DNA of 64,000 bases from Sporopachydermia quercuum (Eukaryota): assembly GCA_001599295.1 (NCBI GenBank), contig BCGN01000005.1, positions 806,001 to 870,000 on the forward strand, given 5' to 3'. A program made the position numbers and the translations under genes. Shown in pieces: positions 1-64,000 of the stretch (positions are counted from its first letter, which is position 1; each line of letters opens with the position of its first letter). The notes below the pieces were generated by a model. It searched no databases, had not been told where the DNA came from, and saw only the letters and a program-made list of their open reading frames with translations.

Positions 1-630
<630 letters not shown>

Positions 631-837
631 ATGTGTGCCTGATTATTTTCTTGTATGATGTTATAAATAATGTACGCTGGAATACGATTCTATAAGTTCT
701 ATTTCCTTTTTCAGTAATCTGGTATTGTCACATGTAATGCCTCTNCAGGCAATTGAAAACATTTAATATCAACCTACTGGCAACAATATTGATAAGTTTA
801 TTATAGATAATTTTACTATGTCAGACTGACCTTACCT

Positions 838-2760
838 TTATAATCTTTTATTCTGATTTGTATTGTGATTATCTGGGCGAGCCACTTGTCCGGTTTCTTC
901 ATTCTCATACTCATTTTCATCTTCATCAGCATTGCTAATTGCATTCNCCTCTCCAGGTGGCCCGTCCTTATTGAAAATCTTACCAATAAAAGTTCCAACA
1001 GTTGCACTTCCTCTTCTTACAGCATCAGATATACTACTATTTCCTGGTGCTACATAATCACCATTATCGTTCATCAAATGAGAGACATCTGGTGGTTCTA
1101 GTTCTTGATGAGAAAATAATGAAGGTGTTTGTTGAGGACCAAGAAAAGGTGATATTTCTCCAGCGTTACCCAGGCCTTGTCTTGCTAAAGCAGCAGCCGA
1201 TAAATGTCTGGGGGAATTCAATATTGTTGCAGAGACGGAGCCATAACCATATCTAGGTCCATCACCAGAATACAACGAGTTGACTTCAGTATCTGGTTCA
1301 GAAATACCAGTGAAATTGGTATGATGATCTCTATTATAAGCTGAAACTGATGAGTATATTGAAGCAGCAGAATCATCTCCAAATACAGAATCCATATCTT
1401 CTAATTTTAAACCAGCAGTTTCAGGGTAAGTGAAGTAAACAACAAAGAATGATAGTAAACAAAACCCTGCATGCATGATATATAAATGGTAACGAATAGC
1501 TTCTTGTAAAACAGGTGTAACTTCTCCAACAATCCAGTTGAAAGCCCAATTAGCGGCTGTTGATAATGAGGCACCTTTTGCTCTTATTGATAACGGTAAG
1601 ATTTCAGGAGGATATAACCATGGGATTGGACCCCAAGAATAACCAAAAAATGCGTTATAAACAACAACAAGAAACACAACCATTCCAGGAGTTGCTGAGT
1701 TATTCAAAAACATAAAATATGCAATAAGAGATAATGATACAGACATTACTAAAGCACCAGATAATAAAATAGGTCGTCTTCCCCAATGGTCAACTAAATA
1801 CCAAGGTGGAATAGTGCTCGCAATATAAACTATTCCATTAATACCTGTCATTAGGATCGCATCTCTACCTTTCCAACCTGCTTGTTCAAAGACAAGTGGA
1901 GCGTAATAAGATATAACATTAATACCATTTAATTGGGCTAACGCTTGAGAAGACATAGCAATCAATACTCTTTTCTTATATTTTCTCCACATATAAGTGT
2001 ACGATCTTTCCCCTTCAATTCTATGTAACAGAACACCTTCTTTAATGTTTTTATACTCCTTTCTAGCCGCAGGGCTGAATACATTTCCTTCTGCGTATAA
2101 AGCAGCAATGACCAAAATGCCTTCTTCATCATGATCATTATCTAACAACCATCTAGGAGTCTCACAAATAACAAAAGATCCCGAAAATAATAGGAACCCC
2201 ATTAAGCATTGCAAGAACAATGGAATACGCCAAGAGGAGTTTGATTCCATAAATGAACAAAAATAATCAACCCAAACGGATGATGCATATCCAACAATAT
2301 TGCCAGTGAATTCTATACAGGCAAGTTTACCTCTATTATGAGGAGGAGAAATCTCAGACTGAAATATTGGCACGATAGTACTAAGCATACCAACTCCCAC
2401 ACCAGAAACAATTCTTCCCAAAATCAAATGCTTCATTTTCAATGAAAATGTTTGTAGAAGACCTCCAACCACAAATATAAATGCTCCATAACGAATTGTA
2501 CGTCTTCTACCAATTATATCCCCCAATCTTCCTACTACTAATGATGATACAAATGCTCCCACTTCTAAGATGGCTACCATTGTGCCGATAACAGCTTTAG
2601 ACGGATCATTGAAATACTTTTTGAAGTAAGGACCAGTAATGATACCAGACATCACACCTTGATCATAACCAAAGAGGAAGACACCTAATGATACAAATAT
2701 GCTAGTAAAATATAGCAACGACTTGCCCTTCAAGGCAGTCGTAGAGTCGGACTTTGCCAT
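838..2760 (-). CDS. MFS sugar porter family transporter (YDL199C-like), ~640 aa
   Basis: Motifs LFGYDQGVMSG, DIIGRR, SEISPPHNRG, ETPRWL, QLNGIN, WGPIPW, PEILPLSIRAKG and YPETAG. ATG placed at 2760 (MAKSDS); the longer ORF-track extension is a simple repeat. Convergent with TRM8, as YDL199C is with YDL201W in S. cerevisiae (recalled). Confidence 0.9.
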   Translation of the reverse strand: MAKSDSTTALKGKSLLYFTSIFVSLGVFLFGYDQGVMSGIITGPYFKKYFNDPSKAVIGTMVAILEVGAFVSSLVVGRLGDIIGRRRTIRYGAFIFVVGGLLQTFSLKMKHLILGRIVSGVGVGMLSTIVPIFQSEISPPHNRGKLACIEFTGNIVGYASSVWVDYFCSFMESNSSWRIPLFLQCLMGFLLFSGSFVICETPRWLLDNDHDEEGILVIAALYAEGNVFSPAARKEYKNIKEGVLLHRIEGERSYTYMWRKYKKRVLIAMSSQALAQLNGINVISYYAPLVFEQAGWKGRDAILMTGINGIVYIASTIPPWYLVDHWGRRPILLSGALVMSVSLSLIAYFMFLNNSATPGMVVFLVVVYNAFFGYSWGPIPWLYPPEILPLSIRAKGASLSTAANWAFNWIVGEVTPVLQEAIRYHLYIMHAGFCLLSFFVVYFTYPETAGLKLEDMDSVFGDDSAASIYSSVSAYNRDHHTNFTGISEPDTEVNSLYSGDGPRYGYGSVSATILNSPRHLSAAALARQGLGNAGEISPFLGPQQTPSLFSHQELEPPDVSHLMNDNGDYVAPGNSSISDAVRRGSATVGTFIGKIFNKDGPPGEXNAISNADEDENEYENEETGQVARPDNHNTNQNKRL

Positions 2761-2790
2761 ACTAGCCAAATGAGCTTTAGGCCTGTGCTG

Positions 2791-2830
2791 GCAGTAGCAA
2801 CAGTAGCAGTAGTAGCAGCAATAAGCAGCT
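2791..2830. repeat. imperfect (CAG/TAG)n trinucleotide repeat in the 5' leader of the sugar transporter
   Basis: Sequence gcagtagcaacagtagcagtagtagcagcaataagcagc; it produces the spurious YCCYYCYCC N-terminal extension. Confidence 0.7.
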
Positions 2831-4280
2831 AGCGATTTAGTAAACAATGACCAGAACTGTAGTAAGATAACTAAACTGTTCTTATGTGGTTTGAATCATA
2901 TGAGTATACTTCTCGTAGAGTTTATAAGTACCATTTAGCAAAATCAAGATGTAGCTTGATTTCTATAGATTTGAACACCAAATTTCTTGAGAATCAATGT
3001 TTTGCTATATGTACTGTTGTATTGTATGATTTCAAGGAAGAGAATCTCAGATAACGATGAGATGCAAGAAAGATAGTGCGCTAAAGGATTATGATGATGT
3101 GATCATTAAATAATTTGTGCTGGAGAGGATTTAAGCTTATGTACGATTATGTATGATGATGTTACTTACCAGCAAAACTTCATTCGGAGGGTGCAAGATC
3201 TTTGATGTTAATTATACATATAATATAATGCCTTGTTTGAGCTGATGCAGGTGGAATTCATATTCATACAGTTGAAAATTTTCTGCTTTTCTCTTTCTCT
3301 TTCGTTTTTTATTTTAATTTTAGTTCTAAATCTTGAGCGTGTTGCATATTCATTGTGACTCTTGCTGCGAATTTCGACTATTGTTTGATTTTGTTATGAC
3401 GCAATGGTTCACAGCCAAAAACTTCATTAAATCATACTAACCTAATTCAATCCTTGATGAGTATAGGTGAGCCAGAGCTTTTGGCTAAGAATAGGTTGTT
3501 CTTCCGATAGAGATTATTACTACTGAACTCTCCTTATATTTTGAGAGATTGTTAGTGAACATTTCAAATTCACGAAGGTACTGTAGATTATCAATTGAAT
3601 TATAGTTAATAATGATAAGGAAGTGCAGCCATCAAAACTACTAATTAAGGTTAAACAAATACCTAATTAAAATATAACTATAATTATGAACTATAACTTT
3701 AATTGTAAATTGACCCGAGACGTCGAATTATTGATATTTCTTTCTCAATCAGGACGTAGATACTAACATATAAAGCAGGGGAAGTGATACAGAATTGCAA
3801 AAATAAGTAATGGTATGAAGAACGTACATTTGATTTTGTTTACAAAAAGCATGTACTCAGAGAACTGAAGAAAGCTTGAAGAATAATAGCCAGGAACAGC
3901 AGTAAGGAACCAACTTTAAGAGATGGCTCTGTATATGCTGAAACTTGTCGCTTTTCAGTAGAAACGTGAGCATAAACATGTCGATTTTAGTAAAACTTAT
4001 ACGAGTTTTTGAATATCATAACACATCCTTCGCTGAGTTAGAATGAGCAAACTAGCCTACCTATAATATAATTAAACTCTCACTTTAATAAGGATAAACT
4101 TTGAGATTTACTAAACCTAAAGCTAACCTTCAGATTTCAACTTCCTTTTATGTCGATTACGTAAAATCTAGTCAAAGATAACATAAACTGGTTCCTGAAA
4201 TTCGGCTACTGAATTACTCTCGACACTCCTTTTCTTTACTTTTATCATCCAAATGTACATGCAAGATGCCTTTATTTCGT

Positions 4281-7241
4281 TTATTTATTATACTCTTCTA
4301 TAACTGACTTAATAGGTTTGAAAGCTAAATCTGTAAGATGCCTCTCTTCGAATCCAAAACCCTCAGGTCCTCCAATTTTTAACCCATTTTCACTAGACCA
4401 TAAAGGATTACTACAGATGATAATAACATCAACCCTTAATCCAAATCTGTATTCGCTAGTACCTAAAGCACTACCAGATTCTGCATCAAGAACCGTAATA
4501 ATGTCAGGAACAATAGCTTTTAATTGACCATTTTCATCAATTGCTATCAGATTTTCATTCTGAAATTTAATATCCAGCACACCTTTTCCGTTGACACTGG
4601 AAACTATCCTGACAGAACCAACAGTAAATGAACCTTCAACTGTTCTGGTTACTTCATAGATCTTACCACTGAAGAGATATTTGCCATTCTGCTCTAACAA
4701 AATAGCATCAATAGCTGAACTAGTTTTCAAACATCTCGCTTGATAAATAGCTCTTCCAATTCTCCATGATTGAGAAATTGATCCTTGGATTAAAACTTTA
4801 GTCAACTCATCTTTATCATACATTCTTAATGCAATAGCACCAGAATTACCAATTAGTCCACATTTCTTTCTAAACTCATTTTCAACTGTAACATTACTAT
4901 CACAGTCCTGAATAGTCTCAACGTGACCTTTGGCATCAGCTAAAACAGCAGGATGTAACGGAATATTATATATTTCCGGTGTTACTTGATACAGATGTGG
5001 ATAAGCTCTGCCCATCAAATCTCCATCAAGAACGTTCATTCCTGAATCAGCGCTAGCTATTAAACCTCTCATACCATTTGAGCCTCCAATCTCTGCACTC
5101 AGTATGCAAGTTGGTTCTTTCCCCATAAGTTTTGATGAAATTTTACTGCCCATGTTTATTTCTTCTCCTGATGGTAATCTTTCAATCAGAACGCTTGGTG
5201 ATCCCATGAAACCGACAGGTAACGCTGAATCATTACCTGATAAATAATTTAAATCCACTACATTAATCTCTTTCCCTTCTAGTAATTTTTGACGTGCTGC
5301 TAATAAAGATGTATATGTCGATCCTCCACCCCCAGCTCCAAGAACTAATGCGCCTTCTGCAATAAGCATCAGATCAATCTCACTAACTTTCCAAACGCCA
5401 TCCTTTACAGCTGGTTTATACTGTGGCAGATCAGCCGTTATGTCTTTTTTATAAACAAGAAGGTTCCTGACATTACTTGGTGTTTCTGATTTATAACTTT
5501 TGATGGTATCTTTAGACGTTGAGTTCTCATAGTTGTTGGGAANAGCACGCTCGTAACTAGATTCAACGTTTGACGTATTGCCATTACTGTCAGCTAAGTC
5601 TCCTATTGCTTTGATAATAACTCTTATTGTGGGATTAGTAGAGTAGGAGATAGGAATTACATCTTTTTCAATGATTTGAACAGATGATTCTATTGCTCCA
5701 GCTAAAATAACATCTTTTCGCACCTGGGTTTCTGTTTCTTTCTCTATAACTTTGATTTCGCTCTTATTTGCAATTTCCTTTGTAATATCCGCGACACAGC
5801 TTATTTTTGATAAAGCTGCTCCGACAGCATTTGCAGCATTGTTCATAGCAGGCCTTATAATGTTCCTTATACCCGGAATTCCACTATCATTAGCAACAAT
5901 TATTGATCCTCCTCCAACAAGTATAACATCAATAGGAGCACTAGATGGTTTCATCTTTTCAAGTACGGACTGCAGTCTATCTTTGATTTCAGTCATCGCT
6001 TTTAAAATAACATCTTCTGGTACATCATTTATAACAGGATTTTTATCAAACTCAACTAATGATAGCTTATAGGCAATATCTGTTGCAGTTAAAATACTGC
6101 CACCAAACACTTTTGCTTCAGTAGTCAAATATTTTCCTACAGATGCTGGACCTACTGTGACATCACCATTGGGAAGGCACCTCACTTTAGATCCACCGCC
6201 TAAACCAATACTTACAACGTCAGGCATAGTAAAGTTTGTTCGCACATCGCCAACCTCAACATATGCAGCTGCTTGCTTGGGGAAACCACTAGGTAGTAAC
6301 AAACAAACATCAGAAGTGGTACCGCCAATGTCAATTACTAGTGAGGGTTCAGTATTTCCCGACCATTTACCACTTAAAAATGCTGCACCACGCACGGAAT
6401 TTGTTGGACCAGACATAAAAGNTTTCACTGGATGACTCCCAGCATCCCTGCTATTAATGAGAGTTCCATCATTAGATGTTAGGTATAAATCTGTTGATGA
6501 GCCAAGAGTATCATTCACAGCAGTCTGAAACTCATTGATAATTCGCCGAGCGTATTTCAATAACGATGCGTTTAATATTGTTGCATTTTCTCTTTCCAGA
6601 TAACCAACTTGACCAATTGATGATGAACATATTACTTCAAGATTAGGAATTGATTTGAGTAGTATATCGCGGACGTAATATTCCTGTGATTTATTCACTG
6701 GAGAATAGATTCCTGTAATTGCCACGGTTGATATTTCATTCCCAATTAAATATTGAATCAATTCAGTTATTTCTTCATTGACTACTGGCGTTATTTCTTT
6801 TCCATCGATTTCGTAGCCTCCTGATAAGTGAAAAGTACCTGCATTGATTACTTTAGCTAATTCTTCTGGCCAATCAGCAAAAGGACAAACCTCTCTTCCA
6901 TATGGTCCACATAACCTTACAACAGCTACTTTTTCAAGTCGTAAAGCGTCCCTTTCAACAATTGCATTAATAAAGTGTGTAGTACCAATATTAACTGATA
7001 AGATATCTAATGGATTGATTTTTGATGATTCCAGTAAACCTTTGAGTACTTTTACGATTGAGTTAGTTATTGGGATTTCTGTTGTTTCCTTAACAGCTCT
7101 AACAACAACAGTGCTTGTAAGTGATGCTGGTGATAACTCTTCTGATCCTTTCAATATTTTATTATAAGTCGATACATTGACAATCACGCCATCGGTATTA
7201 GTGCCTCCAACATCAATACCAATTCTGTACTTATCAGTCAT
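4281..7241 (-). CDS. Hydantoinase A/oxoprolinase family protein fused to a C-terminal DUF917 domain
   Basis: N-terminal IGIDVGGTNTD, IGTTHFINA, LERENATILNA, SGPTNS, DIGGTTSD, SIGLGGGS and ANAVGAA. C-terminal GALVLGAGGGG, GFMGSP, EIGGSNG, DGDLMGRAYP, FQNENL and VPDIITVLD (DUF917). Confidence 0.9.
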   Translation of the reverse strand: MTDKYRIGIDVGGTNTDGVIVNVSTYNKILKGSEELSPASLTSTVVVRAVKETTEIPITNSIVKVLKGLLESSKINPLDILSVNIGTTHFINAIVERDALRLEKVAVVRLCGPYGREVCPFADWPEELAKVINAGTFHLSGGYEIDGKEITPVVNEEITELIQYLIGNEISTVAITGIYSPVNKSQEYYVRDILLKSIPNLEVICSSSIGQVGYLERENATILNASLLKYARRIINEFQTAVNDTLGSSTDLYLTSNDGTLINSRDAGSHPVKXFMSGPTNSVRGAAFLSGKWSGNTEPSLVIDIGGTTSDVCLLLPSGFPKQAAAYVEVGDVRTNFTMPDVVSIGLGGGSKVRCLPNGDVTVGPASVGKYLTTEAKVFGGSILTATDIAYKLSLVEFDKNPVINDVPEDVILKAMTEIKDRLQSVLEKMKPSSAPIDVILVGGGSIIVANDSGIPGIRNIIRPAMNNAANAVGAALSKISCVADITKEIANKSEIKVIEKETETQVRKDVILAGAIESSVQIIEKDVIPISYSTNPTIRVIIKAIGDLADSNGNTSNVESSYERAXPNNYENSTSKDTIKSYKSETPSNVRNLLVYKKDITADLPQYKPAVKDGVWKVSEIDLMLIAEGALVLGAGGGGSTYTSLLAARQKLLEGKEINVVDLNYLSGNDSALPVGFMGSPSVLIERLPSGEEINMGSKISSKLMGKEPTCILSAEIGGSNGMRGLIASADSGMNVLDGDLMGRAYPHLYQVTPEIYNIPLHPAVLADAKGHVETIQDCDSNVTVENEFRKKCGLIGNSGAIALRMYDKDELTKVLIQGSISQSWRIGRAIYQARCLKTSSAIDAILLEQNGKYLFSGKIYEVTRTVEGSFTVGSVRIVSSVNGKGVLDIKFQNENLIAIDENGQLKAIVPDIITVLDAESGSALGTSEYRFGLRVDVIIICSNPLWSSENGLKIGGPEGFGFEERHLTDLAFKPIKSVIEEYNK

Positions 7242-10200
7242 TGTAGAGGAATTTGTTGTATCTCCCGAGATGAACGCAGGTGCTTAGCTGGTAATATTGT
7301 TACNAGGTTTGAGGACGTCCAGTGTTCTCTCGAACTTAGATATATAACGAATGATAGTATAACAAGATTTAAGAGATAGTGTGATGGGATTAGTGTATTG
7401 GATTGTTATTAAATAAGAATAGGCCAAAGGAGAGCGTATATAAGAGAGATGATTAGTACAGACATGTGAAAATTTGAAGATGCAGATTGATACAGAATTC
7501 ACATTTATGAGGGAATTAAGTTCAGCTTTCAAGTTGAGTGAAGCATAGCTCTTGACTTCGAGTTAAGTCCGATCGTGCAAAGTGGATCAGAACATCCGGA
7601 GAGGGAGTGGTGATATAGGCTAGAAAAGAGTATAATGTATGAGAGATCAAAAGAATATTCCAAATTTCCTTTATTGGAAAGCCAAGGGGTACATTCTTGG
7701 TTAAACTAATAAAGGCCGTAAATTCTCAATCTTGTTTGTTCTAATGACGGACTTATAGCTCAAAGAACGCAATGAAAATAAGCTCAACAAGACAACATTT
7801 AGGGTTTATCCTTAAAGTTCAATCAGAAATAAACCTTATTGTGACTTAACGAATAGAGGAGAAGAAATTGATGCATAGTCTCTAATTCGTAAACACTCTT
7901 CTACTTCAAAATATAACAATAGGACTATGAAATACAATAGCCTTGGAAAATGTACATTTTCAATGAGAAGTTCTAAACTAGCAAGGATGGTAAATATTTA
8001 TTTTTTTTGCTCTAACATATCTATGCAGAACCTACTGGATTGAAAACGGCTTAGGCGTATAACCAATAATTGAACTCAGATCATCTTGATTCTTCTCTAT
8101 GGACACTCTCTGAATGGTTTGGTATTACTCATCTCTAACTATCTGTATTTATTAATATACCAAGGAGAATACCCTACTAAGTTTTGGTTAAGGTTACTAG
8201 CTGCTCAAACTATATAATACGGGGTAAGACCTATTGATCAAACTGAGAGAATGAGAGAATGTCTAAATTGTGAACAACAGAGGAACTATTGATCCTCTGA
8301 TCAATGACTAGTTTGATTATTGTTCTTATCAAAGAGAAACAAAGTATTCTACAACTATCTATAACAAATATCAAATAGACTGCTAGTTCTCCTGCCAGTT
8401 CGCACCAGCGAAACAACAGATAAAACTAACTGCCACTACCTCGTAAGAACAAGCAGTTGTCTTACATCATATGATACTAGTAACACAATGTACACTCATA
8501 ATCAGCAATTGTTGTTATGATAAAATATTAGACTATAATGAGCTTGATAGAGAATAGAACAATAATTGGACCTACTCTGACTTTATTCAACCTTGTAGTT
8601 TTGGTAAACAGAACTCAACCTGACGTGATTTCGCCTTGTCTTTTCACTATTGTAAACCAATCTTCATTAACCAAGATCCNAAAAAACTAATTATTTATTC
8701 ATTTGATTAAATCAGTATAAGATTAATTCAAGCAAATGGAATAACGACAGCAAATTTTCAATATATAAGGATTACCAAATAGGATTTTGAGCCTGTCTGA
8801 GTTCAGGCTGGCAGAAATTGCCTTAGCTTTGAATAGTAGTATTCATTTTCTTATTTCATTATTCTCAACAGGTTGAAATTATTTCAAAAAACAACTAAAC
8901 AAGATTAATCTGTTATATACAAATGGTAATCATCTATCGGAGGAATCCTTTTATCTTCTCAAAGGTAATAAGTCAACCAAGAAACCTGTTAACAAAAGTG
9001 ATAATATAATTCTTGATAGATACTACAATTTCATATATACTAAAACTACCCTAAGATTTTGAATTGACTGATATTTCTACAGAATTCGGTCTAAATTTTG
9101 TATAAAGCTAGACCAATACAAATCACTCGAGTTTCGCCCTTCATAAAGAGAAATCCATATTCTTTTTCTGAGGAGGCAAATAATGAAGTGTGGAAGGTTT
9201 TATGATTGGATCCCCAAATTATGAAAGCACTAGTTGCTTAGTTTGTTTAAAAGTTGGAATAATCAGTTGATTTCAAAGAGGAAAGTTCTGCCTAGAAGTT
9301 GCCGTATTATTTTGCTCAAAATATATTTTGAACTTTCAAACATTGTCTAAATCTACTCTTAAATTGCAGTAACCATTAATAGTGCTAAGTGTCAATCAGA
9401 GTATTTCCATATTTCAACTTCTAGTACACCTATCTTACCAACTCAATTACCAAATTCATAATTATTGATTAAGATAAGACTATTATGATTGAATATCATT
9501 AGTTGACTGAATATGGTAATAATATCGCCAGAATTGTAATTTTCTTCAGAGAATTCTTGACTTCTAAAAACCTACAAACCTCTTAATACACCATTCGAGA
9601 TTGATGTACATGTTCATAATGTTTTAGACAGTGAAACCAATGAATGTAATAGCTTATGTTAACAATGCGATTTTATACATACTTACAGCTGAAGCCCGTT
9701 TTGAAGTTTTGACGTAGAGGAGAGTACTTCTGGAAATAGAGGTATTCGACTCAGTTACGGCAGTAAGAGTATCTACGGTGTGCTACATAGCATGGTAACA
9801 GAGTGATCTCTATTAGTAGNTATTAACTCACTTTAAAATGTCCAATAAAAGGAACTACTGTAAATAATGCCTTGCTATATTTAGTTGTCAAATATATGGA
9901 AAAAGACAATCGCTATGAATAAACTTTTCTGATAATGACGGTTCTCTTTCCCTTTATAGACATTTCATCAACGAAAGATCGGCGTTAATAAAGTTTGAAG
10001 CTTAAAGTAAAAGAAAACTAAGTTCAACACATACTGTTCGTAATTTCATTAGTTATATATAAATCTACGATGTAACCAGGGTTCCATAGTTAGTTCTATC
10101 ATGCAACTCTGCTTAGGATTAGAAAAGATTTTTCTACCAAGAGCTTAAGAGGAGTATTTAATCAGCAGTTGGCATCCAAATAGGACTTATTAAAACGTAG

Positions 10201-11233
10201 GATCCCCCTATTAGGCTCTTCAGTTACGAGTTGAAACTTTTGGTCCTTCCTAATATTTCCTCGAACGCCCAGTATCTGAATTAGTAATAATATTTCTAAG
10301 ACAATATGTATGTCTCCTACATATTTGATGTTCAGTATATTTGACCGGTGCATGCTCTTCAGTTCTGTATGTTACTTTTACCAGTCGGAGTTGTAAACTT
10401 CAAACCATATTTTGCTTTGCTGCAGAACCTTATTCTCCGAAACTAAAATCTTAAGCTCGTCCTCATTATCCACCATTCGTTTTTGTTTCTCTGTTCAGTT
10501 CACGAAACGGATATTAATTAAAAGAACCTTTATCGCTGGGTAACGATTGAAACAGGGCTTCCTATAAAACTAATAAGTTTCTTCTACATTTCTACTATGT
10601 GTAAAGTATATAAAGGTTGTCATTTGTTATTTGTTTTCTGTTAAAAAAAAAAAGTGAGAAATTAGTGATTGTTTGTATTTATTGCTTTTCTTTTCTTTTC
10701 TTTTCTTTTGATTTCAATTTTTTTTTTTTTGGATAGTTTGGATTGAGTATTGCTTGGTACTTCCTTTCTGAATTATTTAAACCAAAGTCGAGTCAAAATA
10801 TTGCTGAGCATAACAGAGTAGTACGTATATTTGATAATGCGTTACCGTTTAGTGTAACATGATGCAAAATGATGTTTATGTATAAGGTTGGTACTGTTGA
10901 GTGTGGGAATCGGGCTATACTGCAGATGTTAAACTGAAGAAAAGCTGAGGTTAGTTTTACCTGGGCAGTTTGTAGATGCTACAATTAGTATGATGAATTG
11001 ACTGATCAAATGAAAGGAAAAGAAAAAAAGCTTAGAGAAGATGATATCGTGTTTTTGATGTTTTGATGTTTGATAAAGAATAAGCAAGTGGTGGAGGAAG
11101 TAATGAAATACAGCTAATCATTAACTGTCCAACAAATCATTCTCTTTTTCAGTTATCAACATACATATCTCAACTGATGCGTAAAAATAGGAAGGATAGC
11201 AGGAATTAATACTCTTTGTCTCTAACTACAAAT

Positions 11234-11254
11234 TACTAACAAATCTTTTTCCAG
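11234..11254 (+). other. branch point and 3' splice site of a probable 5'-UTR intron of the thioredoxin gene
   Basis: TACTAAC (11234-11240), a pyrimidine tract and CAG (11252-11254), 69 nt before the ATG. The donor is not securely identified. Confidence 0.55.
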
Positions 11255-11323
11255 TCTCATCTTCATAAATTCGGGCTCATTCTTTGTCCTCAAGCTATCG
11301 TCATAAACATCTAATATTGCGAA

Positions 11324-11800
11324 ATGTCATCTCTGATAAAGGAAATAGAAACATTAGAAGAATTCAACCGAATAATTTCAAAGAAAGATAATTATCCTAC
11401 TGATGAAATAATAATACTGGATTACTATTCTCCAGTATGTGCACCATGCAAGGTGATTGCTCCAATTTATGAGAAATTGGCTCAAAACTATCCTGCTATT
11501 ACATGCTACAAGGTATGTATTTTTAAATTACTCACGTCAATAGAGAATCTGAGAGAGAGCGAGAGGGAGAAATGCTTGATCATTAGAAGTGAATGAAATA
11601 TTTTATTGACTAAACAAAAAACATAGGTCAACGGATTGGATGAACCAGGAACAACAATGCAGAAACAATTAGATGTTGTATGGTGGCCTACTTTTGTTAT
11701 CCTGAAGAATGGTGAAGAGAAATACAGAGTAAAGATCCCAAATCCTCCTGTTTTATCTCTTATGGATATTTTGGAAGCAGAGTTGAAAAAGGTACTATAG
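11324..11800 (+). CDS. Thioredoxin-like protein, 120 aa, two exons (11324-11512, 11627-11800)
   Basis: ILDYYSPVCAPCKVIAPIYEKLA. GTATGT donor at 11513 and TAG acceptor at 11626. Splicing restores YKVN...VVWWPTFVILKNGEE, with the cis-Pro loop and FxxxKNG of the Trx fold. Confidence 0.88.
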
Positions 11801-12654
11801 TATTAGATACTTTCAAATTTTTGCAACGGTCATTCATCATTAGTACCACACTTCTCTTACCTCCTATTGCATTCATCAGACCACTGGAACTATTATTCCC
11901 TTTAGGCTCGTTTAGTACGGTTCATAGGAATAGACCGCGGTTTCTTATAACCCCCATACAAAATAATTACTCAATTAGTAGAAATGTGCTCCGTTAATCA
12001 AATTATGTACCCATATATTCCTATGTCCGATATCATATTCATGATCCAATGAAATACTGGAAAGACCTCTGTCATCAATCATAAATACTTGAAGCACATC
12101 ATTATGAAATGTCATCATATAGTCAGTCCTTTATCATTGCTTTATTATGTTATTATTAACACATAGTTTGAATTTTCCGTTCAAACAATTACATTAACTT
12201 TCTTTCTCTTTCTTTGTTCTCAAGCTATACCCGATAAGGCATCGCATCAGCAGCGAGCATCGCATACTTACATGAATCAATCAATTCATTACAAATATGC
12301 CCTAACAAAACGGGTAATACTAGTTGGATGACGTGATCAGAATTCAAAAAAGAATTGAGACAGAACGGAGGGGAAGGGGAGAGATAATAGAATATGCAAG
12401 GAGACCTATGTTAAATGCTTTCTTCAGCAATACCAAAGGCAAGTTCTGCTGTTTGTCTTATCAGATGAATAATACTAGTAGTCTTGATGGGTTATCCCGA
12501 TCTAATTATATTTAGATTGATTGGAAATCATTTTTGAGTCTCACAATAGATATAAAGTTATTTTTTTTTGTTGTTCGGGATTATTTTGAGAGATTTTATG
12601 TAAACGTAGTTGGATCGAAATCAATCAATGTTATGTTGATAATACAATGCAATT

Positions 12655-13908
12655 ATGCCTGATGTTTATGAGTTATCTGATGGCGTAGCATCAGAGTCTG
12701 ATGATGATTTGATCGTTGTTGCAAGTGGTCCTTCATCAGATGTAATCCAACTCAGTGACACGGAACCCACAGGTGTATCTGCTAGTGAGGCGATTGATGT
12801 TGATTCGTTCATTCCAAGTGCATCTCCACAAGTGGCAGAATCACAATCACGCAATGGCAGGAATACTAGAAGGCGAAGAGGACNATCGCTTACCTATATG
12901 CCTTCACCTGATTCTGTTAGCATTCATAATCATGAAGAATTGCATAGAATCCAACATATGAATCATCACAATCAACATCAACCACAATACCAGCATGGCC
13001 ATAATGAAATTAACTTGCATACACCCACGGGGGCTATATCGTTCTTCTTGGAACAGGCTGATTACCCTCCATTGTCGAATTGGCGGCTACACCAAAATGT
13101 AAGAGGAATTCGACCGGACGGTATTAGTTTTGATAATAGTGGAGGACCTAGACAACGTTGGCGTGTAGGCAGAGGAGGAGTCAATAGTAGAAGAGGGAAT
13201 TCAGCAAGATCTCGTGGTGGAAGCCTTTCGTCTGCATTTGGATTTCAAGAGCTTCTCAATCTATACACTCAGAACCTTTTTGGAGCAACTTCGGAAGAGT
13301 CTTTTGGCTTTCAGACACCTGAGACTGTAGAGCAAGTTAACAATCAAAACGAAGTCTTCAAAGAAACGAGAAATGAATTAGAACATAGACAACCAAAGAG
13401 AGAAGGCTATATAGATGAGATCTCATCTGGTGATAATTTAGTATGTGTTTTATGTGGTTTAGAACTTGGGAACGGAATTCCTGAGACTCCAGATTATAGC
13501 AGTGAAGAAATGGATGAGCAAAAAATAGCAGAAATTAAGGATGCTCGAGAAGGAACGAGCTCAGATTTATCAATCAAGTACCGGAGACCGTTTAGTAAAG
13601 ATGAAATACAAACCAGCAAACATGTTTTCTTTGCAAAATGCGGCCATGTATACTGTGGGTTGTGTTTTCAGAATATATGTAAATCAGGCTGCACTAGACC
13701 TCGGAAAAGAAAGAAAGTCAACATTGATGTAGAGAAGAAAGGTACCAGTGATAGGGCATTTGACGCACTATGTGTTCCGGAGTGTTCCAAGCTTGGTCAA
13801 AAGGATCATTGGTGTTTTCCTATCAAATGTGTTGTTCCAGGTTGTAGCCAAGTTTTCAAACAAAAGAATATCAAACCAGCACGTGTTTTCTCAGAATTAT
13901 ATTTTTGA
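12655..13908 (+). CDS. SLX5: SUMO-targeted ubiquitin ligase subunit, RING finger
   Basis: N-terminal SIM-like motifs (DDDLIVV, DVIQLSD, EAIDVD). Split RING CVLCGLELGNGIP...FFAKCGHVYCGLC...C resembles the Slx5 RING. Confidence 0.75.
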   Translation: MPDVYELSDGVASESDDDLIVVASGPSSDVIQLSDTEPTGVSASEAIDVDSFIPSASPQVAESQSRNGRNTRRRRGXSLTYMPSPDSVSIHNHEELHRIQHMNHHNQHQPQYQHGHNEINLHTPTGAISFFLEQADYPPLSNWRLHQNVRGIRPDGISFDNSGGPRQRWRVGRGGVNSRRGNSARSRGGSLSSAFGFQELLNLYTQNLFGATSEESFGFQTPETVEQVNNQNEVFKETRNELEHRQPKREGYIDEISSGDNLVCVLCGLELGNGIPETPDYSSEEMDEQKIAEIKDAREGTSSDLSIKYRRPFSKDEIQTSKHVFFAKCGHVYCGLCFQNICKSGCTRPRKRKKVNIDVEKKGTSDRAFDALCVPECSKLGQKDHWCFPIKCVVPGCSQVFKQKNIKPARVFSELYF

Positions 13909-14332
13909 TAAATGGTTCAATCAATGGCTGAGAAAAATGGGCAAGAAAGATTGTAATAGAGAATATTCATGTTTATCTATGCTTTATATATATGCTTGTG
14001 GGAAGTAAATTTTATGGGGAATTAGTAAGGCTGACAGGTAAGTCATAGGGATGGTTCAAAACATGTATAGTATATGATATTATAGAAAGTAATTATATCA
14101 CTTATAGTTACATTATTTATTTCATCATGTTGATTTGTATTAATTAGGTAATATTGAAATGGGCTAAATAAGATAAAGTCATTAATTGAACTCTTGTATC
14201 ATTAAAAGAGTACAGGGTATATATGTATATAGATTCGTTAATATTGCTGGAGTCCAAAACTCTCAGACTTCAGATGCATGTATTTACATCCTTATTGAAG
14301 CACACGATCATTAACTGGAGTGAATTCACTAA

Positions 14333-15439
14333 TCATCGTAAATGACTTGAGTAATTACCATCGCTTGGTCGCCTCCATTTTCTGTTATATTCATCTATCA
14401 ACGAATCTTCATAAATATGAGATATACTCACATTTTCAGCTTTCTCTTCTTTTCTATATGATTTGCATGAAGTATTCGATTTCTTCGCCTTCTCCTCATT
14501 TGTATTTGCACTGGACTCTTCAACCGCATTCTCAGTTTTCATATGTGGGCCGAAAACTTGCGATACATGAGAATTAACAAATAAGGTCTCCAAAGGGCAA
14601 AACACTAATTGAATAGTATTATATAGATAGTATCTTTTTCTTATTCTCAAAAACTTCAAGTGGACAACATCAAGTAAAGACCCATTGTTCGCTGCATGAA
14701 TTGATTGTCTGAGAAATGTTTTAGATCCATCAGCAAGATTATATAGATCATATGATATAAAAATACATCTGAACTTCTTTCTATCATGATTTGAAATATT
14801 CATTTGTAGTATTCCTTTAGAAGGTATCCTCAATCCAGGGTTAAACATGCCGGCATTCACACCGTTATTATTATTGCTGGAACTTGTCTTCTTTGCTTTC
14901 TCCTGGTAATAACTATCAATATTTATCTCACCAACATAAGGAGGGGGAACTTGTGAGGTCACCAAATGAGGATAATAAACAGCGTTGAAACAAATGCTTA
15001 TGTGAGCAGATAAGACAGCAGCAGTTTTACTGGGTCCAGTTTGTTTTATTAGTAAGCGTTTCGAGTTTTGAATAGATTTGTGTCTTGTATCCCATACTTG
15101 AAGTTTTGTCTCAAATTGTATGGGATCCGAAGGAGGTTCAGCTGTTCTTCCAGTCAACAATGCTTCTTCATATGAACCAGCAAGAGATGTTGCTCTCTTA
15201 TGAGATTTTGCTGGAAATGATACTAAAGGAGACGAAGAAGATGATGATGAGGATGAAGCAAGATTCGGTAGAGGCCCTATGGACAACCCGCCAGTTACAC
15301 TGGATAATTGCTCAATTGAACTCCTCTGTTGATTTGCGTTTGTTTCTTCTTCCTTTTCTAAATCTTCAGGACTGAAAACCGTACACAAGGACGATCGTCT
15401 TCTTGGGGTACTTTTATGAAGAGAATACGTAATAGGCAT
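14333..15439 (-). CDS. ATOS/FAM214-like protein (DUF4210 plus C-terminal chromosome-segregation-type domain)
   Basis: LAGSYEEALLTGR, PYVGEI, GLRIPSKGILQM.ISN, YDL..L..GSKTFLRQ, HLKF, RYYLYNTIQLVF. Confidence 0.8.
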   Translation of the reverse strand: MPITYSLHKSTPRRRSSLCTVFSPEDLEKEEETNANQQRSSIEQLSSVTGGLSIGPLPNLASSSSSSSSSPLVSFPAKSHKRATSLAGSYEEALLTGRTAEPPSDPIQFETKLQVWDTRHKSIQNSKRLLIKQTGPSKTAAVLSAHISICFNAVYYPHLVTSQVPPPYVGEINIDSYYQEKAKKTSSSNNNNGVNAGMFNPGLRIPSKGILQMNISNHDRKKFRCIFISYDLYNLADGSKTFLRQSIHAANNGSLLDVVHLKFLRIRKRYYLYNTIQLVFCPLETLFVNSHVSQVFGPHMKTENAVEESSANTNEEKAKKSNTSCKSYRKEEKAENVSISHIYEDSLIDEYNRKWRRPSDGNYSSHLR

Positions 15440-15735
15440 TCTTGATAATCTTTTGAAAGATGTATGTCATCTATAGCTAGCCCAGCAGATAGATAGATAG
15501 CTTTCACTTGATAGGATCGATACTAATAGAATTTCCGGCGCAAATATCATCGTAACAGATGCAATATTCAGCTCTGCTTATACGCTTATCATTCATAACC
15601 ATAACAATAATAACAAATGACATAAAGTCATCTCAGCATGTAAAGAGAAGACAAATTTCAAGAATTCAAAACAACATATAAGCTGTGATCATAGAAGAGT
15701 CATACACACAGGACATACTTCCTCTAATAAGGAAA

Positions 15736-15771
15736 AACCCTTATCAATAGGGTTAGGGAGCTTACGGGTAA
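15736..15771. promoter_or_regulatory. Tbf1/telobox-like (TAGGGTTAGGG, AACCCT) and Reb1-like (CGGGTAA) sites in a divergent promoter
   Basis: AACCCT 15736-15741, TAGGGTTAGGG 15748-15758, CGGGTAA 15765-15771. Confidence 0.45.
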
Positions 15772-16981
15772 TGAGCCGTTATGTAGAACATGTAACAACA
15801 TATGTTTACATGGAAGGGATTGGGGATGAGTGAAATCATGCATAGAGATGCATACAGACTATTGAGCTGATAGAAATTGTTGGCAAAGTGGTCTGAATTC
15901 AAATGATTGTAGCTGTAGATAGCGGATAACTTGAAAGAGAGAGAGATAATAAGAAAATTATTGGTATTTGGACGTAGCGTTTTTCATTTTCATTTTTATT
16001 TTTTTACTTTTTCTTTTATTTCTGGAAAAAAAATTGGGGAATATGAAAAAGCACCGATCAGAAGAGAGTGCTAAGGTGACTGATGAAACAGGCAATGTGT
16101 CAAATGTGATAAAAACATGCATTATACTGCATGATGCTGCATATCAAATCAAGGAACTGCAGTTAGGTTTTTGCTCATCAGTTGAAAGTATAGGGAACCG
16201 TTTCTAAATAGTAAGAAGGCTAATAATGTATTGTTTTATGTTTGAATTCCAAATCATAGCGGAGCCACTAGTTCATGATGAATGCATTATGATTCATTCA
16301 TGCTCGTGAATCTTCGTTTCTTACCTTATAGTCCTTCACCTAAATCTGCGACCATATGCTTCAAACCTTCAAACTACCTCTTAAAACAACTATACTTCAA
16401 ATAAACAAAATCTATTTAAAACTCAAACCATAACTAATTAAAAATAAAGACTAACTCAGGAAGATCAACATCCAGTCATTGCAAAATTGGTATTGCAGTC
16501 TCACTCATCCCTGATTTTATCCTACTTAATCAATCATTCTTCTTATCATATTGTTATATCATATAATCAATAAAACATGAAGCAGTATCCTAAACTTTAT
16601 TTAAATTACTAAATGATAAAACCAGACATGTAAAAAGTCTCGATCAGCCATATTATGATTGTTCCCTGTTTTATGGGCTCCTACTCATCTATTAGTACTT
16701 TGGGGTCAGTAGAAAGTGGATTAAACAAGCTAAATGTAGTTAGTGTTTTTAACGTGTTTCTTTCTGGGGTTTGGATTGTTTGAATAGAATTGTTGAGAAC
16801 ATTTTGGGATTAGAAAATTAGAGACAGTCTAGTCATTGTGATGAGAATAAACTGTGGCATCTGTTGGAAGTACAAAAACTTAACTAGAGGATAAACAAAC
16901 AAGAGAAGAAAGAAAACATCATACCTTCCGGTGAAGTAGATTTCATATTTTGTATTTTATATTTCTGAGTGAGATTAAAAA

Positions 16982-18226
16982 ATGCGAAGTACAAGTATAC
17001 CATTAATAGTGCTGGGCACTATTCTCACAGGATGTTCAAACTCAGTACTTACTAAGTATCAAGATAACATTTGCATAGCAGATTGTGATAGCGATTCACC
17101 TAGAAGATTTCAGCAGCCTTTACTGCAAACGCTACAGATGTTTATAGGTGAAATGGGATGCTTTTTAGTATACTTTCTGCTGAACTATCATAGCATAAGC
17201 AGTTCATGGAGAGAGAGACTTCAATCATATCAACTTATATTCCCTAAATCACCAAAGCAATTAAGCTATGGATCAGATACCAGCTCTACTTTGAATGAAG
17301 TTGAAGATGATAGTTTGGCTTCACCATTGATGTCACCTATGCATGATAATCCACCAGTATCCAAGGCTGACGGTTTGAAGTCACCGACATTTACTCAGAC
17401 ACTTTTGTTGGCTGTTCCTTCAACTTGCGATATCTGCGGCACAACTCTCATGAACATAGGACTTATTTACACACCAGTATCAGTGTATCAGATGACAAGA
17501 GGCTCTTTGGTATTATTTGTTGCTGTATTCTCTGTATTATTTCTTAAGAGGTACGTTTCCTCTCTGGAATGGGCGTCGTTATTGATTGTTACAATTGGTG
17601 TTGCTGTTGTTGGACTCAGCTCAACATCGGATTCCGATTCCGATAATCCATATTTGTATTCTGGATTGCTAGTATTTATGGGTATTTGTTTTATTACATT
17701 TGGTCAGCTGTTTACTGCCACACAATTTGTAGTTGAAGAACATATTCTGACAATGTTTGAGATGCATCCTTTGAAACTTGTTGGTTGGGAAGGTTTATTT
17801 GGATCTGTTTTGACCTTTGCTGCCATGGTAGTTTTACATATCACCGTGGGATCTAGTGATAAAGGCAGAGGTGGGATGTATGATATGCGTGCTGGTTTAG
17901 TCCAAATGTTCAGTAATACATCAGTGCTATGGACCTCATTGGCCATCATGTTGTCTATTGGTTCATTCAACTTTTTTGGCTTGAGTTTGACTAATAAGCT
18001 ATCTGCAACATCTAGATCTACAGTTGATACATGCAGAACTTTAGCTGTATGGTTGGTCTCATTACTGTTAGGATGGGAAAGCTTCAAATTCTTACAAATG
18101 TTAGGCTTCATGTTATTAGTGTATGGAACCTTAGTGTTCAATGGTGTTGTAGAGGTTCGCTGGTGGCCGTGGAGTAAGTACCATAAGCTGATGGACACCA
18201 TTGACGAACCAATTGAAAGGCAATGA
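16982..18226 (+). CDS. SLC35F6-like / EamA-type nucleotide-sugar transporter family membrane protein
   Basis: TGCSNSVLTKYQD, FQQPLLQTLQMFIGE, PSTCDICGTTLMNIGL, SVYQMTRG, ATQFVVEE, VGWEGLFG and SATSRSTVDTCRT, with about 10 hydrophobic segments. Confidence 0.85.
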   Translation: MRSTSIPLIVLGTILTGCSNSVLTKYQDNICIADCDSDSPRRFQQPLLQTLQMFIGEMGCFLVYFLLNYHSISSSWRERLQSYQLIFPKSPKQLSYGSDTSSTLNEVEDDSLASPLMSPMHDNPPVSKADGLKSPTFTQTLLLAVPSTCDICGTTLMNIGLIYTPVSVYQMTRGSLVLFVAVFSVLFLKRYVSSLEWASLLIVTIGVAVVGLSSTSDSDSDNPYLYSGLLVFMGICFITFGQLFTATQFVVEEHILTMFEMHPLKLVGWEGLFGSVLTFAAMVVLHITVGSSDKGRGGMYDMRAGLVQMFSNTSVLWTSLAIMLSIGSFNFFGLSLTNKLSATSRSTVDTCRTLAVWLVSLLLGWESFKFLQMLGFMLLVYGTLVFNGVVEVRWWPWSKYHKLMDTIDEPIERQ

Positions 18227-18601
18227 ATTTAAGTAGTTGGTAGGAATAATTAATAGTTTTCAGTATTTAATCAGAGTAATAATACCATTAATGATTGTTT
18301 AATTGATTCTATCGCGTATCCTTTGTGATAATGTAACAACCCTTATCAGCAAATCTCAAAAGTAGAAGTAGACCTATTTTAAGACGGAAACTATATTTAA
18401 ATTCGGACAAATCATTTTCTCCGTCTAAGCTGATAGAGGGTAATCAGAGAGATCATTTGATTTATCCCTGACCGTAGCACTCACTACCTTCCATCTTTAT
18501 GACTGCTATCAATTTTGCTCTTATCTATTGTCAAAACCTATCTTCCAAGATATTGTCGTTCGATATTAATTCACACGTTTGATCATCACCAATTGATAAC
18601 A

Positions 18602-19257
18602 ATGGATAATAAACTATTCAGGTTCAATTTCCCTCTACCATCATCCGCTACTTTGCGGTCGACCGGAGTATACCTGTCAGGAGCTCTTGTATGTGATGTG
18701 AAAATCATAGAATGATTGCACTTAATAATTCATTAAACTAATAACTAACATAATTTACAATTAACAGTATGCTGCTGGATTTTGGGTATTTCTCGATGCA
18801 GCCATTTACTCTAAAACCATAAATGCTTCGACGGTTCATGTGACATTTGTAGATTGGATTCCTGCTCTATGCTCTTCACTGGGAATGTTGGTGTAAGTGT
18901 TAAATGGTGATTGTCTACAGAATAAAGAATCGGAAATAGGGAAACTAACAGAAAACAATTAGTGTCAATTCCATTGAGAAATCACGCCTTTTGAATGACG
19001 TTTTATCACCCAGTGGATCATCAAATTCTTGGAAAGCTCGTCTTGTTTTATTTATAGGATTTGCCCTATTGGCTGGAGGTGTTGCTGGCTCAATCGTTGT
19101 GCTCATTCTTAAGTTTCTACAGCCACATTATGTATTCCCAACACTATGGATGGGAGTAGCAAATGTTATTGCAAATGGGTTAATTATGCTGAGTTGTATT
19201 GTTCTTTGGGTCGCGCAGAATGTTGAAGACGAATACAGCTACTCTTTGGCTTTATAA
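18602..19257 (+). CDS. VPS68: Vacuolar protein sorting protein 68 (TMEM50 family), 168 aa, three exons (18602-18688, 18768-18892, 18963-19257)
   Basis: Introns GTATGT..ACTAAC..CAG and GTAAGT..ACTAAC..TAG join GVYLSGALYAAGFWVFLDAAIYS...HVTFVDWIPALCSSLGMLVVNSIEKSRL...ARLVLFIGFALLAGG...EDEYSYSLAL in one frame. Confidence 0.93.
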
Positions 19258-20109
19258 CCAAAAAGATCTCATTACTCTAATACATCTCAGCTCCAACTAT
19301 TATAATTTGTATCTTGGCTCTGTACATGTAGAATTGTTTCTCTAGAGACTTTTCCTGAGAATCTATGCATGCATGTTTATGCACAATAGATGCACTGTTA
19401 TGCTCACATAAATTAAAGTTGTCGAAGTAAATCTTATATAATTAGTTCTCCCAAATTGCAAACTCTTGCATATTTTAGCAGAATGTTAACTTGATTATTA
19501 AATGGTTATACGAATTAACAGTAAAGGGTTTAAGGTAAAAGGTATATTTGGATTTAAAGAATTCTAAATGACAGCTCTCAAATATATAAATACGTTAAAA
19601 GTTTTGTTTCTGAAATATCTTATTTTGAAATGAGTGCTGGGTTTATTGGACAAATAGTTAGGAACTATGAGCAGAATGATAGGAACACTGATTCATAATT
19701 TGATTCATTGCAAATATTCAAATCAGTTGTTAACAGTTCTCAAAAGAGAGACCATATTGTTTTCTGATAACATAAGAGTATTGTGAAAAGTCGAAATAGA
19801 AATAGCATTGAGACTTTTCATTGTATTAGAATCTCGCTAATGGGGTTACCAAATATTTAAGTGCCAATCCGGAATTTATATTGAAGTACGGACTGAACGT
19901 TTCATTTGATTCGCTGCTTCGTGGAAATGACTTACTTGTAAGGTAAAAGCTTAGGTAGAAGGATTACGTGAGTATTTTACTTTTTCAACAAGTACTTGTA
20001 GAATGACATTTGAAAGCTGCTAACGTTAAGATCTATTTTATAAACTCATCAATGATTTTATCGCATTGTTCAGTTGGTCTCAATTGTAAATGATGAGATA
20101 AGCGAATTC

Positions 20110-20115
20110 CACGTG
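20110..20115. promoter_or_regulatory. E-box CACGTG (candidate Pho4 site) upstream of PHO81
   Basis: ttcCACGTGtc. Additional AACGTG (CACGTT on the minus strand) at 21295-21300 and AACGTn at 21270-21275. Confidence 0.4.
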
Positions 20116-21996
20116 TCGCAGTTCCTTGCCATTTCTGACTAGAGATACTATTTTTTTTGGATCACATATTATCGAAATTTAAAGCATGTATTCTGAGAAT
20201 GTTAACCCATTTTTTTGGACAATGACAGACTAAAAAATCTACGAAACGGTTGTCCCTGTGAAATTCTACAATCAATTTTAGGTGTGAAGAAGCTTTGAAG
20301 TATCTCTAGAAAAAGATATTTAAATCGGCTGTATAGCTAAAGATTTAACGAAAACTTTTCACTGCACCACTAGAATCGTTGTTGCATTAAAGCTTCGATT
20401 CTAGTTACACTTCTTTGTATCTGATTTTCTGCTCCCATACTTTCGGAACTGGCATGCTGAATTATGAATCCTTCAATAATTGCTTTGTTTCTGTATTTTT
20501 CACAAATGCCCAGCTGGGTCGTAAGTTTCTTGGTTACATTCCATGCCAGTATTCTCTGTTCAATTGTCAATTAAGAGTATGGCGAATTTACTGGAGAACC
20601 TTACTTAGAAATGTGTACAAAGGCCTTTTTTATAACAACTAGATTAAACAAAATACAAACAACTTCAATTTAAAGCATCTGCATTTTTTCTGTTTTTAAG
20701 ATCTCATTTTGCTTTGATTCATTTACATTGTCATAGCTTCTATCTTCTTAGTCTACTCTATTTACCATTGGTATTTACATTTTTATATGGGCCNTTGTGA
20801 TTTAAACTTTAGTTATTCCAAATAAGGCAAGCGAATATTTAGGTTTAAACGAAAATTATATAAACTTTCCAGCTATAGCTACTACCATCTGGACAGGTAA
20901 GAATACTCCTCTGAGAATCCTCCCAAAAGGGCTATAAAATAATGCTCCATTACCGAGTCCACTGGACTATACATATATGTACCGGGTGGTTTATTCTGGT
21001 GGAGATATTAGGCGTTTTCTCAGCATTCAGTCTCCTTTTCAGAATAATGTCGGAGGCTCCAACCTTGATTTCCCTGCACTTCTTCATCGTCCTGTATTCT
21101 CTTTTCACAAAACACAATGTAAGCAAATAAAGTCTTTATATGATACTCCCATAGTTATTTCTCCAGCTCAATTGCCATTTTCTCTCCGGTCTCCAATTTG
21201 AAANATTAATTCTCCTTCCAAAACCATCTTCCCAGCTTCCATTCATCAAACCTTCTCATGTCCAACCTTAACGTNCTGCGTTCCTCATACAGAAAACGTG
21301 TGGTAATAGGGTTCAATTTTTCCAACCTTAATCTCACTTTCATACATCAAAGGGCACCAAGAGGGTAAGTTCGCGAGACTTATTCATCGTTGGACANAAA
21401 TGTGTTCCCCTTGCTAATAATTATTATAGAAGCACTCGCATTATGGTATTAACGGTTCTCGTTTACTTCTCTGATCTTCTCGGTAACCATGTGGAAAATC
21501 TCATGGGTTACTAGAACGAAGCTTGTATGCTTGTATAATATATGTTGTGCTTTCTCTGAAGTTCTTTATATATGTTCCATCAGTGATCATTCCATGTGCA
21601 ACAAAGGTACTCACTTTATTACCTATATAATACAGTTGGTTATCTTGTAGAAAGAATCAGATAAGAACATTTGATAACTGCAGTCAAATCAATTAGGGGA
21701 ACATAGTAGAAATTTTCATAGTAGAACTGAAAGTAACAGTATATTTGACTGTTCTGACTTATTCAGTAATTGGATTTGTGTGTTAATATCTCTGGAGGTT
21801 GCTAGTATTTGAAGTGTAAGGTATCGAGGGAAGTGTTACATCTCTCTTTGATCAAATTGGTTCAAACGCCAAAGTGTGTTTGTGAATGAAATAGCAGAAG
21901 TACGAATATCCTCTGCGAACCATTGAGAAGTCAAGTCAATCTGCTGTTGTTATATTATATTCAGTTTTATTATTTTGTGAATAATTCTTATTCAAA

Positions 21997-24900
21997 ATGT
22001 ATGTAATGGGGTTTTCATTTCGGATTGGTTGTAATTTGTTTGATGNAATGGCATTTGATAATTAAGACCAGTTGACACCGGGACACGGATCAATCAACAA
22101 AGAAATAAGAAAACGGAAAAGCCAACACTAACATGCTATTTTTAATAGGAAATTTGGGAAATATCTAGCAGCACGAATGCTGGATCTTCCAGAGTATTCG
22201 TCATATTTCATTGATTATAAAGCATTAAAAAAGGTATGTAAAGATGCAATCCTTTTATTAGGAGTTGTCAATTACTAACAAACTTTCTATCAGCTGATAA
22301 AATCATTATCAAAACCAAATGGATCAAACCCCCAGGAAGTTGAAATTGCCTTACAGGAAAATAAAGCAACGTTTTTCTTTCGATTGGAAAGAGAGTTGGA
22401 AAAAGTAAATAACTTCTATTTAGAAAAGGAAGCGTCATTAAAAGTACGACTAGACATTTTGGTGAAAAAGAAACAGGAAGCACTAAAAACTGGTAGACTA
22501 AATTCTCGTAACAGCGTTGCATATGTTTCATTATATGAGGGATTTCAAAGGTTCAGAAGAGATTTGGATAAGTTTGAACAGTACATTGAATTAAACGAAA
22601 CAGGATTTTCCAAAGTGTTGAAAAAATGGGATAAACGATCAAAATCCCAAACTAAAGAATTATATTTATCCACAGCTGTTGAAGTTCAACCAGTTTTCCA
22701 TCGGGAGGAAATTTCTGAATTGTCTGATGTCACTGCTTCAGCAATCCTTCATTTAGAAACNCTAGTTGAAGGAGGCATTATTTATGACACACCAGATAAA
22801 ACAAGCAGTAAGAATTCGGATATTGGCTCTGAACAGAAAATTACTAATGATAGAGGAAATGTCGCAAATTTTCATGAACAGTCAAGAGAACAATCAGTGG
22901 GTCCGCATATAAGTCCTTCAATGGCAAATACGGAATCAGCGATGTTCCTAGCTTCTTCTGATGATAGAGCCACTGATGATTTATACTATGAATTTGTTAA
23001 AACAGCTTCTTCGGCAACTTCTGTTGAAAACGATTGGAATGATTGGATTAATAAACTGCGCCATATGCCTGATGCNAAATCGCGTATGTCGAAGATCTTT
23101 CTTTTATCGATTTCGTCAGAGGCTTCCGATAATGCGTTATTAGCTCTTTATTCTTCAGGATATGTTGATTTAAATACGGTGGACGAATTGTCAGGACAAA
23201 ACTGTTTACATGCTTGTGCTGCAGCTGTTTTACAGAAAATTTCAGTTTCAGAAAATCAATCATATCCAAGGAAGGCTATTATTTCTCTTGCTTTGTCGGC
23301 TAAAGTTGATGTTACTAAGAAAGATTCTTCTGGAAGAACTCCTTTACACTATGCTTGCATGAACAATAAACGATACTTGATCAATCTATTTATTGATGCA
23401 GGAGCCCCAGTGAATTGTTTTGATAAGGACAACTTTTCTCCAGTGTTATATTCCATCCGATTCAACTATGCTGACTGTGTTAAAGATCTAATACATAAAG
23501 GAGCTTCAATTGAACCAAGAACAGAAAATGATTATATTCCATTAACGTTTGCTTGCTACTTTGGCTCATTAGAATCAGCAGAAATCATTCTTAACAAAGG
23601 GACTGAGCTTGATTCTTTCCCTATTTTACCCGACGCTGAGGGTTTATATCCAATACACGTAGTTGCTCGCAATGGACATTCAAAGCTTGTTAGACTACTC
23701 CGGGAAGCCAATCACGATATAAATAAAATGGATAAACTGAACTACTGGACACCCTTGTTCTATGCAGCATCTGAAGGTCATTTGGAAACAGTACGTGAAT
23801 TATTGGCCTGCGGTGCTAATCCTACTATTGTTGATGACAAGGGAAAGCTAGCCTCTTACTATGCTTCTTGGGAAGGCCATTTAGACTGCTTAACACTTAT
23901 ATCCGATGCTATCAACGAAGTAATTAGAACCAATAGTNCTATGGTAACTACTACAAGTCCTGGTTCCAACTCAGTCTCAAATTCCAACTCACAACGGTAT
24001 CAGCAAAAGACTCAGAATAGAAAATCAGCTATTACCGGTCCCGAATTCACTTCAGACTCATCAGGTGATCTTCTCCAAGCTCAATCACAAAATACCGAAT
24101 CAGCCTTCATTCTAGACTCCCAATTCAAACATGTAACATTAACATCCAAAACCAATGATTCTGGTATGCTATCGGATGTTTCCGACATTGAAGTGATCCC
24201 TGACTTGGAGCTTCCACCACCGATTATTCCATTACGAAGATATGGTCATAGCTTTTTAGAAAAGAAGATCTTCGTCCAGCTTATTTTCGCCCCGGGGCTC
24301 CATTCTGTTAACTTCTTTGGCTCTCAAACTGGGTCCCAAGCAGGTTTAGGCTTACCTACAGCTCATGAGTTCACTGGGAGAACTACCATCTCATCCCGTG
24401 GGTCNGATATAATTCCTAGGAATATAATGTATCCTTTGAACGATGGCGATCGGGTTGTTTCTTTCCAAGTAGACGATTTGACTGAGTTCAGTATTGATTT
24501 TGAATTCTTTCCTATATTTGGTACTAGAATGATCGCTAAGGCAACGGCACTTCCACATTTGTTCAATAGCAGCTCCTCAGGCGAAAGTGGTAATGGGCTA
24601 ATAGGTTGCAGTTCAACATGTACACTTCCTTTATTTGATATGAGACTCCGGACAGTCGGCCAACTCAAATTTGCTTTACAGGTAGTTCGACCATACGCAG
24701 GAACACCTCTAGAAATCTCTAAATTCGATACCTACTGGAAATCGACCTCTCAATTAGATCCTGTTGGTCCTGTTGGAATCCCACCGACATCCTCAGTTTC
24801 TGTAGTCACATCGACAATAGCCGGACTCATTGGTGGTTCTAGCGTTGGAGCTTCAGCACCAAGTTCAATAATGGATTTAGGATTAGAAGATGGATCAAGT

Positions 24901-25815
24901 AGAGCAACAGCAATAAATCCTGCAGTTCAAACGTTATCATTTGTTACATCATCATCACTTTCAGGTGAATATGTTCGAGTGAAACTATGCTGGTTAAGAG
25001 ATTCCAAGATTATTGTTTCTCCTAGTAGATTTATCTTAGCTGGTGGTGTACCAGTCCCTGTTTGTGTACTCACAGAAACTCAATTACAAGTCTTAACTGA
25101 AGCATTATACAATGGACATGAAATAAGAAATCAATTAACAAAAATCAGTAACATTGCTCAGCTGCAAGAACTGTTAACCAAAATATACATACCGTTGGAT
25201 GAGTTACTGGATTTATTACCATTAAGCATTAATCTAAATCTAGACATTTTCTTCCCAAGCAGAATTGAAGANGAAGAAANTGGTGGATTATGGAGTTCAG
25301 TAACGGATTTGAACAGTTATGTAGATGAAATTCTTGCTGGTGTTTTCAACCATGTTCGTAAATTTAGAGCAGCATCGGACACTGGAAATAATAATGGAAG
25401 TTCTAGATCTCGATCGTTATTGCTCTCATCAAATANTGCAGACGTCTGCACAGTTCTTAATTGGAAACAACCCAATTATCCTGTATTTTTCTCAATGGAA
25501 AGAAACGGTGGTCCAGGCGTTGAGCCTATCAATAAAGCTTCAGGAGGCGGATTAACATCATATGGTTTGGAGCTTCTTACGCCAAGATCATTCAGAGGAG
25601 CTACACAATATGCAATCAAGAATAACCTACTAGGAATAATCTGTGAGGACAATATATTAAAAATGGTTCCAGATTTAGTTGATACAATTAGATCATTTGG
25701 TCTTGTTTTAATAGCTGCCCATTCTACTGACGATCCATCAACAGCGCTACGGTCGGGAGTCAATGGTGTTTTATCAAATGGTGTATTGGTATTTCCTCAG
25801 GCTATAGATATGTAA
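21997..25815 (+). CDS. PHO81: SPX-ankyrin-GDPD-like CDK inhibitor Pho81/NUC-2, 1202 aa, three exons (21997-21998, 22149-22233, 22294-25815)
   Basis: Spliced N-terminus MKFGKYLAARMLDLPEYSSYFIDYKALKKLIK (SPX), then ELEKVNNFY, LNETGFSKVLKKWDKRSKS, ankyrin repeats, IPDLELPPPIIPLRRYGHSFL and CTVLNWKQPNYPVFF. Confidence 0.95.
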
Positions 25816-26429
25816 AAAGTTTGTGTGATAAACAATGTAAATAGTTTAATTCAATAATATTATAATAATTGATNTGATAATCATGTTATGAAACGTACAC
25901 AAGATTCTTTTTGTAGTTGTTTGAGCAGATAACGGAGCCGATGATGATCTCTTAAATTTATTTTGGTTATTTGATTATTTCCGAAATATAGAATATTGCC
26001 CTGTCTTTAGACGGTCCCGAATGTAATTTCGGGTCATTGAGAAATTGACCCAAGTACAATACGTCATAGAGTATAACTGTATTAACTGTAGTAGGTTGCC
26101 TGAAAACAAGTGATAGTAATAAGTAGCACTTGTCTTAATTCAACGAATGACTTGAATTTTCTTTGGTCGAAGATTANCAGGATTAATGAGATCCCTCTTT
26201 CTCCTCGTTAGCTTCCCTAAAAGATTCCAATATACCGCTCTCTCTTTGTCTCTTATCTATCTATATTAACCCATTTTTCGCCCGTTCTAACCTCCTTCTT
26301 TCTTTGAACAAAACTTATTATAAGTTCTAACCTTTTGCATTCAAATGTAACTTTTCCTATCTTATTCTTCTACTTTGTGATCCCCATTTTCCTTCCATCC
26401 ACAGCTCAAATACCCAGAGGACCCTCTAT

Positions 26430-26438
26430 TCACGTGAC
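26430..26438. promoter_or_regulatory. TCACGTGAC, Cbf1/Tye7-type bHLH site
   Basis: Exact GTCACGTGA on the minus strand, about 560 bp upstream of the carrier ATG. Confidence 0.45.
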
Positions 26439-26997
26439 ATGAGGGGCCGATTTCCATACGACCCGAATGCTTCCTTCTGAGCTCTCCAATCAATGAGCTC
26501 GAGCATAATAGATTGTCTATAATACACATTTCTATTATAATCTACCATTATATTACAGTAGATACAGCAGGAATAAAAGGATCACTCTTATCAATCTAGT
26601 AGTTATCATTCTCTCATCCTCAAGTTCTTGTTCAGCACGTTCTACCTCCAAAAACATACGTAAACTAAGTGTATATCCAAGTATTACATTAGTATAATCT
26701 ATCTATCCAGACAGACAGATAGCTCATCAACAGTCAGGCAATTGAATAAGAAACCATCGACAAATCAGAGTCAGGAAAACAAGCCTGATGGTTACAAAAG
26801 AAGGAATAAGATTGAGAAAATAAAGGTTTCTAATGATAGCAGATTGAGCTAGTCCTTTCATTCAATCATTTGCGTTGAAATATCCAGTTAGTAGGTTCGT
26901 GTATAGTAATACTTACTACCACGGCCTATTATTTTACACATTTTACCTGCAAATCAGCAACGGAATTCTTGATCATAGCTCCTTTTTATTCCTTATT

Positions 26998-28077
26998 ATG
27001 TCGTCAACGGAAACTGAAACAAATCTGGCTGTACCAGCTATCACTGGTGACTCAACCGCTCCTAAATTGGTAAAACTACCTGATATACTAGCGCCTTACC
27101 GTTCTACCATAATTGCATATTCCTCATCATTAGTATCAACAACAATAGGCTTCCCCTTAGATTCTATAAAAACTAGACAACAAACTCATAAATATCCTTC
27201 TGTTTTTGCTTGCGTGAAGGATACTATTTCTAATGAAGGCATTAAAGGTTTATATAGAGGTCTATGGGCACCATTATTATCTACATCAGCATCAAGATCA
27301 ATATCGGTCGGAATTTACACAACAAGTAAACCTTTTATGCATTCATTCATTGGAAATATTTACCAACCAGCACATAGCAGTTCTGGCAAAATAGAAATCA
27401 TATTTAAGAACATTCCTGAGGCTTACTTGGCTGGAGCATTAGCAGGAATCTGCGTTTCCACGTTTGCCTGTCCTTTTGAATTTACAAAGCTCTTTTCTCA
27501 AATCGAGCAACTAGTTGTTCGTCATAATTTCAATTCAAACATCACGAAAACCAATCCTGTTTCTTTTGTTCCTGATTCAACTTGGCAAGTATGTAAAAAG
27601 ATTATATCTCATAGAGGGTTCAAAGGATTATATTCAGGATATGGGTTTCAAATAATACGTGATGCCGTTGGAAGTGGGATTTATTATGCTGTTTATGAAA
27701 CCATCAAGCTAGGTTTGGTATATAACAATCCAGAATCTTCTTCATCGCCATCTTCTTCTTCTTCAGGTAGCAATGCTGGCTCAATTGCTGTGTCTGGTGC
27801 TTTGGCAGGTGTCATTTGTTGGTTAGCTGTGTTCCCATTTGATACATTGAAATCGTTGTATCAAAAGAATATTGTCGCTGATATCATCAAACAGACGCAC
27901 CCAGATCTGGCAAATAACGCTGTTGCTGATACTGGTAGTGAATATGCAAAAATCAAAAAANTTTCTCATATTTTCAACAGGAGAATGTACCAGGGAATAG
28001 CAACTTCTGTTGTTAGAACAGCAATCGTTAGCATGACTTTCTTCTCTGGATTTGAGTATCTGTCGAAACTGTTTTGA
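26998..28077 (+). CDS. Mitochondrial carrier family (SLC25) protein, 359 aa, substrate unknown
   Basis: Three PxD/ExxK signatures (PLDSIKTR, PFEFTK, PFDTLKS) plus EGIKGLYRG and GFKGLYSG. First ATG at 26998. Confidence 0.9.
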   Translation: MSSTETETNLAVPAITGDSTAPKLVKLPDILAPYRSTIIAYSSSLVSTTIGFPLDSIKTRQQTHKYPSVFACVKDTISNEGIKGLYRGLWAPLLSTSASRSISVGIYTTSKPFMHSFIGNIYQPAHSSSGKIEIIFKNIPEAYLAGALAGICVSTFACPFEFTKLFSQIEQLVVRHNFNSNITKTNPVSFVPDSTWQVCKKIISHRGFKGLYSGYGFQIIRDAVGSGIYYAVYETIKLGLVYNNPESSSSPSSSSSGSNAGSIAVSGALAGVICWLAVFPFDTLKSLYQKNIVADIIKQTHPDLANNAVADTGSEYAKIKKXSHIFNRRMYQGIATSVVRTAIVSMTFFSGFEYLSKLF

Positions 28078-28786
28078 TAAGAAAGTTATTTGTAGTATCT
28101 GGTGAAATATGTACAGCTGGTGAGGATTCGATTCAGCTTGATAAACATAAACGTAAGGTGCAATGCGGTCAATTGGAACATTGAAACCAGAATTTTGAAG
28201 AGAAAATGATGGTATAACAAGACGAAATACCGTTAGTGTATGTACAGCAATGGAAGATGTTAGAATTGTTGAGGACTATTTTTGACGATTAGAAGGATCA
28301 AAAGAAAGTTAGCAATAAACAATTCTTGGGATTAATTTGGGGAGAACAAGCAACGAGAACAGCCTATTAATAATTGTCACATAGATCATATTAGTATTCT
28401 CAGCTTATTTATTTATCTAATACTGATTGTATTTGAATGTATTTATCTAATAGAATATTTATTAGGAATTCTATGAAGTAGAATANTTCTTGTATATATA
28501 TATACAAATGAACTTATAACTTTACAAATAGTGAATTCAAATGAATAGTGAAATTATCTGGAATGTCTATCTTACGGTATCCCAAACACACACTCAATTT
28601 AAATAAAGCATATATACATACAGTAAGTATATAGCATAATTTGATATAATACATTGGTAAACAGTTTGATATCTAGCTGAACAAAAATAGATAAAATCAT
28701 TAGGAACTTGTAAAATAAAATAACAACAAAGGATACTAATGAAAGCTCATTTGCCAGAAATATAATACAATTAATTCATCATAATA

Positions 28787-31700
28787 CTATACATGTTTAG
28801 AAGGGTCCAAATCTCTGATGACTTTCCCACTCCGAAGAATATGTCGAGGCGGTGTCAATTCTTTTAGCTTCCCTTCCTCTTCCGCTTCCCCTTCCGATTC
28901 TGATGCCAACTCTGTCTCCGCCTCCGATTCTCTATTGGTGAAGGGATTGGTATCTCCGTTATTCTTTATTAACTTCTCCGGTTTAGGATTACCTTCTGCG
29001 GTCTCAGTCACACCATCGTTTCCTTCTTCTTCTTCCTCTTTCTCAGCTTTACTACCAGTAGATACTGTCGATCTTTTACCTCTTCCTCCTCTTCCTCTTC
29101 CTCTTCCTCTTCCTCTTCCTCTTCTACCTCGTGCCCCTCTTCCACGCGTTGAATGTTTCGGCTCGCTTATAATAACTTCTGGCGATGGTGACTTAGCCGA
29201 AGTTGATTCTTCTTTATCGGGATAAACCTCAGCTATAGTATGCTCGGCTTCTCTGACAATGTCAGCATTTTCTTCCATTTGGTGTTCCGATTCGCTTTCC
29301 GTATTTCCCTCCAAATTATCTTCTTGTTCCTCTGCTTCCTCATCTGTATCGAATTTGTTATGATATTGTTTATGCAAGCCCAAGTCAACTTCAGAGTTAA
29401 CTTTCAATCCAGTCTCCGCTTCTGGTGCAGAAGTTTGTGTCTTCTCTTCTTCGGATTCATTTCCAATCGTATTTTCTTCCCGAAGTTCCCAAGATACTTT
29501 TACAGGTTTCGGTTCCAGTTCTGCTTCCGATTCATCCTCTGCCTTAGATTCAGCATTAGATTCATCATGATTCTCCTGTTCTTCATCGGAAACTACAATT
29601 TTTGACTGTAAGTCTGACAGAACATTTGAAGTTGAGACGTTTGATTTGAACTGTTCATCTTCCGGCTTTTCAGTTTCCTCTTCAACCTCAATTTCATAGT
29701 CGGAGATTTCTTCCTTCTGTTTTTGTTCTTGTTCCCTATCGTCATTACCATTTCTGTTATTATCAATATCAGATGCATCCATCNTTTCCGCTTTATCATC
29801 TGAGTCTTTAATTGAAATACTTGATTGACAAATTCCTATCTGGTTTAAATCACTTGCATTGTTAATACTATTGTTTCCGGTATTAATAACAACATTAGGA
29901 TTGTGATCGGATGCATCCTCTCCGGTATGACGAGCGTCTTCCATAACAACATCACCTCCACTATTGTATGGATTAGTCTCTTGATGTGCCAAAACTGGCT
30001 GTGGGATNTTATTGATAGCCATCAAAGCGAAATTTAGACCATTTGGAGGAGAAGTAAGTGTACTATTGGTTATTACTGTTTTTGTTGAATGAGATGGGAC
30101 CTCTGATAAGTTCTCTAACGCTTCATCGGATAGCTCTTCCGGTTTTACTTCCAATTCCACTTCTACAACATGTTCAGGTTCAACTAAGGTTTCTGTTTCT
30201 CTTATTATCTCTGCTTTGCTTTCTATTGATATGAATTCAATTGTTTCCGATATATCGCCAGGCTGCGATTCAGAAATTTCAGCATCTAGATTGCCTTCTC
30301 CGCTATTTTCTTCCCCACCATCAACTTCGTTTATAATAGCATCAGAACTACATTTGTCGTCTCCGTTTTCCCCTTTTTCCACGTNTGATTTCCAAGGAGA
30401 AACTGATCCTCGATTGACATTTTCAGATTCGTTCGAAGCCATGTCCCTATTACCATATGATTCATGCGTCAATTCAACTTCACTTTCGGACTCAACTACC
30501 GAATGAGCCCTTCCTGAATGTGTTTCCAGTTGCTCTTGCTCCCATTCTTCTTGTGATTCTTTTTGTGATTCTTTCTCCGCTTCTTGCTCCGATTCTTCAA
30601 GAGGAATACTATCGGGAATAATTCCAGAGTACTGTTCCACTGTTTGATCCAAAATCTGCTTCAAAACGGTTTCCGAATTATCAGCCATCACAGCTATATC
30701 TTCGATTTCCACTCCCTGCTGTCTAATTCTATGTTCATTTATTTCTTCCGTTATTGGTCTTATACCTTCCGATTTCTGTAAATTTCCATATGCTTCAGAT
30801 TGATTAATTTGATCATAAACTTCAACCGGCATTATTATAGTTTCCGTTCTTTCTGTTGCTTGCAAATCATTAGCTTCTGTGTTTCTTGACATTTGATCAT
30901 CGTTAACTTCAACTGGTGTTATCTCCGCAATTTCTTCCGAAGTATATTCAATATTATTGATGCTTTGTTCTTCGTCAACCTTCATCGAATCTTCTATAGT
31001 ATTATTTTCTTCAATTTCAAGATCATCTCTGGAATCGCATGGTAAATCAGATTCCTGTTCAGCTTGAGAACCTGACTCGATCAGTACTTCAGCTTCAACC
31101 TCAGCTTTCGAAGCTACTTTGGTTTCTCTTCCACGTACTTCTGTCTCAACATCCGACTCTTCGGATCCCTCGGCTTGTTCTGATTCTTCCGAATTGACAT
31201 CCAACTCGGAACCTATTTNCATATTTCCTTGTCCTAAAATATCAGCCTCTAGTTTTATCTCTTCTACTTCTTCTTCTTCTTCTTCTTTATTATAATTAGA
31301 CTCCGTAATCATATCTACATCTGAAGTTTCCTCTACTTCGATTTCCACTATTTTGGCTGCCANCACTTCTGCTTCCTCTAATTCGACAGATTCAGCTTCT
31401 TCCTCTTCAATATTTTCATCATCTACGGTATTGCCAGTGTCCGCTTGTCGGTTAACTTGTTGAGTTGATATGATTTCCGTGACTGTTTCAAAGGTTTCTT
31501 TCTTTTCCCTATTATTTCTGCNTTGAGATAAATGTGAAAGCATATCAACATCTTCAGAAAGCAGTTCTGTGGTTTTTAAACTTTCTTTTTCGTGTGGAAA
31601 TGTATTTTTCTGTTCGGTATCCACTATGGTTTCTGATATAGCTTCCGTTGTTTTCTCCGTTATTTTCTCCGTTTCCACTATTTGTAAATCTTCTTCAGCT

Positions 31701-33943
31701 AGTAAATCAAAATCCTTTCCGGTATTGTTATCTTCTCCCGAATCTTCTCGGACAGTAGCACCAGCGGTTTTAGCAATGTCATCGTTTCTATTTTCAGGAT
31801 TGTAAATCGAAACGGGACCTTCGACTTTATCATCAGCATCATTCATATTCTCATCATTTTCGGTTACCTTGCCTTCCTTGTCTTCTATAATACTATTATT
31901 TCCAACTTGATTATCTTCAACTATATCANCTGATTGTTCACGATGAAATTCATGTGATTCTGGTGAGTTGTTACTTGCATTCTCAATGTCCGTACCAACC
32001 ATCACTTCTGATTCGTTAGATTGTGGCTGTGATCCTACTATGATTTCCGATTTATCCTGAGTTTCTGTTCCCGCTTCCGTTTTTTCTTCTGCACTGCTCA
32101 TCGTTTCACCCTCTTCGCCCATCAATACGTTTTCAGCATTGATAGTAGAAAATGCCAACTGTTGTATTTCACTTTCAGAAAGGACGGGGACAGAAATCTC
32201 CTCCATGTCTATATCAAACAAAGCAGAATCTATTTGATCATTAGCCACAGTTTGTTGGAAGTTTGTTTCCAATTCTTCTTTGGAGTCAATTTCATTCTGA
32301 ATTTCTTTTTCCAGTTCATTTTCCTCATCATCAAAGTCACTTTTTTCTTCTTCTTCCTCTTCATCTTCCTCTTCTTCTTCCTCAGAAAACGCTTCTTGTT
32401 CATTAGGAGGATAACTAGAAGGATTTGAAATGTGTGATAGCTGAAGGTCATCATGTAGCTGTAGCTGTGTATGATACATTGATTGGGCGGCATAATTACT
32501 NTTAATTAACGATGGTTTATTTGGCAGAGTACATTGAGAATTAATGAGAGAATGCCGTAGCTGTGTTTGAAATGCCAAAATATGTTCTTCGTCGTCACTT
32601 TGGTGAGATTCGTCAGAGTGAGAATCATTTTCTCCAGAATACTCGTCTTCACTATCGTCTCCATTTCCTTCTACTGATTCTTCGTCTTCTTCCGCCCCTT
32701 CTTCTTCTTCATCAGAGTCAAGAATACTTATGACGTTATTTGAAGATAGTCCTGGTTCAATATTTACGTTGTTTCCATTTTCTTTTTCTTCAAATTCTTC
32801 AGATTCTCCACTTTCGTTTTCATTTTCATCATCCTCATCCTCTATGTCTTCCACTTCCTCACCATCGCTTTCATCATCGTTCTGTTGACCAAAATTATGG
32901 TTAAAGCTGCTATCTACTGCCAGCGTATCCATAAGCCGAGGTTTATTTGTTACTGGACGATTCAGTGAATTTGCACCAGGGAGCTCAAGATTCCTGAAGA
33001 TGTTCTCCTCATCTTCAACATACTCATCTCCTTCTTCTCCGTTATCTTCCTCATACTCTTCCTCATACTCTTCTTCTTCTTTGCTTTTTTCACTTTCAAC
33101 TTCTTCATCTTCCGCTTCTCTAGCTTCTGCGGTTTCTTTTATAGATTCGCCAAAAAGCTCCTCATCAATCTCTTCAGCAAACATTTCATGATTACGATCT
33201 TCAATTGATTCGTCGACAACAGGCGTTTGCTCTTCCTCTTCAATGAATACGTCGTGCACCTTATCGCCAGTNCCCATGAATTCATCTTGTTCGTCAATGC
33301 CATTACCAGCTTCTGTTATATCCTCATTTTCTGGTGATTCATTAAACCTTCGAAAATCATCTCCAACATAAGTATTATTAAGGACCGAGAACTCATTACT
33401 ACGGTTATAGTTTTCAGGCTGAAATTCACCACCCTCTTCTTCTTCTTCTTCTTCTTCTTCTTCTTCTTCTTCTTCTTCTTCACTATCCGCTTCTTCTTGT
33501 TCTATCTTTACATCTCCTTCATTATCACCGTCATCACCATAGTTTTCACTGTTCTCTTTTTTCACTCTTTTATATTGACTATTGAAAGTATCATCACCAT
33601 AATCCATTGATTGATTTGCTAGATCTAATATTCGTTTGCGAGCTTTCTGAGTTTCCTCGTTAATACTAGAAGTTCTCACTTGCAGCTCTCTTATTTCTTC
33701 TTCATGTTTCCTTAATGCTTCTGCTTCTTTCACTCGTTCCCTTTCTAATATAGCTCCAAGTTTCTGGAATTCGCTCACNCGAGGGCTATAAAGTAATTCT
33801 TGCTCTTCTTTCAGCTTTTTCAGCTTCAAAAGAAACAATTCATCTTCCTTTGCTGAGTTTTCTAACGTTTTCCTAGCCCGTTCTTTTATCGAATGAAGCC
33901 ATGACAACAGCCCTGTCGAAGATTTACTTTCTTCCTGGGACAT
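28787..33943 (-). CDS. ESC1: Esc1-like very large acidic nuclear-periphery protein, 1718 aa
   Basis: Very E/D-rich, with size similar to S. cerevisiae Esc1. N-terminal LLSWLHSIKERARKTLENSAKEDELF matches the recalled Esc1 segment ALSWVDSLINRGKSILTTLEKEDALF. Divergent from TRS130, as YMR219W is from YMR218C. Confidence 0.72.
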   Translation of the reverse strand: MSQEESKSSTGLLSWLHSIKERARKTLENSAKEDELFLLKLKKLKEEQELLYSPXVSEFQKLGAILERERVKEAEALRKHEEEIRELQVRTSSINEETQKARKRILDLANQSMDYGDDTFNSQYKRVKKENSENYGDDGDNEGDVKIEQEEADSEEEEEEEEEEEEEEEEGGEFQPENYNRSNEFSVLNNTYVGDDFRRFNESPENEDITEAGNGIDEQDEFMXTGDKVHDVFIEEEEQTPVVDESIEDRNHEMFAEEIDEELFGESIKETAEAREAEDEEVESEKSKEEEEYEEEYEEDNGEEGDEYVEDEENIFRNLELPGANSLNRPVTNKPRLMDTLAVDSSFNHNFGQQNDDESDGEEVEDIEDEDDENENESGESEEFEEKENGNNVNIEPGLSSNNVISILDSDEEEEGAEEDEESVEGNGDDSEDEYSGENDSHSDESHQSDDEEHILAFQTQLRHSLINSQCTLPNKPSLIXSNYAAQSMYHTQLQLHDDLQLSHISNPSSYPPNEQEAFSEEEEEEDEEEEEEKSDFDDEENELEKEIQNEIDSKEELETNFQQTVANDQIDSALFDIDMEEISVPVLSESEIQQLAFSTINAENVLMGEEGETMSSAEEKTEAGTETQDKSEIIVGSQPQSNESEVMVGTDIENASNNSPESHEFHREQSXDIVEDNQVGNNSIIEDKEGKVTENDENMNDADDKVEGPVSIYNPENRNDDIAKTAGATVREDSGEDNNTGKDFDLLAEEDLQIVETEKITEKTTEAISETIVDTEQKNTFPHEKESLKTTELLSEDVDMLSHLSQXRNNREKKETFETVTEIISTQQVNRQADTGNTVDDENIEEEEAESVELEEAEVXAAKIVEIEVEETSDVDMITESNYNKEEEEEEVEEIKLEADILGQGNMXIGSELDVNSEESEQAEGSEESDVETEVRGRETKVASKAEVEAEVLIESGSQAEQESDLPCDSRDDLEIEENNTIEDSMKVDEEQSINNIEYTSEEIAEITPVEVNDDQMSRNTEANDLQATERTETIIMPVEVYDQINQSEAYGNLQKSEGIRPITEEINEHRIRQQGVEIEDIAVMADNSETVLKQILDQTVEQYSGIIPDSIPLEESEQEAEKESQKESQEEWEQEQLETHSGRAHSVVESESEVELTHESYGNRDMASNESENVNRGSVSPWKSXVEKGENGDDKCSSDAIINEVDGGEENSGEGNLDAEISESQPGDISETIEFISIESKAEIIRETETLVEPEHVVEVELEVKPEELSDEALENLSEVPSHSTKTVITNSTLTSPPNGLNFALMAINXIPQPVLAHQETNPYNSGGDVVMEDARHTGEDASDHNPNVVINTGNNSINNASDLNQIGICQSSISIKDSDDKAEXMDASDIDNNRNGNDDREQEQKQKEEISDYEIEVEEETEKPEDEQFKSNVSTSNVLSDLQSKIVVSDEEQENHDESNAESKAEDESEAELEPKPVKVSWELREENTIGNESEEEKTQTSAPEAETGLKVNSEVDLGLHKQYHNKFDTDEEAEEQEDNLEGNTESESEHQMEENADIVREAEHTIAEVYPDKEESTSAKSPSPEVIISEPKHSTRGRGARGRRGRGRGRGRGRGGRGKRSTVSTGSKAEKEEEEEGNDGVTETAEGNPKPEKLIKNNGDTNPFTNRESEAETELASESEGEAEEEGKLKELTPPRHILRSGKVIRDLDPSKHV
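29079..29146. repeat. (CCTCTT)n hexamer repeat encoding an RG tract
   Basis: Minus-strand translation RGRGARGRRGRGRGRGRGRGGRG. Confidence 0.85.
33435..33481. repeat. (TTC)n microsatellite encoding poly-Glu
   Basis: About 15 TTC units inside the ESC1-like CDS. Confidence 0.95.
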
Positions 33944-34181
33944 ATTCTGTGATACTGTGTACTATGCTACCAATGGTAAATCCAGAAGACAACGTAGTAG
34001 GATTTCAGAGCTTTGATGGCTTCTCAATACCTTTTCAAGTAAGGATTGACAAGGATGCTTACTTAAATCTTGTGGATGAGAATCAGGATTGTTTGTGATT
34101 GTTTGATAGTTGTTANAGGTTCTGTAAATGAGAGTGTCTTATTTGTGATTACGTTATCATATACTGATGATGCCGTGAGCA

Positions 34182-34190
34182 ATCACGTGA
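34182..34190. promoter_or_regulatory. ATCACGTGA, Cbf1-type site in the ESC1/TRS130 divergent promoter
   Basis: Exact RTCACGTG match about 240 bp upstream of the ESC1-like ATG. Confidence 0.45.
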
Positions 34191-35129
34191 AGAGAGGAAC
34201 TAAGTATGTTTGGTNAATAGAGCATTAATTCAATATTCAGGCTGAACGAAAAATTGGGAGAGAAAAGCAAAAATCTGTGATGAATGACAAGGATGATATT
34301 TGGAGTAGTTTGATTTCTCGTTTAGAGTAAATATCATAAACTGTAATCGATGAAATGAGATGAGATGAGATGAGATGAATAGTTGCTTATTGATATTTCG
34401 GAAAAGATACTGGGTGAAAATGGTGAAATATATGCAAGACGGAATAGATAACAAAAAAGTTTACCATTGAGAGAAAATGTAAATGTNTTCAAGGNCGGGT
34501 TAATAGGATATGCCTGATTTTGGCATCTTAAAATTTATTGTTGACATTGAATAACCAGTTTTATGATTTTAATTCATTAGTTCGACTCCCAGTTAAAGTA
34601 GTAAATTTCTCCAAGAAGAAATCAATCACCGTTTTGGCTTATCATTTCCGATGTTTCTTATCTCTTCCCAACTCACACTACAACTAATCTACTATCAAAT
34701 ACAACATAAACAATCAGGTCTTAGCATGCATTTCTTTCAATCTCTTTTAAGATAAATCTATCTATTCACAACTTCACGAAAATCCCTTCTTGAACAATTC
34801 CGCTTGATTTCTCTTAACTTGCTCTTCTTATTTCAACACTGTTCTTCCATTCCACAACATTTCCGCTCTGACCATCTCAAAACCTAATCTCCTATATCAT
34901 CTCCGTAATTCCTGCTTCTTAATTCATCATTCAATTCTTCTTCCTTTTAAGAAATAACAATTAACAACTTACACACTATTAACATTCAATTTGCTTTCTC
35001 GTCTATTAATCCGTCAAAACAACATATGACAGTACTTTTCTTGGATATCAACTACTCAAATCTCTTCTCAAAACAATTCCTTGCATTCACCAATACTCAG
35101 GTCTTGAGAATTAATCATATCTATCCACA

Positions 35130-38100
35130 ATGGTTGAACCACCCATTAGTAACCCAAATTCATCATCAGGAAAACAAACAATATCGGCATCAACAAACGA
35201 ACCAAAAATTGCATACTATGACCCGTTTTCATTATACCCCAAATTACGCCATGAAATAAAATCAAAGCTTCCTTTGACGAATATTCATTGGAAATCAGAA
35301 ACCCGTCCTCTGAGATCAATTCCCACGCTACCAGTACAACTAGTTGAAGAATTGCCAAGTAGCTCTATGTCCAAAGGACCAATGCATCAAATGCCGGGTA
35401 TAGCAAGCGTCCCTTATGTTCAATTGATGCTTTTTGAATGTTCAGACGTTGATACTTATCGNAATGAAGTAAGACCTCTGATTAGAGAATGGTTGAAGAG
35501 AGCAGTGACGAATCAAAGAGATCCAACTGAATGGTTTATCATATTTTACCATAATACCCAAAATAAGCTTAGAAACAGCTTGGTTGAAAAATTCAAAGTC
35601 GATTTTCAAAACGCCAGCAAGAATGAACACAGCGTTGATAGAATTATGATTGTGAGGTCAGACTTTTCATCAACAATGGAAAGAATTGAAGCTTGGAGTG
35701 AATTCGCTGCTAGATTGAAAGATGCATTATTGGCGTCGTTTGGTGATCGCGTTTCTCTGTATGAGCATGAAGTTGCGAAGCTTGAAAATCAAAGAAATGT
35801 CCCCGGTTGGAATTTCGCTAAGTTTTACTCTATCAAAGAATCTCTAGCTATTGCTTTTGAAGATATGTGCTTATATGAAGATGCTTTAATAATTTATCAT
35901 GAGCTTGAGGAATTATTCGAATCTCTATACAGTGAAAATTCACTATCATTCTTTTCGTCCGTTGGATTCGATGAATTTCCAAATTCAATTCACGACTATT
36001 CCACATCATTGGCAAGTAAATTAAGACCTCAGATTTTAGCGAATACTATCACATTGTTTGATTTTCGTTGCTATCTATTCTCCCATCAAGCTAATATGTT
36101 GTTAAACATCAACAGAATATCGTCATCTCCATCAGTTGCATCAGTTCGTTTAGCAGAACTGCTTTTCTCCGCTAGAAAATTTATTGCCGATATGCAAACA
36201 TTGCTATTAGCGGCAGGGAAACAACCAGAAATGGTTTCTCAATGGGTTTACAAAGTATCGAAGGAATTCTTATCATACGGTCAAGAAGAATATAATGAAG
36301 GAATTACTGTTCTTGTTACACCTGATTTAGCTACAGCAAGAGGCCATTTAATCTTAGCAATGAGGTCAGAATTAGTTCGTCTTGCCAAGAGTAAAAAATG
36401 GTCAATCAAAGGTTTAATAGTCAATATTGAAATCCGGCCTTACTATTTTGCTGAAGAAGATGAGTTTACTATTGAATTCGCTGATCTGCAATCTTCATTA
36501 GCATCTGAAGATGCTTTCCAAGCAAAATTTGAAGAATTGACATTGCTTGCAATGAATGAGTTTAAAACTGCTGGTAGCCCAAGACTACTAAATAACTTAT
36601 CTGTTGATGTTGCATTACTGAAATATTATCAAGGAAACTATGAGGAAGCTGCTTCAATGTTAGAAAACCATCATATGGTTTATGATGCTCAGGGCTGGAC
36701 TTTCATTGAAGCCTATTTACTGAAGATTTACTATAACTGTATGAAACTTACAGGTAGGAAACAGAATTTGATACAGTCTTGTTTGCATTTCTTATCAATG
36801 CCCGGTTTCCTTAGTGAAATGGATATTTCTGATGCATTAGCAACTCTTCATGATGTTAGTAAAGATAAGGAACTTCAATTAGAGTATCCATTAGATAGTC
36901 TATTTGAGCTTGAGATTCTACCATATGTATCACCAGCAAATAATAACGGAGATGGATATTATGAATTGGAAGCATTGATACACAATTCGTTTAATGAGAA
37001 AGTATATTTCGATGAGTTGGAGTTAATACTAATTGCTGATTTGCCTTCTGGTATAGAAGATCATGATCCATTATCATCAACAGTTCCAAAAATTATGTTC
37101 AGTTTACTTGATAATACTAGTGACAACTCTAGTGACAATAATCTTAAAGAGAAGTATTTATCACCGGGAAACAATAGGTTTATTCTCAAATCAAGTGAAG
37201 TTGTTATTGGTGAATTCAAACTAGGAAATATCTGCCTGAAAATCAATAACTTAGAACTAATCAAAACATTTAATGGGAATTCAACTGAAAATGAGAAAAT
37301 TTTAGTGTTTCCTGGCTCAGACATGTTTCATGCTCGTGTATGCCAAGCATCAACTATCAGTTTAACTGAAATGGCAATATGTGTAGAGATTTCTACGGGA
37401 CAGGTAGATATTGAAGAAATGAGTATAATAGCGGAACCAGAAACTGGGTTTTCTTTGCAGTATGAAAAGGCCAAAGCTATTTTAGATGACAATGATAATA
37501 GTGGTAATGGAAGCAGTAGTGAAAAGGAAATAATTCATGATAGCGATAGTAATAGTGCAAGTACTAGCAATCCTACTGATTGTACAACTACTACTAATAA
37601 AACAGCTACACCTTTGATTCTGAAATCAATTTCTAAAGGAAAAACTCTTTCAATCAACATCCCTTATCAAACTTCACCATCTAATGAAGATAAATCGGAA
37701 ATAATGGTAGATGTTTTAATCAAATATCATACTATTGATAAATTGCACCACAGTTATCATTTCCGGGACTCATTAGATATGACACTTATGATATCCGTTT
37801 CTGTCCAAGATGTTTTCCGGAATTCCAACATCTTCTCCAGATTTCTTGTCAGCTCTTCAATTAATTCGTTACCAATGAGGATACTGGAAAGTGAATTGAA
37901 AGGTAATAATAAATTCACAGTTAGAAGCCCAAAGAAACAATTAAATATAATATCATTTGAAAATCAACCTGTGGCAAGTATTTTCGCTATTTCGCCAAAT
38001 GAAAATGAGAAATTGAAAGAAAACGATTCATTATTACTACAAGTGAAATATCGGTCATTATCTGATGAAATATTTGAATTGATTTGGAAGTCGTTCACCA

Positions 38101-38798
38101 ATAAAATAAAACAATCGAATAACAGTTTAACTGCTTATTTATTGCTATTGAAACCTATTTTGATAGAGTTCTGTCAATCAGTTGATTTAAATCGGTATGG
38201 TCAAACAGGGTTTATTATTATGGAAGAATTCGATATTACGAGGCCAGAATGGTTGGATATCTTTGTTCATATTCCTAAGCCTTACCGACAAGAAGCTATT
38301 GATATTTTAGAGCATTTTGTTAAAGATAATGAGACATTTGATGATTCACAATTCGTTCATAAATCTGATAGATTATTAACTATATCTGTTACATTACCAT
38401 TATGTCATGTTCTTTATACAATTCAATTTGATTTACCAAATGATCAACAATTTACTGTTGGTAAACCAATTAATACTCAATTCACTATTGAAACCTGCGT
38501 GAATTGGAATGGCAATGAATGTCTACCTAATGACGAAATCTATGAATTGGAACTCAAAACTGTACAGGATAATTGGATGATAGCTGGCAAATGTAGACTT
38601 TCATGGAATATGCAGTCTAGCAAACAATCTGTGCCAATAATCATTGTTCCTCTGAAAACAGGTAGAATTAAATTTCCTGAAGTCAATATTACATCAAAGA
38701 ATGTTAAATCCGCTTTCCCTATTGAGGTTAACTATAAAAACAGTTGTCAGACTGTTTTGATTGAGCCGGAGCTTGATCGGGTTATTTTTTCTTATTGA
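35130..38798 (+). CDS. TRS130: TRAPPII subunit Trs130/TRAPPC10
   Basis: IAYYDPF, LPLTNIHWK, RPLRSI, VRPLIREW, RNVPGWNF..F...KESLA..FE...LYEDAL..Y.EL, ITLFDFRCYLF, and C-terminal NWMIAGK...IVPLKTGRIKFPEV. Confidence 0.92.
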   Translation: MVEPPISNPNSSSGKQTISASTNEPKIAYYDPFSLYPKLRHEIKSKLPLTNIHWKSETRPLRSIPTLPVQLVEELPSSSMSKGPMHQMPGIASVPYVQLMLFECSDVDTYXNEVRPLIREWLKRAVTNQRDPTEWFIIFYHNTQNKLRNSLVEKFKVDFQNASKNEHSVDRIMIVRSDFSSTMERIEAWSEFAARLKDALLASFGDRVSLYEHEVAKLENQRNVPGWNFAKFYSIKESLAIAFEDMCLYEDALIIYHELEELFESLYSENSLSFFSSVGFDEFPNSIHDYSTSLASKLRPQILANTITLFDFRCYLFSHQANMLLNINRISSSPSVASVRLAELLFSARKFIADMQTLLLAAGKQPEMVSQWVYKVSKEFLSYGQEEYNEGITVLVTPDLATARGHLILAMRSELVRLAKSKKWSIKGLIVNIEIRPYYFAEEDEFTIEFADLQSSLASEDAFQAKFEELTLLAMNEFKTAGSPRLLNNLSVDVALLKYYQGNYEEAASMLENHHMVYDAQGWTFIEAYLLKIYYNCMKLTGRKQNLIQSCLHFLSMPGFLSEMDISDALATLHDVSKDKELQLEYPLDSLFELEILPYVSPANNNGDGYYELEALIHNSFNEKVYFDELELILIADLPSGIEDHDPLSSTVPKIMFSLLDNTSDNSSDNNLKEKYLSPGNNRFILKSSEVVIGEFKLGNICLKINNLELIKTFNGNSTENEKILVFPGSDMFHARVCQASTISLTEMAICVEISTGQVDIEEMSIIAEPETGFSLQYEKAKAILDDNDNSGNGSSSEKEIIHDSDSNSASTSNPTDCTTTTNKTATPLILKSISKGKTLSINIPYQTSPSNEDKSEIMVDVLIKYHTIDKLHHSYHFRDSLDMTLMISVSVQDVFRNSNIFSRFLVSSSINSLPMRILESELKGNNKFTVRSPKKQLNIISFENQPVASIFAISPNENEKLKENDSLLLQVKYRSLSDEIFELIWKSFTNKIKQSNNSLTAYLLLLKPILIEFCQSVDLNRYGQTGFIIMEEFDITRPEWLDIFVHIPKPYRQEAIDILEHFVKDNETFDDSQFVHKSDRLLTISVTLPLCHVLYTIQFDLPNDQQFTVGKPINTQFTIETCVNWNGNECLPNDEIYELELKTVQDNWMIAGKCRLSWNMQSSKQSVPIIIVPLKTGRIKFPEVNITSKNVKSAFPIEVNYKNSCQTVLIEPELDRVIFSY

Positions 38799-39607
38799 GC
38801 AACTGAGTAAGAAAATAGAATGGTGGTAATTAAAAGGAACTGGATGAGCAGAGTTTAATTATGCTAATCAAGTATGGGAGAATGGAGATAAAACAATAAA
38901 AAAATAAAAAAATAAAAATAAAAAAAGGAAAGAAAGAAAGAAAAGGAATGCAGGAGAGGAGCCTCCTGATAGCATAAGTTATAGATGTATTATAACCATC
39001 AACATGAACACGATTTGCATAGTATATAGTAACAAACCAGTGATATAATTAGCATAGATTGTTATTAAAATGAAATTGCATGCTGACAACCTAGCACCAC
39101 TAGTTCTATTATTGTTATTCTTTGAGTGTAGATATTACCACTGTTATAATGAACATACTACATGTATATGAATATAGGAATATATTAATATACATTTTCT
39201 CGTATATTCAAACACTTTTGATTGATGCTATTGTACAAAACGCATTCTAATGAGTTTGTTGGTGATTTTTAGTGATATTATTGGTTATTCTGAACTTGTA
39301 TGTTCATATTCATCGTTAGGAAAATGTACGGATATTAATGTCTTGATCCAATGCACTTCTGTTACAGACAAGAAATATCCCGCTTTGAGTTTGATTACAG
39401 AATCTTGAAAGAGCTGATTCTATCAAACTCAAGGTCTTCTTGATCATACATGACAGGATGATTAGAGTACGGGAAAACTTCGTTGTCCGCCTAAAATGAA
39501 ACGGCTAAGTAATGATTTCTTCTTCCTGATCGTGGATTACCTTTCAAGGAAACCACTAGCAGGCCAATTATCGTGAGTAAACTAAAATTCCTATATTTCG
39601 GTAATAT

Positions 39608-40375
39608 TCAGACGTACTCATTTATTCCTTTAGCAATTGACTCTGGATTTGGCTTCTCGGCAGTGAAAACAGGCTCTAAGCCGTTGTTCCTTAAATACTC
39701 TGTTGTGGTAGGACCAATCGACACAATTTTGATCGAATCAATAATTCCTTCTTCCCGCTTGATCATTTTAACAATTTTCTCTGTTCCTGAAGGCGAAAAG
39801 AAAACAATCCAACAGCCAGGTTCAATAGCTTCTTTAACTCGTTTATGACAATCTTCTAATGTTTCTGTCTTATACACTTCAAGCTCTTCTATATCAATTC
39901 CTTCTGCTTTCATTCTCTTGGGGATAATATCACGACGAATCTCCCCAGCTGGGAATAAAATATGTTGATATGTATTTTTCTCATGATGATCTTTTGCTAT
40001 TATGTCTGATAGTATTAATCCATTGCCTGCATTATCACCTCTAACATCTTTGAACCCTAGTCTCCTCATAGCTGTAGCGGTAGCTGGTCCAACTGTGTAA
40101 GCTGGTAATGAAAAAGAATTCTGAAACGAATCTAGAGTCTCTCTCGGTAAGCTTTGCATCGCTTCAACTGTCCTTTGAGATGTGATGACAATTGCATCCA
40201 TATTTCCACCCTTTAGGCGATCTTCTAACTTGTCAAGGTTCTTATATGAGTGCGTGAGCAAAGGTATGAACACAGGATATAGATCTGTTTGTTCTAGCAA
40301 CGATTCGTACTTATCATGAGTCATTGATTTATTTTTTAGCAGAAGCACCTTTTTGCTTAAGTTGACAGATGTCAT
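39608..40375 (-). CDS. HEM4: Uroporphyrinogen-III synthase
   Basis: VLLLKNKS..HDKY, AIVITSQRTVEA, YTVGPAT, AGNGLILS, LFPAGEIRRDIIP, VYKT, WIVFFSPSG, SIGPTT, AEKPNP. Confidence 0.95.
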   Translation of the reverse strand: MTSVNLSKKVLLLKNKSMTHDKYESLLEQTDLYPVFIPLLTHSYKNLDKLEDRLKGGNMDAIVITSQRTVEAMQSLPRETLDSFQNSFSLPAYTVGPATATAMRRLGFKDVRGDNAGNGLILSDIIAKDHHEKNTYQHILFPAGEIRRDIIPKRMKAEGIDIEELEVYKTETLEDCHKRVKEAIEPGCWIVFFSPSGTEKIVKMIKREEGIIDSIKIVSIGPTTTEYLRNNGLEPVFTAEKPNPESIAKGINEYV

Positions 40376-40916
40376 AATAGTTGTAGAACGGCTATTTGTG
40401 GTGATGATAATAGATTAATTATACTGAATTCTAGTTTCTATACCAGTTTGTATTAGAATCCGATGCTATTGGCAGCTGGGAGCTGTTGATGACGATATGC
40501 TAGTGGGAAGATGAAATGAGATTGAAGTTTGAGACTGATGATGATAACTCTGTTTTACAGAAAAAGAGCTGATTATAAGTTTCGCGAGATTTATAATTAC
40601 TTTGACGTCTTATTGATCGTTTAGGAGAAGTAATAGATTGATAATTGTGAAGAAGAATGAGAAGCATAAAGAGGAAAAGAATAGTAAAATGTCACTGATA
40701 AAATAAGATTAATAAATACATGTGTAATTATATGCATAATAGTCCCATTGCATAGAAACATGCATAGAGTGTGTTGAGCTACAAGTTTGTTCAAGGTCAA
40801 AAAAGCCTTCATACTGAAACTGTTTAAAAACTTGAAGGAAATATTTTGGATGAGATTCAATTTGTTTTAAGATTCCTTCACAGGTTATAAAAGCTTTCAG
40901 CTTCCGAGAAAACATG

Positions 40917-40972
40917 CCATGTATGTTCCACCATGTATATTCTACCATGTATATTCTACCATGTATATTCTA
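40917..40972. repeat. 14-bp minisatellite, four copies (CCATGTATATTCTA)
   Basis: One diverged copy (ccatgtatgttcca) followed by three identical copies. Confidence 0.95.
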
Positions 40973-41325
40973 TGTTATTGAAGGTGTCATTATTAAGTAT
41001 CAGAACAGAACATTGAGTTATAAACCTTAATTTCAATTGCCAGAAATGTAAGCTAAGTAAATATGCTAAAACTTTAATAGTTACTCCTATGCACGGTTAA
41101 AAATGTTAATTTCAACATAAAAATAAAAAAATAATTATTGCTCAAAATAATGAGGTTTAAAGCCTAAACTAAATTATAATTTTTGTTTCCTCAAAATACT
41201 TCAAATATCTTCCGTTTCGACGACATTAATCAGTCTTCGTCTAATCTCACTTAGGAATATGCATACTCCAACATAGGTTTTCCAAACAATTTGCTGCATA
41301 AATATGCACGTCTGACTATCTTTCC

Positions 41326-41357
41326 CTCATCAGAAGGATAAGAAATGAAAATTTTCA
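41326..41357. promoter_or_regulatory. PAC-like (GATGAG, minus strand) and RRPE (TGAAAATTTT) elements
   Basis: CTCATC at 41326-41331 and TGAAAATTTTCA at 41346-41357, 110-140 bp upstream of the RKM3 ATG; this is the typical ribosome-biogenesis regulon pair. Confidence 0.6.
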
Positions 41358-41467
41358 ACTTTTAGTTTTGAATACCTATTGCTCTTACTAATCGTTCTAC
41401 CGATAACTATTGGAAAGATCTTCTACCTATGGAATAAATTCTTAGAGTTTTGGTTGTGGTGATTAAA

Positions 41468-43204
41468 ATGACGAAAATTGATAGGCAGCTGCTGCAGTGG
41501 CTTGGAAGCAATAGTGAAGGTTTCGAAATAGGTTTAGAGATAAGAAAATCATCATTGGGAGGAATAGGAGTGTTTGCTACTAAGAAGATAAAAGCAGAAA
41601 CGCAGTTGTTATCTGTTCATAAACACAATATTTTGTCAATAAAAACGTAAGTCTTATATATTTCAGAAAACTGCTTTTGACTCCATGGTGTTTCCAATTG
41701 TGTTTACCAGATTAGATGGAGGCAGACCAGTATCATCNATATGAAACATACTAACACTTACATTAGATGTGGTATAAGCAATATTCTAGCTGATGCAGGA
41801 TTTACTGAGTTAGTCAGCCTTATATTAGCAGTATGGTTTGAATTAGGGCTTGATGAAAACTCTCCTTGGGCTCCTTATCTAAAGTATGTCATAGAAGGTG
41901 ATTATTCATTGTTACCCCAGTTCTGGTCCAAGGATGAGAAAGAACTGCTGAAAGGAACAGAAGCTCATTTGCTTGAAGATTTAGATGAAAAAAGGTACGT
42001 TGAATCTTTTAATGAAAAAGTGCATCCTTTTATTGAGAAAAACAAGGACTATTTTAAAGACATGAGTTATACTACATTTAGAGAGTTAATATGCAAAGTG
42101 GGAAGCAGAGCTTTTGAAGTTGATGCGTATCTTGGACTAAGTTTAATACCAGGTGCTGACTTGTTTAATCATGGCGTTGATCCTGATGTTGTTCTAGAAA
42201 CTATTGATGATGTGTGTACACTTTGCGGTATGATACAGTGTGATCATAGAGAATCGGAAGATGGCTGTCAAGATGGCTGTGGATGTGATCATGAGCATGG
42301 GCATGGGCCTGAGCATGGGGAAGATAATGAAAATGGATGGGAAGATGAAGAATTTGAATCAGATTATAGTGACGACCTTAGTAATGGTGAGCTGAGAATT
42401 CCTAAGGATGATGATATGAATGATCTTGACGATGAGTTTATAGAACCTATAGTGAGAAGTGAAAAGGCTGAAGAGATTGAATGTTGCGACATTGTCTCCA
42501 TACGGCCAATAGAAAAAGGAAATGAAATTTTGAACACTTTCGGAGATTTTGGGAATGAAACTTTGCTTACGAGATATGGTTTTTCTATTTGGGATAATCC
42601 TTATGCAACTGTTAGTCTCGGTAACGAATTCTATCAATATGCATTGAAGCATAAGCTTAAAGGTAGATTTGTTTGGTGGGACACTGTTGGATATCCTTTG
42701 TTTTCTAAAATATTGAAAGAGGAGGAAAGGAAGTATAAACAAAAAAATATGGCAGAATCTGATGAGGAAGATAAAGAGGAGGATGAAATGGATGATCATG
42801 AAAAGTATGATGAAGACGATGAAGAAATAAGCTGGCGGGATGCATTGAGAGTGAATGAATTATGTGAACCAACGCTCATTGCTTTAGCGACTGCTAAATT
42901 GTTAGCTCTCAGTGAACCACATTATGTCAAACTGATGACCAGTACAGGNAAAAAGAATACAAGCTTGCTAGCTAAGTTCCTAGGTCCATTTAGTGATAAG
43001 ACAAAGGAACTCATAGTACACATTTTGAAAATGAGGTTGAAAAAGTACGAGGACGGTAACCTATCAAGTAATGATTATTTAAACATTTTAAGTGATTCCA
43101 ATGAGAAGTCAAAGCTGTCAAATGCCAGGAAAACAGCTATGATAACGGTTGGAACTGAAAAGCTAAAGATTGAAAGGGCNATACATTTCACTTATAGTTT
43201 ATGA
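41468..43204 (+). CDS. RKM3: SET-domain ribosomal protein lysine methyltransferase, 538 aa, two exons (41468-41646, 41767-43204)
   Basis: GGIGVFA, intron GTAAGT..TACTAAC..TAG, SPWAPYL, SRAFEVDAYLGLSLIPGADLFNH, a VCTLCG...C.H insertion and EILNTFG..N..LL.RYGF. Confidence 0.8.
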
Positions 43205-43707
43205 AGATGCAAGCTATAAAAGCGAGGTCCATACTATCTCTATAGTGCGTACTCTTTATATGTGCATAATTAGCATCACCATTACTTATTGTATGAAGAA
43301 TACTATTATTATAACTTCCAATCTTTTACCGTTAGAATGGAGAACAGCCAATTAGACCCTAAGTTTCAGACCCTATTCTGTTGCTAGATCCACATTTTCA
43401 CATAGTGTCTCATCTCATGGATTATTGCGAAGTTACCCGTATATTCATCTATACCAAATAGTAAACAACCTAACAAATCCACCAGTAAACCAATGATTGC
43501 CTTACTGTAATGCATTATTAATATTATCTTGTATATTATCCTACGTTTACTATTTAGTATGTGTTGTATTTTCATATTTCTTAAGCATGGCTGAGTCTAT
43601 TCCTTCAATGTTTGACCAATACGACTGTACCGATTAATCTATTCATTTTTTTAGGACCAGGTTGGAAAGGTAGTCTACCAAGCATATATACACAGCGGAT
43701 AAACAAG

Positions 43708-44356
43708 ATGTACAGACAGGTGATCAATAGAGTAGGAAGAGCCACAGGACCAAGCCTGTGGCAAACCAGCAGAATTCAAAGCAAACTTACCCCTAGTTTC
43801 TCATTTGTAAGATTTTTATCTGAAGAAACTAGGTCTGCTATTGATAATGCAGTCAGCAGCACTAAGGTTGTTCTATTCATGAAAGGAACACCTGAATTCC
43901 CACAGTGTGGATTCTCAAGAGCTACCATTCAAACATTAGGGCATCAAGGTGTTGATCCGGCAAAATTTGCTGCTTTCAATGTACTTGAAGACTCAGAACT
44001 AAGAGATGGAATCAAGGAATATAGTGAATGGCCCACAATTCCCCAATTATATGTTGATGTAAGTTGCTTTTCTCAAACTATTATCATGAAATCATCAAGA
44101 GACTAACATGTATGTTTTTACAGGGTGAATTCGTTGGTGGATGTGATATTGTTATGGCTATGGCGCAATCGTAAGTTAATACTCTTTTTTGTTTAAAAGG
44201 CTGTATTTCATGTTATTCTATGTATCGAGAACTAATATTCAATCAAGTGGTGAATTGACTGAACTTCTAGAAAAAGCTGATGCTTTGGTTCCTGAAGAAG
44301 AAGAACCTAACACCAACACTGAACCTGCTGATGTTAAGCCTGCTGACAGATCCTAA
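43708..44356 (+). CDS. GRX5: Mitochondrial monothiol glutaredoxin, 168 aa, three exons (43708-44058, 44124-44170, 44248-44356)
   Basis: Presequence-like N-terminus, [19 protein letters not shown] and WPTIPQLYV. Splicing restores [11 protein letters not shown]...[21 protein letters not shown]. Confidence 0.95.
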
Positions 44357-44929
44357 ATCATAGCAAAACTTATTGAAAATTCCTACTGTCAACAGCTTAC
44401 AACTAGTATAAATGTCATATATACTTCACGAGAAAAGCTCGCATGATAAGTCATTCTTGAGATGGCAGTCATCTCGTGAAAGAAATAAGTTCTAACATAG
44501 TCGACAACTCGGCCTTGGACTACATGATCTTGATAGCTTATGTGTTTTTCTGTATATAGTTTACATACTCAGAGAATTATATATCACATCCATCAATCAA
44601 ATGAGTGATGGTCATAATCCATTACTCATTCACCATATCTCTAATTGTTTTCTGATTACGTAATGTTAATGACCATTTTTCTCATCAAACTTATTGATCA
44701 CATTATCATTAATGCTTAACCCATTATGGGGTTGAAGAAACTGATATTGATGAGTCAGTTGCCCTTTTATTTCTAAATTCACCTAGCTCGTTATTTATCT
44801 GTTACCCATGTTTGCTTCCTGTTTCTATCTATCAATTGTTCTCATCAACATTAATTCTGTTTCAGAGTCCTCACATCTGAACCGGAGAAATAGAGCCTCA
44901 AGCACAGCTGTGCCTAGATTCATATCAGT

Positions 44930-46495
44930 ATGAAACCTTCTTTAAGACTGTCCCAGACATTGGTATCTTTGAAGAACTCGGTGTTATCTACTTTAACACC
45001 AGCTTCCTCGGTACCTCAGAAAATTTTCCCAGAACCTCAGACGTTAACAATTGATTCTAAGGAGTGCTGGGCAGTAATAGGAACCCACAAAACAAAATTA
45101 CTAGAAGTCTTGGCATCTCAGCATTTGGTTTCACCTCCTTTATCAAGAAAATATCCATTCCTAGCTGCATCCAATGCCTGGCCGAGCTCTGCTATCTCCT
45201 ACCTGGAATTTAGGAACAAGAATACTCCAAAAGTTCATTTATCTGCTAGATTTGAATATTTCAAAGTCGTTGAAGATAAAACACTGAGAGAATTCATGCT
45301 TGGATCTCAGATCAATACTACGGCTGGTTTAGAAGTAGACGAAAAGCTGCTGCGGGAGGTTTTGCAGAAATTACAATTGAATGGAATGGAAGATCGACTG
45401 GTTTTGGGTTTTAGTAACGGACAGACCAGAAGAGCTCGTATGGCGAAAGCCTTAATTGCTGAGCCTAAGATTCTCATTATTGATGAACCATTCCTTGGTT
45501 TAGACCCAAAGGCCAAAAAAGTTGTTTCCGAAGCACTAGGTAGTCTGCCTCCTAATCCGTATTTGATAGTAGGTTTAAGGTATCAAGATCCCTTACCTGA
45601 GTGGATTTCTCATGTGGCTGTGGTGGGAAAGAATGGTATTATAGTACTTGGGGAAAAAAATGCAGTAGAGGAACATGTTACTGAATATAAATCAAAAGAT
45701 GAGGAGTTAGTTTTTTTGAATGAAAAACTTGCTAGTGAAGAGAGAAAACTGAAGAAATCCAAGAGGGTGATAAATAGCGAAGAAAGGAAAGAGAAGCTGA
45801 AAAATGCAAGACCGGCAATTGAGTTCAACAACGCGGAAGTATCGTACAACGGTCAAGAAGTTTTTAAGCCATTGTCTTTCACAATAAGAGAAGGTGAAAG
45901 ATGGCATATTCGTGGTGATAATGGTACTGGAAAATCAACGCTACTGTCGTTAATAACTGCGGATCATCCTCAAGCTTGGAAAGGTAAAACTGCTTTATTT
46001 GGAGCCCCATATAAGATTGGAAAAGCAAATTATTTCGATATCAATGCTCAGATTGGATTCGCAGCTCCAGAAATTCATGCTGTGTTTCCAATGGACAAAA
46101 TGACTGTTTTCGATGCATTGAACACAGGTTTTAGAGTAGGAAGTTTTGTTCCTTATGCTCGAAAAGATTTGAAAGATGAACAAGTGAATGCGATTGAGGA
46201 ATTAATTGAAGAATTTGGTCTAAATGGAGATGATATAGTGTCTGATTTATCAATATCAGATCAAAAAACTGTACTGTTTGNTAGAGCCCTTGTGAAGAAG
46301 CCTAAAGTGGTTTTACTTGATGAAGCATTCTCTACTATGGAAGAAGCAAGAATTGAACAGTGTAAGGATATAATTAATAATTATGATGGAACTGTTCTAT
46401 TCATTGCTCATGAAGAGTCAGAAATTGGTCACTGTGATAAATATATTAGATTATACCCTGACGGAACCTCTGAGATAGGAGAAGTGAGTAACTAA
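44930..46495 (+). CDS. Soluble double ABC-ATPase domain protein (YDR061W/ModF-like)
   Basis: FSNGQTRRARMAKAL...ILIIDEPFLGLD, Walker A GDNGTGKSTLLSLITADHP and VVLLDEAF; no transmembrane segments. Lies just upstream of LCB2, as in S. cerevisiae. Confidence 0.88.
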   Translation: MKPSLRLSQTLVSLKNSVLSTLTPASSVPQKIFPEPQTLTIDSKECWAVIGTHKTKLLEVLASQHLVSPPLSRKYPFLAASNAWPSSAISYLEFRNKNTPKVHLSARFEYFKVVEDKTLREFMLGSQINTTAGLEVDEKLLREVLQKLQLNGMEDRLVLGFSNGQTRRARMAKALIAEPKILIIDEPFLGLDPKAKKVVSEALGSLPPNPYLIVGLRYQDPLPEWISHVAVVGKNGIIVLGEKNAVEEHVTEYKSKDEELVFLNEKLASEERKLKKSKRVINSEERKEKLKNARPAIEFNNAEVSYNGQEVFKPLSFTIREGERWHIRGDNGTGKSTLLSLITADHPQAWKGKTALFGAPYKIGKANYFDINAQIGFAAPEIHAVFPMDKMTVFDALNTGFRVGSFVPYARKDLKDEQVNAIEELIEEFGLNGDDIVSDLSISDQKTVLFXRALVKKPKVVLLDEAFSTMEEARIEQCKDIINNYDGTVLFIAHEESEIGHCDKYIRLYPDGTSEIGEVSN

Positions 46496-47848
46496 GAGAA
46501 GCATTGATTGCAGAGCTCGAATTAACGTTTCTATTCTACAATGTTGATGAATACATGTAAACAGAAACCTCAAAAGGACGGATAAAAGTAAATAGTAACG
46601 CATAAAAGAAGGATAATAAATAATAATGATATATGTATATGAATGAATCAACCTCGATATAAATGAAGAATGTATTTCTGATTAAGTAATCCTTCTTTTT
46701 TACTTTGAAACCGGGCCACATTATAGGAACAAAATATTGTCCCGTGACATGAGAATGAAAGGTGGGAAACATGCATTCTTTTCCGAACATACTTAGCCTG
46801 ATATACATAATATACAGACATATTATTCCATTATACTTAAGTTAACTATTTGCAAGTCAAGAAAACATTCATATATATATGTAGCTTGCTACTTGTCTAA
46901 TTTTTATTTTATGTTGAACAAGTAGTATAGATTTACTTTACTCATCTTTTGGGACTTTTGTCCCAAAGTCCCACTTGGCTACCAAACAAGGCAATGTCCT
47001 CAAATTTAAACTTTGCCGTATCATGCGAGATGTACCTTATAATGGGGAGTCTACCGAAGCAAGAGACAAATTGTATCAAAATATTTCCTACAATTTCCAT
47101 TATATTAATCCAAATTGTTACATAATATCTCTGAATTATCTCAACTAGTGCCTCGGAGAGTATCAAATGAGTCAACCCTCTTTAGAATCAATAGAACAAT
47201 CTCAAAATTCATGTCTCTAGTCTTACCCCTAAACGCATTTACATGCATACCTTGCATATATTCGAAAGCGCGATTGATTTTTCATCTCCCAATAGAGATG
47301 ACTTACAAAATCGCGATTAAGTGCCCGAGGAAACTTGGACATCAACTCTTTGTTTATTTCGGTAGTTCATTAATAAGTCAGATCAACTAAACACTTAAGA
47401 GCTGATCGAACAAAGCATCAACCGACTGTGGGGTATCAAATGCTTAAGTGTCTTAGTCTTATGCGGTAATTGTTTTTCAATAGAATCTTTGAAAAAATAA
47501 CACTGAGGTAGGTGTTTCGTGGAAAGATATAGATTGTCCACCTTGACGCGGAATTAGCGGAACGGGTAGACAGATACTAAATACCTGGGAAAAAAGAAAC
47601 AAAGAAGTCTGATAATTTCTATTTATTCAAAGATTTTTTATTTGAAGAAGGTAAATCGTTTTTTTATTGTTAATTGATCGTTATTGAGTATTTGCTCTAC
47701 AACTCAATACAGTTGATACAATCCGCAGAGCATTAACATAGTTAGTCGACTTACTATCAGTTGATCCATCAATTAGCAGATCATTTCACAAATAAGATAA
47801 TACCATTAGTGAGAATCAATATTACATCATAGCAAATTATTAAACAAA

Positions 47849-49615
47849 ATGGCACCGAGAACAAGATCTAAAGGTAAGAAGATTACTGTAGATCTTGTTG
47901 ATCCTGTTGAAGTATCCACTGAAACCTCAAATGGCGAAGTGCACGAAAAATCAGCTCCTATTGAAGGGAAGAAACATCATACATTGGGAAACAGTGGGCC
48001 AGAAGTCCTGGATAATGAATATGGACCATTAACTTCAGAGAAATATTTGGCAGTGTCAAGAATTCGACCAGGACAATTAGCATCAGCTGATGAATTGATT
48101 GAACCACCTTATCATATATTCATTACAACTTTCTTATCATATTTAGTTCTGATTATTTTCGGGCATGTAGAAGATTTCTTGGAAAAGTTATTTAAATCTG
48201 ATGAGTTTAAAGAATGCATGATAGTTGATGGATTTGCTCCTTGGTATTCCGATTTTGAATCATTTTACTTCCGAAGAATGAAGAAAAGATTAGATGATTG
48301 TTTCCGAAGACCAACAGTTGGAGTGCCTGGAAGATTTATTAATGTTTTAGACCGCAAACCATTAGATTTTTTCACACACTATGAGTATACGGGTACATCA
48401 ACTGCTTGTTTGAATCTTTCTGCTTATAATTATCTTGGTTTTGCTCAATCTGCTGGTAGTTGCACTGATGCAGCTGAAAAAGCTGTTTACTCCTATGGTA
48501 CAACATGTGGTGGTCCTCGTAATAAATCAGGTACTACAGATTTGCATTTGAAAACCGAACAAGTTATTGCTGATTTCGTTGGTAAAGAAGCTGCTTTAGT
48601 GTTTTCTATGGGTTATGGAACTAATGCTAATCTATTCGCTTCCCTTGTCGATAATAAATGTCTCGTCATCTCAGATGAATTGAATCATGGTTCTATTAGA
48701 ATTGGCGTTAGATTATCAGGCGCTGTCATCAAAGTATTCAAGCACAATGACATGGAGGATCTAGAGAAGGTTTTAAGAGAACAGATCTCGCAGGGCCAAC
48801 CAAAAACCCATAGACCTTGGAAAAAAATTTGGGTTTTATGTGAAGGATTATATTCTATGGAAGGTACATGTGCAAATCTACCTGCTTTGATTGAATTGAA
48901 GAAGAAATATAAATGTTACTTATTTGTTGATGAAGCACATTCTATTGGAGCTATGGGACCAACTGGTAGAGGTATCTGTGAATATTTTGGTGTTGACACT
49001 AACGATGTAGATATTCTTATGGGTACATTAACTAAGTCTTTTGGAGCAACCGGAGGTTATGTTGCAGCTTCCAACGATATTATTGATAGACTACGTATTG
49101 ATATTTCTACCAATAATTATGCAGAATCTATGTCACCACCAGTGCTAAGCCAAATCATTACTTCATTGAAGATCATCAGTGGTGAGCTAAATGGTGATGA
49201 AGGTAAAGAGCGTTTGCAACGTTTAGCATTCAATTCAAGATACCTAAGATTGGGGTTGAAACGATTGGGTTTCATTGTTTATGGTAATGATGATTCACCG
49301 GTTATTCCTTTGTTATTATACAATCCTGGTAAGATGCCAGCATTTTCTCGGATGATGCTTGCTGAGAAGATTGCCGTCGTAGTTGTTGGTTATCCTGCAA
49401 CACCACTGACTTCTAACAGAGTAAGACTATGTATGAGTTCTGCTGTGACTAAGGAAGATCTTGATCGTTTCTTGAGAGTATGTGATAAGGTTGGCGATGA
49501 AGTTATACTAAAATATAGTAATGACCCTGGAGCTTATGGTGAAAAGACACACTGGAATGTTGAGGAAGTTATTGCTAGGGGTGTTGAAGATGTTCAAAGA
49601 CCTATTTTGTATTAA
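47849..49615 (+). CDS. LCB2: Serine palmitoyltransferase subunit Lcb2
   Basis: LNLSAYNYLGFAQ, FSMGYGTN, SDELNH, EGLYSMEG, FVDEAHSIGAMG, PLP lysine motif GTLTKSFGA and VVVGYPATPL. Confidence 0.97.
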   Translation: MAPRTRSKGKKITVDLVDPVEVSTETSNGEVHEKSAPIEGKKHHTLGNSGPEVLDNEYGPLTSEKYLAVSRIRPGQLASADELIEPPYHIFITTFLSYLVLIIFGHVEDFLEKLFKSDEFKECMIVDGFAPWYSDFESFYFRRMKKRLDDCFRRPTVGVPGRFINVLDRKPLDFFTHYEYTGTSTACLNLSAYNYLGFAQSAGSCTDAAEKAVYSYGTTCGGPRNKSGTTDLHLKTEQVIADFVGKEAALVFSMGYGTNANLFASLVDNKCLVISDELNHGSIRIGVRLSGAVIKVFKHNDMEDLEKVLREQISQGQPKTHRPWKKIWVLCEGLYSMEGTCANLPALIELKKKYKCYLFVDEAHSIGAMGPTGRGICEYFGVDTNDVDILMGTLTKSFGATGGYVAASNDIIDRLRIDISTNNYAESMSPPVLSQIITSLKIISGELNGDEGKERLQRLAFNSRYLRLGLKRLGFIVYGNDDSPVIPLLLYNPGKMPAFSRMMLAEKIAVVVVGYPATPLTSNRVRLCMSSAVTKEDLDRFLRVCDKVGDEVILKYSNDPGAYGEKTHWNVEEVIARGVEDVQRPILY

Positions 49616-50539
49616 ATAAATAGATCTGTTTGGTCTCAGAGATAATTAGGGTTGAGCATGAATGAAGAATGAGAATATGACAATTATGGGAGTTGGAGTA
49701 GTAATAGTAATGGAGATGATGTACAATTGACTTAAAGTCTAACTATTTGTTATTTTTGTATAGTTAGACGGTACTTTATATACGATTTTGCTTTTAAGCA
49801 CTTAATAATACCAATAATAATAATTTTTCATCAACGAAATGTTGTAAATAGTTGATAAGAAATATCGGATATCATGTTCTCATAGGTTCCCCAAATATCA
49901 GATATTATCCGATCCCTTTCTGTACCATACATTCATTCTTCATATTTCCCTAATTCAACTAATAAACAAAATCCTAATTTTATTCACCTCCACACTTACG
50001 TTCTCGACCATTTCAACTATTTTAATACTTCTGTAACCCTTCCACGTATCCGTTTTCCCTTTGTATGATCAATCTTCACTTCTTTCCCTTTGAAATATCT
50101 CCCAAATCACCCTTCCTTCTTTTCTCGATCATCTTCTCCGATTTCTGCAGCCCATCTTCTCCCTATCTTAATGACATCATCTCCAGTACTACCCCCTTGT
50201 TTCCTTTGAGCATGATCAAAGTCAAGAATCACATCACAAAGGAAATGACAGCAGGATTGCTGCTTATCAATTAGCGCTCCTCTTATTGTCTTATTTTACT
50301 TCTGTTGCAGTTGCTATGCCTATATGTAACTGCTAGTAGAAGAAAATGAATTGCAATAGTTAGCTCATAGAAACACGATATACTATACTCTAGTTTACAA
50401 TAACTATTTAAATAATTAGCAGAGGTATCAAGTACCATTATTCTGTCTTAAAGTACAATTGACTCAAGTAACAAACACCCCAGCACAAGATCCTATCATT
50501 TTAACTTCCAATTCATAAATTTACACACATTAGTTTGAA

Positions 50540-52003
50540 ATGGACTTCTCTGAACAGGTAATCCCAGAATCAACAAGCAATAGTCCTTTGAATTTTTCAA
50601 AGAAAACTGGGAAGACGAAAAAATCGGACACAAGTGAACAAGAGGTGTCTTCGTCTAATGAAGGCTCTTCTGAGGCTCAAACTGCGGAAGAGATAACGGA
50701 TAAACAAACAAATTCTGAAACAAATTCTGCCCAAGCCGATGAAGCCGAAGGGATTGATAAGCCCAAAGAATCAAACCCAAGTCTGATTTCGGAAGTTGAT
50801 GGGAAAACTGATGAAGCGTTAGAGAAATTAGAACAGGAAGTAGAAAGAGTATATACTGCTCTTGAGCAATCAACAAGTCAATGGGGTAATAAATTATCAT
50901 CAGCTTGGACCTCATTTTTGAAAACAAGTGAAGTGGTAATAAATGAGAATAAGAAAAAGTTGAACGAACTTGATTTTGATAAGAAGCTAAAAGATCTAGG
51001 GCTTGATAAAACAGTTGAAAACATTAAGAAGATTGATATATCTGATCGTATTAATGAATTGAAGCAAAATCTTGATACAACAATTAGTTTGGATGATGAT
51101 TCAAATCAAGAAATAGTTGATCTTGCTTCTGTTGCTCGTGAAAAGGAACAAGTGGTTGCAAATAAAGGCAANAAGATGTTTGATTTGTTAACAATTCAAG
51201 CGCAAGCTTATTTTGATGATTTGGACCAAGATTTGGAAGATCTGCAGAAAGGAACTGAAGGCTTAGTATCAAAACTAGGTGGTTTCTTGAAAGATGCTAT
51301 AACTATTGATTCAGAGAACTCAACAGATAATAATGATGCTGATTCAGATGTTAACAAATCAAATGATGTTCTATTCGATACAGAGACTCAAATACATACC
51401 TCCAGATTAGAAGCTCAGCTTCATACTCTTAACACATCACAAGATGTATACCTTACAGAAGCTCCAGACGATTCATTTACTGCGTTCGTTGAATCGTTCT
51501 CTGTGGATGATCATACAGATGATATCTCAACGTTGTTAGAGGCATATCCTGAGCTACGGAACACCATGTCAATATTGGTTCCCACTAAGATTGCATATAA
51601 TGATTTCTGGGCACGATATTTCTTTATGAAGAAGCAGATAGAAGAGCAAGATGAAAAGAGAAGGTCTTTGCTTCAAAAGGCTAAAGCTACTGGTGAGGAA
51701 GAAGATGATGACTTTCAATGGGATGATGAGGAGGAGGAAGAAGAGGACCAAGTTTCTAGTAGTGCTGATGTGAAAGGAAAAGGACTTGGTGATGCTCTTA
51801 GGACGAAGTCAGATGAAGGATCTGAAAAGTCCAATAGATCCTCAGGTGAAGTCACTTTGGATCTAGTATCTAACTCCAGTTCAACCCTGGAAGTGGTAGC
51901 ATCACCGAAACAGAAGCAATCTAGTGCTTTCGGTGGAATTGATGATAATGTGAACTCTTCTAAAGATAGAACTGATGATGATTCTGATGATGATTGGGAA
52001 TAG
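50540..52003 (+). CDS. DOS2: BSD-domain protein Dos2
   Basis: SRLEAQLH, DISTLLEAYPELRNTMSILVP......FWARYFF (BSD), acidic FQWDDEEE and terminal DDDDWE; convergent with DOA4. Confidence 0.85.
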   Translation: MDFSEQVIPESTSNSPLNFSKKTGKTKKSDTSEQEVSSSNEGSSEAQTAEEITDKQTNSETNSAQADEAEGIDKPKESNPSLISEVDGKTDEALEKLEQEVERVYTALEQSTSQWGNKLSSAWTSFLKTSEVVINENKKKLNELDFDKKLKDLGLDKTVENIKKIDISDRINELKQNLDTTISLDDDSNQEIVDLASVAREKEQVVANKGXKMFDLLTIQAQAYFDDLDQDLEDLQKGTEGLVSKLGGFLKDAITIDSENSTDNNDADSDVNKSNDVLFDTETQIHTSRLEAQLHTLNTSQDVYLTEAPDDSFTAFVESFSVDDHTDDISTLLEAYPELRNTMSILVPTKIAYNDFWARYFFMKKQIEEQDEKRRSLLQKAKATGEEEDDDFQWDDEEEEEEDQVSSSADVKGKGLGDALRTKSDEGSEKSNRSSGEVTLDLVSNSSSTLEVVASPKQKQSSAFGGIDDNVNSSKDRTDDDSDDDWE

Positions 52004-52745
52004 AAGGGAAATGGTAGTTTTGGCTTTATTTAACATACAGAAAAGTAGTAGTAATAGTATGTGTAGTTTTATCAAGTTTATTTTTAATGATGATGAGGGT
52101 TTCAATGATTGATTCTGAGCGTAAATTGATGTCTCTTTTATTGGTTACTTTGAATAAATATCCCAGAGAGAAAATCTTGACATTCTTATATATCGATATG
52201 GTAATATGACTAGCAACCATTGAACAAAAGGGCATGAAACATATCAGCTTCTTAATTTAATGATACTGATGAATATAACATTACTATACTAGGAGAGTTA
52301 AAATTCAGGCTATAAAGGTTCCTTCTCAACAGTTCTTCGCAGAAAAAAAGGGTACTCATAATTTAATGAGAACAAAGCAAATTAATGTAGTATCGTCCTT
52401 TTACTAATATCACTTATAAATATAGGGATAATATAACAGTAGTACTGAAAACATTTTGTATCCAAAAAAATCATTCTTTTTTACTACTAGAATACCACAT
52501 ATGCAAATTATCCAATTGTATTCATATCATGTAACATTATAACATCTATAATAATAATAAACTAGTAACATTATTTGGAGATATATGCAATAAATAACTA
52601 ATTCATAAATCATACCAGCAGTTGAGATCATTTCAACTTCTCCTAATAAAATCAATTGAAAATAGCTTCCAATACTCTCCTAGGTATAAATATATTCTCC
52701 TCTATTCCTTTTCTTTTTCCCCTCTCTTTTGCCTTCTCTTTAAAT

Positions 52746-55700
52746 CTAGACATTTGGCTCTCGAGCATAAAATAAAACATATGCATTGCCATTGCACACA
52801 TCCTCAGATGGCAAATTATAACTGATCTTCGTATCATCAAAATAGCACCAGTTCCTTTTCCCTTTTTTCACATATGCTGTATAATGTCCTCCTTTCAAAG
52901 TACCATAATGATTAGCAACAGCATACAATTTGTATCTAAATGGTGGTATTTGATCCCTCAATGGCATTCCTGCTAACTTTTGCTTATCGTCAGCAATATA
53001 TGGTGGCCAGAATTTAGTTAAGTCAAGTATAGTACTAACAGGATAACTAACAAACGTTTCCAGCTTTTGTAAGGAACCTGAAAAAGAGAATCCTTGATTT
53101 TGCTTAAATCTGTTTAGATGAATAATCAAGACGTTTGGTAAACGAGATATTCTTAGTGTTTTCAATGTCTTTTGTCTTCTTTTACATCTGCTACAATACC
53201 AACGATCATCACCATCGAGTATTTCCTGTCTTAGAAACTCTCGGAAACAGTCATCTAATGAAACAGTTCTACCATGACTTAAAGATATTGGCAAGGATAA
53301 ACATGAAAAGGCATTATAAGTAGTTGATGTGAATTTGCATTCCATACATTGTAAACGGCTTTGATATTGACCTTGACAAACAGTAACAATACTAGAAAAA
53401 TCTGTCTTGAGGTATCTTTCCCATTCGATAGTAGATGCTCTTCTAACAGACATTTGTTCTCTATGACGTTCTTGTTCTGGTGTTAGTTCTCCCATTCTTG
53501 GTTTACCACCGCATTGATTCAACTCTTCATGTAAACCATCTAACAGAAAAGTAAGAAACTCTTGACAATCTTGCTGATCAAACCCTACAAAGTCGTCTCT
53601 CAGTTTCCCACATACAAATTTGAAAGCAGCAGGTGATAAAATTGCTCCGTCATTATTTGCCATAGTTTTAACAACTTCTGCATACTTATTTGCTAGAATT
53701 CCTTTATATCCAAGTCTACTAGCCATGTTAATATGATTTTTATAGCTATCATCAATGAAAATACTGGTCAGTTGCACCGTTCCAGCAAGGCACTGTAGGA
53801 TGCAGTTCATATAGCAAGTATTGCCTAAATTTTTCAGCCCACAAGCAAATGTCTCTAATCTCGCAGATTGGAATGGGTTTTGTTTGAACTCTTGATAAGA
53901 GTTTGTCCCCATCATGGCATCTGAAGAAGCTCTTCTGACTGATTTAGCTGTTACAGCTACTGGTGGAGGAAACGGTGGAATCTTCGGTGGAATCTGCGGT
54001 GTAGATGGCTGGAACCCTGTATGAGATATCACGGTTGAGTCTTCTGAGCTCAATTTACCATTGGTCATACTATTACTAGTAGAATAGGAACCATTGGATT
54101 TGAAAGATATATGGGATCCTTGTTGTGGAGAGTATAATTGTTGTTGAGAGTAATGATTCATGTCGAACGGTGTTTCATAACTTCTATCTATTGGTGACAT
54201 TTCCCGTGATGGTGATAATTGACCTGATGATGTAGAGCCTCCTGTGGAGTATGATGAGGTCGTTGAGGATAAATAAAGCTTTTCTGTTCTTGAGATTGCT
54301 TCTGGTGGCTTACTAATACCAATAGCACCATTTTGGTAATTATTCAGTATAGGACTTGGTGAGAATCCAGTGCGAGTAGAAGAACTGAGAGTTTTCAGCG
54401 TTGAGCTTGTAGCGATAGAATTAGGACCTTTCAACTGCTTCCAGGTAATCAAACCTCCATCGAGAAAAACAGGGTTTCTTTTCAAAGGGTTAGCAAAACT
54501 GAGATCAGTTAATGATAGTACGAGGTTTTTCAAACCTGAGACGTTATCCAGACTAGACTCAAATTGGTATTTAGAAGCAGTATTTGATCCAACGCCTGAC
54601 ACTCCTGATTTTGATGCAAACCTGGATGNGAAATCGTAAAATACTACCAATTCAAACTCGTTCCTTTTGCTGAATAGTTCTTGTTCGTTTTTAGGCGATA
54701 CACACAATGTATCTCGTAAATGGCTGTCACTAGCATTTGGTCTTAAAGATATAGGTTCAATGCAAATAATATTCTCACAATTGATATGACCTTCATCAAA
54801 TAATCTTCTTGCTCTCACGTCTATCAGCAAAATAGATGATTGATATGTATTCAATAATTGGCTTAGTATTTCTGGTGTTATATGAGTCTCTGATGGTAAA
54901 TTGGGGAAAGGTGAACTAGAATTGCCGGCTCTCTTGATAGGATTTGATCCATTGTTGGTGCTCGACTGTGAAGTTGTCTGATTTCGTTGTGAAGGATACT
55001 TGTTATTAGTGAATGGCTGTGGAAGTACTGATTTATTTGGTATTTGTTGAGGATTAGCCATTTGGTTTAGTTTCAGCGGTAGAGACTTAGCGGTTTGATT
55101 TGGCTTTAGTTTGGCAAATCTTGCACTTAGATCATCCATCGTCACATCGGTATTAGACTTGGAGTTCGGTTTACCTGAATCTAATCTCGTCGGTTGATTT
55201 TCAGCTGCTTTTATTGACCTTTGGGCAAGCTCGTAGTTAGAATCAATAGTTTGTTTCAACTGTTCGATTCTATCTTCCTTCATTAGCTTTGTAGAAAGCT
55301 CTCTCAATGATTGAGAGTATTTCGAGTTTTTATTAGAAATCAATTCTTGGTAGGATGGAGATTCTGGTATGACTTCTGATACTANAGTCAAAGCAGCTAG
55401 GTAGCTTGAATAAGCGTTTTCCCAGCTTCTAGTGAGCATTAGATTATTGAATCGCGAATAGAACTCTTGAGCTTCTTGCAATAACAAAGGAATTGGTAAT
55501 TGTTTGTTTTTATAAGCTTTCGAAGCAAGATCAATCTCTGGTACTGATCTTGTTAAATGAGGCTTCAGTATTTTGTTGTTGTTACTGTTATTTGCGTTAC
55601 TAATAGTATCAACATCATTACTATGCAATGTACTAGCAGAGCCATTTAATCCTGAGCTCTTACTATCAGCACCAGCAGTAGTAGATTTGAAACTTGGTCT

Positions 55701-55766
55701 AATATCACCAGGAGTATGCATCGGGACACTCGGTAGAGCATTTAAATCAATAGGTGTTGGTGACAT
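52746..55766 (-). CDS. DOA4: Ubiquitin C-terminal hydrolase with rhodanese domain (Doa4/Ubp5, USP8 family)
   Basis: ILLIDVR...FDEGHI....ICIEP (rhodanese), Cys box GLKNLGNTCYMNCILQCL, QQDCQEFL and His box HYGTLKGGHYTAYV. Confidence 0.93.
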   Translation of the reverse strand: MSPTPIDLNALPSVPMHTPGDIRPSFKSTTAGADSKSSGLNGSASTLHSNDVDTISNANNSNNNKILKPHLTRSVPEIDLASKAYKNKQLPIPLLLQEAQEFYSRFNNLMLTRSWENAYSSYLAALTXVSEVIPESPSYQELISNKNSKYSQSLRELSTKLMKEDRIEQLKQTIDSNYELAQRSIKAAENQPTRLDSGKPNSKSNTDVTMDDLSARFAKLKPNQTAKSLPLKLNQMANPQQIPNKSVLPQPFTNNKYPSQRNQTTSQSSTNNGSNPIKRAGNSSSPFPNLPSETHITPEILSQLLNTYQSSILLIDVRARRLFDEGHINCENIICIEPISLRPNASDSHLRDTLCVSPKNEQELFSKRNEFELVVFYDFXSRFASKSGVSGVGSNTASKYQFESSLDNVSGLKNLVLSLTDLSFANPLKRNPVFLDGGLITWKQLKGPNSIATSSTLKTLSSSTRTGFSPSPILNNYQNGAIGISKPPEAISRTEKLYLSSTTSSYSTGGSTSSGQLSPSREMSPIDRSYETPFDMNHYSQQQLYSPQQGSHISFKSNGSYSTSNSMTNGKLSSEDSTVISHTGFQPSTPQIPPKIPPFPPPVAVTAKSVRRASSDAMMGTNSYQEFKQNPFQSARLETFACGLKNLGNTCYMNCILQCLAGTVQLTSIFIDDSYKNHINMASRLGYKGILANKYAEVVKTMANNDGAILSPAAFKFVCGKLRDDFVGFDQQDCQEFLTFLLDGLHEELNQCGGKPRMGELTPEQERHREQMSVRRASTIEWERYLKTDFSSIVTVCQGQYQSRLQCMECKFTSTTYNAFSCLSLPISLSHGRTVSLDDCFREFLRQEILDGDDRWYCSRCKRRQKTLKTLRISRLPNVLIIHLNRFKQNQGFSFSGSLQKLETFVSYPVSTILDLTKFWPPYIADDKQKLAGMPLRDQIPPFRYKLYAVANHYGTLKGGHYTAYVKKGKRNWCYFDDTKISYNLPSEDVCNGNAYVLFYAREPNV

Positions 55767-56997
55767 GCCGTTAATTCTAACTAAGTGTTGTTGACTTTTT
55801 ATTTCAAATCATTCTACTATTAGCTGTGATCTCCTCATGTGTCAGTACGTATGGTTACGATATTGATACTGATACTGATGCTCGGTAGTAATGATCTAGA
55901 TGACCGGCATTAGCAAGTTCTCAACAATAAGCTTTGAACTGTTGAAACAGACTGATGGCTTAACTAATTGTTTGTTTTATCAATCGCACAAGCAATGCCT
56001 GTGTTGTGGTGCGTGCAATTACTATGCGATTACTAAGAAAATTGAATGAATGATTGATTGAATGATCAAAAGACAATGATGGATTGATGGTACGTTTACT
56101 TGTTTATTGAATCATTTAAATGATGAAATCCACGCACAGTTATAACACTGATGGTTAATAACTATTTATTCCAATAAAGATGAGTTTTAGGAGATGCAGA
56201 ATACTAGAATGGAGAAATACTATGGAAGAAAGCAAGAGAGTGTGGCATGAATGGCGGAGTTGAGTAGATTTGATGTGGGATAATGCATGTATATGTAGGT
56301 CTCTCTGCGTTTATATTGGGTGATGTGCATCTTGCTGTATGATAAAGGATGTGGACATTAAAAGGTACGATTGTTGATGGAAGAAAGATATTGTGATTCC
56401 AAGAGTCTCAAAAGTTATTTTTCAAGATTTTATTGAGCTGAAAAGGTTTTAAAAGGAGTATTCCATTAGAGAAACGTCTCTTTGTTGAGGTATTAGTCAA
56501 TCTACGAGTATATAGCATTTTTCAGGAGGAACTATAGTTTCCATATTATGTATGCAGTAATATGTATGTGATATGCAGCATTTTAGGTTTCTCACTTTAT
56601 TGGAGAAGACATATAAACGTTTATATACAAAAAAAGCTGGAAATTTAAACCAAAAATTTGAACATCAACAGTAAAGAGTATATCTACCAAAATAACTTTA
56701 TAACCTGTTGATATCTTTTAATATCACCGAAACATATCTCTTCTAATCAATACTCCTATCATAAACACTTCTGCACCTATCCCGCTTCTTGCATACTTCT
56801 CGCATAAGTAGCTCTGAGCTCTTGCAGCTTGTGTAAAAAGTCACCGTTTCAATTCAATCTGTCCTTCTTCTTTCGTTGTGAAGAAGCCTTGAAATAATGA
56901 GCGATCCTCAAAGCAGAAGCTTCGAATGTAAATCTAAATAATCACTATTTGATCTTGACTTCAATTTTATCTTCCGCAATATATCGTATTCGCCATA

Positions 56998-57645
56998 ATG
57001 CCAACGAAAGCTCTGTCAGCATTAACTCCTCCATTGCATTTTGCAATGGTTCAACCACAAGCCTACAGAGGTTCATATCCAAGACCCATTAATTATAAAT
57101 ACTTAAAACGTCTATCTATAAGAACAATTGTTTCAATGGCTCCAGATCCTATAACTGCAGAGACTGATGCACATTTATTCAACTTTGCTGAAGAAAATGG
57201 TATTAAACTAGTACATATAGAAGCAGGTCCTGAAGGAGGTAAAGGTAAGAAAAGAGGTGTTAGTCTTACGTATGATGCTGTTACAGTTGTTTTGAATCTG
57301 ATATTGGATTCAACAACGAGTCCAATTTATATTCATTGTTTGAATGGATGTCAAGTTACATCGCTGACAGTTGCATGCTTGAGGAGGATATCCATGTGGT
57401 CATTAGTATCTATATTTTCAGAATTCATGTCATATTCTCCAGTTGTCAATGCTAGCGATCGAGCGTTTGTTGAACAGTTTCATGCGGAATTTGACTTGAA
57501 AGAGGATTCGCCTAGTTGGATTTATGCTGGTCTATCCACAACTGGTGCAGGAGTTATAGTCGATGGTAATAAAATCAAAGTGACTAGTATAGAATCAGCA
57601 GCAACAATGAAACTAGATCGGCAGGATGATGATGATTANATTTAA
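56998..57645 (+). CDS. OCA6: Oca/Siw14-family tyrosine phosphatase-like protein
   Basis: PPLHFAMVQPQAYRGSYPRPIN and PIYIHCLNG...VACLRR...WS..SIFSEF resemble Oca6. Confidence 0.85.
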   Translation: MPTKALSALTPPLHFAMVQPQAYRGSYPRPINYKYLKRLSIRTIVSMAPDPITAETDAHLFNFAEENGIKLVHIEAGPEGGKGKKRGVSLTYDAVTVVLNLILDSTTSPIYIHCLNGCQVTSLTVACLRRISMWSLVSIFSEFMSYSPVVNASDRAFVEQFHAEFDLKEDSPSWIYAGLSTTGAGVIVDGNKIKVTSIESAATMKLDRQDDDDXI

Positions 57646-57851
57646 TGTAGTGGAAGAAATTTATGAACTGAGAAGATTAGAAAGCGTTACTGATTGGCAG
57701 TAATAATGATAAAAGAGAATAGTACTATTCTTTTATTGCAAAAACTGTTGACAACACTTTTTATGCTCTATCCACGTTTATATACTTGTACGCATAATCA
57801 GAATGTATTGATAAACGAATGTTCACACTATTCAAAACACAGGTATGCAAA

Positions 57852-59144
57852 CTATTGGAATAATAAACTAGCTGCATAATCGACATTACCATTAGTTTGT
57901 TCTAAAGCTCTTATTGCTTGTTCGCGGCCAAAACCCAATGCCACCAATTGAGAAATCTCTGCTTCGGAAAACGGTTTAGCAGCTCTAGCAGATGCTGCTG
58001 ATGCTGCTGCTGAGGCTGCTGAGGATGCGGGAACATCCGTTGTTTTACCAACAGACGAATCATCAGATTTGCTACCTAATCTATGGGTTCTGCCGTCCCT
58101 AACCTTTTGGCTACCAAATGCGTTAGGAACATCTTTACTGTGTAAAAATGGAGTCTCAGTATCGCCGAATACTAAAACATTTCTTTGTAAATCGATGATA
58201 CCCTGGTGACGCTTCAGCATATCAAGGCCTAGCAATAGATCAGGAGCATTAGTATTGCTGTTATCTAACACAACGAAAGAACAAGGGAGAAATGAGTCAC
58301 CAATTTTTATTGGAGCAGAATGTACTCTACCGATTATCTTTCCAGACCCCACCCCTTGAGCGATACCTTGATATCTGGTATCTAATAATCTTTTAAGGCC
58401 ACATTGTTCTAATAAATAAGGTGACATAATTGTCATTTGAGCACCAGAATCAACAAAAGCCTTTGCATCATATCCATTAACTTTAACATCTATGTATAGC
58501 ATATCAACTTGAGTAAAAGCTTCTGGTGTATGTTCCAATGCTTGTTGTAAATTCTCGGCGATTTGATTCTCTTGAATCAATTCGTAAATTCTTCGCTGAG
58601 ATTCTTCGCTAAAAGGATCTTCATTCAACCTTGCTAGCTCTTGTTGACGTCTCATTTGCGCAGCACCAGCTTCCATCTGAATTTGAATCATTTTTTGTCT
58701 AAATTGTTCAGGATTTGATACTATGGCATCAGTTAGTCCATGTGATTCGTATTGAGATATGAATTGTTCTTTCAATGCAGAATTTGATAGCAGTTGATTT
58801 CTTAATGCTTCAATCTGTTGTTGGGCTTGTTGCAACATTTGTACAGAGTTTCCATTGGGCCCTTGTGTTATTGCTGTAGATGATGACAATGACGAACCTG
58901 CGGAAGGAGTACTTTCGCTCTTCGATGTAACAATCAATACATCATCTTCTTCAAGATTCAATGCAGAGATACTATTATCATTTCCAATGTTTAAAATATT
59001 TGATCCTGATTGTATAATTTGTAAATCGGCTTGAATTCCTGATTCAATCTCAATGTAGGCTTTCAGATCTTCAAACGTCATTTCTGGTGATACCTCTATT
59101 GGAATGATTGAATCATTCAATGGAACAGATAAGGTGAGTCTCAT
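57852..59144 (-). CDS. DDI1: Ddi1: UBL, helical domain, retroviral-like aspartic protease and UBA
   Basis: ATG at 59144 (MRLTLSV). TPEAFTQVDMLYI, KAFVDSGAQMTIMS, LLLGLDMLKRHQ and a C-terminal UBA LGF.REQAIRALEQTNGNVDYAASLLF. Confidence 0.96.
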   Translation of the reverse strand: MRLTLSVPLNDSIIPIEVSPEMTFEDLKAYIEIESGIQADLQIIQSGSNILNIGNDNSISALNLEEDDVLIVTSKSESTPSAGSSLSSSTAITQGPNGNSVQMLQQAQQQIEALRNQLLSNSALKEQFISQYESHGLTDAIVSNPEQFRQKMIQIQMEAGAAQMRRQQELARLNEDPFSEESQRRIYELIQENQIAENLQQALEHTPEAFTQVDMLYIDVKVNGYDAKAFVDSGAQMTIMSPYLLEQCGLKRLLDTRYQGIAQGVGSGKIIGRVHSAPIKIGDSFLPCSFVVLDNSNTNAPDLLLGLDMLKRHQGIIDLQRNVLVFGDTETPFLHSKDVPNAFGSQKVRDGRTHRLGSKSDDSSVGKTTDVPASSAASAAASAASARAAKPFSEAEISQLVALGFGREQAIRALEQTNGNVDYAASLLFQ

Positions 59145-60016
59145 TTTGGATGGTGAATCTGATACTGATGAAATGAAGTAAGATGAATCTCTTCGATTTT
59201 GATTATAATACAAGTTCAGGAAACAGTTGACTGAGAGAAAAATAAGAATTGTCTATATCTTTCCGAACTTTGATCGAAGGAAAAGAATAAAGTGGGAACA
59301 ATTAACTATTAAATAGCATTATGGCAATTGTTTATCAATGGCAAAAGAAGGAGCTTAGTAAATGTGGCAAGGAGAGGATTATGATACATGTGAATTGGAA
59401 CATTGTGCATGGCCTCGCAGAGTTACTGCAGGACTGATATATGAGAGGTTACTCGAGGAGAACACTTGAAGATAGAAAGGTGAGTCAGTCACAAAATGTA
59501 AAGAGCTTTAATTTAGAAGACACATTTAACGTATAGATGATATAGATTGTTGAAAGTTTAAGATTGTTCTTATATGTTACAGATTGTGTTATCTTGGTTA
59601 TGTAGGTTACTCATGTATGGTACATGCAATGATATGCAAATGATATCTCTACATGTATAAGTAGAGGTTCTTTGCAACTCTTGATCAAGTATAATGACAA
59701 AAGCTATTATTATTAGAATACAAGGGAAAGATTAAGTATGATTAGTTCGGTCGTTCACCTCCTGGAATAATCTGTTTTAACTGTTAGTATTTAATTCGTT
59801 CTTAGGAATTTCGAGATTCCAGTGTTTTTCTCTTCTTTTTTCTATCATCAAAGGTTACGTACCATTGCAATTTGATTTCCACTCAACAGAATCTTCTTCA
59901 ACTTCTTAGGCTCATGAAGGTTACCACTGTGATGCCATTAGTAATCCGAAACTGCAAACAAATGAAATCAGAAAACTGACTCAAATACTTACTACGAAAC
60001 AACATCTTCTAGAACC

Positions 60017-60470
60017 ATGTCTATGTGGATTAGTTAGTGAGAATTTATGGGGTATGGAAGATAAAAGTGAGTGTGTGGTATATCCCTTTAAGTATCAATG
60101 TACTTACTAACGAAATTGTCAAATCCAGCTAGGGTGCCTGTAAATTCTAATGGGATTCAGTTAGTAAACAGCTCTTCCAATGGATTGTTAACATCACTCT
60201 CTCATATATCAACGTACCAGCATCGTCTGTCATCACAACAAACACTTTGGACCCAATACATTTGTCCACCAACTCCAAAGGAAGGATAGGTGACACTCCT
60301 TTTTCTGGTTGGGCGGCTTCTGACATTCTGGCTTATATCAGTCAAGTAATATGTTCACTGTACGTTTCAATGCTCATATTATGTTTCCTACCTATTATCC
60401 TTAAGTGTTCTATTAATTGAACTGCTAACCGCCATAGTAAAGTAATACACGAACTTCATACCAAATAAAA
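60017..60470 (+). other. putative unannotated spliced transcript (two introns; possible 57-58 aa micro-ORF or lncRNA)
   Basis: Intron 1: GTTAGT 60033 or GTGAGT 60067, TACTAAC, CAG 60128. Intron 2: GTACGT 60360, TGCTAAC 60423, TAG 60437. AATAAA at about 60464. Confidence 0.45.
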
Positions 60471-60838
60471 AGTTGCAAAGGACCATTTAATGTCTTCTAT
60501 GTAGCCCCCCATATAATTATCTCCTGACACCCCCTTTTAATGTTATTTTCATTTTTCTGATAACGTTATAATTTATATATCCCTCAACTGTTTCGTCATT
60601 TGGCTTTGTTCCTATTGTCTGTTGACAAAAGAAGAATTTGACAATACTGAATGCACGAGTGAAGAGAGATATTTCTGAACTATTGAAAGTCATTGTTGCA
60701 GAAAGTTGTGTCTGTATTTTGTATTATAAGCTGTGCATTTTAACTGATTGCATGTGTATGTGTTGAATGAACACTTACGCGTAGAAGTACTAAGAGAGAA
60801 GTGAAGGCAAGCAAGGTTGAGATAGTTATAGGTTCAAA

Positions 60839-61520
60839 ATGGCTAATAAATTTGTTATCGATATCCCAGCGCATTCTTATATTAGACCTCTTTTGCTATC
60901 AGATGTTGACAAATGTGTTGAACTGGAAAGTCTAGGTTTCCCACCTGAAGAAAGATGTTCTAAAGAAAAGGTATGTAGAAGTTATATCAGTAGTAGTTTT
61001 GTTGTTTTTTTTGTTGAGGATGGAAGCATAACTAACTAGAATGTTTGAACAGTTTGCTTACAGATTGACAGTTTGTCCTGAATTATCAGCAGGAATATTC
61101 ATTCATGGAGAAGAGAAACTGATAGGACATATACTTGGAACAAAAATGAGATCAGATGTTGTTACTGATGAAGCAATGGAAATTCCTGAAGTAGATGAGG
61201 CCTATTCAGAATTATATCTACGAAAATCCAAAGACGATAAGAGAGGCCATTTTGATGATGGAGATGTCATCGGTATTCATTCATTAGTTATTCATCCTGA
61301 TTACAGACATAAGAAGTTGGGACATTTTTTACTAAAAGACTATATTCAAAGAATGATTTCTCTACGAGTTGCTACCAAGATTAGTATCCTTGCTCATCGT
61401 TCACTAATTCCATTTTATGCGCCATTGGGATTTGTTGAATTAGGAGAGAGTGACGTTCAATTTGGTGGTGGTAACTGGTTAAATTTATCAGTTGATTTAA
61501 CTCCTGATGAAGAAGATTAG
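60839..61520 (+). CDS. PAA1: Polyamine N-acetyltransferase (GNAT/AANAT-like), 199 aa, two exons (60839-60970, 61053-61520)
   Basis: YIRPL...D...CVELESLGFPPEERCSKEK|FAYRLTVCPEL, LIGHILGTK, IGIHSLVIHPDY and LLKDYIQRM. Intron GTATGT..ACTAAC..CAG. Confidence 0.95.
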
Positions 61521-62727
61521 TTTGTTTTTGAGAAAGTTGTTGAAATTGGTTTGTTGTATTCATATTTTGCACCACAAGCATTGGAAACACTTCAACTGGC
61601 AAAAATTTTCTCTTTGGTCGCTAACACATTATACGGTCTCACAATTTATCTACTTATCTAATAATATATTTATTTCTTTGCTTGTCTACTTCATTTATTT
61701 ACTTGTTAACGTGGGTTTCACAGCTCTTGGGTTTAAATTAATTGGGTGATGTATTGACTCTCCACGTATCAAACAACCAACAAGTCGTTTGTTAATGAGA
61801 TCATGCATTATTTCTCTCCTCAACTTCTTTGTATTCTATTTATTATATGCTCCATAAACGTTTGATTCATCAAATATATGTCCTTTCATTGCTTTTGTTC
61901 CTTTTTGTACCTCGCTCTCTTGTTTGTTTCCTCTCTATTGAGAACCAATAACAGCATCATTAAATTATCAAAGGTTTTGCTCCGCGTAACTCTAAACCTA
62001 ATATGGACATGTCCCTTTTTGGTAGATGTTGATATGGTCAATGATAATAAATAAAGGTACCTGCTATAGTGATTGAGCCATTCTATGACTTAAATTTTGG
62101 TAGGAGATTCCTGATACTCATATTGAATAGAGACAAATACTGATTGATATTCTGAGCTGACTTTCAATCGTTGTGACTTATTGTAAATAAATTGCAGTTG
62201 ATGTAGGTGGATGCAATTATAGAATGTCTGTTAAGCTGATGATTGCTTTTCCGGACAAATATTAATCCTAAGCACGTGATGTGATGGAAACCTGATCAAG
62301 GATACGATAAAGAAAAGAAACTATACAACACTCTGTGATCCTGATATTGGGGTTCTACCGTTTTTCCATTGAATTCTCTCTTTTCCCTTCTTTGTTTTTG
62401 CTTCTAGATTAACAAGACGAATAAATATACCCCATTCTTATGAAATGAAAGATAAATGAATCCCATATAGACACATTCCAGACAAAACGACGGACTATCG
62501 TTCAGCAATGTCAATTCCTACAGTTCTCGGAGCAAATCCCTGTTCTTTTTTCAATTTCCGTCAAATGTAATACCCTCTGTTTATCTACCAATATTCTCAA
62601 ATTTTACTAGTATATCAAGGTCCTAAACAACGTTCAGTCACCTTTATATCGCTGTTCTGAACGAAGGAATCTCTGCCAACATAGCGTATCATCTCATGCT
62701 TTTTCAAATTCTTCGACATGTGTTCAC

Positions 62728-62735
62728 TTACCCGG
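62728..62735. promoter_or_regulatory. Reb1-type site TTACCCGG
   Basis: Exact Reb1 consensus about 345 bp upstream of the last ORF. Confidence 0.5.
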
Positions 62736-63077
62736 ATTTCGGTCTTGAATTTCAAATCCAATCTTTGCTACCTCTGTTTACAATGTTGTTTATCATGTCA
62801 CGATAACAATAATAATTACACCGGTAGAACCAACAAATCTTGGATATAGCAGTTAAGATCTCTATAAATCTTTGAAATAAACTATACGAAGTAGAAGAAG
62901 AAGAAGAGAGGGGAGATTGAAACGAATATTGAACAATTTTATGTAAGCGGTAAACACAAGTGATCAACGATTCTTTCTTGGAAGTGCTCACTCAGAACTG
63001 TAGTTTACAAGACTACAGGAGAACCCATCGTAAAGAGAATATTCAGAGATATAAAAAATTGCAGGTTGAATGACACG

Positions 63078-64000
63078 ATGATGCGTCAAAGATCTGAAGT
63101 TCCCATAGGCTTCAGCAACAATATGGGGAATCCTATGAATAATAACATGGGGAATAACATGGGGAGTAGTATGGGTAATGCGATAGGAAATATAAATAAT
63201 GCCATGAGCAACGGCATGGGTAATGTAATGGGAAACGTTATGGGAGCTCCAATGAATTCGATGGGAAATAACTTGGGGAATGCTATGAGTAACCCCATGG
63301 GCAACAATAGTATGGGTGTTAATATTGGAGGTCCTATGGCTAATAATAGTAGTGGGTTGATGAACAGTAGGAGGTCAAGCACTGAACCAGACCCAGCGCT
63401 GGAAATTGAATCACAACGAATAAGTTTAATCCTTGATATAAACGCTGAGCTTTTAAGAACAGCAATTCGTATTCAAGATGATAAGTCCTCTCAAAGGGAC
63501 AAACTGAAAGTTGAAATATATCAAGCTTGTCTTAGAAAACTGAATGCGAACATAGTATACCTATCTTCTTTGTCGGACCCACAGAAGAGATTTGTTCAAA
63601 ATCATTCATTAATAGCTCAAATGGTTGCTCCTATTCAACAACTAACGAAACTTGGTGATCATTTCAAAATGCTCCAGTCTTTATTTCCAGAATCTATGTT
63701 GTTATTACAAAGGAAAGCTATGTTGTTAAAACAGCAGCAACAACAGCAACAACAGCAGAACCAACAAATTCAGCTACCAACAGATTCTTCACAGCCTCCA
63801 CAGTCTCAGGTGCAGTTGCAGCTTCAAGCAAATCAACAGCAACGTCAAATTCCACAAACAAAGCAGCAACAATTGCAACAATTGCAACAATTACAGCAAT
63901 TACAACAACAGCAGCAGGCTAAACTACCGCCATCTCAGCAGCAACAACAACAGCCTACTCCAACACAAGCTCAGGCTTCCATGGCCGATGGTCGTAACGG
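63078..64000 (+). CDS. SNF11: SS18/SSXT (SNH) domain protein, probable SWI/SNF subunit Snf11-like, 3'-partial
   Basis: Absent from the ORF track because no stop falls within the window. Frame from ATG 63078 reads: M/G/N-rich repeats, RISLILDINAELL...YQACLRKLNANIVYLSSLSD (SSXT-like), then poly-Q. Adjacent to PAA1, as YDR073W is near YDR071C. Confidence 0.65.
   Translation, partial: MMRQRSEVPIGFSNNMGNPMNNNMGNNMGSSMGNAIGNINNAMSNGMGNVMGNVMGAPMNSMGNNLGNAMSNPMGNNSMGVNIGGPMANNSSGLMNSRRSSTEPDPALEIESQRISLILDINAELLRTAIRIQDDKSSQRDKLKVEIYQACLRKLNANIVYLSSLSDPQKRFVQNHSLIAQMVAPIQQLTKLGDHFKMLQSLFPESMLLLQRKAMLLKQQQQQQQQQNQQIQLPTDSSQPPQSQVQLQLQANQQQRQIPQTKQQQLQQLQQLQQLQQQQQAKLPPSQQQQQQPTPTQAQASMADGRN

Follow-up and report, generated by a model that had tools for sequence, protein, structure and literature searches.

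The window, as the whole 64,000-nucleotide stretch of Sporopachydermia quercuum DNA analysed here is called, carries in one run the genes for a mitochondrial carrier, an acidic low-complexity protein, TRS130 (TRAPPC10), HEM4 and an RKM3-like SET protein (Table 1). The acidic gene is single copy in a search of its own genome. Asp and Glu make up 29% of its product, which has a net charge of -355, in agreement with the initial annotation of this open reading frame as coding for a very acidic protein. A Pfam scan assigned the protein to no family, and Pfam and NCBIfam together returned only sub-threshold coiled-coil or low-complexity matches. A membrane-spanning segment was sought and rejected, as the maximum Kyte-Doolittle hydropathy over 19 residues is only 0.92. 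Ten codons of the gene contain N, including codon 909, which is formally a possible stop, and the last 330 codons are free of such letters.

Table 1. Genes and protein features at the acidic-gene locus (window positions; L013 and L014 are two Geotrichum candidum loci)
Feature	Residues	Position	Strand	Remarks
Mitochondrial carrier		26998..28077	(+)	synteny marker, retained in L014
Acidic low-complexity protein gene, positional ESC1 orthologue		28787..33943	(-)	1718 aa
Conserved 13-residue motif TPPRHILRSGKVI	1697-1709	28817..28855	(-)	ungapped match to G. candidum SPPHMSLRSGRRI; modelled on H2A-H2B
Arg-Gly tract	1600-1624	29072..29146	(-)	mostly AGA and GGA codons
SIM-like motif (hydrophobic strand, Ser, acidic run)	404-411	32711..32734	(-)	found by regular expression
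Second shared N-terminal motif, F-x-KLG-x-IL-xxx-RV	59-71	33731..33769	(-)	opens long helix
N-terminal Trp-containing amphipathic helix	11-27	33863..33913	(-)	common to G. candidum
TRS130 (TRAPPC10)		35130..38798	(+)	head-to-head neighbour, synteny anchor
HEM4		39608..40375	(-)	synteny marker, retained in L014
RKM3-like SET protein		41741..43204	(+)	synteny marker, retained in L013

Searches for relatives by sequence were empty at both ends of the protein: residues 1-140 as a query gave no homologue among 689 candidates, residues 1676-1718 none among 44, and residues 1-130 none among 1.84 billion representatives. The Atlas search with residues 1-54 likewise found no homologue. Contigs of runs X1 and X2 are identical to positions 28500-29071 and may themselves be the source of the window, and those of runs X4 and X5 matched it in low-complexity scraps only.

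ESC1 of S. cerevisiae is YMR219W (PMC2064674, available part) and TRS130 is YMR218C, systematic names from which a head-to-head order of the two genes can be inferred. By position, then, the Esc1-like identity proposed in the initial annotation is borne out, and orthology to Esc1 is probable, resting on gene order, size and composition.

A second copy of this arrangement was reached through TRS130. Nineteen relatives of it were recovered among 8000 scored candidates, and an alignment of the window TRS130 with 8 of them served as the query for metagenome contigs. Of 106 pattern matches there, 3 were confirmed (L013, L014 and L015); TRS130 scans of the genome-contig and viral-contig collections gave no loci. 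Named cluster members identify L013 and L014 as Geotrichum candidum. The L013 block consists of an acidic gene, TRS130 and RKM3, and the L014 block of the carrier, TRS130 and HEM4, without the acidic gene; L015 has different neighbours and a TRS130 with no acidic gene adjacent. The acidic gene thus stands beside TRS130 in one of the three confirmed loci. A genome duplication is described for the Geotrichum lineage in the available part of PMC12424943, and because of it two blocks with reciprocal losses are the pattern expected; the absence of the acidic gene from L014 is read as a loss after duplication.

Over the first 600 aa, the TRS130 proteins of the window and of G. candidum share 37% identity. 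A quick tree, built from few taxa and a fast gene, puts the window outside a group of Geotrichum and Sugiyamaella. The two yeasts are, judging from these sequences, distant from each other. The two G. candidum copies of TRS130 (L013 and L014) are 54% identical over 600 aa, and each carries an intron near codon 875-880 that is absent from the window TRS130. In the available portion of the G. candidum gene table, the gene opposite TRS130, GECA03s02936g, is entered as 'Conserved hypothetical protein (1677)', and there are SIR2 entries but no ESC1 or SIR4 entry (PMC4479816). Downstream of the acidic gene, L013 also has a 667-codon open reading frame (L013:360-2360, (-)), rich in Ser and Thr and built of tandem repeats, which resembles a cell-surface protein. 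Adjoining HEM4 in the other block (L014:6960-8090, (-)) is a gene that we take to be endopolygalacturonase-like.

The gene model for L013 has two introns (58 and 52 nt, GT...CTAAC...AG) and yields a protein of 1750 aa with no internal stops. The product is 24% Asp and Glu, with a net charge of -264 and a basic tail, and its maximum hydropathy of 0.82 leaves no membrane span. At 1718 and 1750 aa, the two proteins lie close in size to Esc1, which has 1658 aa (PMC6394760, available part). The two match at the N terminus, where the shared region reaches a BLASTP E of 0.002 and an alignment score found in 0 of 1000 shuffles. Residues 12-29 have the highest 18-residue hydrophobic moment in the window protein, with a weaker matching helix in G. 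candidum, and the Trp-containing helix is a candidate for membrane or partner contact. It may also bear a likeness to Esc1. When the N-terminal 130 residues were modelled, they formed two long helices (8-51 and 57-129; pTM 0.37), for which Foldseek found no match. The G. candidum protein has, like the window protein, one SIM-like motif (aa 237). According to the available text of PMC6394760, Esc1 has a set of motifs A-F, described within Saccharomycetaceae, of which A is helical and C is SIM-like; the two helices and the SIM-like motif of the window protein fit this wording for Esc1-A and Esc1-C, features that are common. The Atlas search with the first exon of the G. candidum gene gave a single unusable bacterial match at 0.79, and the N-terminal exon and the tail, used as queries on the genome of the window yeast, did not retrieve the window gene.

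The C-terminal region is the part of the protein to which the initial annotation had assigned an RG tract and an LRSG motif resembling the MxLRSG nucleosome anchor of KSHV LANA and IL-33. LRSG occupies residues 1703-1706 (nt 28837-28826), with Arg1704 as the candidate arginine anchor, and its flanks are of low complexity. The protein had been said to end with RHILRSGKVIRD; it actually continues for seven residues more, and the stop follows 12 residues after LRSG. Two places ahead of Leu stands His, giving HxLRSG in place of the form with Met found in LANA. The Thr-Pro-Pro-Arg preceding the motif presumably fits a proline-directed kinase site.

The RG tract is present as described, about 80 mostly acidic or polar residues away from LRSG. 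It was rejected as a conserved element, since the last 150 aa hold 10 RG pairs in the window protein vs 2 in G. candidum, and as an AT-hook, since GRP is absent. Of the tract, G. candidum shares only the terminal GGRGKRS, and the order of tract and LRSG is reversed between the two proteins.

In G. candidum, SPPHMSLRSGRRI stands 67 residues before the end of the protein and contains the full MxLRSG. Aligned without gaps to the window motif, it is identical in 7 of 13 residues, 1 of 13 codons and 19 of 39 bases, and the identities beyond LRSG (Pro, Pro and Ile) are in register. In both species the motif lies at 0.96-0.99 of the protein length. Conservation in close orthologues had been proposed as the check on this motif, and the one orthologue examined keeps it. 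All 15 listed members of the 21-member G. candidum cluster have it too, which adds little because they represent a single species and vary at 28 of 736 sites; the conservation covers two lineages only.

How much weight this match can bear depends on how easily LRSG arises. In a pool of 62 frames taken from the same genome it occurs at about 2.3e-5 per residue, and its chance in the last 20 residues of one given protein is 5e-4. Taken alone, the 4-mer is weak evidence. It is present in 2 of the long open reading frames of the window, and a degenerate MxLRSG pattern had 53 matches genome-wide; among the 30 retrieved, MxLRSG itself occurs in 6, in long frames twice and in frames of fewer than 70 codons four times. 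These counts speak for coincidence, that is, for a functionless LRSG that happens to occur in two orthologous, disordered and basic tails, as do the sample of two proteins and the rank of the motif pair, which is eighth among ungapped 14-mers, after three chance-looking matches. BLASTP gives the motif match an E of 0.047, and when the whole orthologue is searched without positional constraint, 45 of 1000 shuffles reach its score. However, the motif and its place were specified before the orthologue was seen, which is where the strength of the match comes from, and LRSG rises above chance because the orthologue has it too. In 100000 shuffles of the last 100 aa of the G. candidum protein, LRSG appeared 330 times (0.003), LRSG[KR] 59 times (0.0006) and MxLRSG 11 times, and 2 of 5000 shuffles matched the score obtained when the C-terminal 40 aa of the window protein were compared with these 100 aa. 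Together with the three further identities in gapless register, these figures make coincidence a rather improbable explanation.

Two other occurrences in the same genome illustrate the background. The gene for an ankyrin/GDE1-like protein, 3 kb away in the window (22921-25815, (+)), has LRSG 18 residues before its end, in an apparent folded domain, and served as a chance control. Between two divergent genes (L035:1500-1524; G000:C2:1256065), a 15-codon frame contains MRLRSGR followed by a stop; this is taken as a chance match and as a warning about the motif.

Modelling of the tail on the histones, suggested in the initial annotation, gave a LANA-like docking. The C-terminal 40 aa were modelled with H2A and H2B from the same genome, and the complex scored 0.76, vs 0.05 for the best of three controls, with runs agreeing in at least 76% of contacts and a partner pLDDT of at least 56. 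As calibration, 51 of 78 solved microbial pairs pass the score mark, against 2 of 108 mismatched ones; in eukaryotes, the numbers are 39 of 65 for solved pairs and 2 of 126 for unrelated ones. The calibration contains no peptides or disordered chains. In the model, Arg1704 enters the acidic pocket and contacts E64 and E95 of H2A, Leu1703 contacts A63, E64 and E67, His1701 contacts E59, Y60 and A63, and Ile1709 lies against V53, Q56 and T57 of H2B. With an offset of three, the H2A contacts map to E56, Y57, A60, E61, E64 and E92, the same residues that are reviewed, in the available part of PMC9040877, for R9, M6 and L8 of LANA and for foamy virus Gag. The pocket residue D93 (= D90) is absent from the confident contacts of Arg1704. 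The pass is to be taken as likeness, not as binding, because the LANA complex is already solved, and the model may be drawing on its memory of it. A phmmer search of PDB sequences with the G. candidum motif gave no match. The genome yielded a single H2A-H2B pair along with two identical H3 proteins, and the one H2B found (L004:1492-1905) carries a C-terminal extension, ending Glu-Lys-Lys-Lys-Ala, past the usual end.

The comparison with known anchors extends in several directions. Like LANA (GMRLRSGRS, 1ZLA) and IL-33 (MXLRSG), the fungal motif has an LRSG core followed by a basic residue, with MxLRSG in G. candidum and matching modelled H2A contacts in the window protein (PMC9040877, available part). 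Unlike them, it is C-terminal in a cellular fungal protein, has His for Met in the window protein and no Arg at the place of LANA R7, and bears a conserved Ile five residues past the Arg and Ser/Thr-Pro-Pro before it. There is no common ancestry, and the resemblance is therefore convergent. Prototype foamy virus Gag has an Aromatic-x-Leu-Arg anchor in a disordered tail rich in Gly and Arg, with Tyr at the place of the LANA Met, but it is viral and its extended binding reaches H3 (PMC9040877, same part). ELYS (MEL-28/AHCTF1), a protein of the nuclear periphery, likewise binds the acidic patch directly through its C-terminal region (PMC6499780, available part); it does so with an RRK stretch, seeds pore assembly following open mitosis, and no similarity between it and the window protein was found. 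The yeast anchors of Epl1, Sir3 and Orc1 and the ALC1 linker are cellular and engage the same pocket, but they are parts of enzymes or folded domains and not an LRSG hairpin on a peripheral scaffold. Individual elements of the arrangement have precedents in IL-33, ELYS, Epl1 (10.1101/2022.07.12.499507, available part) and the ALC1 linker (PMC7116876, available part), and more than half of nucleosome interactions are driven by the acidic patch (PMC7515726, available part). A literature search that most subscription journals lay outside found no acidic-patch motif reported for Esc1 and no LANA/IL-33 motif in any fungal scaffold.

These observations make it probable that this probable Esc1 orthologue carries a LANA-type anchor. 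A motif that is homologous in the two yeasts could also be used otherwise, as an import signal, as a kinase docking or phosphorylation site, or for a non-histone partner, with the LANA likeness incidental. Its location in a basic tail beside a conserved Ser/Thr-Pro-Pro would suit such a use, as would the copurification of Esc1 with the importin Kap121 (PMC3861087, available part), and the acidic patch can dock many basic peptides. What is conserved, however, is Leu, Ser, Gly and Ile around a single Arg, with no run of Lys or Arg; import could rely on basic stretches elsewhere in the tail, and the MxLRSG of the orthologue is precisely the motif described as essential for IL-33 (PMC8750818, available part). 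Such other uses appear improbable, and the identification of the motif as an acidic-patch anchor fairly likely.

Where such an anchor would act is suggested by Esc1. In S. cerevisiae, Esc1 anchors telomeres through phospho-Ser1450 and the H-BRCT domain of Sir4 (10.64898/2025.12.09.692953, available part), and it belongs to a network with the Mlps (PMC3861087, available part). Sir4 itself is described as restricted to Saccharomycetaceae (PMC6394760, available part), outside which the yeast carrying this ESC1 orthologue appears to lie. A search of its genome for the SIR4 domain PF16991 gave no match, with an uninformative control; the same holds for the HP1-type chromo-shadow and Clr4-type Pre-SET domains and their controls, and an MSC search gave one match, below the cut-off. 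Sites that presumably resemble Ser1450, by the pattern [ST]-x-PP, are found at aa 510 and 1297 of the window protein and at aa 1257 of the G. candidum protein. They share no context. Fungi are without lamins (PMC5630835), and for one Sir4-free clade the silencing mechanism is called unknown in the available text of PMC6394760.

In the preferred explanation, the product would be a long acidic spacer that links a short helical N-terminal module to a basic tail. The tail would form a hairpin of the LANA/IL-33 type, in which Arg1704 enters the acidic pocket of H2A and the hydrophobic groove between H2A and H2B is covered by Leu1703, Ile1709 and residue 1701, which is His in the window protein and Met in G. 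candidum. Arg-Gly residues near the motif may contribute to DNA contact or to import. At the other end, the N-terminal helices would most likely keep the protein at the nuclear rim, where Esc1 also sits, and chromatin would be tethered there directly, without Sir4. In both species a Ser/Thr-Pro immediately precedes the motif, and its phosphorylation would perhaps release the nucleosome. Direct envelope tethering, which the initial annotation had proposed as a Sir4-independent, lamina-like system, is put forward here as a hypothesis, and the whole picture, a direct chromatin tether at the rim formed by an ESC1 orthologue with a LANA-type anchor, has in our estimation about an even chance of being right.

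The main rival accepts the anchor and places it elsewhere, with the protein a nucleoplasmic acidic chromatin factor or histone chaperone, or merely a neighbour of TRS130 that is not Esc1. The acidic body would then hold histones or shield the basic tail, and LRSG would dock the protein to nucleosomes. All of the positive evidence bears on the motif and none on location, both proteins are highly negative with no membrane-spanning stretch, no sequence link to Esc1 was found, and the G. candidum gene is entered as a conserved hypothetical protein. On the other side, Esc1 is itself a peripheral and not an integral protein (PMC6394760 and PMC3861087, in their available parts), and the body of Esc1 is poorly conserved with short helical and SIM-like motifs (PMC6394760, same part); the head-to-head order with TRS130, the lengths, the helical module and the SIM-like motif of the window protein all agree with this, which makes an anchor without an envelope tether unlikely. 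The estimate given above for the anchor is the sum of this reading and the tether.

If the direct tether is real, the Esc1 family reaches far beyond Saccharomycetaceae, the LANA/IL-33 motif gains a cellular fungal case, and the unannotated G. candidum gene GECA03s02936g gains a function. The arginine anchor of the perinuclear scaffold would then offer a one-residue handle on rim chromatin in Sir4-free yeasts. It is conceivable, though doubtful, that Esc1 in its ancestral form tethered nucleosomes directly at the inner nuclear membrane, standing in for the lamina in fungi by means of N-terminal amphipathic helices, an acidic spacer of 1500 residues and a phospho-switchable LANA-type anchor, that the Sir4-binding phosphosite of baker's yeast was a later replacement, and that Sir4-free yeasts keep the direct anchor.

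Two further genes of the window deserve mention. The first (12655-13908, (+)) encodes a 417-aa protein without a Pfam match, with SIM-like hydrophobic-acidic motifs in its N-terminal part and a split, Cys-rich, RING-like C terminus, and we take it to resemble a SUMO-targeted ubiquitin ligase subunit. The second (14333-15439, (-)) encodes a DUF4210 protein, presumably of the ATOS/FAM214 type, a domain that is, to our knowledge, unusual for budding yeasts.
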